DNA of 64,000 nt. Origin: Candidatus Helarchaeota archaeon. GTDB lineage: Archaea; Asgardarchaeota; Lokiarchaeia; Helarchaeales; RDOG01. Made by a program: the position numbers and the translations under genes. Below are positions 1-64,000 of the stretch, in pieces. The notes below the pieces were generated by a model. The model did not search any database. It saw only the letters and a list, made by a program, of their open reading frames with translations, and had not been told where the DNA came from. The stretch is taken from assembly GCA_019058315.1 (NCBI GenBank), contig JAHPZH010000002.1, positions 608,001 to 672,000 on the forward strand, given 5' to 3'. Numbering within the stretch: the stretch's first letter is position 1; the number at the start of each line of letters is the position of its first letter.

Positions 1-1
1 A

Positions 2-328
2 TTTGCCAAAAATAGCGATTTGGATTTGGCTATTTTTAACTTAGGGATTCCTTTTCCGGGGACGAAAATGTTTAATTTAATAGAAAAATATGGTAGATTT
101 ACATTTCCATCTAAAGTAAAGTTTCTTAGAGGAATGAACACTCAATACGAAGGACCTTACTTTGAAATTTGGAATCTAAAAAAGGAGGATGTAATTAAAA
201 GTCATAAAAAAGCTTATAAAGAATTCTATTTCAGACCAGCTAAAATTATTTCATTGATGTCAAAGATACATTCAAGTAGACAAATTAAATATATTTTAAA
301 TTATTTTAAAAACATGTTCTTGAGCTGA
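2..328 (+). CDS. C-terminal part of a B12-binding radical SAM protein (5' truncated by the window edge)
   Basis: Frame is open from nt 2 (FAKNSDLDLAIFNLGIPFPGT...KAYKEFYFRP) and matches the C-termini of the three complete radical SAM paralogues nearby. Confidence 0.85.
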   Translation, partial: FAKNSDLDLAIFNLGIPFPGTKMFNLIEKYGRFTFPSKVKFLRGMNTQYEGPYFEIWNLKKEDVIKSHKKAYKEFYFRPAKIISLMSKIHSSRQIKYILNYFKNMFLS

Positions 329-403
329 AATCCTTTTTGTTCCACAACTTTTAATTTATAATTAATTAATATAAATTTCTAATGATATTGAGGTAAATGA
401 TTA

Positions 404-2500
404 ATGAAAGAAAAAATTAAAGAAAAATATTCAGATAACTTGATAATTTTTTCTATTATTTATTGTCTTACTTCAATTTTTATATTATTAATTTCAGATT
501 TCTGGCCTTTAAGAATTATTTCAATATTCTTTTTCTTTTTTTTCTTGGGATATCCTATTTCTCTTTTTTTTAAGAATTTAAACATCTTTGAGAGAATTTC
601 ATTAAGTCTCGGAATTTCCCATCTGATTTTGTTATTATCTTATTATATTCTTTATATGTCGGCTTATTCACTTAATGTAACTCCAACATTTGACTTTCAA
701 GTTCTTTTAATTGGCATTTATTTTGTAAGTTCTAGTCTAATACTTTTATTCTATTTTAAACGTAAAAATTATCCAAATTCTTATATTTCACTCTCAAATA
801 TCAAGGATTTTTTTTTGAAATACAAATTTCTACTATTTATATTAGTACTTGGTACATTTTTACGGTTCGCTTTTTTAAATTGCCCGGATTTTAGTACAGA
901 TGAAACTTACTTCGTCGCCACTAGTTACCCTCTCGTAGACCCATTCCAAATAACAGGACTTCCTCCCCCACCTTTAACGTTTTTAAGCGGGCATCATCCC
1001 CCATTAACCTTTGTTGGGACCAATTTTATAATGAATATATTAAACCCTATTGATTGGTTAGCCATGTTAGACTGGATGGGGAAATTTTATTTTGCTTTCA
1101 TAGGTTCTATTTCAATTTTTTCGATTTTTTCTCTATTGAACAAAATTTATGGAAAGTATGCAGGATATGTAGGGGCATTATTCTATTCTCTAAATACATA
1201 TGCCATAGTTGTGAGCAGAGTTGGATACCAAGAAATATTGTTAATTTTATTTTTAATAATTACATTGGATTTTATGTATAGAGAAAATTGGAAATTAACT
1301 GGTTTTTTTTTGGGTATTAGTCTATTAACGAAATTTACTGCAGTTATCATTATTCCTACGATTATATTATATCTAATCATAAAAAATTTTAAATTTGATA
1401 AGAAACAAATTAAGAAACTTTTAATTAATTTTAGTCAAGTTGCAGTTTTTGCTATGGTTCTTTATTTACCTATTCTAATTTCTAATATTGCTATACATTA
1501 TCATTACGGCTATGCTGATACGTTTCTAAGTCGAATATTTGGATTAAAAGATCCCCTTAGCGAGGCTATAGGTGAAGCAGAATTACCTGTTGGTTTAATG
1601 CCTGCAGGATTGTTTGCCTATTCTTCTGTATTAAATTTACAAATTGTAAATGTTATTGGTATAATATTAATACCTTACATTATATTTTGTGTTATCCTGT
1701 CTTTTCTAGACAAAGGAAAAATTCTACTTTTCAATTTAATTAATTTTATTTTTCTAATCCTTTTATATTTGATTTTCACTAGTAGATGGTTTCAAATTAT
1801 TAGTTTAAGCCCCATTATTATCCCAATCATAATTATTAGTTGTAGAATCGTTAACTTAGATAAGGTATTTCATAAATTAAACAAATTCTTTAATATTTCT
1901 TATCCAATTTTTTCGGCAAGATTTAAACCTATAATTAAGAAAATTGAGAGAAGAACTACGAAGTTCAGATTTCCCACAGTATTTAGATATAAGAATTTAA
2001 AAAAGAATTATAGAAAACATAATGTAAAATATCAACATTTTGTAATTTGTTCAATTTTAATGTTTTTTTTCAGCTTTTCATTCATATATTCATGGAACAC
2101 TATTGCCTATCCTCACTTTTTCTTTTCTAATGATATAGATGACCTCAGAGAATCATTTAGAACTAATACTGAATATTCTACAATTGGTTATTTATGGATA
2201 ATGAGAAATGGGTATGATGAAGTTATGGAGATTATTAGAAACTTCAGATATTTTTTCATTTATGTTGATGATAACCATCCGAAGTTTAGTTATATTTATT
2301 ATTTTTATCAAAGAGGCATTACAAGTTTAGTTTCTGACTGGGATAACCGAACCAATTCATTATTTATTTTCTATAAACAACCTAACTATATGTGGGAATC
2401 TTTTACTTACTCTAATAAAGGTGATGCTAATGAACATTATATAAGAGAACATGGAACTTGCATATGGGAATCACTAAATTTTGAAATATATATAATTTGA
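404..2500 (+). CDS. GT-C fold membrane glycosyltransferase (PMT/ArnT-like, family 39-like)
   Basis: Polytopic; LRF...DE..F loop motif, HPPL and later TKF motifs typical of PMT_2/ArnT proteins. Confidence 0.8.
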   Translation: MKEKIKEKYSDNLIIFSIIYCLTSIFILLISDFWPLRIISIFFFFFFLGYPISLFFKNLNIFERISLSLGISHLILLLSYYILYMSAYSLNVTPTFDFQVLLIGIYFVSSSLILLFYFKRKNYPNSYISLSNIKDFFLKYKFLLFILVLGTFLRFAFLNCPDFSTDETYFVATSYPLVDPFQITGLPPPPLTFLSGHHPPLTFVGTNFIMNILNPIDWLAMLDWMGKFYFAFIGSISIFSIFSLLNKIYGKYAGYVGALFYSLNTYAIVVSRVGYQEILLILFLIITLDFMYRENWKLTGFFLGISLLTKFTAVIIIPTIILYLIIKNFKFDKKQIKKLLINFSQVAVFAMVLYLPILISNIAIHYHYGYADTFLSRIFGLKDPLSEAIGEAELPVGLMPAGLFAYSSVLNLQIVNVIGIILIPYIIFCVILSFLDKGKILLFNLINFIFLILLYLIFTSRWFQIISLSPIIIPIIIISCRIVNLDKVFHKLNKFFNISYPIFSARFKPIIKKIERRTTKFRFPTVFRYKNLKKNYRKHNVKYQHFVICSILMFFFSFSFIYSWNTIAYPHFFFSNDIDDLRESFRTNTEYSTIGYLWIMRNGYDEVMEIIRNFRYFFIYVDDNHPKFSYIYYFYQRGITSLVSDWDNRTNSLFIFYKQPNYMWESFTYSNKGDANEHYIREHGTCIWESLNFEIYII

Positions 2501-3117
2501 AGATGGCATATATGAAAAAAAGACAGGTTTTAATTATCGCTTGGATTATTATAACAAGTCTTTATATTCCTATTCATAAAACCTCAGAAGTTACGACTTT
2601 ACTATATCCTTTATCATCATATTCCAAATCAGATAGTCAAGAAGATCTTAAATTAACAGTTTCAATAAATAGTCGAATTTTAAAATGGGATTCATTTTTG
2701 ACTCTAGATGTTTCATTAAAAAATACCACATCTAACAAACCAGTTCCAAATAGAGGGATTGAATTAAAGGCTTTTGTACGTTCAACAATCTATTTAAAAG
2801 TCAATATTTCAATTCGATATTTTCTTATTTACGAGCATATAACATTATCAAATGAAACTAGAAAAGTATATCAGTTTATTCCCCATGTGCCTACTTTATT
2901 TCCATATACTTTTGAAGCTACTTACAATAATTTCACAACAAATACAAAATTAAAAGTTTCTTTTCCATTTTTAATATTAAGTGATAGACAACCAATGCTC
3001 CCATTAATAACCTTTGAGATTTTCATAATATTATATATTCTAATATTAAGTCTTGCGTGTGCTATTTTATTGATAAATAGATATTATAATCAAAAAATCG
3101 AAAAAAAATCCAATTAA
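2497..3117 (+). CDS. Membrane-anchored hypothetical protein with a beta-rich external domain
   Basis: N- and C-terminal hydrophobic helices; TTGA start/stop overlap with the upstream gene. Confidence 0.65.
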   Translation: MKMAYMKKRQVLIIAWIIITSLYIPIHKTSEVTTLLYPLSSYSKSDSQEDLKLTVSINSRILKWDSFLTLDVSLKNTTSNKPVPNRGIELKAFVRSTIYLKVNISIRYFLIYEHITLSNETRKVYQFIPHVPTLFPYTFEATYNNFTTNTKLKVSFPFLILSDRQPMLPLITFEIFIILYILILSLACAILLINRYYNQKIEKKSN

Positions 3118-3286
3118 AAAGTATTAAATGTTATTTTCATATTACAATCTATTCTAATTCTAATCTAGAGGAGTCAAAAGTTTATTAATCATTTAAAATT
3201 GAATTTAAAAATTTTTATTATAAAAGTTTCATTATAAGAAATGAAGGTAAAATCTTTGAATTAATAAATACTGAAAGGAAAAACTA

Positions 3287-4690
3287 ATGAGTAAAATTCT
3301 TCTCATAAGGCCAAAATTTAAAAAATTCTTACAGCCAAATCCTCCTTTAGGTCTTGGATATTTAGCTTCTATGCTCGAAAGTAAGGGTCATAAAGTAATT
3401 TTACTTGATTGTCAAGTATTGAGAATAAATTATAATGACATACTGAATTTTATTAAAAGAATAAATCCTGACTTAATTGGAATGACTAGTTTATCTTCTC
3501 ATTATAATAATATGGTAAAACTTTCTAATTTAATTAAAAGTGATAATCAAGTTAAAGATATCCCATTAGTTTTAGGGGGTATACACGCTTCGGCTTTACC
3601 AGAGCTGAGTTTAAAGGAATGTAAAGCTGATTATGTAATTGTAGGTGAGGGAGAACTTACTCTTACTGAATTAGTGGAATATATCGAGAATAAAGTAGAC
3701 ATTTCTAAAATAAACGGTTTGGTCTATTGGGAAAATGGAAAAGTAAAAATGAATGAGGAGAGAAATTTAATAGAAAATCTCGATTCTATACCTTTTCCCG
3801 CATGGCATCTTATGCCACCTCAGAAATATCCCAAAGATCCTCATGGGCATGAGTATATAAGATTCCCCTATGCTCCTATAATGACTAGCCGCGGTTGTCC
3901 TTTTAATTGTACTTATTGTGCTTCTAAAAATCTTTGGAAACGAAAAATTAGGTTACGAAGTCCGAAAAATGTTGTAGATGAAATTGAATTTTTAATAAAA
4001 AATTATGGAATAAAAGAAATTCATATTTGGGATGATAATTTCACTCTAATAAAAGATCACGTAATAGGAGTTTGTGATGAAATAATCAAAAGAAAAATAA
4101 ATTTAACTATAAAATGTCCTAATGGAATAAGGATTGATTCATTAACGCCAAAAATTCTTTATAAGCTTCGAGAAGCTGGTGTTTATCAAATGGCACTGGC
4201 TGTTGAATCAGGCAATCAAAAAATATTAGATAAAGTCAAAAAACAATCTAATTTGAATAAAGTTCGTAAGATTCTAAAAATTATAAAGAAATTTGACATA
4301 ATTACAAGAGGGTTTTTTATGATCGGATTACCTGGGGAAACTATAGAGACCATCTATGATACAATTGAATTTGCTTTAAATAACAATTTTGATTATGCTA
4401 GTTTTTTTCTTGCACAGCCTCTTCCTGGCTCTGATATATTTTATGATTGGGCAAAAGATAAAATTATTTCAAAAGACCTACTTTATATGGAATATGCAAC
4501 AACTCCACTTTTATCAAATTTAAAACCCAAAGTGCTGAAAAAATTGCATAAGAGAGCATTTCAAAAATTTTTTATTCGAATTGATTTCATAAAAACAATT
4601 GTTAAATACCCGAAAGCGTTTTTTAGGTGGGCAAAGAATATTGCATTTCAATTAATGAGACGTTTAGTTGATAGAAGTAGAGGAGAATAG
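3287..4690 (+). CDS. B12-binding (class B) radical SAM protein
   Basis: PPLGLGYLA, GGIHAS and VGEGE in the cobalamin domain; SRGCPFNCTYC; WDDNF; ESG; GLPGET. Confidence 0.92.
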   Translation: MSKILLIRPKFKKFLQPNPPLGLGYLASMLESKGHKVILLDCQVLRINYNDILNFIKRINPDLIGMTSLSSHYNNMVKLSNLIKSDNQVKDIPLVLGGIHASALPELSLKECKADYVIVGEGELTLTELVEYIENKVDISKINGLVYWENGKVKMNEERNLIENLDSIPFPAWHLMPPQKYPKDPHGHEYIRFPYAPIMTSRGCPFNCTYCASKNLWKRKIRLRSPKNVVDEIEFLIKNYGIKEIHIWDDNFTLIKDHVIGVCDEIIKRKINLTIKCPNGIRIDSLTPKILYKLREAGVYQMALAVESGNQKILDKVKKQSNLNKVRKILKIIKKFDIITRGFFMIGLPGETIETIYDTIEFALNNNFDYASFFLAQPLPGSDIFYDWAKDKIISKDLLYMEYATTPLLSNLKPKVLKKLHKRAFQKFFIRIDFIKTIVKYPKAFFRWAKNIAFQLMRRLVDRSRGE

Positions 4691-4693
4691 AAA

Positions 4694-6118
4694 TTGGATT
4701 TAACTTTAATTTTTCCACCAATTCAAAAAAGTGAGAGTTATAATCCATTTTATGAAACTCCTATGTTTCCTCCTCTAGGTCTAGCTATGATTGCAGCGAA
4801 GCTGGAGGAAGATGGGTTTAAAGTAAATATATATGATTGTGAAGTATCTCAAATTCATTTATCCCAATTAAAAAAAATTATAAATAAAGATAATCCAAAG
4901 GCAATTGGAATTACTGCTTCCACTTCTATTTATTTTCAGAGCAGAAAAGCTGCAAAATATTTAAAATATCACTTTCCGGATATCCCAATCATAATGGGTG
5001 GTCCTCATGTAACTATTTTTGCTTCTGAGACATTAAAACAAAATCCATTCGTAGATTATTTAGTTATTGGGGAAGGAGAAATTACTACTTCAGAGTTATT
5101 AGATTCAATAGAAAAAAATAAAACAATTTTTTCAGAAATTAAGGGTATTGGATACAGGGAGAATAGTCACATTAAAATTAATGAACAAAGACCATATATC
5201 AAAAATATCGATGAATTACCTCTTCCTGCACGGCATTTACTCCCGATGAAATTATATAAACCCAGTGAGAGGATAGTAAAAAGACCTCCAGCAAGTCATG
5301 CAATTTTCTCTAGAGGTTGCCCATTTCGATGTGGATTTTGTTCGAAAGCTATATGGGGAAAGACTATTCGAGAACGTAGCGCAGAAAAAGTTATTGAAGA
5401 AATTATCCATTTAAAGGAAAAATTTGGATTTCATGATATCATATTTGCTGATGACACTTTCACTATAAATAAAAAGAGAGTTATAAAAATTTGTAATTTA
5501 TTGATTAAAAATAAAATAGATATTGCTTGGAGTTGCTTGACTAGGGTCGACTGTGTTGATAAAGAGTTATTAATAAAGATGAAAGCTAGTGGATGTCATC
5601 AAATAGGATATGGTATTGAATCTGGTAATCAAGAAATACTTGATTTGATGAAGAAGGATATCACAATAGATCAAATCCGGAAGGCTTTTCAATTAACTAA
5701 TAGGGTTAAAATTGACACTCGTGCATATATCATGTTTGGTCTGCCTGGCGAATCCATCGCAATGGCACAAAATACCATTAAATTTCTAAAAGAACTTGAT
5801 CCTGACTATGCAAATATTTACATATATAGCCCTTATCCCGGAACCGAACTATTTGAGATTGCAAAGGAAAAAGGAGAAATAAAAAATTTTAATTGGACAG
5901 ATTTTGACAAATTTAATCCTATATACATTCCATTTGGAAGAAAAAGAGCTGAAATTCTTAAGACCTATAAACGAGCATTCTGGGAATTTTATTTTACTCC
6001 ACATTATATTAAAAAACGAATATCCAAAATTGACAATCTTTATGAGTTAAAGAAAAATTTCATTTTATTATTCAAATTACTTAAAGGTTTATTAGGAACT
6101 CCCGCATTAAAAAGTTAA
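4694..6118 (+). CDS. B12-binding (class B) radical SAM protein
   Basis: PPLGLAMIA, GGPHVT, GEGE, SRGCPFRCGFC, DDTF, GIESG, PYPGT. Confidence 0.92.
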   Translation: MDLTLIFPPIQKSESYNPFYETPMFPPLGLAMIAAKLEEDGFKVNIYDCEVSQIHLSQLKKIINKDNPKAIGITASTSIYFQSRKAAKYLKYHFPDIPIIMGGPHVTIFASETLKQNPFVDYLVIGEGEITTSELLDSIEKNKTIFSEIKGIGYRENSHIKINEQRPYIKNIDELPLPARHLLPMKLYKPSERIVKRPPASHAIFSRGCPFRCGFCSKAIWGKTIRERSAEKVIEEIIHLKEKFGFHDIIFADDTFTINKKRVIKICNLLIKNKIDIAWSCLTRVDCVDKELLIKMKASGCHQIGYGIESGNQEILDLMKKDITIDQIRKAFQLTNRVKIDTRAYIMFGLPGESIAMAQNTIKFLKELDPDYANIYIYSPYPGTELFEIAKEKGEIKNFNWTDFDKFNPIYIPFGRKRAEILKTYKRAFWEFYFTPHYIKKRISKIDNLYELKKNFILLFKLLKGLLGTPALKS

Positions 6119-6777
6119 TAATTGATTTTCTTACTTAAAATTACGTTATACAAACCAAATCTCATTTTTTTCAAATCTGGAGCTCTAAAAATTCTTTTTA
6201 AGAATGTAGGAAGTCTATTTGGAGCAATAAAACCAGTTGAAAATGAATCAATAATTTGAAATTTATACATTAAAAGAAGATTCTTAAGATTTTTTAATGA
6301 AAGTCTAATTAGCCCTTGCTCATTTTTATTGAAAAGTGCAAAGATTGCCATTAATAAATTGTTTCTGTTGGGTTCTATTAAAATATAATATTTTTTAGTT
6401 ACACGACTTACTTCTTTTAACCCTCTACTTGGATTTTTGAGATGATGTAAAACATTGGCTGAAAAAATTAAGTCAAAAGAATTATCTCTAAATGGTAATT
6501 TTAGGACCGAACTTCGAATTAAATCTAAATTACTGTTTTTTCTACATAAATTTAGCATAATTGAACTTAAATCAATTCCAACTATATTTGAAATTATATT
6601 TTTCAATTGAATTGTGAAAGAACCATTTCCACAACCTATTTCTAATCCATTTTGAATAGAATTTAAATCTAATTTTTTTCTAATTAAAAAAAGTTTTGAA
6701 AATACAAAATTGTAGACACATGGATGATTGGGTGCCCTTCGACTTAATAATTCAAATCTTTCCCAATAATCATTCAA
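6115..6777 (-). CDS. Class I SAM-dependent methyltransferase
   Basis: LEIGCGNG, GIDLS, LPFRDNSFD, VLHHL. Confidence 0.9.
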   Translation of the reverse strand: MNDYWERFELLSRRAPNHPCVYNFVFSKLFLIRKKLDLNSIQNGLEIGCGNGSFTIQLKNIISNIVGIDLSSIMLNLCRKNSNLDLIRSSVLKLPFRDNSFDLIFSANVLHHLKNPSRGLKEVSRVTKKYYILIEPNRNNLLMAIFALFNKNEQGLIRLSLKNLKNLLLMYKFQIIDSFSTGFIAPNRLPTFLKRIFRAPDLKKMRFGLYNVILSKKINY

Positions 6778-6791
6778 TTATAGTCCCTAAT

Positions 6792-8216
6792 TTAAATTTT
6801 TAACAAAATCATAAAATTATTTAAATTTGTTATTAATTCTTTGAATGATTTTATCGATTTTATGCTTTTTAATATATATTTTAATCTCAAATAGAATCTA
6901 AGATATGAATTTTTTATTAATTTTTGTAAAATATTCCTAGTAATTTCTTTATTTTCATAAATTGGATTGGGTTGATGATCTAAATGTCCTAATGTAAATT
7001 CTTTCCAAACATCAGTTTTCAAAATACCACTATTTAGTGCTTCTTGGTACATTTTCGTACCCGGGAATAAAGTTGTTATATAAAATCCTACATAGTCCGG
7101 TTCTAAATTTTTAGCAAATTGGATTGTTCTATTTATGGAATTTAAATTTTCTTTAGGTGAACCCAACATAAAGTAAGCTAATGTCTTTATACTTACTTTT
7201 TTTGTCCAATTCATTGCATTTTTAATTTGATTTATAGTGATTTCTTTTCCCAAGCAATTTAATATGTTTTGATCACCAGATTCTATTCCATAATGTATTC
7301 TCTGACAACCTGCCAATTTCATGATTTTTAATAAATTTGGAGTTACTAAATCTACTCTTGTCCTGCAGCTCCAATAAAATTTTAATTTATTTTTAATAAT
7401 TTGCTTACATATTTCATATATTCTTTTTTGATTAACTGTAAATGTGTCATCATAAAAAAAAATTTCACGAATTTTGTATTTATCAATTAAAAATTCTATT
7501 TCTTCAATAACATTTTCAGGACTTCTCATCCTATACTCTTTTCCAAAATGAATTCCTGTAGATCTTAAACAAAAATTACAATTGAATGGACAGCCTCTGC
7601 TTGTAATCATAGTAAAAAAAGGTTTATTTTTAGAAAAAGCATCAAAATATTTATTAATAGGTAAAAAATGAACCGCTGGAAACGGTATATCATCTAAATT
7701 TTTTATGAAAGGACGTAATTCATTTAATATAATATTATTATTTTCTTTATAAACAATACCTTGGATATTTTTCAAATCTGAATTTTGTTCTAGTGCTTGA
7801 AGAGTTTCCAAGGTAGTAATTTCTCCCTCTCCTATTACTCCTATATCAAAACAATCATTTTTTAAAACTTCTTGTGGATAAATACTAATATGAGGTCCTC
7901 CAACTATAATTTTAACATCTGGAAGAATTTTTTTTACTAATTCTGCGAGTCTTCTAGCTTGAAGAAAAGTAAATGAAGTACAAGTAATTCCAACTGTATC
8001 TGGTTTTTGACGTTTTAAAATATCTTTCATTTCTTTATCGGAAAATTGAAATACATCTTGATCTATTATATATGCCTTAAAACCATTCTTTTCTAAAACA
8101 CTAGCTATATAAGCTAATCCTAATGGAGGAAATTTCCCTCTAGATCTTTCAATAATTTTGGGTAAGGGTGAATAAATTTCTTTTTGAAAAATGGGATTAA
8201 TTAAAGTTATTTTTAA
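6792..8216 (-). CDS. B12-binding radical SAM protein; real N-terminus lies about 62 codons upstream of the listed ATG
   Basis: In-frame extension LKITLINP...FPPLGLAYIASVLE upstream of 8030; GGAGGT 7 nt before TTA at 8216; SRGCPFNCNFC. Confidence 0.82.
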   Translation of the reverse strand, partial: LKITLINPIFQKEIYSPLPKIIERSRGKFPPLGLAYIASVLEKNGFKAYIIDQDVFQFSDKEMKDILKRQKPDTVGITCTSFTFLQARRLAELVKKILPDVKIIVGGPHISIYPQEVLKNDCFDIGVIGEGEITTLETLQALEQNSDLKNIQGIVYKENNNIILNELRPFIKNLDDIPFPAVHFLPINKYFDAFSKNKPFFTMITSRGCPFNCNFCLRSTGIHFGKEYRMRSPENVIEEIEFLIDKYKIREIFFYDDTFTVNQKRIYEICKQIIKNKLKFYWSCRTRVDLVTPNLLKIMKLAGCQRIHYGIESGDQNILNCLGKEITINQIKNAMNWTKKVSIKTLAYFMLGSPKENLNSINRTIQFAKNLEPDYVGFYITTLFPGTKMYQEALNSGILKTDVWKEFTLGHLDHQPNPIYENKEITRNILQKLIKNSYLRFYLRLKYILKSIKSIKSFKELITNLNNFMILLKI

Positions 8217-8294
8217 CTTTTAGACCTCCATTTGAAGATGTTATTTTTTTAAGTCATTTTTTGCCATAAACAAATCTAAAAATTCTGTCAAATT

Positions 8295-8978
8295 TTAATA
8301 AATATTTTTATTTAATAAACATAAAATTAACATTTTTAGAATTTTTAGTCCGACATTAACAGTACTCAATTTAGATGTTCCTTTTCTTCTACTTGGCATA
8401 AAAGGAATTTCCAATATCCTCAAATTATTTTTATTAGCTAAAAGAGTCATTGTTGTAGTAAATGAAAAACTATTGGTCCATTTTTTGTAATTTAGGGATA
8501 AAAAACTGCTCTTTTTAAAAACTCTAATTCCAGAATTGAGATCTTTAATTTTTTTATTCAATATTAAGGAAGCTAATAATGAAAGAAATCGATTTCCAAA
8601 GGTCCTTACTAAAGGCGTATTTCCGGTCCGTACTCCGATGATTAAATCATGATTCTTAATCTTTTTAAATAGTTCATATAGAACTACAGGCGGATATGTT
8701 CCATCTGCATCAATTATTCCGATTATTTCTGCTTTTGCATTCTTTAATCCAGTTTTTAAGGCTGCTCCATATCCTAATTTATGATTATGCTTAATAATTC
8801 GAAAATTCATATTCTTAACAATATTTGGAGTATTATCTGTAGATCCATCATCAATAACTAGAATTTCTGCAAGTTGGTTTTCTAAATAGTCATGAAATAT
8901 ATTCTTTATGTCTAATAATACCTTTCTAATGGAATATTCTTCGTTATAAGCAGGAATAATAATTGAAAAATCATACAT
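8295..8978 (-). CDS. Glycosyltransferase family 2 (dolichol-phosphate mannose synthase-like)
   Basis: IIPAYNEE, DDGSTD, GYGAALKTG, DADG, DLNSGIR. Confidence 0.92.
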   Translation of the reverse strand: MYDFSIIIPAYNEEYSIRKVLLDIKNIFHDYLENQLAEILVIDDGSTDNTPNIVKNMNFRIIKHNHKLGYGAALKTGLKNAKAEIIGIIDADGTYPPVVLYELFKKIKNHDLIIGVRTGNTPLVRTFGNRFLSLLASLILNKKIKDLNSGIRVFKKSSFLSLNYKKWTNSFSFTTTMTLLANKNNLRILEIPFMPSRRKGTSKLSTVNVGLKILKMLILCLLNKNIY

Positions 8979-9046
8979 CTTTGTTCTTTCATAATAATAT
9001 TATAATTTTAATTTATTATTGCTTAAGTTTCTTAAAAAGATAATAT

Positions 9047-12000
9047 TTATTTTTCGTTTTTCTCTTGATTTTTCTCTATTTTCCTCATTTCATCATGGAT
9101 TTTCTTGACTTCAGTAGCTTCTTTTTTTGGTTCTTTTTTAATCAGCTTGATTAAATATAAACTCAAACCTACCGAAATACCACCAATGACAATAATATAG
9201 ATAAGAAGATATTCTAAATTACTTTTTTGACTTGAACTAGCCATTAAATACAAATCAATGATATTTGGTTTGATATGAATAATCACAGTATCTGGAACAC
9301 CATAATTTCCATTACTATCATAAAAAACAATTGTATAATTGAAATCACCAAAATAATCTGTGTTTATTGGAACGTTTAGGTCTGTATTATTCGTCCATGG
9401 AATCCATTCAGAAGGTTTACCATTTATGTAAACACAATATAAACCTTCATCAAAATCATCAAATAATCTCCAATGTATGAATGAAGTTTCAGTTCTGATA
9501 GTTACCATATTATTAGGATGGTTTGAAGTAGGTATGAGTTCCCATAAAAGTACAAACAAAGTTGTTGAGTTTCCTCTTAATCCATAACTATCGTAATATT
9601 CAAAAGTAAAATTAAAGTATCCAACCTCAGTTCTATTAATTTCAAGGTTTAAATCTGTATTATTTACCCAAGTATACCATATGCTCGGAGTTCCATTAAT
9701 CCAGACTCTATATTGCCCAGCTCCAAGGTCATCTCTTATTACTAAGTGTATCAGTTCTGGCCCATAAATATAACTTGTAATATTATCTAGTTGAGTGGCT
9801 GTAGGTGGAAAATTAACAAGAAGAAAGACCGTATCACTCCCCCAATTACCATGAGAATCGTTAAATAATATTGTGTAATTATAAATTCCTGACTTATTTG
9901 TTGATATATTATAATATATTGATGTGTAATTATTCCAAGTTGCCCATGAACAATTTGGAGTTCCATTCAATAAAACCTGATAAAATCCCGTTCCATAATC
10001 ATCCCAAAGAATCCATTGTATCTGTTCACTTCCTTTTACATTAGCTGTTATATTCAAAGGGCTATTTGACTTTGGTTCAAAGTCAATAGTGATAATTACT
10101 GTGTCTGGGAAGCCAAAATTATTGAATGAATCATTATAGATAATAGTATAATTATAAATTCCCGAAAAATTTCGATCAATATTATAATTTAATGGTGTAT
10201 TATTGTACCATCTAGTCCAATTATTGTGAGGAGTTCCATTTATTAATACTTGAAAAAATCCTTCACCATAATCATCCCAAAGAATCCAATTAATTACTTC
10301 ATCTCCTGAAGAATTTGTAATAATATCTAATGGATTATTAATTGTTGGAGGAAAATCTGGAAGAATTTCAACTATAATAAAATCTGTTAAACCTTTGTTT
10401 CCATATGAATCGTTAAATTCAATAGAATAATTATATATACCGAATTGAGTTCTATTAATATCGTAATAAATTGGTGTATTATTTGTCCAGATAGTCCAAG
10501 AACAGTCTGGACTCCCATTTATTAAAACCCGATAAAATCCTGGTATAAAATCATCCCAAAGAATCCATTCTATTTGTTCAGTTCCTGTTGTATTAGTAAT
10601 GATATCTGGAGGATGCGTACTTTGAGGAGGTAAATCTGGAATTATATTTACCCATACAAGATCAGGTTCTCCATAATTCCCAAATGAGTCATTAAATTCT
10701 ATTGTATAATTAAAAAAACCTGCTGTACTTTTATTAACTTCGTAATTAATAGATGTGTTATTGAACCAAACATCCCATGAACTATCTGGAGTTCCGTTAA
10801 CTAATACCCGATAAAATCCTGTTCCCAGATCATCCCATAAAGTCCAATTTATGTAAGCATTATAATATAAATCTGTATTTACATCATCAGGGTGATTAGA
10901 AATCGGAGGATTTTCATCAATAAACTCAATTTGTGTTTGTCCAATTACCGGAAATGAAAGATTATATACAGAGATATTTGCAATTCCAATAATTGGAATT
11001 GATTGAAGAGTAAAATTTATAGTTCCATTTTTTATTGAGATTTGAACTCCAGATGTCGCAAAATCTTCATCAGAAGTAATGATATTTCCCAAATCTGTCG
11101 ATACTGTAATTAATGTTCCATTTTCTAATTCAACTCCATTTTTATTGTATAATTTTCCTGAAATGATATTTGTTGTGCTTATTCCATCTGCTGTAATATT
11201 ATTTTTAGAAGGGGTGAGATTAACATCAACATATGGATTACCATTTTTCAACCAACATTCTAAAAATAGAAATAAAGGTGAAAAATCTCTTTCATTTGTA
11301 ATAATATCAGTATCCCCAATTACCATTATACTGGAATTATAAATAATTAATGGAGTTGGAATAATATCTCCTTTAGTATATTGAAGAGGGGCATCGTTAC
11401 TATAACCTAAAGAGGAATTTCCTTCTCCCCATGATGTACTTTTACCTTGGGCAAATATTTTTAAAACTGGATTAGTTGAATCTACTACAGAACTTTGAAA
11501 AGCTGTAAATTCTAAACCAGGAATAATACCTTGTATTTGAGGATATATCAAATTATTTCTGTAATTAAAAGTGTTATCGCAGATTAAGTGATGGGTTAAA
11601 TTAAGATCATAATTTTTTAAAACAGAATTAATTGGATTCCAGATTGGGTTAAATCCAAATGCATCTAGGATTAAATTAAAAATATTTTTAGTCGAGATTG
11701 TTGTATAACTTTCTCCCAGGACCAATAATCTATTTGAGGCTAATATATTTGTAATTTGATTGTTTGAATAATTTTGTAACGGATTTGCTATACAAACAGC
11801 ATCAAAATTTGAAGTATTAAGCTCAAATTCGGAAGCAAAGACTGAAAAATTATTATTTCGAAGATATTTTGAAAAATTATATAATCCGCTTAGAATTGGC
11901 TCTGTTCTTCTGCTAAAATTAACTTCTGATATTAATACATTTCTTATTGGACATATCGGTTTTAAAAAATATACAGTAGAAATTTTAAATTCAACTGAAT

Positions 12001-13114
12001 TATTCACTATAAATTTTATGAATCCATCAGTATTTACAGTTATATTCCAGCTTGTCCAACTTCCCGCATTTATTCGTTGAGTAGGATTTACTGAACCACC
12101 TAAAATTTCAGTAGAAATATTATAAATTCCATTGGTTGTTAAGTTTAATAAAAAATAATCAGCAGTAAATAAATTATATTGTGGTATAACCTTGATTGAA
12201 TTAGAATTATATGATTTATTGGCTAAATATTCAAAAATTTTTAATGCAAATTTAGAATTATTTCCTATTTTTATTCCAAATCCTCTATCTTTTCCAACTC
12301 CATCATCTCCATTCCAAATAAATTCACTATCTGTTACACAAACCACTCTTCCCTCCCCATATTCATATTTCGCACCTACTGTTGCATTAGGGATTGGACT
12401 TGAATAATTAGATGCATAAGCTATTGGAATTACGCCCTCTCCCATAGTTAAAGAAGCTGCTGCAAAGAAGGTTACATTATCTATATCAAAATATGAAGAA
12501 TTGAAATTTATCCAATTAGGAGTTTTATAATAATAGGAATCAGTGACACTGTCATTATTAATTGACATATTAAAATTTACTAATAATTTATTTTGAAAAG
12601 TAGCTAATCCCCATTCATTATCATGTTCACCAATAACTAAAACACCACCTCCTTGCTCTACAAACTGCATTATTAATGTTACTTCTTGGTCAGTATATGT
12701 CTGATATTTAGCTACATTCAAAACAAGAATATCATCTTCTCTCAATGATGGGATTGTTTCGTTTAAGTAATTTGTGCTTGCACTGATTCTAAAATCATTA
12801 TTCATTAACAATATTGTAAGATCTGAATATCCAATAAACCCTGTATCCCAAACGGACCAAACTTGATGGTGTGAGGTGTCAAAAACAATATTTACATCTG
12901 AAAAATTCGATGTTTGATTTAAATCTAATGAATAAATTTTATTTTTTTGATTTGGGAGTTTATTAAACCCAAGAAAGAGATTTTTATTATATGAATTAGA
13001 AAGATGATAGAAATTAATTGGCATTAATAATAAGAATAAAGTCATCGAACCTAGAATAAAAAAAAATAGTTTAGCCAAAAAATTGGATTCCCTAATTCGT
13101 AATTTTAACACCAA
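9047..13114 (-). CDS. Cell-surface protein: two GldG/IFT52 (GIFT/DUF4350)-like domains, an invasin-like Ig domain, six tandem beta repeats and a C-terminal TM anchor
   Basis: FDTSHHQ...FVEQGGGVLVIGEH...YGEGRVVCVTDSE...N..FA; ITADG; six WDD..G.Y.V..NG repeats; TM helix plus Lys/Glu-rich tail; many NxS/T sequons. Confidence 0.75.
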   Translation of the reverse strand: MVLKLRIRESNFLAKLFFFILGSMTLFLLLMPINFYHLSNSYNKNLFLGFNKLPNQKNKIYSLDLNQTSNFSDVNIVFDTSHHQVWSVWDTGFIGYSDLTILLMNNDFRISASTNYLNETIPSLREDDILVLNVAKYQTYTDQEVTLIMQFVEQGGGVLVIGEHDNEWGLATFQNKLLVNFNMSINNDSVTDSYYYKTPNWINFNSSYFDIDNVTFFAAASLTMGEGVIPIAYASNYSSPIPNATVGAKYEYGEGRVVCVTDSEFIWNGDDGVGKDRGFGIKIGNNSKFALKIFEYLANKSYNSNSIKVIPQYNLFTADYFLLNLTTNGIYNISTEILGGSVNPTQRINAGSWTSWNITVNTDGFIKFIVNNSVEFKISTVYFLKPICPIRNVLISEVNFSRRTEPILSGLYNFSKYLRNNNFSVFASEFELNTSNFDAVCIANPLQNYSNNQITNILASNRLLVLGESYTTISTKNIFNLILDAFGFNPIWNPINSVLKNYDLNLTHHLICDNTFNYRNNLIYPQIQGIIPGLEFTAFQSSVVDSTNPVLKIFAQGKSTSWGEGNSSLGYSNDAPLQYTKGDIIPTPLIIYNSSIMVIGDTDIITNERDFSPLFLFLECWLKNGNPYVDVNLTPSKNNITADGISTTNIISGKLYNKNGVELENGTLITVSTDLGNIITSDEDFATSGVQISIKNGTINFTLQSIPIIGIANISVYNLSFPVIGQTQIEFIDENPPISNHPDDVNTDLYYNAYINWTLWDDLGTGFYRVLVNGTPDSSWDVWFNNTSINYEVNKSTAGFFNYTIEFNDSFGNYGEPDLVWVNIIPDLPPQSTHPPDIITNTTGTEQIEWILWDDFIPGFYRVLINGSPDCSWTIWTNNTPIYYDINRTQFGIYNYSIEFNDSYGNKGLTDFIIVEILPDFPPTINNPLDIITNSSGDEVINWILWDDYGEGFFQVLINGTPHNNWTRWYNNTPLNYNIDRNFSGIYNYTIIYNDSFNNFGFPDTVIITIDFEPKSNSPLNITANVKGSEQIQWILWDDYGTGFYQVLLNGTPNCSWATWNNYTSIYYNISTNKSGIYNYTILFNDSHGNWGSDTVFLLVNFPPTATQLDNITSYIYGPELIHLVIRDDLGAGQYRVWINGTPSIWYTWVNNTDLNLEINRTEVGYFNFTFEYYDSYGLRGNSTTLFVLLWELIPTSNHPNNMVTIRTETSFIHWRLFDDFDEGLYCVYINGKPSEWIPWTNNTDLNVPINTDYFGDFNYTIVFYDSNGNYGVPDTVIIHIKPNIIDLYLMASSSQKSNLEYLLIYIIVIGGISVGLSLYLIKLIKKEPKKEATEVKKIHDEMRKIEKNQEKNEK
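9270..10915 (-). repeat. Six intragenic ~90-aa Ig-like tandem repeats (boundaries approximate)
   Basis: Consensus PP....P.D......I.W.LWDD.G.GFY.VL.NGTP...W..W.NNT.I.Y.I.....G..NYTI.FNDS.GN.G..D.V; the DNA motif atcatcccaaagaatcca recurs near 10000, 10270 and 10550. Confidence 0.88.
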
Positions 13115-13293
13115 TTGAATTTAATCAAATTTTACGTGATTATATTATTTCAAAATTTAGATATATTTTTCTTTCTTTTTTTAAAGGAACATCATGATTT
13201 ATCAAAACTAAAGCTAAATATTCACATTTAAGAAATAATATAATAATTTTCAATATACCCATTAAATTAAATGTCGATTTCGGTGATTTCTAT

Positions 13294-14001
13294 TTGGTAC
13301 TAGATATAGTCCAAAAAAGATGGAAAACTGCTATTAAAAAACAGTTTGGGAAAGGGTGGTTTCTAAATAAAAATAGGGTGGCATTTAAATTACGTTATAA
13401 AATGGTAAAGCAATTTTTATCCCAAAATAAACAAATAATTCTATTAGATATTGGAACTGCTGATGGTGAGATGTTATATAAACTAAATAATAACTCCCCT
13501 TTAAATATTTATTCTGTTGGTATTGAAATTTCTTCTGATTGTTTGAAATATGCTCGAATATTTTTTAATAAATCGAAAAAAAAACAAAATCTTAATTTTA
13601 TTAATGCTGACTCCGATTTTTTGCCTTTAAGAAATGAAATTTTTAATTTCATAATTGGAACCGCTTTAATCGAACACGTTCCTGATCCATATAAAACTAT
13701 CAAAGAAATTAAACGAGTTGGAATTAAAGGTTCTCGAATATTATTAACAACCCCAAATCCCTTATATCAACCATTATATAAATTATTAGCAAAATTAAAA
13801 TTAAAATATAAAGAGGGTAGATTTAACAACTTTCAAAAACTATCAAGTCTAAAGAATATATTTAAAAAATTAAAATTAAAGATTTCTTATAGTTCTGGTT
13901 TTTCGGCTATTTCTTCTATTATTGATAAAATTTTATCCAAAATTTCTTTTAGAGGATATCATATTTTAATTAATCAAGTAATAATTGGAGAAAAAAAGTA
14001 G
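13294..14001 (+). CDS. Class I SAM-dependent methyltransferase
   Basis: LLDIGTADG, GIEIS, LIEHVPDP, TTPN. Confidence 0.88.
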   Translation: MVLDIVQKRWKTAIKKQFGKGWFLNKNRVAFKLRYKMVKQFLSQNKQIILLDIGTADGEMLYKLNNNSPLNIYSVGIEISSDCLKYARIFFNKSKKKQNLNFINADSDFLPLRNEIFNFIIGTALIEHVPDPYKTIKEIKRVGIKGSRILLTTPNPLYQPLYKLLAKLKLKYKEGRFNNFQKLSSLKNIFKKLKLKISYSSGFSAISSIIDKILSKISFRGYHILINQVIIGEKK

Positions 14002-14026
14002 TAATTAACTGATTCAATAATTGAAT

Positions 14027-14512
14027 CTATTTTATAAATTCATTTAAAAAACCAACAAGTGCTTCTCTATGTTCAGGCATTATTGCACTTATTCCAATAG
14101 TTGGGAGGTCAAAAAATTTCATTGCTGCTGTGGGGTCCAGAGATTCTTCTAAATCTTGTTTATTCGCAATTACGCAGAATTCAGCATCTGGGGATAGTTC
14201 AGATAATTTATTAATTAGTTGTTTGCATGCAAGCATATTGCGAAATTTAGTAACTACAAATACAATTAAATTTGCATTTTGAACGAATGATGTATGCTTA
14301 CCTGAAGAAATTAATTCAGGTGTTGTAGATACTAATAATGCGTTATAGATATCGGTCGCAGTAGCTAATTGACCTTTTTTCATAACACTTTCAGGGATGT
14401 TCTTAGCCATAATTGGCAAACTCTTTAATTCTAACAATAAATTAATAATAGTTCTTTTCCCAACCCCTGGATTTCCGATAAAAACAACTTTTAAATTTAT
14501 TTCTTCAGACAT
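14027..14512 (-). CDS. Degenerate small Ras-superfamily GTPase-like protein
   Basis: G1 GNPGVGKRT, G4 NKQD and G5 SA present; G3 DxxG absent. Confidence 0.75.
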   Translation of the reverse strand: MSEEINLKVVFIGNPGVGKRTIINLLLELKSLPIMAKNIPESVMKKGQLATATDIYNALLVSTTPELISSGKHTSFVQNANLIVFVVTKFRNMLACKQLINKLSELSPDAEFCVIANKQDLEESLDPTAAMKFFDLPTIGISAIMPEHREALVGFLNEFIK

Positions 14513-14720
14513 TTTTTTCCCTCTTTGTTAAATTTTGATAAATAAAAAATCTAATAATCTTTGTTAAACTTTTCTTTATACCTTTTTTTTGTAAAAATAA
14601 TCTTTAAAAATCAATATTTTTGTATAATTCGAATTTTAAAATATTATCTGAATATGGTAACATGTCAACATATCCCGTCATGAAGTAGAAATATATAATC
14701 AAAAATAAGCAATTTGTAAT

Positions 14721-14779
14721 AAGAGTCGATAATTACGCCTTTACATTTTTAATAATAAGTGCGTTTCTATCGAATTCTT
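14721..14779 (+). promoter_or_regulatory. Stem-loop in the putative 5' leader of the giant gene
   Basis: AAGAG-TCGATA-att-ACGC (14721-14738) pairs with GCGT-ttc-TATCGA-a-TTCTT (14761-14779); BRE/TATA-like gaagtagaaatatataat just upstream. Confidence 0.4.
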
Positions 14780-14873
14780 TATATTTTATAATAAAATTAA
14801 TAAAAAATAAAAAAAATCTATTAAAATCTATCAATAAATAAACTAGTTTTTACTAATATACGGAGATTTTAAG

Positions 14874-17800
14874 ATGGCAAGTTTTATTCGCAAAAATTGG
14901 CTTAGAACTATTGTAATTATTGGACTTTTCGCTGCAGCTGGTGCTGCACCAACTATAATTGAACAACAAATGTTACCATTGGTCCAATTATCCGGTTTAG
15001 TTACTGATTACTATAACCCCCTTTCAGGGGATTTAAATATCGAAGATATTATTAATAATATTGTATCAATAAACGTTCTAGCAACAAGTGCTACTCAAAC
15101 TACTCTTTTAATTACGACTTATATCGTGAACCAACCTTATAATTTCTATCCAATGAAAATTCCTGCGCTAGATCTGGATTTATACTACAGGGCAGGTCGT
15201 CCATATGACAGTGAAAAGCAAATCATTCAGCAATTTAAAGCTGATCCTAATTTTGGTAGTTTAAAGGAGCCTATTTATGATCCTTTAAGCTATTCATGGG
15301 TTCGTACAATGAACATAATAATACCAAATGAAGTCAATATCCCAGTAGGAACACCTGGTCTTGTTAATGTATTGATAACAATGTATACTAATGGTCAAGA
15401 TGAGAACGCATTATCCCAAATGATTAGTACTATAATTAGAGAAGAAAAAATCCCTTCACAAAGACTTTTTGCAAGTGGAAATGTTTTCTTTATGGGAGTT
15501 CCTGTTCCTATATCCCTTGAAATCCCAGAATTCGCAATGCCTACTTCTGATGAAGAAGGTGCAGGTTTAACTGATTTGCTCTCTACATTTTTCTTAGATA
15601 TGGTTCCTGAAACAGATGATTTGGACTTTTTCCATTTAGCGGATATAAGGAATTATGATGATCAAAACAGAAATTTTTATCGTGACTGGAATGATACTAT
15701 TCTAAATGGATTAAAAGATGAAGGAGAAAATTTCACAGAGCCGCTTCTTGAAAACGGAACAATATCAGCTACTGCATTTTTAAGATTGACAGACAAATTG
15801 TCTATTGGCGGAGGGTCTGTCGAAATACCATCCTCCCCTTGGAATGTACAAGAAGGTCAAAATCAAACTACTGGTCTTCTAAATTATGGTGATTTAAGTT
15901 ATTGGGATTCAGAAAACATATTTGGTGAGACCAGATATACACCAAAAACAGAAATTGAAAATACTGTTTGGGGAACTGCTGAGCAACAACTTCTATTATA
16001 TGTTCCTGGTAGCCTCGCTGAGAGAATGAATCAGCCTAATTGGAGGAACCGTATTATAGGAGCAATTGGGTTCAATCGAAGTCAGTCAATGTCTCTAGAG
16101 AGTAGAGGCTCTTCCGTACCACTTCTTCTAAGTGCAGACATTAAAATTACAGGAGACGCCAGACCAAATGCAAATTTTACATCAGGAGATGCAATTAATA
16201 CTTTTATTCCACAACTAATAGATTATGGAAACGTTTCATTAGGAATTGTGGGAAATATAAAGGTGAAACTAGGTGAAATGCCACTTAGTTTAACTATTAA
16301 ATTAGAATTAGAACAAGATACCTCAAGTCTTTTGGGTGGAAGTTCGTCCAGTGTTGGAGCCTCGGGTCTTAGTGCCCTTCAGAATGGCGGTACAAGTACC
16401 TCAAGTATATTTGATATGATATTTGGGTATTTCAGTTTGAATAATATACTATTTAATGGGCTTGCTATGGATGTTTACAATAAAATCATGCAAGTAAACT
16501 CAACACTCGGTTTGGATTTATTCTTCCCTTACGGAATATACTTCCCTGATACCCCCGAAGAGGCAGAACAATTTCTAAGTTTGCAAGGTGGTCCAATCCA
16601 AATTTTCAATCAGTCAAAACCTGGAGAATGGGGATATTTAAATCAAACTTTTCCCTATAATAAGCCTGATGTAGTAATTAATGAGGATTTCGAAAGTTAT
16701 ACTGATGATAACGCGTGGCAAACAACTTCTCGATGGACAATTTACAATGAATCTGGTTCAGATATAACACTAGATTTATTCTCTGGAAAGTTAGGCTCCA
16801 GAGGGCTGATATATAATTCTGATGGTTCAGCAGATTGTCATATTGAAAACAGCTTTTCACAACAATTAGGTATATCCGGATTTTATTTTGATGTTAAAAT
16901 TAATACAACTCAAGGAGAATTCACCGCACTCCTACATAATAGTTCATCACCTATTATGAACTTAACAATTGATAGTCTTGGTAATATAAAAGTAAATGGA
17001 TTACAGAGTGCAAGGATTAATAATAATACAGATTCTTGGTATAGAATCTTTGTAACAACAAATTCTGATCCAATTGGGACATTTGATGTTACAATCGCTG
17101 GTATTGTAAATGAAACTCACACTGGAACAGGGGCAGAATCTCAATTCTGGCTTCCAAATATTATAACATCTGGAGATATCATCACAATTTACGCAATTAA
17201 TGAACAAGATGCTGAAGTTTCATTTGATGGTAATGATGTTAAGAACAATTTTGCTGTCAATCAGACTTTAGATAACATCTATTATGTAATGATAAATGAA
17301 TCATTTGATGGAGATGGCACAACATCAGACTTTACATTTGCTAATATAGCAAATACAACTGGAGCAACTGATGCAATAGTAGAAGTATTAATGTATAACG
17401 CTACAAATTCTACTCAAAAACAAGTCTTTACACATACAGCTGGTGTTCCTTCTGCTGGATATGAATATACGAGAAGTTCACAACAGATTTTCCTTTATAA
17501 TGCAGGAGTACTTTATAATCCGCCTATTGGATTCAAAATTAACACTACATTCTATGTAGAGGAAGATAATTATGATGCAATAACTGGCAATACAGTTCTT
17601 AGATTTCTATATAATCCCCCAGCAGACAATGCTACTGTGACTATAAGCTTTCATACAATTGATCGTCCAGTCTTTACGTATACAACATCACCAAGTACTG
17701 GATATCAATATAGATGGAATCCTACTTATAATCGAGTTGATTTATATTTAGATGGTTCTGATTATCTACTACCACTAAATTATGAACTATTCATCGATTA

Positions 17801-20800
17801 TAATTTAGGAACGGTAGTAGACGACGGCTCTTTTATTAATAATTTTATCCCAACAAACCTTACCTTAATGATGAATGATTCCTATGGACCAATATATATT
17901 GATAACGTCATGTTTAGAAATGCAAAAACCCTAGAAGAAGCCCAAAAACAATGGTACCAAGATCATTTACTATTTAATTTAACAATAGAAACAGAAACCT
18001 TAAAAGATACATTTGCAAAAATTTTATCTGAAATTGGAAGTTACAGGAATGGTATGGGTATAGCGTATCACTTTAATAGCCGTTATTTAATAGGTGCATA
18101 TGGAACACCCCAAGTTGGTTATTATAGTCAAGTTCTTGCTAATTTAAATGATCAAGCTACAGGTTATCCGATTGGTACGATGCCTACTGGAAATGACACA
18201 ATTGATGCTCAAAGAGGGTTACCATTAGCAAAGGTGCCATTTGAGATTAAATTAGATGACTTAAGACTTAATATTAAAGAAATTTTTCCACAATTCGGTG
18301 ATGGTGCCTCAAGTCTGCTTAATTCCATTGGTATTAATCCAAGTTTAATATCATACCTCAATAAATCATTAGATGATTGGGGAGTACAAACTGGTAAAGG
18401 TAGTGGTGCTGGTAATACGGGAACTCTTGCAGACCTCTTATTATTCGATTTAAACCAATTTCTAAAAATTTTATATCAAGATGGACCAGCTAATGACTTA
18501 TTTGATTTTATGATTGATCAAGGTTTTCTTAACGAAACATATTCTGCATTAAATTTAACAGCTTTAGTAGATGGTGCCTTAAATTTGCTTGGAGCCGATG
18601 ATTTAATGAGTGGTGCTACAGGTGGAGAAGATAGTGAAGACTTGTTTACAATGCTTCCAGAGTTACTACAAGCAACAAACATAAATTTTGATGACATTCT
18701 TCCAGGTCTAATTGACTATTTAATTGAAAATATGTCATATGAAAATGGTGTAAAGCTTTTTGAATTACTTGATGTTGCACTGAGCTCTACAGGAACAGAA
18801 ACCGCAGATATAGCAACTGGAATTGATGATGAAAGCTGGTTTGTTCTTTTCGATAACCTAAAAGCGTTATTAAATATTATAGATCCTATGGAGCTTGCAT
18901 ATGTCGCTATTAATAACCCATTGCCATTTGTAGACTATCTGAATAGAAGTTCAATGCTCTCAGAATATACAGTCATGCCTTTAATTGAAAGTCTATTTTC
19001 AGAAATGGAAGGAGGAGAAGAATTTGATTGGGATAAATTATTACGAAATGCAGCTGGACTTATAGAAGGACTTCTTTTTGGAGTTGATATTCCAGATGGA
19101 ATTACGCAACCATGGGAAAATAAGGGCATTAATCTTTTCGCTATGTTACAAGCACCAGAAAGTATACAAGACTATGATCCATTTAGCAATCAGACAATAA
19201 CTCTTGAAGAAGCAAGAATGGCATTAGAAAATCTCTATAATACGGGAAAAGGACTGGAAATTCAACAAGTTGGTGAAGGAAATTATATTGCAGATACTCC
19301 ACCATACGATAATTTACGAGTAGTATCAACAGAGGCTTTGGCCCTTATGTTAGCTGGTTTTACAGCTGAAGATATCTATCAGTTGTTAGCAGATCTGGGA
19401 ATTTTAGATCTGACTCAACTAGGCAGCACTGGAGGTGATGATATGTTCTCTGGAATAAATGCATTACTGCCCATTTTGGGAATGCTTGTTCCTCCAGGTG
19501 AATGGATGTCTATTCTCAGAGAAATGGGAATCTGGAGCACTTGGGATGGCGACTGGGATATGATGGTTTATGTAGATATTTGGGGAATGATCACAATTCC
19601 AATTAATGTAGCTGCTTTGATGGGAAGATTAGTTAATCTAGAAAAACTCCTTGCAACTGGTATAATGGAAATCCTCCCTGACTTTCCTATAGGTGGTGGT
19701 CAGATAGATCTTTTTAATATTCAATTAAGCCTTAATGAAAATCAAAGTTATGGGAATCCTTATTTCTACCAAACTGGGTATGACACAAGTTCAACAAGTG
19801 ATTCTCAACGAACTGGACCTTGGAGACAAAAGACGACTGGTTTAACGACTTCTTGTGATAACTGGGGTTGGGTTCCCATGGGTTGGGATCCAGGTGGTCC
19901 TCAATATGGAAGTCCTTTAAAAAATTATTCTTCAGATACAGGTGATGATTATCCGAGAAGTGTGCTCTCAAAAGTAATTTCCAATTTACCTATCTCAATT
20001 GATCTCGATATTGATGAAATCGATATTCCTAGAACTGAAATCTTACGTTTTGGCATAATTTTTGGTGACATTGTTATAGATATCGAAATGACCTTACCTA
20101 TTGATTTAGCGGTTCGATTACGAATGGAAGGAAATCCTGCTTCAATGGTAAAAGAATTGGAAACCGCAGGTATGTCACCATATGGATTCTTAACACATCT
20201 TTATCCAAATCCAAACCAATGGATATATGATATGTTTGGAGATCTAGCTGGTGGCGGAGGCGGTGGTGGAACAACTAGTAACATGGATTATTTGGATAAA
20301 ATCTTTAACAATTTGGACTTATTTGTAGATGCACTATTTACAGCTGATACTGATCTTATGCATACTATGTCATTCTTACTAGATCCCGATTTTATGAAGG
20401 GTTCAAGGTTTTACTTAGATCCAAGCTATATGGTTTGGGATATTGTAAATAATGTAACTGGTCTCGAGGAAGAAAATCCCGCAAAATATACATTATATTG
20501 GGATTACGATTATCAAGCAAATGGATATGGCAACGTAACACAAAGACCTTACTTCGGTGATGGTGATGAGGTTCCGGATGAATATCCTTGGTATCGTTTC
20601 TTCTTACCAAGTTATAACCAACTTAATCCTCATCGTGGTCCTGGTACCTATTTGCAAGCTGATATTTATCGATATCCACTGATTCTTGATCAATATACTC
20701 CCCTTGGATATCCTGGTCAAGGATATTGGCTGAATACACCAGATGGCACTCCCGATGGAGTTCAACATTATTGGTACGATACTCCATATGCTTATATCAA

Positions 20801-23800
20801 TACTACTCCAAGTGCAAGCGATCCTTGGCCAAATGTTGACCCAGATGACTGGGCTAATCCTAATGGTAATACTGGATCAGGTTATTATCAATGGACTGTG
20901 GGTGGAACAACTTATTATTGGGGTGAAAATGCCCCAGCACATCCTGATAGAGCCGATTTCCCTTATGAACAAGTTCCATTAGTTGACATTGATATGGGTG
21001 ATTGGGCTACATATGCACCATTATATTATGGATGGGCCTCAAATCCGGCACATCCGGTCTATGCATCTGGTGAAGCAAATAATAATTTTGGTACAGCTCC
21101 AGTCCATACTTCAATACAAGATACTGATAGTTATGGTTATCCCGACATCTGGGCTAGCTTTGCTTTTGCTTTGGATCAAACAGATTATAGATTCGGATAT
21201 TGGGAGAAAAATACAACTGCGCATAGTGTAGATAACACACCTTATGACTACTTAAACTGTCTACCTTTCTGGACTTTATTAAGTTTAGGTGTTACACCAC
21301 ATTTAAGTGGTGCAATAGATTTCTTCGATATTCCTGGTATGATGACTGATGTAGCTCAAGTTGCTACAGCTAATCTTGGTTCTGATTATTGGCATAAATC
21401 GGAATATAATAGGACTTATAGATGGTTTGAACCACACTGGGATTATATTGATAACAAAGGTTTTGCATATGAAGATAATGTATCATTAGGAGTTGATGGT
21501 CTGGTTACCATGAATGGAGCAGCAACAGCCTTTACTTCATATGGAAATCCGGTATGGACTGATTATGGAAATGGAACTGTTAAGGTCTGGAATAATATTG
21601 AATATTATGGAGATCTTTATGACGTAGATTTAAATCCATTTGGTTTGCTTCAATGGATCTGGGATGGAGCATCGGATGTTTTCAAATTGAATGATACTGG
21701 AGGAATACCTAAATATGAGTCATATATGACGAAATACCTCGCACCTTATTCAACACCTAACTTAAAGGGAGCTTTAGAATGGTTAGCTGATAAAGGTTTT
21801 ACAATTGATCACATATTGAATATCCTACCAACACTTATTGAAGATTTAAGTTCTTCTGCTGCTGGATCAACAGATATGCTAACAGACATGCTTGGTACTG
21901 AAACAATAGTAAATTTTATCAAATCAATGGAAGATTATTATAGAAGAGTTCCTGCTATAATAAATAGGACTGATTGGGCACTAAATCATGATCCAAACAG
22001 CCCAAATTACCTACTAGATATGGCCCAAAACCGAACTAGAGCAGCAGAGTTAATCCTTGAAGGATTAAGTGACTTTCCTGAGATTTTAGATATTAATCCT
22101 GCAAAAGCTGCAAGAGGAGCATTATCCTATTTAATGCCACGTGTAGCTGATATTTTTGGAACAGGTGGTGTTGGTGGTGAAGGCGGTACGGAAGAATTGT
22201 TAGACGGCTTAAACGACTTATTACACGATAGCGGTTTAGTGGACATAATTTTCGAAGATACAAGTAAAATAAGAAACCTTGCCTTAGACCTCTCAATTCA
22301 AAATACTATGTTGAATTTAACATTTATGGGTTGGAAGTTCATTGATATTCAATTAGACGATCTTGAAATTACCTTCAATTTAACCGAAATAGGAGAAGCT
22401 CTTGGTAATGAAGAAAGTGGCAATGGTGGTGGCGATTTTCCAATCGAATTACCACTTGATTTTGCGTCACCATTCCCATATATTGAGCTATCAACCTTTA
22501 ATGGACCATATGAGGTTACTTTTCAAGCATTAAATGCATCAAGTAGTCCAAATCCGGCTGAAATTGCAGGCGTTGACGTCTCATGGGGTCAAGTCTATTA
22601 TTGGGCAGATCCAGACGACCCATCTATAAATACATATTACTTCAATGTTACAATGTACGACTCTCCATTATCTGGCTGGTACAATGAGTCACTATTACCC
22701 GATATTCCACCGAACGCAAAGTTGTATATCCATAATGTATCCGATTTTGATCTTACACATACTAACGCTACTGGTCATGTCACTTTCTATGGTAATATTG
22801 GAGAAGATAATTTTGGTTGGGTTGATCCTTATGTCTATGTCCATGTCGAACCAATTGATTTACCTAACTTATTCTATTACTGGTGGAATGTAACAACAAT
22901 CTCAACTCAATTGACTTTAGGTGGTCATCAAGAAATTCAAAAGGCACGTTGGGTCACACCAAGAAGTGATGGTAAAGTTCCAAATATTGTTATACAAACT
23001 GCAACACCTTTCGACTCATACGTCACTGATATAGATAATGATGGTTTATCTGAAATCTTTGCTAGAGTCGAAATTGATAATAATACAATGTCAGATGTTC
23101 AAAAGATATTCTTTATGCCAAATGGTACTATAGATACTATAAATGTATCACATGCACTAGGATATGATATAGATCTTTGGGCTGATAGTAATATAATTCA
23201 GAATGATACTTGGGATGTCGACGGACTTGGTGGACAAACTAAATATACATTCTCTGAAGAAGTGACCCCTGATGGCTCGAATATAGTTTATCCAGTTTCG
23301 CCCAAGCTTATTACTGGAATTCAAGTAAATTCTGGTACTTGGATTGATGACTCTTTAACTAAAGCACAAATATACTATTATGATATCGAAGATGAAGATC
23401 AAGATAATCCAATCTATCTATTAAACTGGGACATAAGAGAAAATCAGTATATGGGAAGTTATGGTGGATGGGTCGAGAACTTAACTGGTAGTAACCGTTT
23501 AAGTATGATATATCCCGATACGTCTCCTACACAGCCTGAGACTTTAAGTTGGACAGTATTTGGTCAACTACAAGCAAGTGCAAACGCATCTAGAGGTGTG
23601 ACATTAGTATATGATGAAACTACTTATGGTGGTCAACAATACACTAATTTATATAGAATATGTGATTTAGATCTATTTCTCACAAATGTAACAGGCGCTA
23701 ATAGACTTAAAACACTCACTAACCTTGAACTTTGGTATTATGATTATTATGTGCCTGAAGGAGATGGCTATGGTTCAAAGAAACAATCTCTAATCTATTC

Positions 23801-25319
23801 ATATAATGGTAAATCAGTATTTCCGGGAACAACATACACTATTAATCGTGAACTGGGCGGAAATCCGACTGTCTTAGGTTACACAAATTCTGGTATGAAT
23901 TCATCAACTGCAGGTTATGATTTAATTTGGAATGGTCCATATCATCATCGTGATACTGGTGCTCACCATGCTTACTTTACCTATGTATTCCCAATTCCTT
24001 CAGATGCTTTTATTTCGGAAATCTTTTGGAATGTAACAAATCTAGATGATACTACGGCAAGCGGAATTAGTATTACTAATTTATCAGCATTCTACGGTGG
24101 CACTGGTCCTGCTGATCCAAATCGGGGTTGGAAGACTATAACAACTCCTGGATACGGTGGTGGTGGTGTCTATAGTGGTTCAATATACTCACAAACTTCA
24201 GTTGGTGGAACTTACTCAGATCCTTGGTCCCCTGGACATACACATCATTTATACCTAACAAGTCGTGGACAAGACACTTCTGAAACTTGGGAATATTTAA
24301 TGTTCGAAGTATATGTTCAAGATGATTTTATCACAGGTGCACAAGGTTGGGCTAATTTAGGATGGAATGATACAGATCCACCATTAGCCGATCAAGTAAA
24401 TAATCCATTGCCTGTCACTTTACTGTTAGAAATTAGGACTTATGATTTTCTCGATGAATGGGGTATGAATAACTTTGAACTTCCAGAAGGGCTAATTTCG
24501 GGATTCAAAGTTATCGCTACTATGTGGGATCCTCAAGAAATTGACGACTCTATTTCACCGACTTTCTATCCCAATTTCACAGTTTCTTATAAAACAGTTA
24601 GAATGGAAGACGGTTCTAATCTATTTCCATATGTGAATAACTCTATTCTTACGCCAAAAGTATATATCCGACTTGATATGGAAGATTCCATTGTTAATGA
24701 GGATGTAACAGGTGGTCGTGGGGATACTTTATATGTAGATCATAATCGCACATATGGATACCTTTGGCAACCATTACAATCAGCTAATCTACCATATGTT
24801 ACGACGAACTCGAGTATTCTCAATGTGGAATCAGAATTTTTAATTACAGTAAACGTAACACCTGATAACGCATTACGCAATTATTACCTCAATTTGACCT
24901 TACCTAACAGTAGAGGTTATATTGAACCAAAGCTAGGCAGACTAATAGTTATAAGCAATAATCCTGATGTTCAAAGGAGAATGGGAACATTTCCACCAAA
25001 AGTGATAATAGATCCGCGCATATTAAACGCAACATATCCATATCCACATATATATCGATTAGGAACCAAAATCGATTTAGATCCTACAACATACGAATAT
25101 TCTATTGAATATCATTTAACTTTCAGAGTTTCTGCACTGTTTCTAAAAGATTGGAGAGAAAATTACGCAACAAGTAATCCGTTTGAGAGATTCTATTTCT
25201 CTTGTGTCTGGGACAAACCTAGAGGTACTTTTGAATCTATTACTGAAAGATATATCAAAGCAACGACTTTTGGTCCGTTTGGAAGAGAAGAATATAGAGA
25301 AGTTTATATCCAAACTTAA
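14874..25319 (+). CDS. Giant (3481 aa) exported or N-terminally anchored protein with LEA_2/DUF3712-like repeats and inserted beta-sandwich domains
   Basis: Uninterrupted 10.4-kb ORF; N-terminal hydrophobic segment; acidic; many NxS/T; Gly/Ser linkers followed by amphipathic helices; Ca-binding-like DIDNDG. Confidence 0.75.
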   Translation: MASFIRKNWLRTIVIIGLFAAAGAAPTIIEQQMLPLVQLSGLVTDYYNPLSGDLNIEDIINNIVSINVLATSATQTTLLITTYIVNQPYNFYPMKIPALDLDLYYRAGRPYDSEKQIIQQFKADPNFGSLKEPIYDPLSYSWVRTMNIIIPNEVNIPVGTPGLVNVLITMYTNGQDENALSQMISTIIREEKIPSQRLFASGNVFFMGVPVPISLEIPEFAMPTSDEEGAGLTDLLSTFFLDMVPETDDLDFFHLADIRNYDDQNRNFYRDWNDTILNGLKDEGENFTEPLLENGTISATAFLRLTDKLSIGGGSVEIPSSPWNVQEGQNQTTGLLNYGDLSYWDSENIFGETRYTPKTEIENTVWGTAEQQLLLYVPGSLAERMNQPNWRNRIIGAIGFNRSQSMSLESRGSSVPLLLSADIKITGDARPNANFTSGDAINTFIPQLIDYGNVSLGIVGNIKVKLGEMPLSLTIKLELEQDTSSLLGGSSSSVGASGLSALQNGGTSTSSIFDMIFGYFSLNNILFNGLAMDVYNKIMQVNSTLGLDLFFPYGIYFPDTPEEAEQFLSLQGGPIQIFNQSKPGEWGYLNQTFPYNKPDVVINEDFESYTDDNAWQTTSRWTIYNESGSDITLDLFSGKLGSRGLIYNSDGSADCHIENSFSQQLGISGFYFDVKINTTQGEFTALLHNSSSPIMNLTIDSLGNIKVNGLQSARINNNTDSWYRIFVTTNSDPIGTFDVTIAGIVNETHTGTGAESQFWLPNIITSGDIITIYAINEQDAEVSFDGNDVKNNFAVNQTLDNIYYVMINESFDGDGTTSDFTFANIANTTGATDAIVEVLMYNATNSTQKQVFTHTAGVPSAGYEYTRSSQQIFLYNAGVLYNPPIGFKINTTFYVEEDNYDAITGNTVLRFLYNPPADNATVTISFHTIDRPVFTYTTSPSTGYQYRWNPTYNRVDLYLDGSDYLLPLNYELFIDYNLGTVVDDGSFINNFIPTNLTLMMNDSYGPIYIDNVMFRNAKTLEEAQKQWYQDHLLFNLTIETETLKDTFAKILSEIGSYRNGMGIAYHFNSRYLIGAYGTPQVGYYSQVLANLNDQATGYPIGTMPTGNDTIDAQRGLPLAKVPFEIKLDDLRLNIKEIFPQFGDGASSLLNSIGINPSLISYLNKSLDDWGVQTGKGSGAGNTGTLADLLLFDLNQFLKILYQDGPANDLFDFMIDQGFLNETYSALNLTALVDGALNLLGADDLMSGATGGEDSEDLFTMLPELLQATNINFDDILPGLIDYLIENMSYENGVKLFELLDVALSSTGTETADIATGIDDESWFVLFDNLKALLNIIDPMELAYVAINNPLPFVDYLNRSSMLSEYTVMPLIESLFSEMEGGEEFDWDKLLRNAAGLIEGLLFGVDIPDGITQPWENKGINLFAMLQAPESIQDYDPFSNQTITLEEARMALENLYNTGKGLEIQQVGEGNYIADTPPYDNLRVVSTEALALMLAGFTAEDIYQLLADLGILDLTQLGSTGGDDMFSGINALLPILGMLVPPGEWMSILREMGIWSTWDGDWDMMVYVDIWGMITIPINVAALMGRLVNLEKLLATGIMEILPDFPIGGGQIDLFNIQLSLNENQSYGNPYFYQTGYDTSSTSDSQRTGPWRQKTTGLTTSCDNWGWVPMGWDPGGPQYGSPLKNYSSDTGDDYPRSVLSKVISNLPISIDLDIDEIDIPRTEILRFGIIFGDIVIDIEMTLPIDLAVRLRMEGNPASMVKELETAGMSPYGFLTHLYPNPNQWIYDMFGDLAGGGGGGGTTSNMDYLDKIFNNLDLFVDALFTADTDLMHTMSFLLDPDFMKGSRFYLDPSYMVWDIVNNVTGLEEENPAKYTLYWDYDYQANGYGNVTQRPYFGDGDEVPDEYPWYRFFLPSYNQLNPHRGPGTYLQADIYRYPLILDQYTPLGYPGQGYWLNTPDGTPDGVQHYWYDTPYAYINTTPSASDPWPNVDPDDWANPNGNTGSGYYQWTVGGTTYYWGENAPAHPDRADFPYEQVPLVDIDMGDWATYAPLYYGWASNPAHPVYASGEANNNFGTAPVHTSIQDTDSYGYPDIWASFAFALDQTDYRFGYWEKNTTAHSVDNTPYDYLNCLPFWTLLSLGVTPHLSGAIDFFDIPGMMTDVAQVATANLGSDYWHKSEYNRTYRWFEPHWDYIDNKGFAYEDNVSLGVDGLVTMNGAATAFTSYGNPVWTDYGNGTVKVWNNIEYYGDLYDVDLNPFGLLQWIWDGASDVFKLNDTGGIPKYESYMTKYLAPYSTPNLKGALEWLADKGFTIDHILNILPTLIEDLSSSAAGSTDMLTDMLGTETIVNFIKSMEDYYRRVPAIINRTDWALNHDPNSPNYLLDMAQNRTRAAELILEGLSDFPEILDINPAKAARGALSYLMPRVADIFGTGGVGGEGGTEELLDGLNDLLHDSGLVDIIFEDTSKIRNLALDLSIQNTMLNLTFMGWKFIDIQLDDLEITFNLTEIGEALGNEESGNGGGDFPIELPLDFASPFPYIELSTFNGPYEVTFQALNASSSPNPAEIAGVDVSWGQVYYWADPDDPSINTYYFNVTMYDSPLSGWYNESLLPDIPPNAKLYIHNVSDFDLTHTNATGHVTFYGNIGEDNFGWVDPYVYVHVEPIDLPNLFYYWWNVTTISTQLTLGGHQEIQKARWVTPRSDGKVPNIVIQTATPFDSYVTDIDNDGLSEIFARVEIDNNTMSDVQKIFFMPNGTIDTINVSHALGYDIDLWADSNIIQNDTWDVDGLGGQTKYTFSEEVTPDGSNIVYPVSPKLITGIQVNSGTWIDDSLTKAQIYYYDIEDEDQDNPIYLLNWDIRENQYMGSYGGWVENLTGSNRLSMIYPDTSPTQPETLSWTVFGQLQASANASRGVTLVYDETTYGGQQYTNLYRICDLDLFLTNVTGANRLKTLTNLELWYYDYYVPEGDGYGSKKQSLIYSYNGKSVFPGTTYTINRELGGNPTVLGYTNSGMNSSTAGYDLIWNGPYHHRDTGAHHAYFTYVFPIPSDAFISEIFWNVTNLDDTTASGISITNLSAFYGGTGPADPNRGWKTITTPGYGGGGVYSGSIYSQTSVGGTYSDPWSPGHTHHLYLTSRGQDTSETWEYLMFEVYVQDDFITGAQGWANLGWNDTDPPLADQVNNPLPVTLLLEIRTYDFLDEWGMNNFELPEGLISGFKVIATMWDPQEIDDSISPTFYPNFTVSYKTVRMEDGSNLFPYVNNSILTPKVYIRLDMEDSIVNEDVTGGRGDTLYVDHNRTYGYLWQPLQSANLPYVTTNSSILNVESEFLITVNVTPDNALRNYYLNLTLPNSRGYIEPKLGRLIVISNNPDVQRRMGTFPPKVIIDPRILNATYPYPHIYRLGTKIDLDPTTYEYSIEYHLTFRVSALFLKDWRENYATSNPFERFYFSCVWDKPRGTFESITERYIKATTFGPFGREEYREVYIQT

Positions 25320-25463
25320 AAAAATTTTCTTTAACTCATTCCTTTTTTTTTTGATTTTTTTAAAATTTCTATCCTAATCACAAAATTATTTAATTAACTT
25401 AGATAGTAAAGATTTGTAACACAAAGAATAAATTAAATATTAATATTAACATGGAATAGGAAA

Positions 25464-28400
25464 ATGAAAATCCGAAAGAAATTAGTAATTTTTTTTTTAC
25501 TCTCACAGATTTCATGCCAGTTCTTAATTTTATCCGCTTTATTTTCAACCAATGAAGATTATCCAAACTTTTTAAATCCTAATATTAATATATCAATTCC
25601 AATTGAAAGTAGTTCAGTTCCTTCTCCTTATTATGATAATTTCTTTAGTGAATATAACTGGGAATTTGATCCCAATTATGCACCTCTTCAGATTTTAACT
25701 GTTGTACACTATGATGAAAATTCGAATATGGATGATTTTGCATATCTATCTGCAATTCCTAATGTAATTTTTAATGATAGTGGAATTCGTAAAATTTCTC
25801 CAATAATATATGATAATGTTATAGATCATGAGAATACATTGGAATTTTTAAAAGAATGGAAACAATATAATGACATATTTGGTGGATTAAAGAGAGTAAT
25901 ATACGTTGGTGATGTTTCAAGTGCGACTCGAAATAAAATTACGGAGATTTTTGGAACACAAGGCGAAGCTGGTGCACCGATCAATTTTACGGGAAGTAAT
26001 ATTTTTGATTTATCCGCACAAATAAGTGATTATTTCTGGTATAAATCATCGAAAGCTGTTCTAGTATTAGGTGATGATACTTTTAACGAGCCAGAATCAA
26101 TTTATAATTATTCAATTAGTGATAATATCAATCCAAATACTTATTACTCTTTGATAGATAACATTACCAATATTAATTTAGAAGATATTTTTATTCCAAG
26201 TGCTCTAACTTTTGATGGTGGTGCGATATTTGCATACATTAATGATACAAATAATAAACTTGCATTAGATCTAATTGGAAATTATTCTACTTCAAATAAA
26301 TGGGTTTTTGACACTGATAATTCAACAAATAGTAATTTAATCTTCTTTCCTAACGTTACATATCCAGCAAATCTATCTGATTGGGCTATCCGTGTTTATA
26401 ATACTTCTCAAATTTCTTCTGATGTAGTATATAACATTACATTTTCCAATTTTACTGGCTTTTATCAACCTATAAAAGTTAATTATTCAAATACAAAATT
26501 AAAAATTGATATAAATTGGACAGACCCCCAAAAAGATATCGACTTATGGTTATTAAATCCAGATGGACAATTAGTAGAAAGCTCAGATCGCAATGGTTAC
26601 TTGTATGAAAGTGGTGAAACGAATGAATCAATATCAATCGAATATCCCTCAATGGGTAATTGGACTGTTATCGTCACCGCAAATGAGAATCAATCATCTA
26701 TTCCTTTTACATTAAAAATTAATTTTTTAAATCATTCGAATTATAAGACTAGATGCGTAGAATCTGCTTCTAATGGGGCAGTCATTGCTTCTCTTATGCA
26801 TGCTCCTATATTTTTCACGGATGGCAATAGTCTATCATCCTATACGCGAGAAATTTTATCAAGTTTATCACTTTCTGAAGTGATTGTAGTTGAACCTGGT
26901 AATACAATTAATGAGACCTTAATTACTGAGTTAGGTATTTCTACACTAAGTCTGGAAAACATTTCAATAATTCGTGAGTATATTCAAAATTTTAGCTTAC
27001 AAAACGATTTTATATTAACTACTCTTAAAGACGGCTATTTTGCCCCCGCAAGTTTGTTATCCGCTTATCATGGTGGAATAGTTCTACCGATTTTTAATGA
27101 AACTTTTAATTTCTACTCAAAAGCTCTAAGTAATTATAAATTGATGGAATATAGTTATTTTCAGGCCCCATTAACAGGTCCAGGACCAATTTATGAAGAT
27201 ATGACAGATCTTTCAGACGCCTTTCATAATTTTTTAAATGTTTTAGATCCTGGAGGTATCAACCGAACGGTTATAACTGTGTCTCAATTAACAGACTTAT
27301 ATCCAATCTTTGAAAGGGCAATAATTGGAGAATCATTTTCTGGCAGATTTCCTGGAGAAAATGAAATTGACGATACAACATATATATGTCGTTCCATATT
27401 ATATAGAGCCACAAACTATAAGAAATATACACCTAACGAAGATGCACTTTACCAACCTTATGAAAGAACGGGTTATTGGGCTGACCGATTCGATTCGATA
27501 AATCCTGAAGGTAATGCAAAGGGAAATTGGGGTATTTTTTCTGATGTATTGGTGAAAGATGCAAATGATAATAAATCCCATTTTTGTTTTAATAGTGTAT
27601 TAGGTGAAATATTGCGACCATCTTCTATACGTTTAAATGATTATGGTTTAGTTTTTGAAAATATAACGAAAATCAATATTAAATATCGCGCAAGAATCGG
27701 TTATAATGACTCTAATATTCAATTTGCAGGATTAAAGATTTGGAATTGGACTGCTTCTAATTTTACTACTCTTAGTACCTCCATTTTTAATTCAACAGAT
27801 TATATGGACGGATTTTTTTATATAACAGAAGATAATAAATCTCATTTTATAAGTTCTCAAGCTGATGGAAGACGAATCGAGCTTTTTATGTATGTAAATA
27901 CCACAGGACCATCAATTAATGCTTCTGTTGATCAAGTTCAATTTAATATAAGTATGTGGTCTCCATTTGCGAGACAAAGGGTTTTATCTTCTAGCATTTC
28001 ATATTGGCATAATTTCACATTTGGAGGTCAAAATTATAATTTTTCCGAGGTTATTCCAAATAATTTCTCAAATTATGCTTACATTGTCAATTATTCAACT
28101 TCTTTTTCTAACATTACTGATTTCCTTAAAAGTAATGTAGCCCTTTGGTATTTTTGTGGGATTGGTAATTATTCTGGAATTCCATTTAATGATAATGGAT
28201 CTATAAAATTAATGACAGATGATTATTGGAGAGGTTTTAATACAGGTCAATCTCCAGAGGATCCAATAGGAGCCGAAAATCCAGTGGATCCAAGTGGTGT
28301 ACTCGAAGATTGGATAGGTGGTAGTGAATTATTTACTGTATTAATAAATGAAAGCCTTAATTTATCTCATATAATTTTAAATAATGATTTCTTAGGTTCT

Positions 28401-31400
28401 ACCCAAATGCCAAATCTCTTATTAAGTCATGGGGCTTCCGTTGTAGTTGCTGATTTACGAGATAATATGTTAGGTTATTCTGAATATTTGTTTTATAATT
28501 ATTTTCAAGAATTATTGAGGAATAAGACAATCAGTATAGCTCTAATAAATGCCTTTAATAAAACGAGTCACTTGTACTCAAAAGGTTGGAAGGGAAATAT
28601 TGTTGAATCTCCACCATTTCCAAATAATTCAGAAGATTACCATCAATTTATAATATTTGGCGATCCAGAATCATATCTTATTAATTCAACATCCTTATTA
28701 CTTTTACCAGGCAATTATAAACCAATTGCTCAAAGATTTTATAATATATCAACTCGTAAGGGAATAAAATCAACAGAAGTATATCAAAGTGATTCAATAT
28801 TTAACTCGTATTTATTTGCAAATATAACTGATATCGATAATTCAATAGATAATTTAACAATACTAACTGAAAGTGATGTTCCTTCGGATTTTTTATTTGG
28901 AGACTCTTTTACTGCTAGTGATATTAGAGGTGGTCATCTATATAATATAGGAGTCGAGGGCCAATTTTATATTAAAGCAGTTGTTTTTCCGGATAATATG
29001 ACATTCAAATGGAAAATCTATGATCAAACTGATTCTGTAGAATTTCAAAATATTATCACTCTATTTTCTAATCCACCTACAATAGACCATTCTGGTCCAA
29101 CCCACTTCTTTTCTATAGACCGTTATCAAAACGGTTCAGTTGAGGAAATGTATTTTGATCAAAGTTATACAATTGGCAGGATAAATCAAACTCTTAATGC
29201 TTCTGTAGTTATACAAGATACTGATCATGATAATACAACAACCTTTATTAATGATCAAAATGAGTGGAATGTAACTCTACATCTAATACATAAGTCTAGT
29301 GGAATTTGGGTAAAGAATCTTACAATGGAGTTAAGTAAATCAACTGGAGATTATATTGCGAGTGGTTATCAATGGATTTATGGTTATTCTCAATGGAATA
29401 CTTCATATGTATTTACAGATGATGATCCTATTGGTGAATACGAATTCTTTGTTACCAGTATAGATAGTGAAGATGCATCCAGCTTTGAACAAGTTAATTT
29501 CACTGTAAAAGATCCCGAAGTGACGAATTGGCCTGCTGAATTCATCTCATTTACAAACAACACAAATACTCTATTTCGGGTTAATGAGAGTTTATATATA
29601 ACTGCTAATTTTTCTGACACAGATGGTTATTTAGATGAAAGTTTTTCAAGATATAAAGAAAACGATTCTATTATATTGAATTGCGAAGGAAATAATACAC
29701 TTACAAATATTAGTGTAAATGGGAGTTATTTTGAGAATGATTATCAAGCTACATATTTTGATGATAATTTTTCACATGTGATAGTCAATGACTCTTCTGG
29801 AATTATACGTATGCCGTATTCAATAAATCTATCAAATGCTGCAATAGAATACGATAATATTACTGAAGTTGAAATTAAATTAAGAGCATATTTAAATAAT
29901 ACTGAGAATCTCACCTTTGCAGGTTGGCAGATCTATAATTGGACTTCACAATCACTTCAAAATATATTTAATTCTACTAATAAAACAATAGGTATTTGTT
30001 ATATTTCAACAAATAACCTTTCAGATTTTATTAACCAGTCAGATAATCGTATAGAGATCTTTTTCTACTTGGAAACAAACACTACTACTAACGCAAGTAT
30101 TGATTATATTGAGTTTAATATAACTTATCCGGTGACTAAAACAGGAATTTCAGCAGAAATTCAGATGTATAATCCTCTTTATGGTGAAAATTGGATTAAC
30201 CGTACGATGATTTACGATAAAATAAGGGAAATTTGGAATTTTAATTGGGTATTTAGCCCAGAAAATGCTAGTGGCCCTTGGTATATTTATTTCAATTTAA
30301 CTGATAAAGAAAATGAGTATAGAGTTTGGAATATAAGTGAAATAATGAATGCAAGTAAAAATATCACGGTTAAGAATCACATTCCTAATTGGATCACTTC
30401 AAATATATCAGTTAATTCTACGTATAGAGGGGATCCTATTTTATTCTATGGTAATGCAACTGATATTGATATTTTTGATCGTATTAGCAATCTAACTTTA
30501 ATAGTTAATTTATCTCGTGTAGGAGAGGTAGTTAATCCAAAACAATATCCAATGAATTATGATAATAATACAAATCAATGGAATTGTTCGGTAATACCTG
30601 TATATACAACAAATCCTCTTACTACCTTTGCACCTGGTAATTGGTCATATGAAGTTATTGTAATTGATGAAACTGGTGCATTTAATATAACTGATAAGAA
30701 GTATTTCGAAATATTGAACAACCTTCCTATTCTAACGATTAATAAATTTTCTCCTCATGATTTAGATTTATATGACGGAGAAAGCATCTATATAGAGGGC
30801 AATTTATCTGATAATGAAGAACTAGATACAGCTTATATTCAATTAAATGACTCTTCGGGGAAATTTTTAAAGCGATTTATTTGGTTTCCTCCTGGAAGTA
30901 ATAACAAGACTTTTAGCTTACAAATTTCTAAAAGTGAATATTCACAACTAAGCTTTAAAGGTACATGGACTTTATATATCTTTTTAAATGATACTGATGG
31001 CGATGTTGCAGAAGCTACTTATAGAATTTCATGTCAGTTCCCCCCATTTCTCCCCCCTCCTCCCCCATTCCAATGGGAATATCTAATTATAGCGGGTCTT
31101 ATTGTAACTGTAGTATTAGGTACAATATTAGTATATAGGTTTTATAGAAGAGAGCATGTTGTAGTTCCAGCAAGTAGAGTTAAAGCTATTATTAAGAAAA
31201 TGGTAGAAGAAAAAGAAATCACGGAACTTGAAGAAGAAAAGGTAATAAAAGAAAGATTGAAGAAAGAAAAACTTAAGAAAAAACCTTCAAAGAAAATTAA
31301 AAAAGTAAAACCAGTTTCAAAGGAAAGATTAGAAGGCAAAAAAGAAAAATTAGATAAATTAGAAATCAAAAACCTCGAAGTTCGACTATCAGAGATTCTA

Positions 31401-31565
31401 AATTCTGCAAGAGAAGCCATTAGAAAGAAAAACTTTAATTATGCAGCAGAATTGTATCAAAGAGCTGCGAAAACATCTTCAAAATTAGGAGATTTAGATA
31501 AAGCCAAAAGATTTTCGGAAAGAGCAGAAGAATTGTATAAACGAGGAAAGAAAAAAATTAGTTAA
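25464..31565 (+). CDS. Giant (2033 aa) type I membrane surface protein with CW_binding_2-like, PPC-like, C25 (gingipain)-like and Ig-like domains and a cytoplasmic helical tail
   Basis: Signal peptide; ASLMHAPIFFTD; W...DIDLWLLNPDG...GNWTV; FIIFGDP; poly-Pro then TM; KE-rich tail; AAELYQRAAK helix pair. Confidence 0.7.
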   Translation: MKIRKKLVIFFLLSQISCQFLILSALFSTNEDYPNFLNPNINISIPIESSSVPSPYYDNFFSEYNWEFDPNYAPLQILTVVHYDENSNMDDFAYLSAIPNVIFNDSGIRKISPIIYDNVIDHENTLEFLKEWKQYNDIFGGLKRVIYVGDVSSATRNKITEIFGTQGEAGAPINFTGSNIFDLSAQISDYFWYKSSKAVLVLGDDTFNEPESIYNYSISDNINPNTYYSLIDNITNINLEDIFIPSALTFDGGAIFAYINDTNNKLALDLIGNYSTSNKWVFDTDNSTNSNLIFFPNVTYPANLSDWAIRVYNTSQISSDVVYNITFSNFTGFYQPIKVNYSNTKLKIDINWTDPQKDIDLWLLNPDGQLVESSDRNGYLYESGETNESISIEYPSMGNWTVIVTANENQSSIPFTLKINFLNHSNYKTRCVESASNGAVIASLMHAPIFFTDGNSLSSYTREILSSLSLSEVIVVEPGNTINETLITELGISTLSLENISIIREYIQNFSLQNDFILTTLKDGYFAPASLLSAYHGGIVLPIFNETFNFYSKALSNYKLMEYSYFQAPLTGPGPIYEDMTDLSDAFHNFLNVLDPGGINRTVITVSQLTDLYPIFERAIIGESFSGRFPGENEIDDTTYICRSILYRATNYKKYTPNEDALYQPYERTGYWADRFDSINPEGNAKGNWGIFSDVLVKDANDNKSHFCFNSVLGEILRPSSIRLNDYGLVFENITKINIKYRARIGYNDSNIQFAGLKIWNWTASNFTTLSTSIFNSTDYMDGFFYITEDNKSHFISSQADGRRIELFMYVNTTGPSINASVDQVQFNISMWSPFARQRVLSSSISYWHNFTFGGQNYNFSEVIPNNFSNYAYIVNYSTSFSNITDFLKSNVALWYFCGIGNYSGIPFNDNGSIKLMTDDYWRGFNTGQSPEDPIGAENPVDPSGVLEDWIGGSELFTVLINESLNLSHIILNNDFLGSTQMPNLLLSHGASVVVADLRDNMLGYSEYLFYNYFQELLRNKTISIALINAFNKTSHLYSKGWKGNIVESPPFPNNSEDYHQFIIFGDPESYLINSTSLLLLPGNYKPIAQRFYNISTRKGIKSTEVYQSDSIFNSYLFANITDIDNSIDNLTILTESDVPSDFLFGDSFTASDIRGGHLYNIGVEGQFYIKAVVFPDNMTFKWKIYDQTDSVEFQNIITLFSNPPTIDHSGPTHFFSIDRYQNGSVEEMYFDQSYTIGRINQTLNASVVIQDTDHDNTTTFINDQNEWNVTLHLIHKSSGIWVKNLTMELSKSTGDYIASGYQWIYGYSQWNTSYVFTDDDPIGEYEFFVTSIDSEDASSFEQVNFTVKDPEVTNWPAEFISFTNNTNTLFRVNESLYITANFSDTDGYLDESFSRYKENDSIILNCEGNNTLTNISVNGSYFENDYQATYFDDNFSHVIVNDSSGIIRMPYSINLSNAAIEYDNITEVEIKLRAYLNNTENLTFAGWQIYNWTSQSLQNIFNSTNKTIGICYISTNNLSDFINQSDNRIEIFFYLETNTTTNASIDYIEFNITYPVTKTGISAEIQMYNPLYGENWINRTMIYDKIREIWNFNWVFSPENASGPWYIYFNLTDKENEYRVWNISEIMNASKNITVKNHIPNWITSNISVNSTYRGDPILFYGNATDIDIFDRISNLTLIVNLSRVGEVVNPKQYPMNYDNNTNQWNCSVIPVYTTNPLTTFAPGNWSYEVIVIDETGAFNITDKKYFEILNNLPILTINKFSPHDLDLYDGESIYIEGNLSDNEELDTAYIQLNDSSGKFLKRFIWFPPGSNNKTFSLQISKSEYSQLSFKGTWTLYIFLNDTDGDVAEATYRISCQFPPFLPPPPPFQWEYLIIAGLIVTVVLGTILVYRFYRREHVVVPASRVKAIIKKMVEEKEITELEEEKVIKERLKKEKLKKKPSKKIKKVKPVSKERLEGKKEKLDKLEIKNLEVRLSEILNSAREAIRKKNFNYAAELYQRAAKTSSKLGDLDKAKRFSERAEELYKRGKKKIS

Positions 31566-31736
31566 ATTAAATTTCTTTTTTCCAATTAAACAAAAAATCT
31601 AAAATGACTTTTTATAAGCATAATTATCTTTAGAATTATTATTGAGAATTAAAATTAATAGCTTTAAAAGTAATAAAAATATTTTTTAATCAAATCATAA
31701 TTGTTTAACTGATTGTATAATAAATAATTTAAGAAT

Positions 31737-32252
31737 GTGGTTAGAAAATTGTCAATATCCTCAGCATTCAGAAAAGAATTATCAAAAAGTGAAATTGGAA
31801 AAACAATTAATTTTTGCTATCAGTGCGGAACTTGTTCTGGAATTTGTCCCGCATTGAGATATACTAAGATTTTTAACCCACGTCAAATAATTGAAAACTC
31901 ATTACTTGGGTTTAAAGATAAGATTATCGAAGGGGACATGATTTGGCAGTGTACAACATGTCATTCATGTCTAGAAGTTTGTCCTCAGGCAGTACTTGTT
32001 TCAGAAATTATGTTCCAATTAAAAAATCTTGCATCAAAAAAGGGAAATTTGCCAGAAGGTTTTAAACTCGAGGGTCAAAACGTAGCAACACTCGGGTTGA
32101 ATATACCAAATAGTCCTGCAATTGCAAGGCGTAGAACTCAACTTAAACTTAGTGAAAATATAACAACTCCAAATGTGGAAGACTTCAAAAAAATTTGTGA
32201 AGCTACGGGATTTTTTGATTTAGTCGGCAAACCCGAGAAAAAGGAGGGCTAA
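31737..32252 (+). CDS. hdrC: Heterodisulfide reductase subunit C
   Basis: CYQCGTCSGICP, NPRQII, WQCTTCHSCLEVCP; adjacent to hdrB. Confidence 0.92.
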   Translation: MVRKLSISSAFRKELSKSEIGKTINFCYQCGTCSGICPALRYTKIFNPRQIIENSLLGFKDKIIEGDMIWQCTTCHSCLEVCPQAVLVSEIMFQLKNLASKKGNLPEGFKLEGQNVATLGLNIPNSPAIARRRTQLKLSENITTPNVEDFKKICEATGFFDLVGKPEKKEG

Positions 32253-32254
32253 AA

Positions 32255-33130
32255 ATGAGTGAATATGCAATTTATGTGGGATGTGTAATTGCAAATCGTT
32301 TCCCCTATATAGAAGCGGCAAGTAGAAAAGTTATGGATAAGTTAGGTATTAAAGTGGCTGATATTCCCGAATTTGGGTGTTGCCCTGATCCTACCGGATT
32401 CCAGTGCATCGATCAAAAAACATGGATGGCACTAGCTGCAAGAAATCTATGTGTTGCAGAAGAGACAAATAAGGATATTTTAACTTTTTGCAATGGATGT
32501 TTTGAGACATTAAAAACTGTAAATACTGAATTAAAGAACGATGGACACCATTTAAAAGAAGTAAACGAAATTTTATCAAAAATTGGAAAACAATTCAAAG
32601 GAACAATTAATGTTTATCATCTACTTGAAATTTTATATAATAAAATTGGAACTGAGGCAATACAGAAAGCAGTTACCAAAAAAATGGATGGACTAAAGGT
32701 GGCAACTTTCTATGGGTGCCATTATGGAAGACCAAACTATATTTTACAGTTTGATGATCCTCTTAGACCAGAATCCTTAGATAGAATAGTTGAAGCAACA
32801 GGTGCAAATAGTCTTGAATACCTGAAAAAATATCAATGCTGTGGCAGTGGAATTTCAGGTTACAGTGAAGAAGCTCAAACTGCGATGTTAGAAAGTAAAC
32901 TTAAACAAATTGACCGCGTAGGTGCTGATGTTTTAGTAGTTGTATGTCCAGCATGTTTTACTCAATTTGAAATGAATCAAGGAAAAGTAAATAAAGCATT
33001 TAATACCGATTATAAAATCCCAACCTTATACTTTACTGAATTTTTAGCATTAGCATTCGGTGAGAAACCAGACGATCTAGGACTAAAGTTTCATCGTGTA
33101 AAATTAAAAAGTTTATTAGAAAGAATTTAA
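32255..33130 (+). CDS. hdrB: Heterodisulfide reductase subunit B
   Basis: Two CCG domains: YVGC..GCCP..CNGC and FYGCH..CCG..CPAC. Confidence 0.93.
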   Translation: MSEYAIYVGCVIANRFPYIEAASRKVMDKLGIKVADIPEFGCCPDPTGFQCIDQKTWMALAARNLCVAEETNKDILTFCNGCFETLKTVNTELKNDGHHLKEVNEILSKIGKQFKGTINVYHLLEILYNKIGTEAIQKAVTKKMDGLKVATFYGCHYGRPNYILQFDDPLRPESLDRIVEATGANSLEYLKKYQCCGSGISGYSEEAQTAMLESKLKQIDRVGADVLVVVCPACFTQFEMNQGKVNKAFNTDYKIPTLYFTEFLALAFGEKPDDLGLKFHRVKLKSLLERI

Positions 33131-33138
33131 CTTTTAAA

Positions 33139-33594
33139 CTATTTTTTCTTCAATTCTTCATTAATTTTTTTTACTCTCTCTATTTCTCCTTCTTGCCACT
33201 TGATAAACTCAGGAGAACCCCCTTTAAATAATCTAGGTAATTCTTCTTCAAGTTTAGCGGGATTTATCTTTATAATCCATCCTTTCCCATAACAGTCAGA
33301 ATTTAATAATTTTACATTATCTTCCGGTTTTTCGTTGACTTCAACGATAATCCCCGAAAGTGGTGAATATAAAGTAATCCAACCTTTACCTGCTTGAAGG
33401 GAACCGAAAGGTCTGTTGAATTTAACCTCCTCATCTTCCCTTAAAATAACATCTAAAAAGGTTAATTTTTCTAACATTGCTTGGGCAAAATCTGTTATCC
33501 CAATTATAGCGGTTCCGTTTTCTATTTTTGCCCATAAATCCTTATCTGAATAATATAAATCATCCGGGAGATTATATCCTTGAACATTAACCAA
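33139..33594 (-). CDS. Glycine cleavage H-like / lipoate-binding protein
   Basis: IGITDFAQ, lipoyl-Lys site SLQAGKG, SPLSG.IVEVN, NSDCYGKGWI. Confidence 0.88.
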   Translation of the reverse strand: MVNVQGYNLPDDLYYSDKDLWAKIENGTAIIGITDFAQAMLEKLTFLDVILREDEEVKFNRPFGSLQAGKGWITLYSPLSGIIVEVNEKPEDNVKLLNSDCYGKGWIIKINPAKLEEELPRLFKGGSPEFIKWQEGEIERVKKINEELKKK

Positions 33595-33723
33595 GTTTAC
33601 ACTTCCACTTTATCAAGATTACATTTCACAATTCTTTTAAACTTAAACCAAAAATATTTATTATATTTTATCATTCTTGGAAATTATTAAAAATAAGTAA
33701 AATCTCAATCTGGAGGTTTCAAT

Positions 33724-34146
33724 TTGGTTAAAGTCGGAGATTATGATTTACCAGACGACCTATACTACCACGAGAAACATACTTGGGCAACCAAGGATGG
33801 TGATTTGATACGCGTGGGCGTAGATTCAATAGGTGTTGCTTTAGCAGGAAAAATTATTTTTGTAAGAGTTAAAAAAATTGGTAAAAACATCAACGCTGGG
33901 AAAAATTTCGGAACTGCAGAAGCAGGGAAAGGTGTAATTCCGTTAACTGCCCCTGTAACAGGAGAAATCGTTGAAGAAAATCCTAATGTGTCTGGAAGAA
34001 AGGTGAAAGAACTCAATGAAGACCCTTATGGAGAAGGTTGGCTAATAAAATTAAAGCCGACTGGAGATGTAGATGCTGAATTTAGTAAATTAATTACTGG
34101 TAACGCTATAACACCTTGGGCCGAAGAAGAAATTAAACAATTATAA
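33724..34146 (+). CDS. Glycine cleavage H-like / lipoate-binding protein
   Basis: YYHEKHTW, TAEAGKG (lipoyl Lys), APVTGEIVE.N, NEDPYGEGWL. Confidence 0.88.
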   Translation: MVKVGDYDLPDDLYYHEKHTWATKDGDLIRVGVDSIGVALAGKIIFVRVKKIGKNINAGKNFGTAEAGKGVIPLTAPVTGEIVEENPNVSGRKVKELNEDPYGEGWLIKLKPTGDVDAEFSKLITGNAITPWAEEEIKQL

Positions 34147-34229
34147 TGAGTAATAATAAATTATCAATTTTCTCTCTATTTTTTAAATCATTTATTTATA
34201 AGAACTATTTTTATCATTATGGAACATTC

Positions 34230-35540
34230 TTATTTTAAATTCCAAGTTGTTCCATTCCAATACTCTTTTTTCAAAGGATGATCTTGCGTATCAATAAATT
34301 CTATTAATTTTTTAGCAGATAAAGCATTTTCTTCTGTGGCTATTTTATCTTTAAGTTCATCTGGTATCCATTTTGCAATTCTCTCTTTTAAATTCTTATT
34401 CATCCAAACTATTCGTTTCCAACCACCGTCCCCTTGCATAAATTTTTTATCCCTAAAAGTGGTTAGTGCGATTCCTCTATATCCTGGAGATTGATTAGTT
34501 CTATTATAGATTTTATTTACAGTTGAAAAATTGATTTCAAGAGGAGTTTCTCCTTTATAATAATAATCTGCAATACCAAGTGCATCAACTTCAGGAATCT
34601 GAAATATTAGTGCTTCAAAATATCTACAACTAGTTTGGGGATCCTTAATTGCAGAATATAAATTAATTCTTTCAACAGTTTTACTGGTGAATTTAGATAT
34701 CTTTTGGTTGATACCTGAGTAGCTTCCGTAAAGATTATTCAGTATATCACCCTTAGGTATTTCAAAAAAATATTGTTTTGGGCTAAGCTTATATGAAATA
34801 TCTGCATCCTTCCAATTAATCACTCCACATGTACCATAATTATTTGGTGTGATAATACAAGCATGATTGGGACAATAATATTTACAACCCGTACAACCAT
34901 AAAACTTATCGACTTCATCATCATTTAATTCTAAAGCTTCTATATTTCTTTGTTCCCAAATATAAAAACAATCATCTTTTAATATCCTGAGAGTTTTATT
35001 TGGATTCTGTGCAGAATCAATCAAAAATTTTATTTCAATTTTTTCTATTTGAGGGAAATTGGCTTTTAATTGACCCATCAATGCACGAGCCAGGTGTTCA
35101 ATCCTTATTCCTTTTTTTGCTATGCTTTTATGGATTCTTATCCAAATTAAATTACGCATATTTAAATGCATTACTCCCTCTATAAAGTCATGAAAATGGG
35201 AAATTATTCCTTCTAATATGGCTGGTGTAATTTTATCTAAATTTAAACCTGATAACATAATTGTTTCGATAAAACTATACGAAGCTCCCTCGTCAATCTC
35301 ATCAATATCCGGACCCCAAAGTTCGATTTTTCCATCTTCTAGATTTTTATCTTCTTCATTAAATTCAATTAACTCAGCAGCTGCTTTTACTCTAGGACCC
35401 CCAAATTCCACGTACATATCTTTATTCCGAATTGTTTTTCCTGACCATTGCTCACCAATATTAAAAGGCAGACCTTCTAACAACTCTTTTGGATTAGTAG
35501 GAAGCTTTAAGGCTTTATTTAACTTCCCAAATTCGACCAT
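34230..35540 (-). CDS. Acetyl-CoA synthase beta subunit (CdhC)-like paralogue with an altered A-cluster site
   Basis: DMYVEFGGP, EGVMHLN.R..IWIRI.K, FYGCTGC..CPNHACIITP....CG.INW, KKFMQGDGGWKRIVWM, DKIATEE; TSCRYFE in place of TSCGCFE; ATG at 35540 preferred as start. Confidence 0.85.
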   Translation of the reverse strand: MVEFGKLNKALKLPTNPKELLEGLPFNIGEQWSGKTIRNKDMYVEFGGPRVKAAAELIEFNEEDKNLEDGKIELWGPDIDEIDEGASYSFIETIMLSGLNLDKITPAILEGIISHFHDFIEGVMHLNMRNLIWIRIHKSIAKKGIRIEHLARALMGQLKANFPQIEKIEIKFLIDSAQNPNKTLRILKDDCFYIWEQRNIEALELNDDEVDKFYGCTGCKYYCPNHACIITPNNYGTCGVINWKDADISYKLSPKQYFFEIPKGDILNNLYGSYSGINQKISKFTSKTVERINLYSAIKDPQTSCRYFEALIFQIPEVDALGIADYYYKGETPLEINFSTVNKIYNRTNQSPGYRGIALTTFRDKKFMQGDGGWKRIVWMNKNLKERIAKWIPDELKDKIATEENALSAKKLIEFIDTQDHPLKKEYWNGTTWNLK

Positions 35541-35731
35541 TTTATAATCACTATAATATGACTTTCTTTTCTGATTTAGCAACACATCTTAATTTTAAGA
35601 AATTTTGGATTATAACGTAATATAATAAAATTATATCAATAATAGAAAGAATTAAGGTTAGAATCAACAAGATTATAATAAAGAAATTAATGTTGGTCTA
35701 AGGAATGTGAGATTTATTATATATCTTTATT

Positions 35732-36697
35732 TTATTGTTTTAGACACCATTTCTGATCTAATTCAGCATGTCTTGCAAGGAAAATCATTCCTTTTCCATA
35801 ATAAAAGTTTGATTCTTTTAAATAATATTCCGCAGCTTTATTGAAAAATTTTCGTTTATATCTCCCTAAAAATTCATAAAGTGAAGCAACCCAATAAAAT
35901 AGATTTTTTTCTATTAATTCAGAAATTATTTTTAAAAGAGGTTCTAAATTATCTGGTTTAAATTTGTCTATATTTTTATTAATTTCATCTATATAATCAT
36001 TTATTTTTTCCTCAGTACGAAATGGATAACTATTAGCTATGGTACCTACAGCAACTGGGGGAACTTTACTTTCTTTCAAATCATTAGGGGAATTCAAATT
36101 TGTAAAACTCTTAAATTCTGGATCAAAACTTTGAACTCTCCAAGAAACAACTAAAACTAATTCGGTATAACCTCTAAAAATATCGTCAATTCGTCTTTTT
36201 CCCAATTTGCATATTAGTTTAGTGACTTCTAAGCAATGTTTAACTGATAAACATGCTGGTAATGGTTCTATTAGACCAGATGTATGTGCATATAATGTGA
36301 TTCCACTTTTGGATAAATCTTCAAAGAGTAGTTTTAATGTCTGAACTTTAATATAAGGTAAATCACAAGGTAAAACCAAACAATGATTTGTTTTTACTTG
36401 TTTCATCCCTGTTAATATTCCTAATAATGCCCCGTTACAATTATTTTTTTCATCTATATAGATTTTAGCTAATTTAATATCAAATTTTTTTAGTAATTCT
36501 AAATATATTTGTTTTCTTTCTTCATTATTGACGATAATTAATATCTCATCTGTAATTTCTTCTAAAATTTCAATTAATCGAATTAATATTGGCTTTCCTT
36601 CTATTTCTATAATGGCTTTATCAATCCAAGGTTTATCTTTTGTTTGAAATCTTTTTGCAAGTCCACCAGAGAGAATTACACCCGTAATTTTATCCAT
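35732..36697 (-). CDS. mobA: Molybdenum cofactor guanylyltransferase with a C-terminal helical extension
   Basis: ILSGG..RF..DKA, G.L.GI..G, PCDLP, EPL, SFTNLNSP.DL. Confidence 0.85.
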   Translation of the reverse strand: MDKITGVILSGGLAKRFQTKDKPWIDKAIIEIEGKPILIRLIEILEEITDEILIIVNNEERKQIYLELLKKFDIKLAKIYIDEKNNCNGALLGILTGMKQVKTNHCLVLPCDLPYIKVQTLKLLFEDLSKSGITLYAHTSGLIEPLPACLSVKHCLEVTKLICKLGKRRIDDIFRGYTELVLVVSWRVQSFDPEFKSFTNLNSPNDLKESKVPPVAVGTIANSYPFRTEEKINDYIDEINKNIDKFKPDNLEPLLKIISELIEKNLFYWVASLYEFLGRYKRKFFNKAAEYYLKESNFYYGKGMIFLARHAELDQKWCLKQ

Positions 36698-36785
36698 TTA
36701 ATTCAGATCCAGTCAATTAGAAATGTTTAATATAAGTCTATATAAATTAGTTTATTTAAATTAAATTTCAACATTTTGAGTTTTT

Positions 36786-37718
36786 TTGAAAATGAAATGT
36801 AAGATTTGTGGAGAATCAGCCAATATAAAACTGGACTATTGTGGTTTAAAACTGTGTAAGCCTCATTTTATTGAATATATTCAAAAAAGGGTTAAACGAA
36901 CTATAAAGAGATACCAAATGGTCCGAAAGGAAGATACTATTGCCGTTGCATTAAGTGGGGGAAAAGATAGTCAAGCACTTCTTCATATTTTAAAACAAAT
37001 TTATGTTGATTCTAACAAACTTATCGGAATCCATATCGATTTGGGAATTAATGATTATTCTCAAGAATCAGCTAAATTTGTAAGAATACTATGTGATGAG
37101 CTAGAAGTTCCTGTACATGTTATTAACATAAAAGAGGAATATAATTTTACGATTGATAATGCAAAAAAAAGCAAAAAAATTAGACGTCCTATATGTGGTA
37201 TTTGCGGTTTAGTTAAAAGATATGTTTTAAATGTATTTGCAAGAAAATATAAAGCTGATGTTTTAGCAACTGGTCATGTTATGGATGACGAAGTCAGTGT
37301 ATTATTATCAAACTTGGTTAACGGTAATTTTGAACAATTGATAAGAGGGGGTCCTTTTCTTCCTTCAGATGATGTTTCAATGGTTGCCCGTATTAAACCG
37401 TTATATGAGATCTCAGAGCTTGAGACCACACTTTATTCTCATTTTAATAACATTCCTTTTATTGAAATAACTTGTCCTTATGATGTTAAAGCAACAGTAT
37501 CTTCCTATAAACAAGTTACAAATAAATTAGAAGAAATGCAACCTGGGTCTAGATATCTACTATTAAGAAATTATATAAAAATCTATAAAAAGGCATTAAA
37601 GGATTATAATACTGAAATACAACAGGAATTATGCTATTGTAAAGTATGTGGAGGTCCAACTATAAGAGATATTTGTGCATTTTGCAGTTTAAGAAAAAAA
37701 ATGGAGGGTAATGAGTGA
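36786..37718 (+). CDS. ttuA: tRNA 2-thiolation enzyme, TtuA/NcsA family
   Basis: N-terminal Zn finger, SGGKDS PP-loop, CGICG, GH.MDD, CPY, C-terminal CxxC...CxxC. Confidence 0.88.
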   Translation: MKMKCKICGESANIKLDYCGLKLCKPHFIEYIQKRVKRTIKRYQMVRKEDTIAVALSGGKDSQALLHILKQIYVDSNKLIGIHIDLGINDYSQESAKFVRILCDELEVPVHVINIKEEYNFTIDNAKKSKKIRRPICGICGLVKRYVLNVFARKYKADVLATGHVMDDEVSVLLSNLVNGNFEQLIRGGPFLPSDDVSMVARIKPLYEISELETTLYSHFNNIPFIEITCPYDVKATVSSYKQVTNKLEEMQPGSRYLLLRNYIKIYKKALKDYNTEIQQELCYCKVCGGPTIRDICAFCSLRKKMEGNE

Positions 37719-38482
37719 TTAAAGAAGGAGATAATATAATTTTAATTTCTGAACGATTAAACCGTTGGTTAGTAAAAGTCCAAAGTGGAAAGGAATTTCA
37801 AACACATAAAGGGATTATCAAATTTGATGAAATTATTGGAAAAGATTATGGTTTTATATTAGAAAGTTCAATTGGAAAGAAATTCTATGTATTAGAGCCT
37901 CTAATTTATGATTACATCTTTAAATCAAAGAGATCAACACAAATAATTTATCCTAAAGATGCTGCTATTATCACATTATTTTCTGGAATTCACCCAGGAA
38001 GTAGAATTATAGAAACAGGGTTAGGTAGTGGAGCCCTTACTATTGCTCTAGCAAATATTATTAGACCTAATGGAAAAATTTATTCATATGAAATAAAGGA
38101 AGATTATATATCTGTCGCTAAAAAAAATCTAGATCGAGCAGGACTTAGCGAATTTGTCGAAATCAAACATCGTGATGCATTAAATGGATTTGATGAAACT
38201 AATGTCGATAATATCATATTAGACTTAGCAACTCCTTGGTTAATTATACCAATCGCTTATAAAGCCTTAAAAAGTAGTGGAGTGCTATTAAGTTATTCAC
38301 CTACCATCGATCAAGTTCAAAAAACAGTCAATTCCATGATTGAGAACAATTTTGTGGACATTCACACGATGGAATGTTTAATTCGGGAATGGCAGATTGC
38401 CCCTAATAAAGTTAGACCTTTTAATCGAATGGTTGGACATTCTGGTTTTATGACGTTCGGAACGAAGATACATGTCGCTTAA
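37715..38482 (+). CDS. trmI: tRNA (adenine-N1)-methyltransferase
   Basis: THKG, TQIIYPKDA, ETGLGSGALT, LDLATPW, SPTIDQV, GHSGF. Confidence 0.93.
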   Translation: MIKEGDNIILISERLNRWLVKVQSGKEFQTHKGIIKFDEIIGKDYGFILESSIGKKFYVLEPLIYDYIFKSKRSTQIIYPKDAAIITLFSGIHPGSRIIETGLGSGALTIALANIIRPNGKIYSYEIKEDYISVAKKNLDRAGLSEFVEIKHRDALNGFDETNVDNIILDLATPWLIIPIAYKALKSSGVLLSYSPTIDQVQKTVNSMIENNFVDIHTMECLIREWQIAPNKVRPFNRMVGHSGFMTFGTKIHVA

Positions 38483-38634
38483 AAATAAATAATTAGGATA
38501 AAAATAATTGTAACTAATTTAACAATTCTTAAATATTTCATTAATCATCGTCTTTTCAGTAGTTTATTTTTAATAAAAGACTAATTTAAATATAAAAAAT
38601 AGAAGAAATAAGAAAAATTCCGAGATGATTTATT

Positions 38635-40482
38635 ATGTTCGGCTATGCCGGAAAAAGAGTAAACGTTAATCTCACGGATGGAAGTATTAGAACAGAAACT
38701 TTAACGGAAGAATTTTGTGAATCATACATTGGAGGTTATGGTTTTGGTGCAAAAGTACTTTGGGATGAACTTAAGGCAGGCATCGATCCTTTATCCCCCG
38801 ATAATATTTTAATTTATGCTACGGGTCCTGCACAAGCTTCTTTACTGCCTACAGCATCTAAATATGGTGTATTTGCTAAATCCCCATTAACTAATGTTTT
38901 TGGTATGGCAATATCATCAGGAAGTGTGGGCCAACAGTTTCGAAGGGCTGGTTATGACATGATGGTAATCTATGGTAAAGCAGAAAAACCTGTGTATATC
39001 TTTGTTGATGATGATATCGTTGATTTAGTGGACGCATCCCATCTATGGGGTCAAAAAGATAGTTGGGAAACGGAAGATATAATTCGTGAAGAACAAGGCG
39101 ATTCGAGACTTGGTGTAGCTTCAATAGGTGTGGCGGGTGAAAAATTAAGTAAAATTGCGTGTATTACTAATGATCGAAACAGACAAGCGGGCAGAACAGG
39201 TATGGGCGCAGTTATGGGATCGAAAAATTTGAAAGCAGTCGCTTTTCGAGGATCTAAAGATGTGTCAGTAAAGGATAAAGAAACAGCCATGGTGAAATAT
39301 GTTGATCTATTGAAACGTGCAGTAGGTCCGGCAACCATTAAATATCGGGATTTAGGAACTCCAATAAATACAATGGTTTTTCAAAATTTGGGTGTGTTAC
39401 CAACTAGAAACTTTCAAAACGGTCAATTTGAAGATGCGGAAGCAATTAGTGGAGAAACAATGGCAGAAAAATGGGTTGTTCAAAAAGCAGCTTGTTCTAA
39501 ATGTCCAATAGCTTGCGATCATCTTTGTTTAGTAAATGATCAAGGTCCATATCAAAATTCTCTCTCTAGTGTGGATTTTGAATCTATTTTCGCGTTAGGT
39601 TCATGTACTGGAGTAGGTTATTTCCCCGCGGTTGTAAAAGCGATTGAACTTTGTGATCGCTTGGGAATGGATACTATGAGTGGCGGAGTTACCGTGGCGC
39701 ATGCGATGGAATGTTTTGAAAAGGGTTATATAACAAAAGAAGACACAGGTGGACTTGATTTACGTTTTGGAAATCATGAAGCATTAACCAAATTTGTAGA
39801 AAATATGTGCAATAGAGAAACTAAAGCTGGTGATATTTGGGCAGACGGAAGTAAAGCAGCAGCACTAAAAATTGGAAAAGATTCTCTGGATTTTGCAATG
39901 CAAAACAAAGGGCTTGAACTACCAGGTTATTCAATCCGTGGCCTAAAAACTGCTGCGTTAGGTTTTTGTGTATCTATTCGTGGCGGCTGCCATTTACGTA
40001 ATGGAGCTTATTCTCCCGACGTTAAAGGAAAGGTTGATAGACTAAAGGAAGAAGTTGGTCGCAGTAAAAAACTTATTATTCCTGTGGAAAACATGTATGC
40101 AATCATCGATTCTTTAATTATCTGTAAATTTACACGAGGCGTATATACCGGAGATGATGAAATCGCAGAATGTTACCAAATGATCACTGGAATTCCAATG
40201 GATGCTGCTAAACTAAACTTAGCAGGAGAGCGTATTGTAAATTTATCTAAATGTTTCAACCTCAGAGAAGGAGCTAGAAGAAAAGATGATTATCCTCCTG
40301 AAAGATGTTTCAAAGAAAAATTACAAACTGGGCCTACTAAAGGTGCAATAATTGATAGGAAAGGTTATGATGCTATGCTTGATGAATATTACGAATCTAG
40401 AGGTTGGACCAAGGAAGGAATACCAAAACCTGAGAAATTAAAAGAATTAGGATTAGATTATGTTAAGTTGGATGTGAGTTAA
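38635..40482 (+). CDS. aor: Tungsten-dependent aldehyde:ferredoxin oxidoreductase family enzyme
   Basis: KSPLT, IGVAGE, AGRTGMGAVMGSKNLKA, CSKCPIAC, D.LGMD, RGGCHL, YY..RGW. Confidence 0.93.
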   Translation: MFGYAGKRVNVNLTDGSIRTETLTEEFCESYIGGYGFGAKVLWDELKAGIDPLSPDNILIYATGPAQASLLPTASKYGVFAKSPLTNVFGMAISSGSVGQQFRRAGYDMMVIYGKAEKPVYIFVDDDIVDLVDASHLWGQKDSWETEDIIREEQGDSRLGVASIGVAGEKLSKIACITNDRNRQAGRTGMGAVMGSKNLKAVAFRGSKDVSVKDKETAMVKYVDLLKRAVGPATIKYRDLGTPINTMVFQNLGVLPTRNFQNGQFEDAEAISGETMAEKWVVQKAACSKCPIACDHLCLVNDQGPYQNSLSSVDFESIFALGSCTGVGYFPAVVKAIELCDRLGMDTMSGGVTVAHAMECFEKGYITKEDTGGLDLRFGNHEALTKFVENMCNRETKAGDIWADGSKAAALKIGKDSLDFAMQNKGLELPGYSIRGLKTAALGFCVSIRGGCHLRNGAYSPDVKGKVDRLKEEVGRSKKLIIPVENMYAIIDSLIICKFTRGVYTGDDEIAECYQMITGIPMDAAKLNLAGERIVNLSKCFNLREGARRKDDYPPERCFKEKLQTGPTKGAIIDRKGYDAMLDEYYESRGWTKEGIPKPEKLKELGLDYVKLDVS

Positions 40483-40986
40483 TTGTTTAAAAGAGACAGA
40501 AAAACTATTATTTGTGATCCCGAAATATGTACTGGTTGCGAAATCTGTGAATTTATTTGTTCGCTAACTAAAGAAGGGGTGTTTCAACCTTATCACTCGA
40601 ATATCCGAAGAATTAGAATTGAACCTATTGTAAATTTCGCTATTACTTGTCAATTCTGCAAAGATCCACCTTGCGTCGGAGCATGTCCCGAAAAAGCACT
40701 GACTCAAGATGAAAAAACAGGAATAATCAGGATCGATGAAAACAAATGCGATGGCTGTGGATTTTGCGTTAAGGCGTGTCCTTTCGGAGCTATCAAAATC
40801 CATCTAAAGAATGAGAAAGTGATAATCTGCGATCAATGCGTAGATGAAGACGATGGACCTCAATGTGTCAAATATTGCCCTAAAGAAGCATTAGAGCATA
40901 CTACACTGGACGCTTATGCAGACAAAGTCAGTAAGGGTGCAGTAGAAAAACTATTGAAGGCTTATACTGAAGAAAAAACTAGCTAA
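40483..40986 (+). CDS. 4x[4Fe-4S] electron-transfer subunit partnering AOR
   Basis: CTGCEICEFIC, CQFCKDPPCVGACP, CDGCGFCVKACP, CDQC..PQCVKYCP; starts directly after the aor stop. Confidence 0.9.
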   Translation: MFKRDRKTIICDPEICTGCEICEFICSLTKEGVFQPYHSNIRRIRIEPIVNFAITCQFCKDPPCVGACPEKALTQDEKTGIIRIDENKCDGCGFCVKACPFGAIKIHLKNEKVIICDQCVDEDDGPQCVKYCPKEALEHTTLDAYADKVSKGAVEKLLKAYTEEKTS

Positions 40987-41131
40987 TTTTTATTATTTAT
41001 TTTTTATTTTTTTAAGAAATTAATTTTTAAAATAATTTAATTTAAAATTCTCATCATATAGTTTACTATTAAATTTGAGAAATTAATTTAAGTATTTAAT
41101 ACAAGAATAAAGCCCTTTCTTTTTTTAGATA

Positions 41132-42901
41132 TTACAATTTTAATTTTCCGTCTAATATTTCCTGAAATATCGAGTTGTTGAATGGAATGTATTTTTTTAT
41201 TCTCGAATCCCAGAAAAATAATGGATCTTGAAGAGTTTCAAGGTTATATCCTTCCTTTTTAAAATTGAATTTTTTTATTTTTAAAGAACCAGTGAGTTCA
41301 AGTTCATCACAAATACGAATGAAAATTGGAATAGAATATCTTGGTAATGATTCATCGACATATCTAGAAAAACGATCTATTTCAAATTTAATTGTCGGAT
41401 CAAGTTTTATTGCAGCCATACCCGCCTTTCCAGACATGTTAGGAATAGCAACACCATATACACAAGACGTTACTATAGGAGGATGTGAATTTAAAATGGA
41501 TTCTACTTCTAACGTCGAAACATTTTCTCCTTTCCATCGAAACGTATCACCAGTTCTATCGTAAAAAGACAACCAACTATCCTCATGAAGTTGTACTGTA
41601 TCACCACTGTTGAAATAAACATCATTTGGTTTAAAAACATCGTGCATTAATTTCTTTCTGGTCTTTTCTTCGTCTCTATAACCCGAAAAAAGGCCACCCT
41701 TGCTTACTTTAACTAATACCATTCCCACATCCCCAGGTTTGCATTGCACGTGAAACCCTTGTTCATTTTTATAAAATTCGCTTGTTTCTGGATCGATTTT
41801 CGCTAGAATGACCCCTGGACTAATATTACGCCCAACCATTCCAGGAACTTCATCTACGTTAATAAAACCTCGATGTCCTTCAGAAGACCCGTAATATTCA
41901 ATAATATGTTCAACTTTAAAACGGGATTTAAACTGTTCCCAAATTTCTTTTTTAAGCCCCATTCCAACCATATATCTTAGTGTGCTGTGCTTTTCATACT
42001 CAGATGGTGGTTGATTAAGAAGATAACCAGGAATTACTCCAACATAATTAGTAAATGTCACCTTGTATTTCTGAATATCTTTCCAAAATTCCGAGGCAGA
42101 AAATCGTTTTTTAAGTACCGTTTTTGCCCCTGAAAGAATCGAGGCAATCCAAGTTTGTGCACCAGCTAGGGTGTGATATAAAGGAGTTACAATGTAAATA
42201 ACATCATTATGGGTCAACTGTGCTATTGTTTTACCAACATATAAAGCTTGAGTAAACATTTTTTGTTGTTTCATTATAATCGCCTTTGGAAGTCCCGTGG
42301 TACCAGAGGTGAAGATGTAATATGCAGTTTGCTGCAAATTCGAATTAAAAGTGGTTTCAGGATTAGCTGTTGATGCGGATTTAAGTTCGATTGGTAAGTC
42401 CATGAAATCGTGAGGAATATCATTATTATTATTTACCACAAAGATTTGATCATTTTTAAAAGGAAGGGATTCTACGATCTCGAGAAAAGATGGTAAACTT
42501 TCTCCATCAACGATGATTAATTTTGGATTTACCACGTTAAATGAATGGATCAAAGCTTGTCTTTTTTGATGAAAATTGATTAGTCCACTGATTCCTTGTA
42601 TTTTATTGATTCCACTGACAAGGAAGAGATATTCAGGTGAATTACTTGCCATTAATGCAATTGTTTCATCTGGGTTTAATCCTGATTTAAGAAAATAATT
42701 AGCAATTCTATTGCTTTCTTCATTAAAAGCTTGCCAAGTCCAGGAGGCATCTTGAAAATGTAAACCAATGTGTTTCGGACTTTTACTAGCTAATTCTTCA
42801 ATACAAGTGCCAATACTTCGATTTGGATTTTGGTTTAACTCATTGACATCCTTCAAAAATCGTCCATAAAATTCCATTTCTTTAGGGGTAAAACTTACCA
42901 T
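41132..42901 (-). CDS. Long-chain acyl-CoA synthetase, FATP/FadD6 type
   Basis: YIFTSGTTGLPKA, PLYH, EYYGSSEG, YFNSGD, FYDRTGDTFRWKGENVSTLEVE, GKAGMA. Confidence 0.92.
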   Translation of the reverse strand: MVSFTPKEMEFYGRFLKDVNELNQNPNRSIGTCIEELASKSPKHIGLHFQDASWTWQAFNEESNRIANYFLKSGLNPDETIALMASNSPEYLFLVSGINKIQGISGLINFHQKRQALIHSFNVVNPKLIIVDGESLPSFLEIVESLPFKNDQIFVVNNNNDIPHDFMDLPIELKSASTANPETTFNSNLQQTAYYIFTSGTTGLPKAIIMKQQKMFTQALYVGKTIAQLTHNDVIYIVTPLYHTLAGAQTWIASILSGAKTVLKKRFSASEFWKDIQKYKVTFTNYVGVIPGYLLNQPPSEYEKHSTLRYMVGMGLKKEIWEQFKSRFKVEHIIEYYGSSEGHRGFINVDEVPGMVGRNISPGVILAKIDPETSEFYKNEQGFHVQCKPGDVGMVLVKVSKGGLFSGYRDEEKTRKKLMHDVFKPNDVYFNSGDTVQLHEDSWLSFYDRTGDTFRWKGENVSTLEVESILNSHPPIVTSCVYGVAIPNMSGKAGMAAIKLDPTIKFEIDRFSRYVDESLPRYSIPIFIRICDELELTGSLKIKKFNFKKEGYNLETLQDPLFFWDSRIKKYIPFNNSIFQEILDGKLKL

Positions 42902-43076
42902 TTTATTTCAACCCATTAATAGTTTGAAATTTTTTTTTAATTAATGAGAAAACTGGCTAAATTCATTATCTATTATTAAGGTTAAATTTTTTTAGTAGAT
43001 TTTTATTAGAATATTTTAAAAATTATGGATTTTCATATTAATTACTTATCTTATATCTTTAACTCGAGGTTTAAAA

Positions 43077-43835
43077 ATGAATAGAAATTGTTTATTTGCA
43101 TGTTTAGCGGCATTTCTTTTTTCAATATTAACAATTATAGTAAGTGCTTCTGGTGCTTTTACAATTCCAGCAGATATATATGATTATAGTCAAATTGGTT
43201 ACTTTATTTTTATAGGTATAGGTATAATTTTAATGGGATTCGGATTTCGGGAGATATATAGAGAAGCAGAATTAAAACTCGGGTTAATAATCTTTTATAT
43301 TTCCCTAATTGCAGGTATTTTTCTTATAGTATTCCATACAATCATTATGCCCATTTTCATAAGCATTGAGACTTATGAACGAGGTACTGTTTATTTAATT
43401 ATAGCAGGAATTTGCTATGATATTTTCTCAGCATTCTTTATAACAAATGGAATCTTATTTCTATTAAAGAGAGAGGACTTGGGAAGAGAAAAGTTGAATT
43501 TGATTTCAGGTTTATTATCTTTAATTTTTGGTATTATGTTTGCAGTATTTGTTAATATTTTAATTGTAAATTATATAAACCAATTTGACCTTAAAATTCT
43601 TGATCTAGCATTAGAACAATTTCTAATTTTAATACTAATTTTCGACCCTTCCTTTGAAAAAATTATTTTAGTAGGTCTACTAATACAAAATGCAGAAGAA
43701 ATGTTAAGCTCTGCAAATAATGCTATTGGAGCTTTAGAAATAGTTGTAAAATATGTAAGTTTACTACCTCTAGGTATTTCTGGATTTTTGACCATGATAA
43801 ACTTTTTCTTTTTGGCTAAGAACGATGTATCTTAA
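43077..43835 (+). CDS. Polytopic membrane protein of unknown function
   Basis: About 6-7 hydrophobic helices; GAGGT upstream. Confidence 0.7.
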   Translation: MNRNCLFACLAAFLFSILTIIVSASGAFTIPADIYDYSQIGYFIFIGIGIILMGFGFREIYREAELKLGLIIFYISLIAGIFLIVFHTIIMPIFISIETYERGTVYLIIAGICYDIFSAFFITNGILFLLKREDLGREKLNLISGLLSLIFGIMFAVFVNILIVNYINQFDLKILDLALEQFLILILIFDPSFEKIILVGLLIQNAEEMLSSANNAIGALEIVVKYVSLLPLGISGFLTMINFFFLAKNDVS

Positions 43836-43909
43836 TTAAATTAAGTAATACAACAAGAAATAGACTCTTATATTTCATAATTTCTTTAAATTTTTAAAAA
43901 ATAGAAGGA

Positions 43910-44362
43910 TTATATTGGTTGAGTCATTTCACTTTTGCATTTAGGACATCTATTAGCTCCTCTAAATCCAATTTCGTTACATGTACTACAAGTCCAATTT
44001 GATTCTTCCCATTTAACCCATTCTTCATCGGATCTCTCTTTTCTAGCTGGTATGGACTTTAACATAAATTCTTTAGCAATTTTGAAAGGGAATTTATTAA
44101 TACGTCTGCAAGGGAATTCTTCACATTCATGGCATCCTGATATGTTTTTCTTCTTAGCACAACGTCTAATACTACACGCATCACAAAATGGACTTCTAAA
44201 ATCCGATAAACATCCCTCACACTTTATATCCTCAGGTTTAAGGGAATAAAATTTTGCTAATTTTTGTTTTAATCTGTCATCATTGTTTTTATATGCATAA
44301 CGAGTTGCACAAACTCCACAATATAAACCACAAGGTGCTAAAAGATTATTATCAATTGACAT
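43910..44362 (-). CDS. DUF3795-family Cys-rich protein
   Basis: APCGLYCGVC, CEGC, CSIRRC, CHECEEFPC, C-terminal Zn ribbon. Confidence 0.85.
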   Translation of the reverse strand: MSIDNNLLAPCGLYCGVCATRYAYKNNDDRLKQKLAKFYSLKPEDIKCEGCLSDFRSPFCDACSIRRCAKKKNISGCHECEEFPCRRINKFPFKIAKEFMLKSIPARKERSDEEWVKWEESNWTCSTCNEIGFRGANRCPKCKSEMTQPI

Positions 44363-44376
44363 AATAAACCTCCAAT

Positions 44377-44802
44377 TTACTTATTTTTTTTATCCTTACC
44401 AATTTTTTTTATATATAATTTAGTAGTTTCTACGAGATTAGTGCGATCGAAATATACCTCATTCCTTGAAATTTTTCCATCTTTATATTCAACAATATCC
44501 ATCCCATATTCAACTATTACTTTGGAACCAATAGGGATTGTAGCTTTCCACTTTACAACACATCCTTTTGGAGTGGGATATGTCTCTACAATTTTCCATA
44601 TCCAATCTGGGTTATATGCTAATAACTTTTTGAAATAAGGGAAAATTTGATTGTGACCCTTTAAACCCATTGGAATGGCAGGATCTTGATAATAAGCATC
44701 TTTTGTATAATATGATATTAATTTTTCAGGTTGATTACCTGTCCAAGCTTCTAAGAATTCTTCATTAAATTTAATTAGATTAAATATCTCTTTCGTCTTC
44801 AC
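44377..44802 (-). CDS. NTF2/SnoaL-like protein
   Basis: AW...YY..DAYYQDP...G.DIVE.KDGKISRNEVYFDR. Confidence 0.85.
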   Translation of the reverse strand: MKTKEIFNLIKFNEEFLEAWTGNQPEKLISYYTKDAYYQDPAIPMGLKGHNQIFPYFKKLLAYNPDWIWKIVETYPTPKGCVVKWKATIPIGSKVIVEYGMDIVEYKDGKISRNEVYFDRTNLVETTKLYIKKIGKDKKNK

Positions 44803-44884
44803 CTTGATAACCTCATTTTAGGTCTAAGTCCTGTTTTATTAGACTGATTTTATAACTTCAAATGAAATATATAAATCTATTGGA

Positions 44885-44926
44885 ATTACTATACTTTTAT
44901 ATAGTAGTATAATTTAATATAGTAAT
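44885..44926. promoter_or_regulatory. Putative operator overlapping the TATA box of the wHTH regulator gene
   Basis: TACTATA (44887-93) N6 TATAGTA (44900-06), plus a further half-site TATAGTAAT at 44918-26. Confidence 0.5.
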
Positions 44927-44939
44927 GTAATTTAGAAGG

Positions 44940-45716
44940 ATGAAAAACATGAAAGAAAAGTCAAATATAAATTTTGATGAAAAATTGGAAGAAATAAATA
45001 ATAATATCATGTTTTTAAAAGATTTAATATTATATACGAGTACATCACTTGAGATCGTGGCACAAAAAGAGAATATGAGAGAATATTTAACCGATTCTAT
45101 GCCTAAAATCGATAAAAAAGTTAGTAAATTTTTAAAGTACAGAGTTTCAAGTTGTAATATGAAGGAATGGTGTGCAGAACATGTTGAAAAGGCAGTTTCG
45201 AAGGTACTTCATACATATATGAACCAAGGAACTCAACCAGCTTCAAAAAAAATAAAAAAATATCTTAAATCTGCAAACCAATATTTAGAACAAAAAATAT
45301 GCGATACAGAATGTATGGAAAATGTTGTTAATGTATATAAAACAATGGATAATTTGATAGAAAATTCTAGGGAAAGTACTTTAAAATATCATAAAGATTA
45401 TAATTACCATAAAAAATTACCAGAATTTAAAAATTTTAAGGAAGAAGAAATATGTAATTTATTAACCCCATTATCTAATGTAACAAGACTACAAATTTTA
45501 AAAACTCTTGGAATATCTGGAAAAAATTTCGCCGAATTAGAACGCGAACTTGGTATAAAGGGTGGTCATTTACAGTTCCACTTAAATAATTTGATCCAAG
45601 CGGAATATATTACTCAAGAGAAACCTAAAGGGAAATATACAATAAGTATGAAAGGAATAAAGGTTTTAAGATTCTTGTTCGAATTGAAAGAAAATCTTAT
45701 TGAATCTAAATCATAA
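44940..45716 (+). CDS. ArsR-type winged-helix regulator with a Cys-containing N-terminal domain
   Basis: PLSNVTRLQILK...FAELERELGIKGGHLQFHLNNL...GKY.I..KG. Confidence 0.85.
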   Translation: MKNMKEKSNINFDEKLEEINNNIMFLKDLILYTSTSLEIVAQKENMREYLTDSMPKIDKKVSKFLKYRVSSCNMKEWCAEHVEKAVSKVLHTYMNQGTQPASKKIKKYLKSANQYLEQKICDTECMENVVNVYKTMDNLIENSRESTLKYHKDYNYHKKLPEFKNFKEEEICNLLTPLSNVTRLQILKTLGISGKNFAELERELGIKGGHLQFHLNNLIQAEYITQEKPKGKYTISMKGIKVLRFLFELKENLIESKS

Positions 45717-45757
45717 CAATAACATCAAGATAAAAATTTAAAAAATAAAGTGATATT

Positions 45758-46801
45758 ATGAGATTTTCGGTTCAGCATGCTACAAATTTTACTAATATGG
45801 GATTTGGTAGGAAAGAAGTATTAAAATCTGCAGAACTTGTTGATAAATTAGGATGTTACTATATGACTTCTGTTCAATGTCATATAAATTGGTATCCTAA
45901 TGAGGCAGAAGTTTTTTCTTCTTGGATAATGGCTAGTGAACTTGCAAATATAACAAAAACAACAAATATAGGTGTAATGGTTACTGATGTTTTTAGAACT
46001 CATCCTGCACAAATTGCTTTAAATTCCTTACATTTACAAAGGCTCTCGAATGGGCGATTTATATTAGGGTTAGGTGCAGGAGAAGCTGCAAATTTATCAG
46101 ATTTTGGTGTCAAATGGGACAAATCTGTATCTCATTTAGAAGAAGCTATACAATATCTGAAATTGTTGTGGGGCTCATCTCCTAGAAATAAAGTTAGTTT
46201 TGAAGGAAAATTCTTTAAATTAAATAAAGTTTTTCTTCAAATGCCTGTAGACAGTCCTCCTAAAATATGGATGGCTGCAGGTAGTCCAAGGACTTTAAAA
46301 ATTACGGCAAAATATGCCGATGGTTGGATACCAATAGGGTGTACTCCAAAATTATATAAAAAACAATTAGAAGTTGTAAAATCTGAGGGAAGAGAAATAG
46401 AAACGTCTTATAATGCATACACCTATATTTCTAAAAAAGATCCTGAAAGAGCTCGTCAATTTATGGATGTAATTGCTTGTGTACAATGTTTAAGACCAGA
46501 AATATTTAAAGAATATAATTTAGAAATACCCAAAAAATTAGATTTTATAGAACATTTCAAAATACCATTAAGAAAACAAAAATCACATGTTCCTAAAGCC
46601 ATGAGTTTCGCACAACAAATCCCCCAAGACGTAAGACTGCAGACAGTTATGGCAGGATCACCTGAAGATATAATTGAACAAGTTGAACAGTGGCAAAAAG
46701 CAGGTTGTGAAAACCTATGTCTTCAATTTTGGGGAGAAGACTACTGGGATTCAATAAAGTTATTTGCAGAAGAAGTTATTCCTCATTTTGAGGAATCATA
46801 A
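45758..46801 (+). CDS. LLM-class (probably F420-dependent) oxidoreductase
   Basis: HPAQIA, LSNGRFILGLGAG, FEGKFF, AKYADGW, GSPEDIIE. Confidence 0.88.
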   Translation: MRFSVQHATNFTNMGFGRKEVLKSAELVDKLGCYYMTSVQCHINWYPNEAEVFSSWIMASELANITKTTNIGVMVTDVFRTHPAQIALNSLHLQRLSNGRFILGLGAGEAANLSDFGVKWDKSVSHLEEAIQYLKLLWGSSPRNKVSFEGKFFKLNKVFLQMPVDSPPKIWMAAGSPRTLKITAKYADGWIPIGCTPKLYKKQLEVVKSEGREIETSYNAYTYISKKDPERARQFMDVIACVQCLRPEIFKEYNLEIPKKLDFIEHFKIPLRKQKSHVPKAMSFAQQIPQDVRLQTVMAGSPEDIIEQVEQWQKAGCENLCLQFWGEDYWDSIKLFAEEVIPHFEES

Positions 46802-46817
46802 AAAAAATTAGAAAAAA

Positions 46818-47336
46818 TTATTTTAATTTAACTGGTGCACAAATTTCCCAAGGTTCTACAGATAAGCGACCACATTCTCTACAGAAATATTTTGCTTTCT
46901 CATATTTTGCTTTACACATGTGCTTTCCCGAAGATCCTGGTTTTGTTGTATCTATAGTTTTTCCGCAATATTTATCCTTAAATTTTTTTACCTTAATATC
47001 GCATGGATGTCCAGGCATTACTACAGGTTGACCGCAGGAGTCACATGTGATCGCTAGATCACCTTTATATTCTGCATTTTTCCATGCATTCTTTGTTTCT
47101 GCTGGAATTTCAGTAGGTTCGCAAACATAGTCTTTTTCGACACTGACCCTTCCACAGAACTCACAATAAAATTTTAAAGCTTCAATCTTCCCTTTGCAAA
47201 GATGACCGTATTTTACTTTTTTAGCACCACAGTATTCGCAATCAAAAGTAGCCCCAGTTTCATGAACTCTACACATATGTTCATGGATTGAAACCTTTTG
47301 ACATGTTTCACATTTTCTTTCTTCCATCATAGTCAT
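46818..47336 (-). CDS. Small multi-zinc-finger protein with an internal duplication
   Basis: Two copies of (CxxC..HxC)(CxxC..HxC)(CxxCGR..C); GGAGGT upstream. Confidence 0.75.
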   Translation of the reverse strand: MTMMEERKCETCQKVSIHEHMCRVHETGATFDCEYCGAKKVKYGHLCKGKIEALKFYCEFCGRVSVEKDYVCEPTEIPAETKNAWKNAEYKGDLAITCDSCGQPVVMPGHPCDIKVKKFKDKYCGKTIDTTKPGSSGKHMCKAKYEKAKYFCRECGRLSVEPWEICAPVKLK

Positions 47337-47427
47337 TAATTTGACCTCCTTTATAATTTAATATCTTATTTAAATTGTTTGTACAAATTAGGAGTTTATC
47401 CCTACATAGAAAGTTTTAATTTAAAGT

Positions 47428-48180
47428 CTATTTAAAATTTTTTACACCAATCCCAAAAATAAGTGGGGACCAGTTTTTAATTTCTTTGACTCCGAATAAT
47501 TCTGATAGGAATTTTAAGGTTATTCTACGTATGAACTTGGTGATTAATCTCGGTTTTTTTGCAATAAACTGTTTTATCCTTACATTTTTAAAACCTGTTA
47601 ATAAAAAAACTTGTCCCAAACTCAAATTTGTAAAACCATATTCATGCGTAAAATCGTCATATAATAACATATTTGATACTAAATTTGCCATGTTAGCTGT
47701 TTTGGCAATAAAAATTCCATTATCTTTAAGATTATCCTTAACTAATTTAAAAAGATCTAGCACTCTTCTTTTTTCAATATGTTCTATAACATCATTTGCA
47801 ACAATTAAATCAAATTTACCTTCATAATTTTCCAAAAATTCAAAAGCGTCAGCTTGTTCGACTTTTTTTGATATTATTTTAAAGACATAGTTTAAGTCTG
47901 GTTTATTTAATTTTTTTATAAAGTTAATCATTTGGCTAGAAATGTCAATACCAATAAAATTATGATATCCATTAATTGTTAATGCATATAGAAAATGCCC
48001 CATACCACAACCGATATCCAATATTCTAATATCTCTGCTCTTTGGAATATAAGGACCATAATTTAAGAAATAACTTTTTGAATTTAACTCATAACTTTTC
48101 TTCGTTATTGGATTCCTTTTTAAAAAGATTGATGTTAGATATTTGTCCTTTATTTCATCCCTTTCTTTCCTTGCTGTCAT
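47428..48180 (-). CDS. Class I SAM-dependent methyltransferase
   Basis: ILDIGCGMG, GIDIS, DVIEHI, Y.DFTH. Confidence 0.9.
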   Translation of the reverse strand: MTARKERDEIKDKYLTSIFLKRNPITKKSYELNSKSYFLNYGPYIPKSRDIRILDIGCGMGHFLYALTINGYHNFIGIDISSQMINFIKKLNKPDLNYVFKIISKKVEQADAFEFLENYEGKFDLIVANDVIEHIEKRRVLDLFKLVKDNLKDNGIFIAKTANMANLVSNMLLYDDFTHEYGFTNLSLGQVFLLTGFKNVRIKQFIAKKPRLITKFIRRITLKFLSELFGVKEIKNWSPLIFGIGVKNFK

Positions 48181-48287
48181 AATTTAACATTTTATTTATT
48201 CATTACTCGATAAGTTAAGATAATTTCTATTTATCTCTTTTATATTTATTAGTTCTTTAAATATTAATTTTCGAATTTTGATTAAAA

Positions 48288-48692
48288 TTATTTTAATTTT
48301 TCTAATTCCCTTAAACCAATAGCCATTTTACTTGATTCTGCTATCATTGAACTAATTAAAATGGTTTCAAATATTTGATCTTTTGTTGCACCAGCTTGAA
48401 GTGCTGTTTTCATGTGAACTTCTTGACAATATTTACATCCAAGAGCAACTGCTGCTGATAGCGCAATGAGTTCTTTAATTTTTAATTTCAATCTGGATTT
48501 ATTTTCTTTAATAACACTTTGATTTTTCATAAACTGAGTAAGAATCATCTCATCATTATAATTTGCCATTATTTCATAAATCTTAGGAGTTAAGCCATAA
48601 AATTCTTTAAGAAATTTTAAAATTTCAGAAGAATATTCTGAAGAATTATTTAATATCTCATTCATTTTTTTGAAAAAATCGCTTATTGACAA
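48288..48692 (-). CDS. Carboxymuconolactone decarboxylase/AhpD-family protein
   Basis: KELIALSAAVALGCKYCQEVH...A...GAT..QI.E; GAGGTG upstream. Confidence 0.88.
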   Translation of the reverse strand: MSISDFFKKMNEILNNSSEYSSEILKFLKEFYGLTPKIYEIMANYNDEMILTQFMKNQSVIKENKSRLKLKIKELIALSAAVALGCKYCQEVHMKTALQAGATKDQIFETILISSMIAESSKMAIGLRELEKLK

Positions 48693-48759
48693 TTAAACAC
48701 CTCGTTGCCTTATTTATTATTTTTAACCTTATAATTACCAAGTTAAGATATAGGTTTAT

Positions 48760-49375
48760 TCTTTCATTTGAAACTTCGATCTCGGTCTAGAACTCCTGTA
48801 GAGGAACGTTTGAGGGTTAAACATCTATAAAAAATTTAGGTTTGCGATTTGGCATAACGACTAAGGGGATACTTTTTTTACCCTTAATTTGGTTCGAATT
48901 TCTTCCTCGAAAAGCGTTTAGTTTTCTAAACGCTTTTGACCCTATGAGTCTCGGTTGGAAACTCAATAGGTATTTTTTGATCAAAATCTCTGAATCAAGG
49001 TAATCAGTAAGTTTAAGCCTTTCATCGACCCTATTGTCTAAAAATTTAGGCTTTATGACTTCTTTTTGATTCCGAATAACATCATAGTCTTTGATTATTT
49101 CAGCGGGCTTGTTATTTTGTAGTGGAATCATCAAATTATAACAGGTTGCTTTAACTGGTTCCCCTCCAATAGAATACCCGAAAAAAAGCTTTTCAACATA
49201 ATTAAATTTGTGGTGATAATTATTATCGATGAATCCAATAATTATTAAATAAAGTCCAACTGCAAACAAAGACCCATTGTTCTCTTTCAAAAAGAAATCA
49301 CCACAATACTTACCTTTGTTTTTTGTTTGAAAAAACCAAGTAATATGCGGATATTGTGGTGGATATTTTCTTTTT
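48760..49375 (-). ncRNA. Candidate large structured RNA of unassigned family (boundaries approximate)
   Basis: At least 8 helices, including a perfect 12-bp hairpin, a 10-bp closed multiway junction, crossing pairings and a long-range 8-bp helix; several imperfect pairs read as G-U on the minus strand; TATA-like tatatataaa near 49380. Confidence 0.55.
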
Positions 49376-49468
49376 ATATATAGATTAAAAAATCAAAAAA
49401 ATGAGTTTATTATAAACGTAAATAATTATTTCCAAATCTTGAAAGTATCTTTTGAGGTGAATATGTTT

Positions 49469-50272
49469 ATGTGTCCTGAATTTAAGACTGTTCTTTATGA
49501 AAAAAAGAATGCTGTAGCTGTCATAACTTTAAACCGTCCTAAAAAATTAAATGCTTTGAATTCTCAGATGAATAAAGATATAAAATATGCTTTTAAAGAA
49601 GCCAAAGAAGATAAAGAAATCAGATCTATTGTTCTTACTGGTGCTGGACGAGGTTTTTGTTCTGGAGCTGATGTTTCGGACTTTTCTGGGGGTGTAACAT
49701 TGAGGGATTTTAAAAAAATGACCGAAGAAGGAGTAACACCTGAAACCATTATTACACCGTATGATCTATTGGATGTTCCTAAACCTATTATTGCAGCAGT
49801 GAATGGAGTAGCGGTAGGTTTTGGAATGAATGTACTCCTAAACTGTGATATTATTTATGCATCTGAAGATGCTACTTTCGGAGAATTTTTTATTAGAATG
49901 GCTGTAATTCCCGATATGAATGGAAGTCTCCTATTACCCATGTTAGTTGGAATTCATAAGGCCAAAGAATTGATTTTTACTGGTGATAGAATTGATGCTA
50001 ATGAGGCATTACGAATTGGGTTGGTGAATAAAGTATTTCCAGCAAATCAGTTGATGTCTGAAACAATGAAATTAGCAAATAAATTAGCTGAGGGTCCTCC
50101 TCTTGCTTTAGCAATGTCAAAGAAGATAATTCATGAAGGGTTTAAAAAGGTATATGATACAATGCTTTTAAAAGAACTTCAATATCAAACGAAATTATAT
50201 ACTACGAGGGATCATAGAGAGGCTGCGATGGCATTTCTAGAAAAAAGAAAACCAAAATTTAAGGGGAAATGA
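49469..50272 (+). CDS. Enoyl-CoA hydratase/isomerase (crotonase family, PaaG-like)
   Basis: LNRPKKLNAL, FCSGADV, KPIIAAVNGVAVG, IPD, AFLEKRKP.F; GAGGTGA at 49454-60 favours the ATG at 49469. Confidence 0.9.
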   Translation: MCPEFKTVLYEKKNAVAVITLNRPKKLNALNSQMNKDIKYAFKEAKEDKEIRSIVLTGAGRGFCSGADVSDFSGGVTLRDFKKMTEEGVTPETIITPYDLLDVPKPIIAAVNGVAVGFGMNVLLNCDIIYASEDATFGEFFIRMAVIPDMNGSLLLPMLVGIHKAKELIFTGDRIDANEALRIGLVNKVFPANQLMSETMKLANKLAEGPPLALAMSKKIIHEGFKKVYDTMLLKELQYQTKLYTTRDHREAAMAFLEKRKPKFKGK

Positions 50273-50461
50273 TTTTCCTAACTTATGGTAGAATTTATTA
50301 AATTATTATCTTTATTTTATCTTAATTCGACACTTAGAACCAATAATCCCTTCTTATATGATTATATTTCTATCAATTTAGAAAATAATATAATTTAAAT
50401 ATGCCATAATTGTATGTCTATTCGGTATCTTTTTAATACAATTAATATGAAGGATTCAATT

Positions 50462-51196
50462 ATGATACCCTTTAAGAAACGAGAAAAAATTTCAGATGAT
50501 AAAGTCCGTGTCGTTCAAAGAATGCTAGTTCATAAAAATGAATTAATGTATTATCCAAAAAAATGTATTAAGTGCGGCTTATGTATTCCTACTTGTCCAA
50601 AAGAATCAAGATTTTTAGCAGAACCAGACGATCCCAATTTACCAGGACCGGTTGAGACTGATCCAGAAACTTGTTTTTTTTGCGGTATTTGTGATTATAT
50701 CTGTCCAACTGGCGCAAATGAATTACTCATTAATGAGGAACATAAATTAATCTTGTGTGAAAATGGTGCTTTGCCTGAATTAAAGCCCATAAAACTTAAG
50801 AGTAAGACTGGAGAACCGGTTGATAAAATTTTACAAGGTAAAATTGTTATTGATGCATCCAAATGTCCCGAAGACTGCAAATTATGCATTGATGAATGCC
50901 CGATGGAAGTCATTGAATTCACTTCCCTTAAAAAGGATCGAAAAGTCAAGCTCAATAGGGATAATTGCATCTATTGTTTTGCCTGTGAGCGTGTTTGTCC
51001 AGTGGAAGACGCTATAAAACTGGTTAGAACTAGAATACTTTATGATACAGAAAAAGAAGAAGGAGAATTTTCAAACCCATTTTCAGAAATTATTAAAAAA
51101 TTAATTTCTGTAGAAGCAAAAGCAAAAAATCTTGGAAGTCTAGCGGCGAGAAAATCCGATTTAAGGGTTAAAGAATTAATGAGAGAAAAAGGATAA
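50462..51196 (+). CDS. Polyferredoxin (FwdF-like, four [4Fe-4S] motifs)
   Basis: CIKCGLCIPTCP, CFFCGICDYICP, CPEDCKLCIDECP, CIYCFACERVCP; start uncertain (50414-50462). Confidence 0.85.
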   Translation: MIPFKKREKISDDKVRVVQRMLVHKNELMYYPKKCIKCGLCIPTCPKESRFLAEPDDPNLPGPVETDPETCFFCGICDYICPTGANELLINEEHKLILCENGALPELKPIKLKSKTGEPVDKILQGKIVIDASKCPEDCKLCIDECPMEVIEFTSLKKDRKVKLNRDNCIYCFACERVCPVEDAIKLVRTRILYDTEKEEGEFSNPFSEIIKKLISVEAKAKNLGSLAARKSDLRVKELMREKG

Positions 51197-51314
51197 ATGC
51201 TCTCTTAATATATACTTCATTTTTTAGAATTTTCAATAATTATTATTAAAAATCTTTTTATAATTCAAGCAATATTATACAAAACATGTGTATTTTTAAA
51301 GGAGGTAATGATGT

Positions 51315-52532
51315 TTGAAATACAATATAAAGACAATTGATGACTTTGACGTAAAAGGAAAAAAGGTGTTAGTCAGAGTTGATATTAATAGCTCAATAAA
51401 TAGAAAAGATAATATTCTAATGAATACATTACGGATTGAGGAATTAAAACCTACGTTAGAAGCTTTGAAAGAAGCAGCTGTGGTGATTATAGCTCACCAA
51501 GGAAGAGAAGGTAAGAAGGATTTCACTTCTTTGAAACCCCATTCTGAAGCTATGAAAAAATTATATGGAGATCGCGTTAAATTTGTGGATTGCGTTCATG
51601 GATCCTCTGCAGTGAATGCTATTAAAAGTTTAACACCTGGAGAAGTCTTATTATTAGAAAATGTCCGTTTTATGGCTGAAGAAACTATGAAAGGAACTCC
51701 TGAAGAGCTAGCCAAAACACATTTCGTTCAGACTCTTGCACCACTATTCGATTTATTTGTTTGTGATGCATGGGGTGCAGCACATCGAGGACAGACTTCC
51801 CTTGTTGGATTTACTGAAGTTCTTCCTTCATGTATGGGAAAAGTATTCGAAGGAGAGCTGGATATTATGGCTAAAATTACAGAAAATCCACAAAGACCAG
51901 TTTATTATGCTATAGGTGGCGCAAAAGTTGAAACTAAATTTAAAGTTGTAAAAAATCTTTTAGATAGTAAAAAAGCTGATAAGATATTAGTTTGTGGATT
52001 ACTACAAAACATTTTGCTACAAGGAGCAGGAATTGAAATTGGAGCAATAAATAAAAAACCTATTAAAAATTTTGAAGAATATTTACCAACTGCAAAAGAT
52101 ATTATGAATAAATATAAAGATTACATAGTCTTGCCAACAGATCTCGCTTTAAATATAAAGAAAGAAAGAAAAGATATCCCTGCTAGCGAATTAAAAAATA
52201 ATCCTGATTATCCTTCTAATGATATAGGAAAAAAAACTGCTGAAACTTATGCAAATATTTTAAAAGAAGCTGGAACTATTGTTTCAAATGGTCCTGCAGG
52301 TGTTTTTGAAATACCACCATTTGATTATGGGTCAAAAGCTATTTTGAAAGCGATGGCAGCCAATGAAAAAGCTTTTACTGTCGTTGGTGGCGGTGAAATG
52401 GGTGGACTTTGTCAAGACCTAAAATTACCAGTGGATTTTATTAGTACGGGTGGCGGTGCAATGCTGGCCTATCTCACAGGTAAAAAATTACCGGTTATTG
52501 AAGCTCTTAAAGAAGCAGCAAAAAGAAGTTAA
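51315..52532 (+). CDS. pgk: Phosphoglycerate kinase (archaeal type)
   Basis: VLVRVDINS, AHQGR, LLENVRF, AAHR, GGAK, NGPAGVFE, STGGGA. Confidence 0.95.
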   Translation: MKYNIKTIDDFDVKGKKVLVRVDINSSINRKDNILMNTLRIEELKPTLEALKEAAVVIIAHQGREGKKDFTSLKPHSEAMKKLYGDRVKFVDCVHGSSAVNAIKSLTPGEVLLLENVRFMAEETMKGTPEELAKTHFVQTLAPLFDLFVCDAWGAAHRGQTSLVGFTEVLPSCMGKVFEGELDIMAKITENPQRPVYYAIGGAKVETKFKVVKNLLDSKKADKILVCGLLQNILLQGAGIEIGAINKKPIKNFEEYLPTAKDIMNKYKDYIVLPTDLALNIKKERKDIPASELKNNPDYPSNDIGKKTAETYANILKEAGTIVSNGPAGVFEIPPFDYGSKAILKAMAANEKAFTVVGGGEMGGLCQDLKLPVDFISTGGGAMLAYLTGKKLPVIEALKEAAKRS

Positions 52533-52558
52533 ATATCACTCAATTCAATTTTTTTATT

Positions 52559-53059
52559 TCATAATTTATTACCACAATGCACACAAAATCTCGAATCTAT
52601 TGAAATATATCTCTTACATTTAGAACATTTTTTAAATTTGTTTAGATCAATATATAAATCGTCCTTAATGGATTTATCTAAATGAACGTCTTTAAATATT
52701 TTAGGATTTACCTCACGAGTTAATAGAAATTCTTTAGGTGGAATATAAGAATAAATAGGTACTCCATCAATATACCCTATAGAAGTTTTGATTCGTAATG
52801 GTGGGTTTTTCAAGATCTCTTTTTCGATCTTTTTAATTTTCACATCTTGATCTTTAATTAACCGGTTTCTTCTAAAGGTGTCTAGATAGATATGAATATG
52901 AATTATTAGATAAGCATAAACTATTGAAGAAAAAATTAACGAAACAATTAATAGGTAAAAAACATTAGATCTGAAAGAGTGAATTGCTATAAAAATTAGA
53001 AATAAACCTATACAAACCATAAGGAATATGGATAAAAAGATTCCTAATTTTTCATTCAA
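52559..53059 (-). CDS. Two-TM protein with a C-terminal double zinc ribbon
   Basis: Two hydrophobic helices; VHLDK...KKCSKCKRYIS..SRFCVHCG. Confidence 0.75.
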   Translation of the reverse strand: MNEKLGIFLSIFLMVCIGLFLIFIAIHSFRSNVFYLLIVSLIFSSIVYAYLIIHIHIYLDTFRRNRLIKDQDVKIKKIEKEILKNPPLRIKTSIGYIDGVPIYSYIPPKEFLLTREVNPKIFKDVHLDKSIKDDLYIDLNKFKKCSKCKRYISIDSRFCVHCGNKL

Positions 53060-53060
53060 T

Positions 53061-53525
53061 TTAAACCATTTTAAAACTTTCTTTCTTAAATTTGCTCTTG
53101 TTTTTTGATTTTGTTTGAGTACAATATATACAAAATTCTGAATTTTTTGAGATATACCTCTTACAATTTGAACATTTTTTAACTTTTTCTAAATCTATGT
53201 AATCATTATCCTTAAAATCCTTATCTAAATGAACCTTTTTATGAGTTTTAGGGTTAATTTTTTGATCAAACATGAATTCAAGGGAAGGACGAGTCTTATA
53301 AATAGGTCTTCTTAAATTTGACTTAATACCCTGCTTTGTTGACATTCGCATGGCTTTAAAATCAGATTTATATTGGATTCCAAAGGGTGGTTTTTCCTTT
53401 AGATCTTTTTCCATTTGATAGACAATTTTATTACGTTCGCAATGTACGCAATATTTAGAAGATTTAGGATAGTACTTCTTACATTTAGGACATTTTTTAA
53501 ATTTATCTCCCAAATTTTCTTTCAT
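53061..53525 (-). CDS. Soluble protein with two double zinc ribbons (paralogue of 52559-53059)
   Basis: KKCPKC..SKYCVHC and VHLDK..KKCSNC..SEFCIYC. Confidence 0.75.
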   Translation of the reverse strand: MKENLGDKFKKCPKCKKYYPKSSKYCVHCERNKIVYQMEKDLKEKPPFGIQYKSDFKAMRMSTKQGIKSNLRRPIYKTRPSLEFMFDQKINPKTHKKVHLDKDFKDNDYIDLEKVKKCSNCKRYISKNSEFCIYCTQTKSKNKSKFKKESFKMV

Positions 53526-53557
53526 TTAACATTCCCACTATTAAGAAATGATTAATT

Positions 53558-54139
53558 CTAATCTTTTATTTGCAATCCACAATTGATACAAAATTTAGAG
53601 TCATTAGGCATCATAAAATTGCATCTAGGACATTCATTTGAGGAATTCTCCTCAATTTGATCTTGGTTTTTTAAAATGTTTTGAAATTCCCATAAATCGA
53701 GTTCTTTCTTACAATTCGGACAATTTGCTTTAGTTTTTAACCATTCAAGAAATTCTCCTAAATGATAAGGTGCACTACAGAAAGGACAAAATACAAGATT
53801 TTCCCCACTTACTCGTCTCTTGCAAATAATGCATTTTGGTAACTCATTTCCACAAGATGTACACCTAACTCTATAACTTGAGTTATTCTGACCACAATTA
53901 GGGCATATTATTTCTTCAGAAGCAATCACTAAATCCTTATCCATATGAACTTTAGAATATATTTTTTTTTCGGGGATATCTGAGTTGAAACGCTTCTTAT
54001 ATTGTTCTATAATACCTAACCTTTGTAATTCTGCATCAGCTTCTCTATAACTTCTCCAACCATAGCCCCAACGAAAAATTTTATATAAAGCTTTTCTTTT
54101 TTTCTCTAAAATACGTATTATTTCATCTTTTTTACTCAA
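53558..54139 (-). CDS. Zinc ribbon - RING-like - zinc ribbon protein (candidate E3 ligase)
   Basis: CIIC...CPFC...H...LEWL....CPNC flanked by CPNC..CTSC and CPRC..CINC. Confidence 0.7.
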   Translation of the reverse strand: MSKKDEIIRILEKKRKALYKIFRWGYGWRSYREADAELQRLGIIEQYKKRFNSDIPEKKIYSKVHMDKDLVIASEEIICPNCGQNNSSYRVRCTSCGNELPKCIICKRRVSGENLVFCPFCSAPYHLGEFLEWLKTKANCPNCKKELDLWEFQNILKNQDQIEENSSNECPRCNFMMPNDSKFCINCGLQIKD

Positions 54140-54308
54140 GAGATTAACCCCAACATTTCAAACTAATCATTATCATAAAAACCAATTAATTTAAAATTAT
54201 GTGATTGGGAAATTTTAAATTATAAAACATATCGTTAAATTGGTCTTTAAGAAATTTAATTAAATCTGCTTAAAAATAGAAAAAATAATAGAAAAAAAGA
54301 GGGAAAAT

Positions 54309-55337
<1,029 letters not shown>

Positions 55338-55765
55338 CTAACTATATTTTTTACCGAAATTATAAAGAATTTTCATTTTTTATTTAAAATTAAAAAATTC
55401 ATTTACGGTAATTGTAATAGTTCATAGATTTGAATGGTTATTTAATTTTTCCTAGCCAATTTGCTATTCAAATTTTAAATTAGGTAAAAGATTTTCTAAT
55501 TGGGACCTAAAATTAATAATAATGATTAATAATCGATAAAGAAAAATAAATTAAACGTTAATAATGCAAATTTATAGTATCTTTACCAGAAATCTATTAT
55601 AATTTCATTTCTATTCATACGAATTATAGTTTTATCTTCAAATAAAATTTAAATTGATCATCTGATAATGTAAATTCACTAAATAGATTAGGTTTAAATA
55701 AAAAATAACTTTATGTTTCTTGAATAAAAGCTCAATAGGAGTTGAATAACAGGATTTAGATAAAA

Positions 55766-57709
55766 ATGAGTGAAGAACCACGCATTGGAGTTTTTATTTG
55801 TCGTTGAGGCAAGAATATTGCTAGCGTAGTTGACGTAGAAGGTTTGGTCGAATATTCAAGCGATTTACCTTGTGTTAAATGCTCAGATCAAAACATAGCA
55901 CTATGTTCAGAACCTGGCGCAGAATTTATTAAAGAATGTATTGAAGAACATGACTTAAACCGTGTTATAGTAGCTGCTTGCACTCCATTAACTCACCAAC
56001 CAGTGTTCCATGCAGTTTTAGAGGAAGCTAATCTTCCTTCAAGAATGCTTGAATTCTCAAATTTAAGAGAACAAGTATCATTTGTCCATGCGGAAGATAA
56101 AGAAAAATCATTAGATCAAGCAAAAGACATTATACGAGGAGCTGTCGGAAGAGCACAACTACTTGAAGCAGTCCCACGAAAAGTGGTAGACGTTATACCT
56201 AAATGTGCTATTATCGGTGGCGGTATTGCAGGGATGACAGCAGCTTTAGAATTGGCTGATAAAGGCTTTAAAGTTTACTTAATTGAAAAAACGCCCTCAC
56301 TAGGGGGAAATATGGCAAAATTAGATAGAATCTTCCCTACTGATGAATGTTGTATTTGAATCTTGGGACCATTAATGCTTGAAGTTAATCGCAATTCAAA
56401 TATTGAAGTAATGGCATATTCAGAAGTGACTAAAGTTGATGGCTTTGTAGGTAATTTCAAGGTCCATGTGACTAAGAAACCTCGATATGTCTTACCCGAT
56501 GTTTGCAATTCATGCGGTGCTTGTGTAGATGTCTGTCCTATATATATACCAAACGAATTTAACTTTGGATTCTCACCAAAAAAAGCTATCGACATTCTAT
56601 TTCCACAAGCTGTTCCAGCAGTATATACAATTGAAGAAGAAAACTGTGTTCGATGTTATGCATGTGTAAACTCGTGTGAAGTTCATGCAATTGATTTCGC
56701 CCAAGAACCTGAAGAAGTTGAATTGGATGTCGGAACAATCATTGTGTGCCCTGGCTGGGACATGTTTGAATCTGATAGATATGGATACGGAAAATATTGG
56801 AATGTAATTAACCAAATTCAACTGGAAAGAATTCTTTCCGCCAGTGGACCCACAGAAGGACATTTGTTACGAGTTTCTGATAATAAAGTCCCTAAAAAAG
56901 TATTAATGATCAACTGTGTCGGAGCAAGATCTGAAAAAGAAGGTGAACATACCTATTGTCCAGGTGTATGCTGCTTAGTGACCATAAAAAATGCTCAATT
57001 AATACTAAGTGAATACCCAGATACTGAAGTTATAGTCTCTTATCGAGATATTAGAACACCTGGTAAAAATTATGAAGAGTATTACCGTCGTGCTCGAGAA
57101 AAAGGAATAATCTTTATTAAAGGTATGGTTGGAGATATTGAAGAGGATCCAGTTACAAAGAACCTCATTTGTTACTTAGAGGATGAAGGAACGGGCCAAA
57201 ATCTTGAATATGAAGCAGATATGGTCGTTCTTTCTGCGGTACCTTATCCATCCAAAGGGGTGGATCAAATTGCAGATTTAATGAAACTTGAAAGAACCCC
57301 TGACGGATTTTTAAGGGAGTTTCATAATAGACTTGATCCAATTAGGACTAAAGTGCCCGGTGTTTTTATTGCAGGTTTTGCTCAAGCGCCTAAACCAGTA
57401 GATATGACTGTAAATCAAGGAAAAGGAGCTGCTTCAGCAGCGGCAACTTTGCTCGTTCAAGGAAAATACGAAATAGAACTTATTCGAGCACAATGTAACC
57501 ATGAAGTTTGTAGCCTATGTGGGAATTGTGTTGAAATTTGTCCTTATAATGCAGTAACAATCGAAAATGATAAAGTCATCGTTGACGAAATAGCATGCCA
57601 AGGATGTGGTGCATGTTCTACAGTCTGCAAAAATAATGCCATGACTTTGCGATACTTTAGAAATATTCAATATGAAGCAATGATAGAAGGAATATTACAG
57701 ATTATTTAA
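55766..57709 (+). CDS. hdrA: Heterodisulfide reductase subunit A, selenoprotein with two Sec (UGA at 55805-07 and 56357-59), 647 aa
   Basis: One frame from ATG 55766: MSEEPRIGVFICR*GKNIA and FPTDECCI*ILGP, with both TGAs at conserved Cys positions (CHCG; DCxxC); GGGIAG FAD motif; inserted and C-terminal ferredoxin motifs. Confidence 0.93.
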
Positions 57710-57720
57710 GAGGTATAAAA

Positions 57721-58155
57721 ATGAGCGAAGGATTTTTACCCAAAATTGCAGCATTCTTATGCTGGAAATGAGGCTATGGCGCATGTGATATGGCTGGAAC
57801 AATTCGTCGTCAGTATCCTGCAAGCTTGCGAACAATTTTAGTTCCTTGCACTGCTAGAGTAGACCCAGAATATATAATTCGATCATTCTGTAAAGGCGCT
57901 GATGGAGCTATCGTAGTCGGCTGATTAGAAGGCGATTGCGATTACGAAACCGGAAATCTATTAGCAAGACGCCAAGTGGAATATTTAAAATTATTATGTA
58001 AGACACTTGGACTTAACGAAGACAGAGTCGAAATGAATAATATGAGTTCAGCAGAAGGAGCAAAATTCGCTGATTTTGCTAGTGAAGTTACAGAAAATAT
58101 CCAAAAAATTGGACCAAACCCACTTAAAACTGCTAAAGCAAAAAAAATTGCTTAA
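57721..58155 (+). CDS. mvhD: MvhD/VhuD [2Fe-2S] subunit, selenoprotein with two Sec (UGA at 57769-71 and 57922-24), 144 aa; absent from the ORF track
   Basis: MSEGFLPKIAAFLCWK*GYGACDMAG..QYP..VPCTARVD..GADG..VG*LEGDCDY..GN..SSAEG.KF..IGPNP; GAGGT upstream. Confidence 0.93.
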
Positions 58156-58160
58156 TTATA

Positions 58161-58233
58161 CTGCCTATAAAGATTGATCTTTGCAGTAAAAGTTGAGCTG
58201 CAAAGTGACTACTCTTGCAAAGAGTTTAGGCAG
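58161..58233 (+). ncRNA. Eukaryote-like (Asgard-type) SECIS element
   Basis: Helix I CTGCCTA/TAGGCAG; core UGAU (58175-78)/UGAC (58206-09) giving tandem G-A pairs; helix II CTTTGCAG/CTGCAAAG; apical AAAA; begins 5 nt after the mvhD stop. Confidence 0.88.
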
Positions 58234-58265
58234 AAATTCAATATTTATTTAAAAGAGGAATTTTA

Positions 58266-59414
58266 ATGGAAATTGGAGAAACCTATACGGTAAGACCTGA
58301 TGAGTCAGCTCTGATCAAACTATTTCAGATGCTATTAGAAGAAAAAGTTGTCGATTCTGTTTTAGGATTTGATATTAAGAAAAAAAGATATGATCTATCA
58401 CCTAAAGCTATTGAAAATCCAAAAGAATTAACTCTTCTTCCTCTTTCCCAATATCTTGCTTATAATTATGCTAGAATAAATTCATCATCAAAGTTTGTTC
58501 ATACGAAAATGAATCCTCGTAATAAGAAAATTGCACTTATTGCACGTCCATGTGACACCCGAGCATTTATTGAACTCTCTAAATTTAATCAATTAAAACT
58601 TGATAATCTTTTTATTATCTGTACTAATTGCACTGGTTCAATTTCTGCAGCCGATGTTCAAAAAGGTATTGAAAATTTAAAGTTAGATCCTGAAAATGTT
58701 GAGGCAGAGGAATTAGGAATTAATTCTATAAAAATACTAATAGCTGGGAAAATACAAGAGATTAAATTTTCTGATTCTATTAAACGATGGGATAATTGTA
58801 GCAGATGTCATAAAAGAGAAGGAAGTATTTGCGATATACAAGTAGATTTTTATCTCGATGGTACTAAAAAAGTTATAACCCTAACGATCATTTCTGAAAA
58901 AGGTAAAGAGATATTGGAAAAAGCTGTGTCTTCCAAAAAAATTCAATTAGACAAAACTACTGCTGCTGTTAAAAAAAGGAAGGAATTAATGGAAAAAATA
59001 GTTGCTCAAGCCACTGAATATAGGGAAAAATCTATTGCTGATTTTCAGAATTTATCTGATGAAGAAAAATTTGCTAAAATAGCTAAAGAATTTATAGAAC
59101 CCTGTCGAGTTTGTGGGCAATGTATTAATGCGTGTCCTGTCTGTTATTGTCCTACATGTGATGTGATGCGAAGAAGAAAGGAAAAGGAAGCCGGTTTTGA
59201 TGGAAGACTTTATTTACTAACTAAAATGGCTCATATGGGTGATATATGCATAGGATGCGGAAAATGCACAGTTGCATGTCCAGCAAAAATTCAAAGTGCA
59301 TTCTTCTATGATGTTTTAACTGATTATGTCAAACAAGCTTTTGGTTATGAACCTGGAAGATCAGCTGAAGAAATCTATCCCAGAACAATGAAGGCTATTA
59401 AGAAATCTAGATAA
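58266..59414 (+). CDS. FrhB/FdhB-family F420-interacting subunit with C-terminal [4Fe-4S] clusters
   Basis: IALIARPCD.RA..EL....Q...DNL..I..NC.G, C.RC, CRVCGQCINACPVCYC..C, CIGCGKCTVACP. Confidence 0.85.
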   Translation: MEIGETYTVRPDESALIKLFQMLLEEKVVDSVLGFDIKKKRYDLSPKAIENPKELTLLPLSQYLAYNYARINSSSKFVHTKMNPRNKKIALIARPCDTRAFIELSKFNQLKLDNLFIICTNCTGSISAADVQKGIENLKLDPENVEAEELGINSIKILIAGKIQEIKFSDSIKRWDNCSRCHKREGSICDIQVDFYLDGTKKVITLTIISEKGKEILEKAVSSKKIQLDKTTAAVKKRKELMEKIVAQATEYREKSIADFQNLSDEEKFAKIAKEFIEPCRVCGQCINACPVCYCPTCDVMRRRKEKEAGFDGRLYLLTKMAHMGDICIGCGKCTVACPAKIQSAFFYDVLTDYVKQAFGYEPGRSAEEIYPRTMKAIKKSR

Positions 59415-59467
59415 TTTTTTAATTTTTAATAATTCATTTTTTTAAAGTCTTATTTTAGGAATAAACC

Positions 59468-60961
59468 TTAATTTTCTTCAGAGGGTTTTTTCGAAGATCC
59501 AATCCTTTTTGTAAGTTCTTCTCTATCCAATACACTTTTTCTTTTAATGAAACTCGAAAAACTAATAGGACTTATAAAGGCAGTTAAAATTGCAGTAAAA
59601 ATCAAAATTTCTTGTAATACGGGTGCAATTAAGTAGTATTCTACACCGATACTGGCTGCAGCAATAAGTAAAGTTAACCGCGAAGATTGTAATATTCCAG
59701 AACCTATACCATCTTTTACTGTTTGATAGCGAGAGTGATAAATTACATTTGGAATTATTTTTACTAAGAATGCTACAGAAATTATCATAATTAATAGAAA
59801 AATTGATTCATTTGATGAAAATAATTCATTTACTTCAAATTTTGCACCTACTGTAATAAAAAATATAGGGATGGTAAAACCATAACCTATTGCATGTAAT
59901 TTTGAATGTAATTCTCGTGATTTTTCATGGGGACTAATAAGTGATATTATCATTCCAGCAAGAAATGCTCCCAAAATCATTTCTACACCTAATAACTCAG
60001 ATAATACAACAAATATTAAGAGTAGAAAAATTGCCCCAGTAATTTTCAGTTCATATGTTTCAGTATTCATTACAGCAAGTCTAGAATGCCATTTAGGAGA
60101 TTTTTTTAGAATTTTCATAATTTGAAATGCTGTAAATGCAATAATGAATATCATGGGTAATAAGAGTAACTCGAGTGCAATCCCCGTGGTGTGAATTATA
60201 ATAAATGTAGTAATAAGCATCATTGACGCAAAATCTGCAATAATTGCGGAAATAATAATTCTCAAACCATAATCAGATTCAGCAAGACCTAATTCAGATA
60301 AAGTTGGAAATACAACACCTACTGAAGTAGTTGTAAGAACTAATGCAAGATAAAAAAGATCAAAATAATGAGCATTAATAAGCCCTAATGGTTTTGGTGG
60401 ATCAAAAATTAATATTAGATTAAATAAATTATTTTGCATTTCACTAGCTAATACTTCTAATATAAATGTGAATAGAAAACATAAAGCTATTACAAAACCG
60501 AAAATGATCACACCTAAAAGAAGGGGTTTATGATCTAGATCTAATTCATCATAGGTTATACCTCTCATATGCCACCAATGATGATCTAAATCATCTTTAT
60601 GTCTTTCTTTATGTTTTTTAACTTCATCTTTTATGTCAGGATGAATTAAATGCTCAAAATCTATCTCCAATCCACTAGAGAACATTAAAAATGCAAATCC
60701 AAAAAAAGAAAGAAATTCTAACCATAAACTAGGACTTATTATATTAAATCCACTCTTTCCTAAAAGAATTCCGATAAGAATCTCGCCTACTACAACTGGT
60801 ATTTGAATAGTTTTAATTCGGGATGTTATTATTGGAATAATCAAGGCGCATAACATAATAATTAGAAGAGAGATTAGGGATCCAGCAGAAAATTCTTTTA
60901 ATTTCTCAACTTCTGTAAAATATGCTATTACAAATAAAAATAAATTTGGATCTTCTGGCAA
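59468..60961 (-). CDS. CPA2-family cation:proton antiporter
   Basis: P.VVGEIL.GI.LG, LMF.SGLE.D, TTSVGVV, AIIAD, LGAFLAG, PIFF..VG. Confidence 0.9.
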   Translation of the reverse strand: MPEDPNLFLFVIAYFTEVEKLKEFSAGSLISLLIIMLCALIIPIITSRIKTIQIPVVVGEILIGILLGKSGFNIISPSLWLEFLSFFGFAFLMFSSGLEIDFEHLIHPDIKDEVKKHKERHKDDLDHHWWHMRGITYDELDLDHKPLLLGVIIFGFVIALCFLFTFILEVLASEMQNNLFNLILIFDPPKPLGLINAHYFDLFYLALVLTTTSVGVVFPTLSELGLAESDYGLRIIISAIIADFASMMLITTFIIIHTTGIALELLLLPMIFIIAFTAFQIMKILKKSPKWHSRLAVMNTETYELKITGAIFLLLIFVVLSELLGVEMILGAFLAGMIISLISPHEKSRELHSKLHAIGYGFTIPIFFITVGAKFEVNELFSSNESIFLLIMIISVAFLVKIIPNVIYHSRYQTVKDGIGSGILQSSRLTLLIAAASIGVEYYLIAPVLQEILIFTAILTAFISPISFSSFIKRKSVLDREELTKRIGSSKKPSEEN

Positions 60962-61226
60962 TTTTATCAGAACTATATAATTTTATCTAAACATCATTTT
61001 AATAGGAAATTTTAATTTAATCATTATTTAGTAATATGAAATCTAAATTCGCTATTCATATTTATTTTTAGTGTAAAGTATTAAAAAATTAATCTAATCT
61101 TGATTTTAACTTAAAGATTAAAATTATAATTCTATCACAACTATTTTATGGTTATTTAAGACCTAAAACTTCCTCTTTTTTTGATAAAATTATATTTTCT
61201 GAATTTTTAACATATTTTACATAAAC

Positions 61227-61245
61227 AACATAAAAATTTTATGTT
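61227..61245. promoter_or_regulatory. Palindrome in a divergent intergenic region (possible operator)
   Basis: AACATAAAA-A-TTTTATGTT with flanking ACATAAA direct copies. Confidence 0.35.
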
Positions 61246-61314
61246 AAAATCACATAAAAGCACTTTTTCTTTAATAGGTAATAGTAACTTTTACTACTTT
61301 TAGAAGGGTTCAAT

Positions 61315-61848
61315 GTGAGTGTCATGTCAAGAAGTTTAGATGATTATTTGAATAAACCTACAGATGATGAAGCAGTTCCGTTTTATCATATTACAGCAAA
61401 TGATATTGATTTCAAAGTTCTTCCATTATTAATCTTATCATCTTATTTGAGAGGAGATGAAGAATTTTCAATTAAATTTGATAAAGCTCCAACAAGTTCT
61501 CAATTTGAAAAAATATCCTCTGTGGTTTCTAGACTCCCTGGGTTAGAAATTACATATATCACCATTAAAGAAATTTTTATAAAATATATTGCCTCCTATG
61601 AAGAACTGGATTTATCAAAAGTCGATAAATCATGGATAAATTTACTTTTAGAAGCATCAGAATTCGTGATACAAAAAAATAGTAAGGAATTACCTAAAAA
61701 AACACAGTCCCAATATTTTCAGTATAGAAAACGGGCTGAAAAATTATTCTTAAAAAGAAATTTGGAAGGGCATTCTAAATTCTTTGTAAAATTGATTCTA
61801 GAAAATATTTTAAATATTATTGGCGAAGTCTGGAATTCATTCCATTAA
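61315..61848 (+). CDS. Hypothetical protein resembling the middle domain of archaeal PhoU-type regulators
   Basis: LILSSYLRG.EEFSI...I..VVSRLPGLEI motif. Confidence 0.55.
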   Translation: MSVMSRSLDDYLNKPTDDEAVPFYHITANDIDFKVLPLLILSSYLRGDEEFSIKFDKAPTSSQFEKISSVVSRLPGLEITYITIKEIFIKYIASYEELDLSKVDKSWINLLLEASEFVIQKNSKELPKKTQSQYFQYRKRAEKLFLKRNLEGHSKFFVKLILENILNIIGEVWNSFH

Positions 61849-61979
61849 ATATTTTATACTTGCTTTGAAAATTTAGTAGAAATTCTCCTTTGAACCCTTC
61901 ACCAATTATGATTTATTTATTTGATTCTAAAAAATTTATTAAATTAATTAGATTTTAATATTAGATTTCGTATTTTTTC

Positions 61980-62378
61980 TTGAGGAAAATGACTATTGTT
62001 CATCGTAAATATTTAGTAAGTTACGGGGGACCGCCGTGGGTCCTAGGATATTATAAGAAATTATTGGATAATCCCCCTTGTAAAAAACCGGGAGATAAAA
62101 GAAGTAAAGAATTTTCATATGAATTTGAAACAATTCGAGGACCAAAAAATATTATTTATCTCCATCTTGTAGGTATAGACAAAGATCTGGATGAAACAGA
62201 AAGGCAACTTGCGAAATTTAAAATCGCCAGAATCGAAAACGAAAATGAATTAATCCTTATATTAGATGCAACGTATACATTTTCTAATTCTATTAATCTC
62301 TTTTTAGAATTTTGTAAAGAACAAAATTTCATTATAACAGGGCAACAAATTCATAAAAGAGAAATTAAAAGAATTTAG
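61980..62378 (+). CDS. Hypothetical protein
   Basis: 132-aa ORF filling the intergenic space, typical composition. Confidence 0.6.
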   Translation: MRKMTIVHRKYLVSYGGPPWVLGYYKKLLDNPPCKKPGDKRSKEFSYEFETIRGPKNIIYLHLVGIDKDLDETERQLAKFKIARIENENELILILDATYTFSNSINLFLEFCKEQNFIITGQQIHKREIKRI

Positions 62379-62412
62379 AATCTATTTTTATAATATATAA
62401 AATTAATCATTC

Positions 62413-62745
62413 CTAATAGTTCCCAAGCCAGCCTAAATCGTTTTTATTTTCGTCTAAAATATTTACTTTTGTAGTTACACGTTTTTCTTCATCGTCTTGA
62501 TAATGAATTAAATGCTGGAGACGGATATAAAAAATATTTTGACAATTTAAACATTGAATTTTGTAATCTATAGTGCGTTTTTCTCCTTTTTCATGTGTAA
62601 CTTTATCTTGCTCGATTTTTTCAAGTAATTTCAATCTTGATTGATTAGGATTACCACATTTTGAACACTGTTTTGGATTAATCGGATCAAATCCCCGACG
62701 ACCCAAAGAAACTTTAATTTGATTAGGAATCTCGTCCAAACTCAT
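62413..62745 (-). CDS. Small CxxC...CxxC zinc-binding hypothetical protein
   Basis: CSKC and CLNC; C-terminal DLGWLG. Confidence 0.65.
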   Translation of the reverse strand: MSLDEIPNQIKVSLGRRGFDPINPKQCSKCGNPNQSRLKLLEKIEQDKVTHEKGEKRTIDYKIQCLNCQNIFYIRLQHLIHYQDDEEKRVTTKVNILDENKNDLGWLGNY

Positions 62746-63061
62746 TTAAAACTCATTCCTTGTTTAAAAGTCTCATTAAAATCTAAACTATCAAATTAAT
62801 AAAAACATTTGGATCGCTTCTTTTTTATAGAAAATGTAATAGAATAACCCGCCTATATGAATTAATAAGAATTTAAAGATAATTTTGCTTTAAGATAAGT
62901 ATAACGAAAAATTTGCTTATAGTATTTCTTATAAATCTATGAAAGGACTATGCGTTGATAATCTTATATGTGAATTTTATATTAGGTATTAGATAAAAAA
63001 ATTTTTATTCATCATTATAATCCGTTAGTTAGAAATAGAATCCTATCAAAGGTGTAAAGAA

Positions 63062-64000
63062 ATGAGTAAAGTACCCGATTATAATGAAATTAATGCTGAA
63101 ATAGTTGAAAAATTGAAGGCAATTGTCGGTGAAGAATTTGTAATGTGGGACAATAAACCAATGATGTATAGCTATATGTCTCGCGGTATTATGGGAATCC
63201 GCGCTGGTCCTCCCGATTGTGTGGTAAGACCTGCAAATAAGGAAGAAATTCATGACATCCTAATGTTATGCTCAGAAAACAAAATCCCTGTAACTCCTAT
63301 GGCTGGGGGATTATCTGGTGGTTTTGCTTTGCCTTTATTAGAAAATGGTGGAGTATTACTCGAATGTTCAAGAATGAATAAGATTATTGAAGTAAACACT
63401 GACGCAAGATATGTAATTGTAGAACCCGGTGTTCGAGCTGGAGAAGTATGGGCTTATTTTAAAAAATATTACCCTGATTGGGCTCCTCCAATCGCTGATG
63501 GTGCGCCACCTGCAGCGACGATAATGGGCGATGCTATAGAAAGAGGTTTTTCTTTAGTTACAAGCCGTTTTGGTCCTCAAGCAGATATGGTGATGGGAAT
63601 GGAAATAGTGTTACCAACAGGTGATATCATAAGAACTGGCTCATGGGGTCTTGGTGGAGTTGATGAAGATAAACAAGGTGAAAAGAAAGATGGTCACGCT
63701 ATGCCATACTATAAATATGGCCTTGGTCCTGATCTTCATTCATTATTCTTTGGTTCCCAAGGTGCAATGGGCGTAGTTACAAAAGCTGCTTTAAAAATAG
63801 TACCTCATTGTCATTTTAAAACTGTGAAAGTTTATGGTTTTGATAATTGGTATGATGCACAAGAAGCAACATTAGCGGCTTCTAAATATGAGTGTGGAAT
63901 TTCGGATCATTTAGTAATGGTTCAAGGTGGAAATTGGTGGCTTGTACCTACAAGATACCAAAAAGAAAAAATTCCATATACTTATGACTATTGGAAAACT
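63062..64000 (+). CDS. FAD-linked oxidase (VAO/GlcD, FAD_binding_4 family), 3' truncated by the window edge
   Basis: ATG 63062; PDCVVRP...EEI, RMNKIIEVN..ARYVIVEPGV, GMEIVLPTGDIIRTGS, GPDL..LF.GSQGAMGVVTK; open to the window end. Confidence 0.9.
   Translation, partial: MSKVPDYNEINAEIVEKLKAIVGEEFVMWDNKPMMYSYMSRGIMGIRAGPPDCVVRPANKEEIHDILMLCSENKIPVTPMAGGLSGGFALPLLENGGVLLECSRMNKIIEVNTDARYVIVEPGVRAGEVWAYFKKYYPDWAPPIADGAPPAATIMGDAIERGFSLVTSRFGPQADMVMGMEIVLPTGDIIRTGSWGLGGVDEDKQGEKKDGHAMPYYKYGLGPDLHSLFFGSQGAMGVVTKAALKIVPHCHFKTVKVYGFDNWYDAQEATLAASKYECGISDHLVMVQGGNWWLVPTRYQKEKIPYTYDYWKT

Follow-up and report, generated by a model that had tools for sequence, protein, structure and literature searches.

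A small gene of narrow distribution in Helarchaeales whose structured mRNA may occlude its own ribosome-binding site

The 64-kb window (i.e., the whole stretch of DNA analyzed here) from a Helarchaeales (Asgard) genome harbors, on its minus strand, a sequence of ~620 nt which is most likely the transcript of a small protein-coding gene restricted to a narrow Helarchaeales group. A conserved open reading frame (ORF) of 157 codons (positions 48817–49290, minus strand; from the ORF listing and the ORFs of the homologues) fills this stretch, which a previous sequence-only reading had described as unassigned. Ten sequences of the gene are known, all from sediment Helarchaeales, the homologues being designated L012, L013, L014, L015, L016, L142, L143, L144 and L157. 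BLAST, nhmmer and protein HMM searches indicate that the locus is present as a single copy in the 5.8-Mb genome, and the same syntenic slot is occupied in five independent contigs, always between a divergent ferredoxin (or enoyl-CoA hydratase) gene and a co-directional methyltransferase (or CMD) gene. The single genomic copy and the conserved slot argue against the earlier proposal that the stretch is the RNA of a non-autonomous mobile element, while a role as leader of the AhpD/CMD gene is contradicted by L013 and L157, in which the element is retained between the ferredoxin and methyltransferase genes without a CMD gene, the methyltransferase gene coming directly after it.

Among 151–161 genomes of the class, a protein search, a profile search and a covariance model (R1, covering the 130-nt core) returned the window's own genome only, while three weak protein-profile matches with internal stops were not confirmed by nhmmer. 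Four DNA sequencing runs yielded fragmentary contigs of relatives only. A DNA search of 40 relatives found nothing beyond short A/T-rich promoter matches. Pattern searches were similarly unproductive: a 17-nt pattern, too short for the purpose, matched at least 120 loci in metagenome contigs, all chance matches by nhmmer, a 20-nt pattern matched five bacterial sequences in genome contigs, all by chance, and a class-wide search allowing two mismatches produced counts equal to those of the reversed-pattern control.

This ORF has been kept free of stops and evolves under weak purifying selection. All eight full-length homologues have it open (133–163 aa), and across the first 132 codons of seven aligned sequences it contains no stop columns, whereas frames 1 and 2 contain 30 and 36, respectively, with much turnover of stops among homologues; L157, beyond these seven, has the frame open as well. 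The other two frames carry 13–19 stops per sequence over about 160 codons, and the longest stop-free run spans 191 codons compared to a maximum of 140 in shuffled sequences (n = 5000; P < 1/5000). In close pairs, dN/dS amounts to 0.34–0.52 in frame 0 and to 0.79–1.46 in frames 1 and 2, while the frame-0 ratio rises to 0.6–1.0 in distant pairs and to about 1 against L013, compared to 0.04–0.23 for the neighboring genes. The N-terminal 56 codons have values of 0.2–0.5. The sequence-only reading had proposed a novel large non-coding RNA and had itself named selection on the 157-codon ORF as a protein as evidence to the contrary; since such selection is found, that proposal is not sustained. Codon usage is poor, the codon log-likelihood ratio of 0.196 falling at about the 1st–2nd percentile (mean of coding pieces 0.469, sd 0.118). 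The encoded protein possesses a hydrophobic N-terminal segment (residues 7–21) and is otherwise basic (27 K+R versus 15 D+E). Its Kyte-Doolittle maximum of 1.43 makes a membrane anchor only possible, and, judging from sequence features, the product may be a small membrane-anchored basic protein. No match was found in Pfam, NCBIfam, PADLOC, PHROG or PDB, nor a usable one in the Atlas, and AlphaFold2 returned no confident fold (mean pLDDT 31.8). A conserved antisense ORF was looked for and none was found.

Upstream of the ORF, a TATA-like box, UCUAUAUAUAAAAA, is located at 49371–49384 (minus strand), in agreement with the position of about 49373–84 given earlier, and is the presumed promoter. 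L012, L014 and L016 share it with few or no changes, while in distant homologues the region is A/T-rich only. Transcription would start near 49352, about 20–25 nt downstream of this box, resulting in a 5' untranslated region (49291–49352, minus strand) that carries a conserved block, AUAUUACUUGGUU, as well as a leader hairpin (49360–49351/49309–49300, minus strand). This region is 94% identical to that of L012, compared to 78–88% for other intergenic regions, while the leader hairpin retains 8–10 of its ten pairs in close relatives and L142 only, and 6–7 elsewhere. The translation initiation region, UUGUGGUGAUUUCUUUUUG (49288–49306, minus strand), is invariant at 19 of 19 nt in every homologue holding that part. 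It includes the Shine-Dalgarno sequence GGUGAU (49302–49297, minus strand), complementary to the 16S rRNA 3' end of the same genome (GGAUCACCUCCU), followed by an 8-nt spacer and a TTG start codon (49290–49288). Three homologues have been annotated from an internal ATG, and the gene of one relative has been called seven codons short.

The initiation region is complementary to two elements within the coding sequence, and, more generally, the blocks of the RNA that vary least are complementary to one another, with several mutually exclusive pairing partners for the conserved blocks. The first element is the anti-SD-like sequence AUCACCACAA (codons 25–28; 49208–49217, minus strand), which pairs with the Shine-Dalgarno region (49306–49297). 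This 10-bp helix, noted in the sequence-only reading, is complementary at all ten positions in each of eight sequences, the sole change being an A to G in L142 that yields a G-U pair. An internal complement of 10 nt to the ORF's own initiation region occurs in just three of the 1240 SD-bearing ORFs of the genome, this gene included, which ties for the longest. The second element is the 3' arm of helix H1, UCAAAAAGAAGUCAU (codons 74–79; 49055–49069, minus strand), which pairs with 49301–49287, i.e., the tail of the Shine-Dalgarno sequence, the spacer and the start codon. Fourteen or fifteen of the 15 pairs of H1 are present in all eight sequences, with internal substitutions that are all A to G opposite U, and no block in the middle of the protein is invariant other than the one encoded by its 3' arm (Q75, E77). 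H1 encloses a core domain (49120–49240, minus strand; mean column identity 88%, nine sequences) which, in the RNAalifold consensus, is composed of H2 (49240–49226/49134–49120, codons 17–22 with 53–57), H3 (49187–49180/49167–49160) and H4 (49155–49148/49142–49135), all on the minus strand. H2 retains 10–14 of its 15 pairs and has a shifted register in L142, with a U-to-G plus a U-to-C change. The SD:anti-SD helix crosses both H1 and H2.

Further pairings reach from the later part of the coding sequence and beyond. A 7-bp helix between AUUGAGU (48961–48967, codons 108–110) and ACUUGGU in the 5' untranslated region (49341–49335; both minus strand) retains six or seven of its pairs in all eight sequences, with three variable positions and one pair-breaking change (L013). 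H7 is a 12-bp hairpin, AAAAGCGUUUAG-AAAA-CUAAACGCUUUU (48910–48937, minus strand; codons 118–127), that is perfect in the window and retains 6–12 pairs in homologues, where double compensatory changes are observed (U-A to C-G in L015, L012 and L013; G-C to A-U in L143). It corresponds to one of seven helices that had been read from the sequence and were tested here, three of which are not conserved. The proposed helix 49015–20/49048–53 (6/6) and the two crossing helices of a proposed pseudoknot, 49067–73/49124–30 (7/7) and 49054–59/49081–86 (6/6), are fully complementary in the window yet fall to 3–5 pairs in relatives. A pairing of 48800–07 with 49158–65, about 350 nt apart, is complementary at 8/8 positions and is partly kept in homologues (5–8/8), while a hairpin at 48941–70 is complementary at 9 of 13 positions.

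A run of seven A residues (48873–48879, minus strand) is an indel hot spot, and homologues use different reading frames beyond it. With one base fewer at this run, L012 and L014 stop at a conserved CUUAG, where L144 and L157 also stop, while the ORF of the window continues to a stop codon at 48819–48817, those of L013, L015 and L142 likewise continue, and that of L143 stops earlier at a TGA. A programmed −1 frameshift at the A run was considered and rejected: L012 has A5 only, which makes ordinary indel variation the more likely cause. The 3' domain (48745–48865, minus strand) is conserved in nucleotide sequence whatever the frame, with motifs CUUAG (48865–48861), AUGCCAAAU (48855–48847), UCUACA (48802–48797) and GAUCG (48781–48777), the first two of which are conserved even though they lie after the stop codon or are read in different frames. 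This domain has no conserved local helices other than H7. Its last motif lies in the 3' arm of H5 (48781–48771 with 48989–48979, minus strand), which retains 10–11 of 11 pairs in close relatives and 4–7 in distant ones. T-tracts follow the conserved part in L013, L157 and L144. A C/D-box sRNA was also considered and rejected, the UGAUGA and CUGA motifs being about 125 nt apart and hence too distant. In keeping with the earlier statement that the stretch matches no known RNA family, Rfam 15 returned no match at gathering score anywhere in the 64-kb window, and matches at E-values up to 10 were noise (the best being mir-308, at 19.7 bits versus a gathering score of 60).

These features are, on balance, probably best explained by a structured mRNA of a small, narrow-clade gene that occludes its own ribosome-binding site. 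As this site is predicted to be locked in conserved long-range helices, the stretch is most likely an mRNA that regulates itself, rather than a novel non-coding RNA. Folding predictions suggest that the site would close as the transcript grows, its unpaired probability dropping from 0.34 to 0.07; the latter value, calculated for positions −16 to +3 in the long transcript, compares to predicted values of 0.25–0.60 in six control genes. Such closure would confine initiation to nascent RNA or else make it dependent on a trigger able to open the fold. The initiation site would be held open by ribosomes already engaged on codons 25–79, which may be the reason why the frame remains open through the structured part while the protein sequence largely drifts.

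Several observations sit uneasily with the occlusion reading, including the extent of conserved structure, which looks excessive for hiding one ribosome-binding site, the weak covariation, a folding z-score (−3.7) that lies within the control range, and a sample of ten sequences only, as well as the poor codon usage and the absence of a confident AlphaFold2 fold.

A credible though unlikely alternative is that of an ordinary, fast-evolving orphan gene, in which the helices are incidental to AT-rich, low-complexity sequence and nucleotide conservation reflects protein constraint combined with strong codon bias. The ORF signals are clear, and several helices pair a U-run with a purine-run and have many alternative registers. 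Furthermore, the conserved, strand-specific fold that had been claimed is supported, yet its folding energy is less exceptional than first calculated: an MFE z-score of −7.1, obtained with 20 shuffles only, became −3.7 (minus strand; −2.7 for the plus strand) with 60 shuffles, which is within the range of same-length control windows (+1.4 to −4.3), two of 16 of which reach −3 or below. True covariation for the helices is statistically weak. In eight sequences, 94.2% of cells are paired versus 93.7 ± 0.26% in column shuffles, 25 of 500 of which reach the observed value, and the helices were derived from the same sequences in which pairing was counted; five to ten pairs exhibit double changes, and the majority of all pairs in the helices are invariant or altered on one side only.

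Against the orphan-gene explanation, the RNA sequence is under an additional, frame-independent constraint. Compared to L013, dS is 0.54, about one third of the value for five neighboring genes (1.3–1.9), while dN, also 0.54, is three to five times higher than theirs (0.10–0.18). Recent transfer followed by neutral drift was rejected as a cause of the low dS, as it is contradicted by a mosaic of invariant 19–25-nt blocks and saturated stretches. Motifs are kept out of frame and after the stop codon, and the invariant, untranslated spacer between the Shine-Dalgarno sequence and the start codon forms an exact complement of the sole invariant block in the middle of the protein. The native sequence folds at −145.3 kcal/mol, while versions with shuffled synonymous codons average −125.7 kcal/mol (z = −3.25), none of the 100 being as stable. 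The proposed preference for the minus strand, based on G-U pairs that would be A-C on the opposite strand, is borne out by 90 G-U versus 6 A-C cells in the consensus helices of the homologue alignment, compared to 21–57 A-C cells in shifted controls. Paired columns are 13–15 percentage points more conserved than unpaired columns at all three codon positions, and 18 of the 25 invariant residues are located in helices.

It is distinctly unlikely that the ~620-nt fold is instead a Helarchaeales-specific large functional RNA, responding to a ligand or a protein in a switch-like manner or acting in trans, with a kept or acquired translated frame. If it were, the passage of ribosomes would be part of how the RNA works, and Asgard archaea would have in it their first described example of a large, conserved, structured RNA and likewise of a dual-function coding RNA. 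Similarly, a bifunctional RNA, whose fold has its own task (the sensing of a ligand or protein, or an activity in trans) and whose translation would chiefly serve to reshape the fold or shield the RNA, appears quite improbable. Conserved structure and sequence across the whole ~620 nt, including the 3' domain outside the frame, conserved blocks with alternative partners, the weak protein constraint in distant pairs and a product without a confident fold or family would all be consistent with such a molecule. However, nothing resembling a ligand pocket, a ribozyme core or a known motif was recognized, Rfam returned no match, the 3' domain lacks conserved local helices except H7, and the dN/dS of the N-terminal 56 codons is a genuine signal of protein constraint.

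A type I toxin-like module, i.e., a membrane-active protein whose mRNA long-range folding keeps from being translated, as is the case for hok, dinQ and timP, with translation released by processing or by an antisense RNA, is very improbable. The hydrophobic N-terminus, the basic tail and a ribosome-binding site predicted to be sequestered in mutually exclusive long-range pairings recall such modules, and analogous mechanisms have been described for dinQ (PMC5066626) and timP (PMC13000454). The product of 133–163 aa, however, exceeds the expected length of under about 60 aa, the gene is present in single copy in a conserved housekeeping neighborhood, no conserved antisense ORF and no PADLOC match were found, and the hydrophobic segment is short, with a Kyte-Doolittle maximum of 1.43. 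Finally, a pure non-coding RNA with an open frame arising as an accident of composition, while compatible with the absence of a protein family and confident fold, the poor codon usage, the dN/dS of about 1 against L013 and the coincidence of all conserved protein motifs with helices, is extremely improbable given a frame that stays open over 132 codons in seven diverged sequences (a chance of less than 1/5000) where the others gain or lose 30–36 stops, a dN/dS below 1 in frame 0 only, and an invariant Shine-Dalgarno sequence correctly spaced from an invariant start codon.

Bacteria and RNA phages offer well-documented cases in which an mRNA controls its translation by folding over a long range onto its own ribosome-binding site; a literature search found no archaeal report of such control. 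In the gene described here, an Asgard lineage retains unchanged two internal anti-initiation elements of a kind that bacterial genes normally purge, within a fold that extends over the entire coding region and limits change at synonymous sites. The self-occluding mRNA, if confirmed, would be a clear-cut example from nature of protein and RNA codes that overlap in an archaeon, and a system in which to study how archaeal ribosomes cope with occluded Shine-Dalgarno sites. It would also serve as a warning that, in the AT-rich genomes of Asgard archaea, small genes with a TTG start can be concealed by calls of ‘structured intergenic RNA’.

With respect to known systems, the RNA resembles the large RNAs of Rfam (RNase P, SRP, OLE, GOLLD, HEARO, ROOL, raiA, and group I and II introns) in its length of about 600 nt and its many helices, and differs from them in that no model matches it and a conserved ORF fills the fold. 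The hok mRNA is a type I toxin message that is held untranslatable by mutually exclusive folds. In the type I toxin mRNAs dinQ (PMC5066626) and timP (PMC13000454), such folds likewise keep the primary transcript untranslatable. As in these three messages, the initiation site of the Helarchaeales gene is predicted to be locked by alternative long-range pairings, the RNA is conserved beyond the needs of the protein, and the N-terminus of the product is hydrophobic; unlike them, the gene is archaeal, encodes a product of 133–163 aa and is present as a single copy in a conserved metabolic neighborhood, and it shares no sequence relation with them.

Initiation at the maturation gene of the RNA phage MS2 is under the control of long-distance RNA interactions. 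Long-distance interactions also control initiation in phage Q-beta (PMC2978339). As in the RNA phages, the fold of the coding RNA would limit initiation, possibly to nascent chains, and structure is maintained throughout the coding sequence at the expense of synonymous freedom, yet the transcript described here derives from a single chromosomal gene of an archaeon and not from a viral genome. In the icaR mRNA of Staphylococcus aureus, an anti-SD motif in the 3'UTR pairs with the Shine-Dalgarno sequence in the 5'UTR (PMC3868564). Pairing of distant parts of the mRNA with the initiation region and a conserved 3'UTR are common to both, whereas in the Helarchaeales mRNA the well-conserved partners lie in the coding region and the 3'UTR pairings are partly conserved (4–11/11 for H5; 5–8/8 for 48800–07).

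A parallel is found in Bacillus subtilis, where anti-SD-like sequences located hundreds of nucleotides into a coding sequence pair with the ribosome-binding site and prevent initiation; genes are as a rule depleted of such sequences (Gill et al. 2025 preprint, PMC12697547). Similarly, the Helarchaeales gene carries a pyrimidine-rich anti-SD-like sequence in its coding region, 74 nt after the start codon, and a second element 222 nt after it, which are both complementary to the Shine-Dalgarno sequence and start codon and are predicted to close the site. Unlike the bacterial elements, which are purged as harmful, those of this Asgard archaeon are strictly conserved in every homologue, and this strict conservation points to a regulatory use.

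The orphan gene X occupies about 49384-48745 on the minus strand and is a new gene of narrow distribution. Its mRNA is predicted to fold to an unusual extent, into a conserved structure that has the gene's own ribosome-binding site at its centre. As read from the sequence, an A/T box (UCUAUAUAUAAAAA) at the 5' end is followed by a leader of ~60 nt and by an initiation string (UUGUGGUGAUUUCUUUUUG), in which the Shine-Dalgarno (SD) motif GGUGAU lies 8 nt 5' of a TTG codon. The open frame of 157 codons (49290-48817) includes an A-run that varies in length among homologues (48879-48873), while homologue comparison delimits a conserved tail of ~70 nt beyond the ORF. TTG starts look common in this DNA, and are found behind good SD motifs at the downstream AhpD/CMD gene (CMD; 48692, GAGGUG) and at PGK (51315, GGAGGU).

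All eight full-length copies keep the frame open over 133-163 codons from the invariant TTG, and the other two frames hold 13-19 stops per sequence. Over the first 132 codons there are no stop columns in frame 0, as against 30 and 36 distinct ones in frames 1 and 2, where stops were frequently gained and lost among lineages; furthermore, the stop-free run of 191 codons exceeds the maximum of 140 in 5000 shuffles. Among closer pairs, dN/dS is 0.34-0.52 in frame 0 and 0.79-1.46 in two control frames, and purifying selection on the 157-aa ORF, which the sequence-only reading had named as evidence against its non-coding RNA, is therefore present, albeit weak. The ratio is 0.2-0.5 over the first 56 codons and 0.6-1.0 in distant pairs; that of neighbouring genes is 0.04-0.23. 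The observation of a structured RNA in that reading was largely right, but its non-coding interpretation is not. The protein matches no family in family database searches, its AlphaFold2 model has no confident fold (pLDDT 31.8), and its codon usage is poor for its own genome (~1st-2nd percentile). An N-terminal membrane anchor is only possible, since the hydrophobic stretch is short. Gene callers missed the N-terminus of four homologues, starting three at an internal ATG (codon 54) and one at another internal codon.

BLAST, nhmmer and protein HMM searches found one copy in the 5.8-Mb genome. When 151-161 genomes of the class were searched at the DNA, protein and profile levels and with a covariance model, X turned up in this genome only. 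Protein searches of large collections extended the family to ten members including that of the window, all from sediment-type assemblies and from Helarchaeota wherever a label names them, with one record labelled Hodarchaeota. The homologue contigs share one conserved slot, the usual order being GAPDH, PGK, ferredoxin, enoyl-CoA hydratase, X, CMD, methyltransferase, zinc-ribbon protein and luciferase-like oxidoreductase. Two loci (L013 and L157) carry neither hydratase nor CMD and retain X between ferredoxin and methyltransferase, which rules out the earlier suggestion of a CMD-specific leader. RNA of a non-autonomous mobile element, also suggested, is ruled out by the single copy and the shared slot.

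In the closest full relative (L012), CMD is separated from the conserved 3' part of X by an insertion of ~280 nt (L012:4545-4866), on whose opposite strand a 53-aa ORF was called; the window and L014 have no such insertion. An 859-nt metagenome contig (L015:1-859) carries a homologue ~97% identical to the window from the internal ATG at codon 54 onward only, joined upstream to an unrelated 146-aa gene. Either this copy has been truncated or rearranged and lacks the initiation region as well as the 5' arms of helices H1 and H2, or the contig was assembled as a chimera.

In addition to coding constraint, X is under constraint at the RNA level. Against L013, its dS is 0.54, compared to 1.3-1.9 for five neighbouring genes, of which its dN is 3-5 times the value. 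Synonymous shuffling, which leaves protein and codon composition unchanged, costs ~20 kcal/mol (z = -3.25; 0/100 as stable). Conservation is mosaic, invariant blocks of 19-25 nt being interleaved with saturated stretches; all 19 nt of the initiation region are invariant, including a spacer with neither a coding nor an anti-SD role. Downstream of the A-run, homologues differ in frame and stop position (L143 at codon 134, four sequences at a conserved CUUAG, four further on), yet CUUAG, AUGCCAAAU, UCUACA and GAUCG are kept as nucleotides. Conservation is 13-15 points higher in paired than in unpaired columns, equally at all three codon positions, and 18/25 invariant residues of the protein lie in helices.

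The minus strand folds at -145.3 kcal/mol, and a z of -7.1 was based on 20 shuffles. In the strand comparison proposed by the sequence-only reading, 60 dinucleotide shuffles gave a lower z on the minus strand (-3.7 vs -2.7), but -3.7 falls inside the range of 16 control windows of the same length (+1.4 to -4.3). As 2/16 of these reach -3 or below, stability alone is suggestive rather than decisive. The strongest control (616 nt, 24466-25081), at 4.3 sd under dinucleotide shuffles, lies within a single plus-strand ORF of 3481 codons (14874-25319). Rfam searches gave nothing at gathering score across the window as a whole, nor anything meaningful in the X region when E was relaxed to 10.

Consensus folds (RNAalifold on seven and on eight sequences) retain several minus-strand helices. 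In H1 (15 bp, 49301-49287/49069-49055), codons 74-79 pair with the stretch that runs from the SD tail through the spacer to the start codon; the helix is kept at 14-15/15 everywhere, all internal changes being A to G opposite U. H2 (49240-49226/49134-49120) is kept at 10-14/15, with H3 and H4 retained inside it. In a 7-bp helix kept at 6-7/7, 5'UTR bases 49341-49335 pair with codons 108-110; three positions vary, and the sole pair-breaking change is in L013. H5 and the leader hairpin are held among close relatives only. The pairings listed in the sequence-only reading are all complementary at the positions given there. Those kept include the 12-bp hairpin (H7; 6-12/12, with double compensatory changes) and a 10-bp helix (49306-49297/49217-49208; 10/10 in 8/8 sequences), in which the SD pairs with an anti-SD-like AUCACCACAA. 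Three others (49015-20/49048-53, 49067-73/49124-30 and 49054-59/49081-86) were not conserved. As the 10-bp helix shares five bases with H1 and crosses both H1 and H2, it would form in an alternative state of the RNA or as a pseudoknot. The strand preference proposed earlier is supported by 90 G-U vs 6 A-C cells in the homologue alignment. The predicted fold is thus well supported by conservation and complementarity and not yet proven by covariation, which is weak (94.2% of cells paired vs 93.7% in column shuffles, the observed value being reached by 25/500) in eight sequences, the same ones from which the helices were derived.

The predicted mean unpaired probability of positions -16 to +3 drops as the transcript lengthens: it is 0.34 while the 3' end lies between +40 and +75, 0.21 after synthesis of the anti-SD-like block (codons 25-28) and 0.07 after that of the H1 partner. 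In six control genes it stays at 0.25-0.60. Among 1240 SD-bearing ORFs of its genome, X ties for first place in the length of perfect complementarity between an internal segment and the ORF's own initiation region. Full-length mRNA would accordingly be shut to ribosomes, and initiation limited to nascent RNA or to some opening event. Ribosomes on codons 25-79 would hold the site open, which may be why the frame stays open through the structured part while large parts of the protein drift. A function of the RNA beyond such self-occlusion appears unlikely. With ATG 49469 taken as the start, the initiation region of the divergent enoyl-CoA hydratase gene (49439-49469, plus strand) is predicted to be nearly all paired (unpaired probability 0.04), a value that may be an artefact of the chosen start codon because TTG 49439 and two nearby ATGs are also candidates. 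Two 16S rRNA 3' ends (…CUGCGG(C/U)UGGAUCACCUCCU) lie outside the window in the same genome, at the start of contig C5. They are at roughly bases 376 and 5099, 4.7 kb apart and both on one strand.

Membership of X in the type I toxin class was rejected on product size and genomic context. The closest documented behaviours are those of type I toxin mRNAs, which adopt mutually exclusive folds (PMC5066626, PMC13000454), and the long-range anti-SD pairing within bacterial coding regions (PMC12697547).

Follow-up and report, generated by a model that had tools for sequence, protein, structure and literature searches.

The window, that is, the whole stretch of 64,000 nucleotides analysed here, corresponds to C5:608001-672000 of a genome of 5.8 Mb in 12 contigs with 30% GC. 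Under translation table 11, the genes for a heterodisulfide-reductase subunit A homologue (hdrA) and for a [2Fe-2S] electron-transfer subunit (mvhD, also called vhuD) are broken into fragments in this window, including pieces of 171 and 448 aa; when TGA is read as selenocysteine (Sec, U), two clean frames are obtained. An earlier note, made from the letters of this DNA, had described two in-frame TGAs in each gene, 11 nt between the genes and TAA as the stop codon of both, in good agreement with the frames recovered here. The features of the locus are as follows (Sec codons as predicted).

55766..57709, + strand: hdrA, 647-aa heterodisulfide-reductase subunit A homologue, stop TAA
55805..55807, + strand: predicted UGA-Sec codon 14 of hdrA (U14), context FICR-U-GKN
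56357..56359, + strand: predicted UGA-Sec codon 198 of hdrA (U198), context DECCI-U-ILGP, the canonical HdrA Sec site
57710..57720, + strand: hdrA-mvhD spacer of 11 nt, containing a GAGGT Shine-Dalgarno sequence, read from the sequence
57721..58155, + strand: mvhD/vhuD, 144-aa [2Fe-2S] electron-transfer subunit, stop TAA
57769..57771, + strand: predicted UGA-Sec codon 17 of mvhD (U17), context LCWK-U-GYG
57922..57924, + strand: predicted UGA-Sec codon 68 of mvhD (U68), context VVG-U-LEGDC
58161..58233, + strand: SECIS element with a three-way junction fold, matched by covariance model R1
58266..59414, + strand: FrhB/FdhB-like gene with a 4Fe-4S dicluster domain, 382 aa

The HdrA protein can be aligned over its full length (residues 3-645) with PDB chains 9sfi_A (E 4e-202) and 5odc_A (E 2e-192), carries FAD/NAD-binding and 4Fe-4S Pfam domains, and has the domain set of type I HdrA, with Cys domain at the N-terminus, FAD domain and two ferredoxin domains. 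MvhD belongs to PF02662 (FlpD, 141 bits) and matches PDB chain 9sfi_K, the VhuD subunit, with E 2e-37. The FrhB-like gene (PF04432, 56 bits) starts 32 nt behind the SECIS and carries its own GAGGA ribosome-binding site; among the relatives it follows mvhD in L024 alone, the closest of them and a Helarchaeota MAG. It may share an operon with hdrA-mvhD. On its flanks the pair has a GAPDH gene in divergent orientation and a gene for a Na+/H+ exchanger in convergent orientation; no hdrBC or hydrogenase genes were found among the neighbouring genes scanned, from 47 to 64 kb of the window. The locus is most closely related to those in MAGs of Helarchaeota and Promethearchaeota (Asgard). Since standard annotation splits both hdrA and mvhD, manual Sec annotation is needed for this locus.

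Alignment with Cys homologues, which the earlier note had proposed as a check, placed all four TGAs on columns that hold Cys in paralogues. At U14, Cys is found in the 6 paralogues of the same genome that cover the column, and TGA in 2 other Sec-hdrA genes. The U198 codon stands opposite Sec197, given as X, in 9sfi_A, the HdrA chain of M. maripaludis, and its column holds Cys in 14 paralogous HSPs of the same genome and E, K or D in three others. For both hdrA codons, TGA is present in every related locus with an alignment covering the codon. In mvhD, U17 and U68 stand opposite the first and the second X (Sec) of 9sfi_K, with Cys in 11 and 10 paralogues, respectively, and TGA in 80 of 80 relatives at either position. 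Three of the four TGAs (U198, U17 and U68) thus coincide with Sec of the M. maripaludis Hdr-Vhu-Fwd structure 9sfi (PMC13518236). Throughout the hdrA and mvhD paralogues, which are numerous in this genome, in-frame TGAs are confined to Cys columns, and the configuration of two Sec in each gene is the commonest among relatives (42 of the 68 complete pairs).

The splitting of both genes by standard gene calling might be taken to mean that the TGAs are true stops or mutations, and that hdrA and mvhD are pseudogenes or are expressed as the 171-aa and 448-aa fragments. The TGAs are, however, located solely at conserved Cys/Sec columns, and the same four are found in every related locus that covers them. 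In addition, contigs of a different study, from three further sediment samples, represent strains 90-99% identical to the present one, and 32 of the 38 differences listed for them (84%) are synonymous and lie on both sides of the TGAs, over the whole frame; the other six are mostly conservative, one being a change of Ser to Pro. No change at any TGA or inside the SECIS was observed among the differences listed. The predominance of synonymous differences indicates selection on the frame across the TGAs. Together with the presence of Sec machinery and of a SECIS, these observations make the interpretation as stops or mutations very improbable.

A general reading of TGA as a sense codon, i.e. a change of the genetic code with no SECIS-directed Sec, would also leave both frames open, and TGA has been reassigned in some uncultivated lineages. 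In this genome, TGA serves as the stop codon of 483 of 3020 long frames; for the window the count is 5 of 42, two of these being the frames that end at 50272 and 2500. The earlier note had already pointed to TGA stops elsewhere in the window, that at 50272 among them. Given also the restriction of TGAs in the hdrA and mvhD paralogues to Cys columns, and the fact that the only UCA-anticodon tRNA detected in the genome by aragorn is tRNA-Sec, a code change is hardly conceivable. We therefore predict with high confidence, on the basis of these sequence comparisons, that all four TGAs are selenocysteine codons.

The genome carries the machinery that Sec insertion should involve and that the earlier note had suggested looking for. 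The tRNA was identified both by Rfam and by aragorn as follows.

C5:127141-127232: tRNA-Sec with anticodon UCA, RF01852 63.5 bits against a cutoff of 47, aragorn tRNA-SeC(tca)

Above the respective curated cutoffs, we identified SepSecS (TIGR03531, 482 bits), EFSec/SelB (TIGR00475, 287 bits) and SelD (TIGR00476, 235 bits), the last match itself holding one in-frame TGA; on C5, the genes for EFSec and SepSecS directly adjoin that for tRNA-Sec. The best match for PSTK, at C5:433175-433906, is a PSTK-like gene; with TIGR03574 it scores 170 bits (E 1e-49), where the curated cutoff is 290.

With respect to the role of these residues, the earlier note had placed all four TGAs exactly at Fe-S ligand Cys positions. 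For U198 this agrees with the published role of the equivalent Cys197, a ligand of the N-terminal [4Fe-4S] cluster of the partner HdrA (PMC9012536); in a cryo-EM study of 2026, Sec197 was placed, in another state, in a bridge of Cys and Sec that lies between cluster A3 and FAD (PMC13518236), and Mariotti et al. (2016), before the structure was available, described the Sec sites as not being ligands (PMC4989117). For U14, U17 and U68 the alignment shows a position in conserved Cys columns, and they are at most candidate ligands.

The 110-nt gap after mvhD folds as a three-way junction (-23.8 kcal/mol, z -2.6), in which the following parts of the SECIS can be distinguished, all on the + strand.

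58161-58167 paired with 58227-58233: helix I, CUGCCUA with UAGGCAG
58174-58177: core UUGA
58178-58186 paired with 58198-58206: helix II, 9-position stem
58187-58197: apical loop of 11 nt, UAAAAGUUGAG
58207-58208: 3' GA
58211-58225: auxiliary hairpin

Helix I starts 5 nt past the mvhD stop. The UGA at 58175-58177 and the GA at 58207-58208 flank the stem, as in a kink-turn core, and helix II consists of 8 Watson-Crick pairs plus a core-proximal U.U, a position that is also non-Watson-Crick in many relatives. The apical loop has A at positions 2-5 and ends with AG, as is characteristic of the A-rich loop of this type of element. The earlier note had located the SECIS after mvhD at about 2.36 kb from the first UGA, and the distance to the core at 58175 is indeed 2370 nt.

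For detection of such elements we employed a covariance model, R1, built from an alignment of 61 related lokiSECIS elements, with the present locus outside the training set; compensatory changes were found in 8 of the 8 Watson-Crick stem pairs of this 61-element alignment, for which elements had been selected on pairing and not on covariation. A loose UGA-stem-loop-GA regular expression, tried on the genome, gave 1079 matches and was useless at 30% GC. When the 64-kb window was searched by R1 with filters off, a single significant match was obtained at 58165-58216 (27.2 bits, E 1.7e-4 for 128 kb searched), and the next-best match in the window reached 12.5 bits and was located outside the operon. 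The score of 27.2 bits is lower than the 33.8 bits of the canonical copy in the same genome because the core is UUGA.

The element 3' of mvhD shows the published lokiSECIS features with one exception: U at 58174 takes the place of the first A of AUGA. At this position, the best matches in the 80 relatives comprise 77 AUGA, 1 GUGA and 2 spurious matches, so that UUGA is found in 1 of 81 loci. Mariotti et al. (2016) described the core as 'always AUGA' in their 25 elements (PMC4989117), whereas the model of Huang et al. (2024) has the core GA_[G/A]A, with GUGA variants reported (PMC11227280). These GUGA variants indicate that the first core position is not invariant across Asgard, and we treated the UUGA core as a variant that gives no ground for exclusion from the lokiSECIS class. 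A literature search for natural SECIS elements with a UUGA core returned nothing relevant. In about 73 of the 80 relatives, AUGA, the 9-position stem, the 11-nt loop and the GA are all present, in an element that starts 0-16 nt after the stop or overlaps it, and the layout of helix I, hairpin and auxiliary hairpin also recurs among relatives.

The organization of hdrA, mvhD and SECIS is identical in 80 of 80 related Asgard loci compared. In these relatives hdrA and mvhD are most often 13 nt apart, and in some pairs the two genes overlap. As to stop codons, TGA is used by 0 of 78 hdrA genes in the relatives vs 20 of 80 mvhD genes, of which the stop abuts the SECIS, a comparison for which formal tests are inflated by kinship. 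The avoidance of TGA stops in hdrA repeats the argument of Mariotti et al. on an independent and larger set, and fits a signal that reaches all of hdrA.

Other copies in the same genome were surveyed for the position of the element. One Sec-hdrA gene is last in its pair, behind a Cys-mvhD, and has its own canonical SECIS directly 3', the copy with 33.8 bits mentioned above. A single-Sec mvhD on contig C11 has a canonical AUGA element directly 3', and a further strong R1 match lies 3' of a different UGA-containing ORF. This survey indicates that units with a canonical element have a single copy of it, placed at their 3' end, with the exception of one two-element pair on C11 (see below). In the genome-wide R1 search 150 of about 14,800 first-look candidates were scored, which falls short of a full SECIS census, and the element of the single-Sec mvhD on C11, recognised by eye, was missed. 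Another R1 match, at C11:395600, is located inside an open reading frame, has no core and was judged a false positive.

If a separate, unrecognised signal inside hdrA, inside mvhD or within the 5' leader recoded the hdrA UGAs, the element 3' of mvhD would serve mvhD only. Elements functional in the 5'-UTR have been described for Methanococcus (PMC11881835), and divergent elements may escape detection, as exemplified by paralogous pairs that carry a second structured inter-gene element undetected by the lokiSECIS model. On the other hand, the spacer is merely 11 nt in length. With R1 and filters off, no match reaching E 10 was obtained on the + strand from 55317 to 58164, covering the 5' region, hdrA and mvhD, in agreement with the statement of the earlier note that the only SECIS found lies after mvhD, and as the outcome of the covariance scan that it had proposed for hdrA and its 5' region. 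No SECIS family of Rfam was matched either, at gathering thresholds over the whole window or at E up to 10 within 55300-59500, although RF00031 is blind to lokiSECIS, as Mariotti et al. likewise observed (PMC4989117). With respect to hairpins of the bacterial type, the 70 nt 3' of each of the four UGAs fold no better than shuffled sequences. From the R1 scan and the local folding, we conclude that no second element was found in hdrA, mvhD or the 5' leader, a result which for hdrA is not absolute proof, given the non-canonical elements missed by R1 in the paralogous pairs. In addition, RNAz analysis by Mariotti et al. across the HdrA/VhuD genes with 200 nt on either side detected no other conserved structure (PMC4989117), and the lack of hdrA TGA stops fits a signal covering the whole of hdrA. 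A separate signal for hdrA is accordingly considered unlikely.

The paralogous pairs referred to above deserve description in their own right. In one Sec pair on C11, hdrA has 3 Sec and mvhD 2, and the genes are about 110 nt apart. Each of the two genes is followed by a three-way element; the two elements are near-duplicates, lack the UGA..GA core, and show one compensatory change between them. In five genomes of the same order, the orthologues of this pair have spacers of 101-201 nt with a homologous element, of which the core is UGAUGA, UGAUGC or more degenerate; a canonical SECIS is also present after mvhD in these orthologues, and R1 detects only this mvhD-side element. According to published statements, hdrA-vhuD spacers are 'always' very short and there is only one element, which is contradicted by these 101-201-nt spacers with a second element. 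The second, non-canonical spacer element in this paralogous hdrA-mvhD class may be new. If true, one shared SECIS would not be universal among Asgard pairs, and the two classes would provide natural matched pairs with vs without a dedicated hdrA element, usable for a test of cross-cistron SECIS action.

For the present locus, the probable explanation is a standard Asgard hdrA-mvhD(vhuD) selenoprotein pair, in which one lokiSECIS would serve four UGAs across the cistron boundary. It builds on results shown here: the codons and their homology to Sec or Cys, the Sec machinery, a SECIS found once, and a layout conserved in relatives. The four UGAs would be decoded as selenocysteine by machinery of the archaeal/eukaryal type, comprising tRNA-Sec, a putative PSTK, SepSecS, SelD and EFSec, and the sole recoding signal would be the eukaryote-like lokiSECIS kink-turn hairpin, 8-80 nt past the mvhD stop. 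We infer that hdrA and mvhD are transcribed together, most likely on one mRNA that possibly includes the downstream frhB-like gene, and that the SECIS acts across the cistron boundary. Through EFSec, perhaps with a k-turn-binding factor, it would supply Sec-tRNA wherever a ribosome has paused at a UGA of this mRNA, including the two UGAs of hdrA, which lie in the other cistron, 1.8 and 2.4 kb further upstream. A separate mvhD promoter may be present inside hdrA. If the frhB-like gene is co-transcribed, the SECIS would lie between cistrons and not at the mRNA end. We consider it possible, but rather doubtful, that the UUGA element represents a natural functional lokiSECIS variant between cistrons 2 and 3 of a hdrA-mvhD-frhB-like operon, combined with a paralogous class having a second non-canonical element in a 100-200-nt spacer.

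The interpretation of a shared SECIS, as given in the earlier note, is thus supported by the comparisons made here. The cross-cistron action, which that note offered as its own inference, is an already published model and not new. One SECIS shared by HdrA and VhuD is the model of Mariotti et al. (2016), who called the layout 'unprecedented' (PMC4989117) and who also reported the Sec-containing HdrA and VhuD with eukaryote-like SECIS in Lokiarchaeota, as the note had correctly stated; Huang et al. (2024) restated the model and extended it to MAGs of Asgard archaea by the hundreds (PMC11227280). A lokiarchaeal SECIS was reported as non-functional in M. maripaludis (Peiter et al., PMC11881835). 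The Asgard hdrA-vhuD pair is the only case known to have been proposed in any organism in which one SECIS would serve UGAs in two cistrons over more than 2 kb, and it bears on the origin of the eukaryotic SECIS.

Among known systems, the bacterial SECIS, a SelB-bound hairpin immediately 3' of each UGA, shares with the present locus the recoding of UGA to Sec, but local hairpins are absent from the four UGAs here and the machinery is of the PSTK/SepSecS type, not SelA. The Methanococcales and Methanopyrus possess an orthologous HdrA (Sec197) and VhuD (2 Sec) with the three shared Sec positions (PDB 9sfi), the hdrA and vhuD genes as neighbours, and SECIS elements 3' of the coding sequence. Their SECIS differs, however, in being of a GAA_A kink-turn-like type, with one described per gene, and the extra N-terminal Sec (U14) is absent there.

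The eukaryotic type I SECIS (RF00031), as in SelenoP, has in common with the element described here the UGA..GA kink-turn core, the unpaired A residues of the apical loop and the 3' location; action over a kilobase range on several UGAs, as for SelenoP, would be a further likeness. In contrast, the stem here is shorter, Rfam gives no match even at E 10, and the mRNA would be polycistronic, unlike eukaryotic selenoprotein mRNAs. To our knowledge, no SBP2 is known in Asgard archaea.

The closest agreement is with the HdrA-VhuD (FrhD) pairs of Lokiarchaeota and other Asgard archaea, with which the locus shares the order hdrA to vhuD, a spacer of very few nucleotides, an hdrA that does not end in TGA, a multi-Sec HdrA including the canonical site, two Sec in VhuD, and one element after vhuD in which the stem has 9 positions, the A-rich loop of 11 nt ends in AG, and GA follows on the 3' side. 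Differences are the UUGA core vs AUGA, unique among 81 loci; the start of the SECIS, 19 nt after the stop here vs 0-16 nt; and the frhB-like gene close behind the SECIS, by which the element may lie between cistrons. The UUGA core is the sole local peculiarity, and the locus adds one more clean and well-assembled example, with Sec machinery, to a general picture that is unchanged.

The SECIS elements of the HdrA-VhuD class were found to form a three-way junction (window:58161-58233, together with alignment A2 of 63 loci). Its helix I is conserved, reading CCGA/UCGG in most relatives and CUGCC/GGCAG in the window and in its closest relative (L024), and encloses two hairpins, that of the kink-turn and an auxiliary one on the 3' side. 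The auxiliary hairpin is not mentioned in the passages available from Mariotti et al. 2016 (PMC4989117) or Huang et al. 2024 (PMC11227280). The window SECIS is followed after 32 nt by the start of another gene, and the resulting three-gene arrangement, hdrA-mvhD-FrhB/FdhB-like, is common only to the window and L024:

window:58266-59414, same strand as the SECIS, FrhB/FdhB-like Fe-S protein gene with its own ribosome-binding site

Elsewhere in the source genome (G000), the Sec machinery is clustered at G000:C5:124363-128115 (loci L001/L005/L009), where the genes for EFSec, SepSecS and tRNA-Sec are contiguous and are followed by an AIRS/SelD-like paralogue without TGA (TIGR00476, 46 bits). A third Sec-hdrA, with U14 and U198, is located on contig C3, and the gene order is reversed there because a Cys-type mvhD lies upstream of hdrA. 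The in-frame TGA stop of this hdrA is supplied by the AUGA of its own lokiSECIS. The same contig carries an ORF (L112) whose single in-frame TGA falls within the motif SIGUGG. A match to R1, the covariance model from 61 related lokiSECIS elements, is located directly 3' of this ORF, which we regard as another candidate selenoprotein gene. At its element a TGA precedes AUGA, giving a tandem TGA TGA in another frame. The two C3 elements are:

L111:1014-1064 = G000:C3:41513-41563, (-), canonical lokiSECIS of the C3 Sec-hdrA, R1 33.8 bits
L112:1882-1924 = G000:C3:786881-786923, (+), R1 match directly 3' of the L112 ORF, 25.9 bits

A 4.2-kb contig labelled Kosmotogaceae bacterium MAG (L050, JAWODV010000081.1) also carries a Sec hdrA-mvhD pair of Asgard type, together with a canonical lokiSECIS, and is probably a mis-binned Asgard contig.

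Outside the window, contig C11 of G000 (L108) carries a paralogous Sec pair with three TGA in hdrA, two in mvhD and a spacer of about 110 nt. No canonical SECIS was found in the 5 kb searched at this pair. Near-duplicate three-way RNA elements are present, one 3' of each gene:

L108:1941-2036, (-), three-way element
L108:1421-1510, (-), three-way element

Both consist of helix I (ACCC/GGGU) and two hairpins, one of 9-10 bp whose 13-nt loop is rich in A and one whose loop reads AAUGCAA. The UGA..GA kink-turn core is absent from both copies, and the higher-scoring of the two reaches just 9.7 bits with R1. In the orthologues of this pair from five genomes of the same order (L115-L119; G002-G006), the hdrA-mvhD spacers are 101-201 nt long, and each contains a SECIS-like three-way element homologous to those of C11. 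The core of this element reads UGAUGA or UGAUGC or is more degenerate, and compensatory changes occur at most pairs of the main hairpin across 7 sequences. A canonical lokiSECIS is additionally present 3' of mvhD in L115-L119. The spacer lengths of these C11-type orthologues contradict the 'always very short intergenic regions' of the literature, and the presence of both a spacer element and a lokiSECIS contradicts its 'only a single lokiSECIS'.
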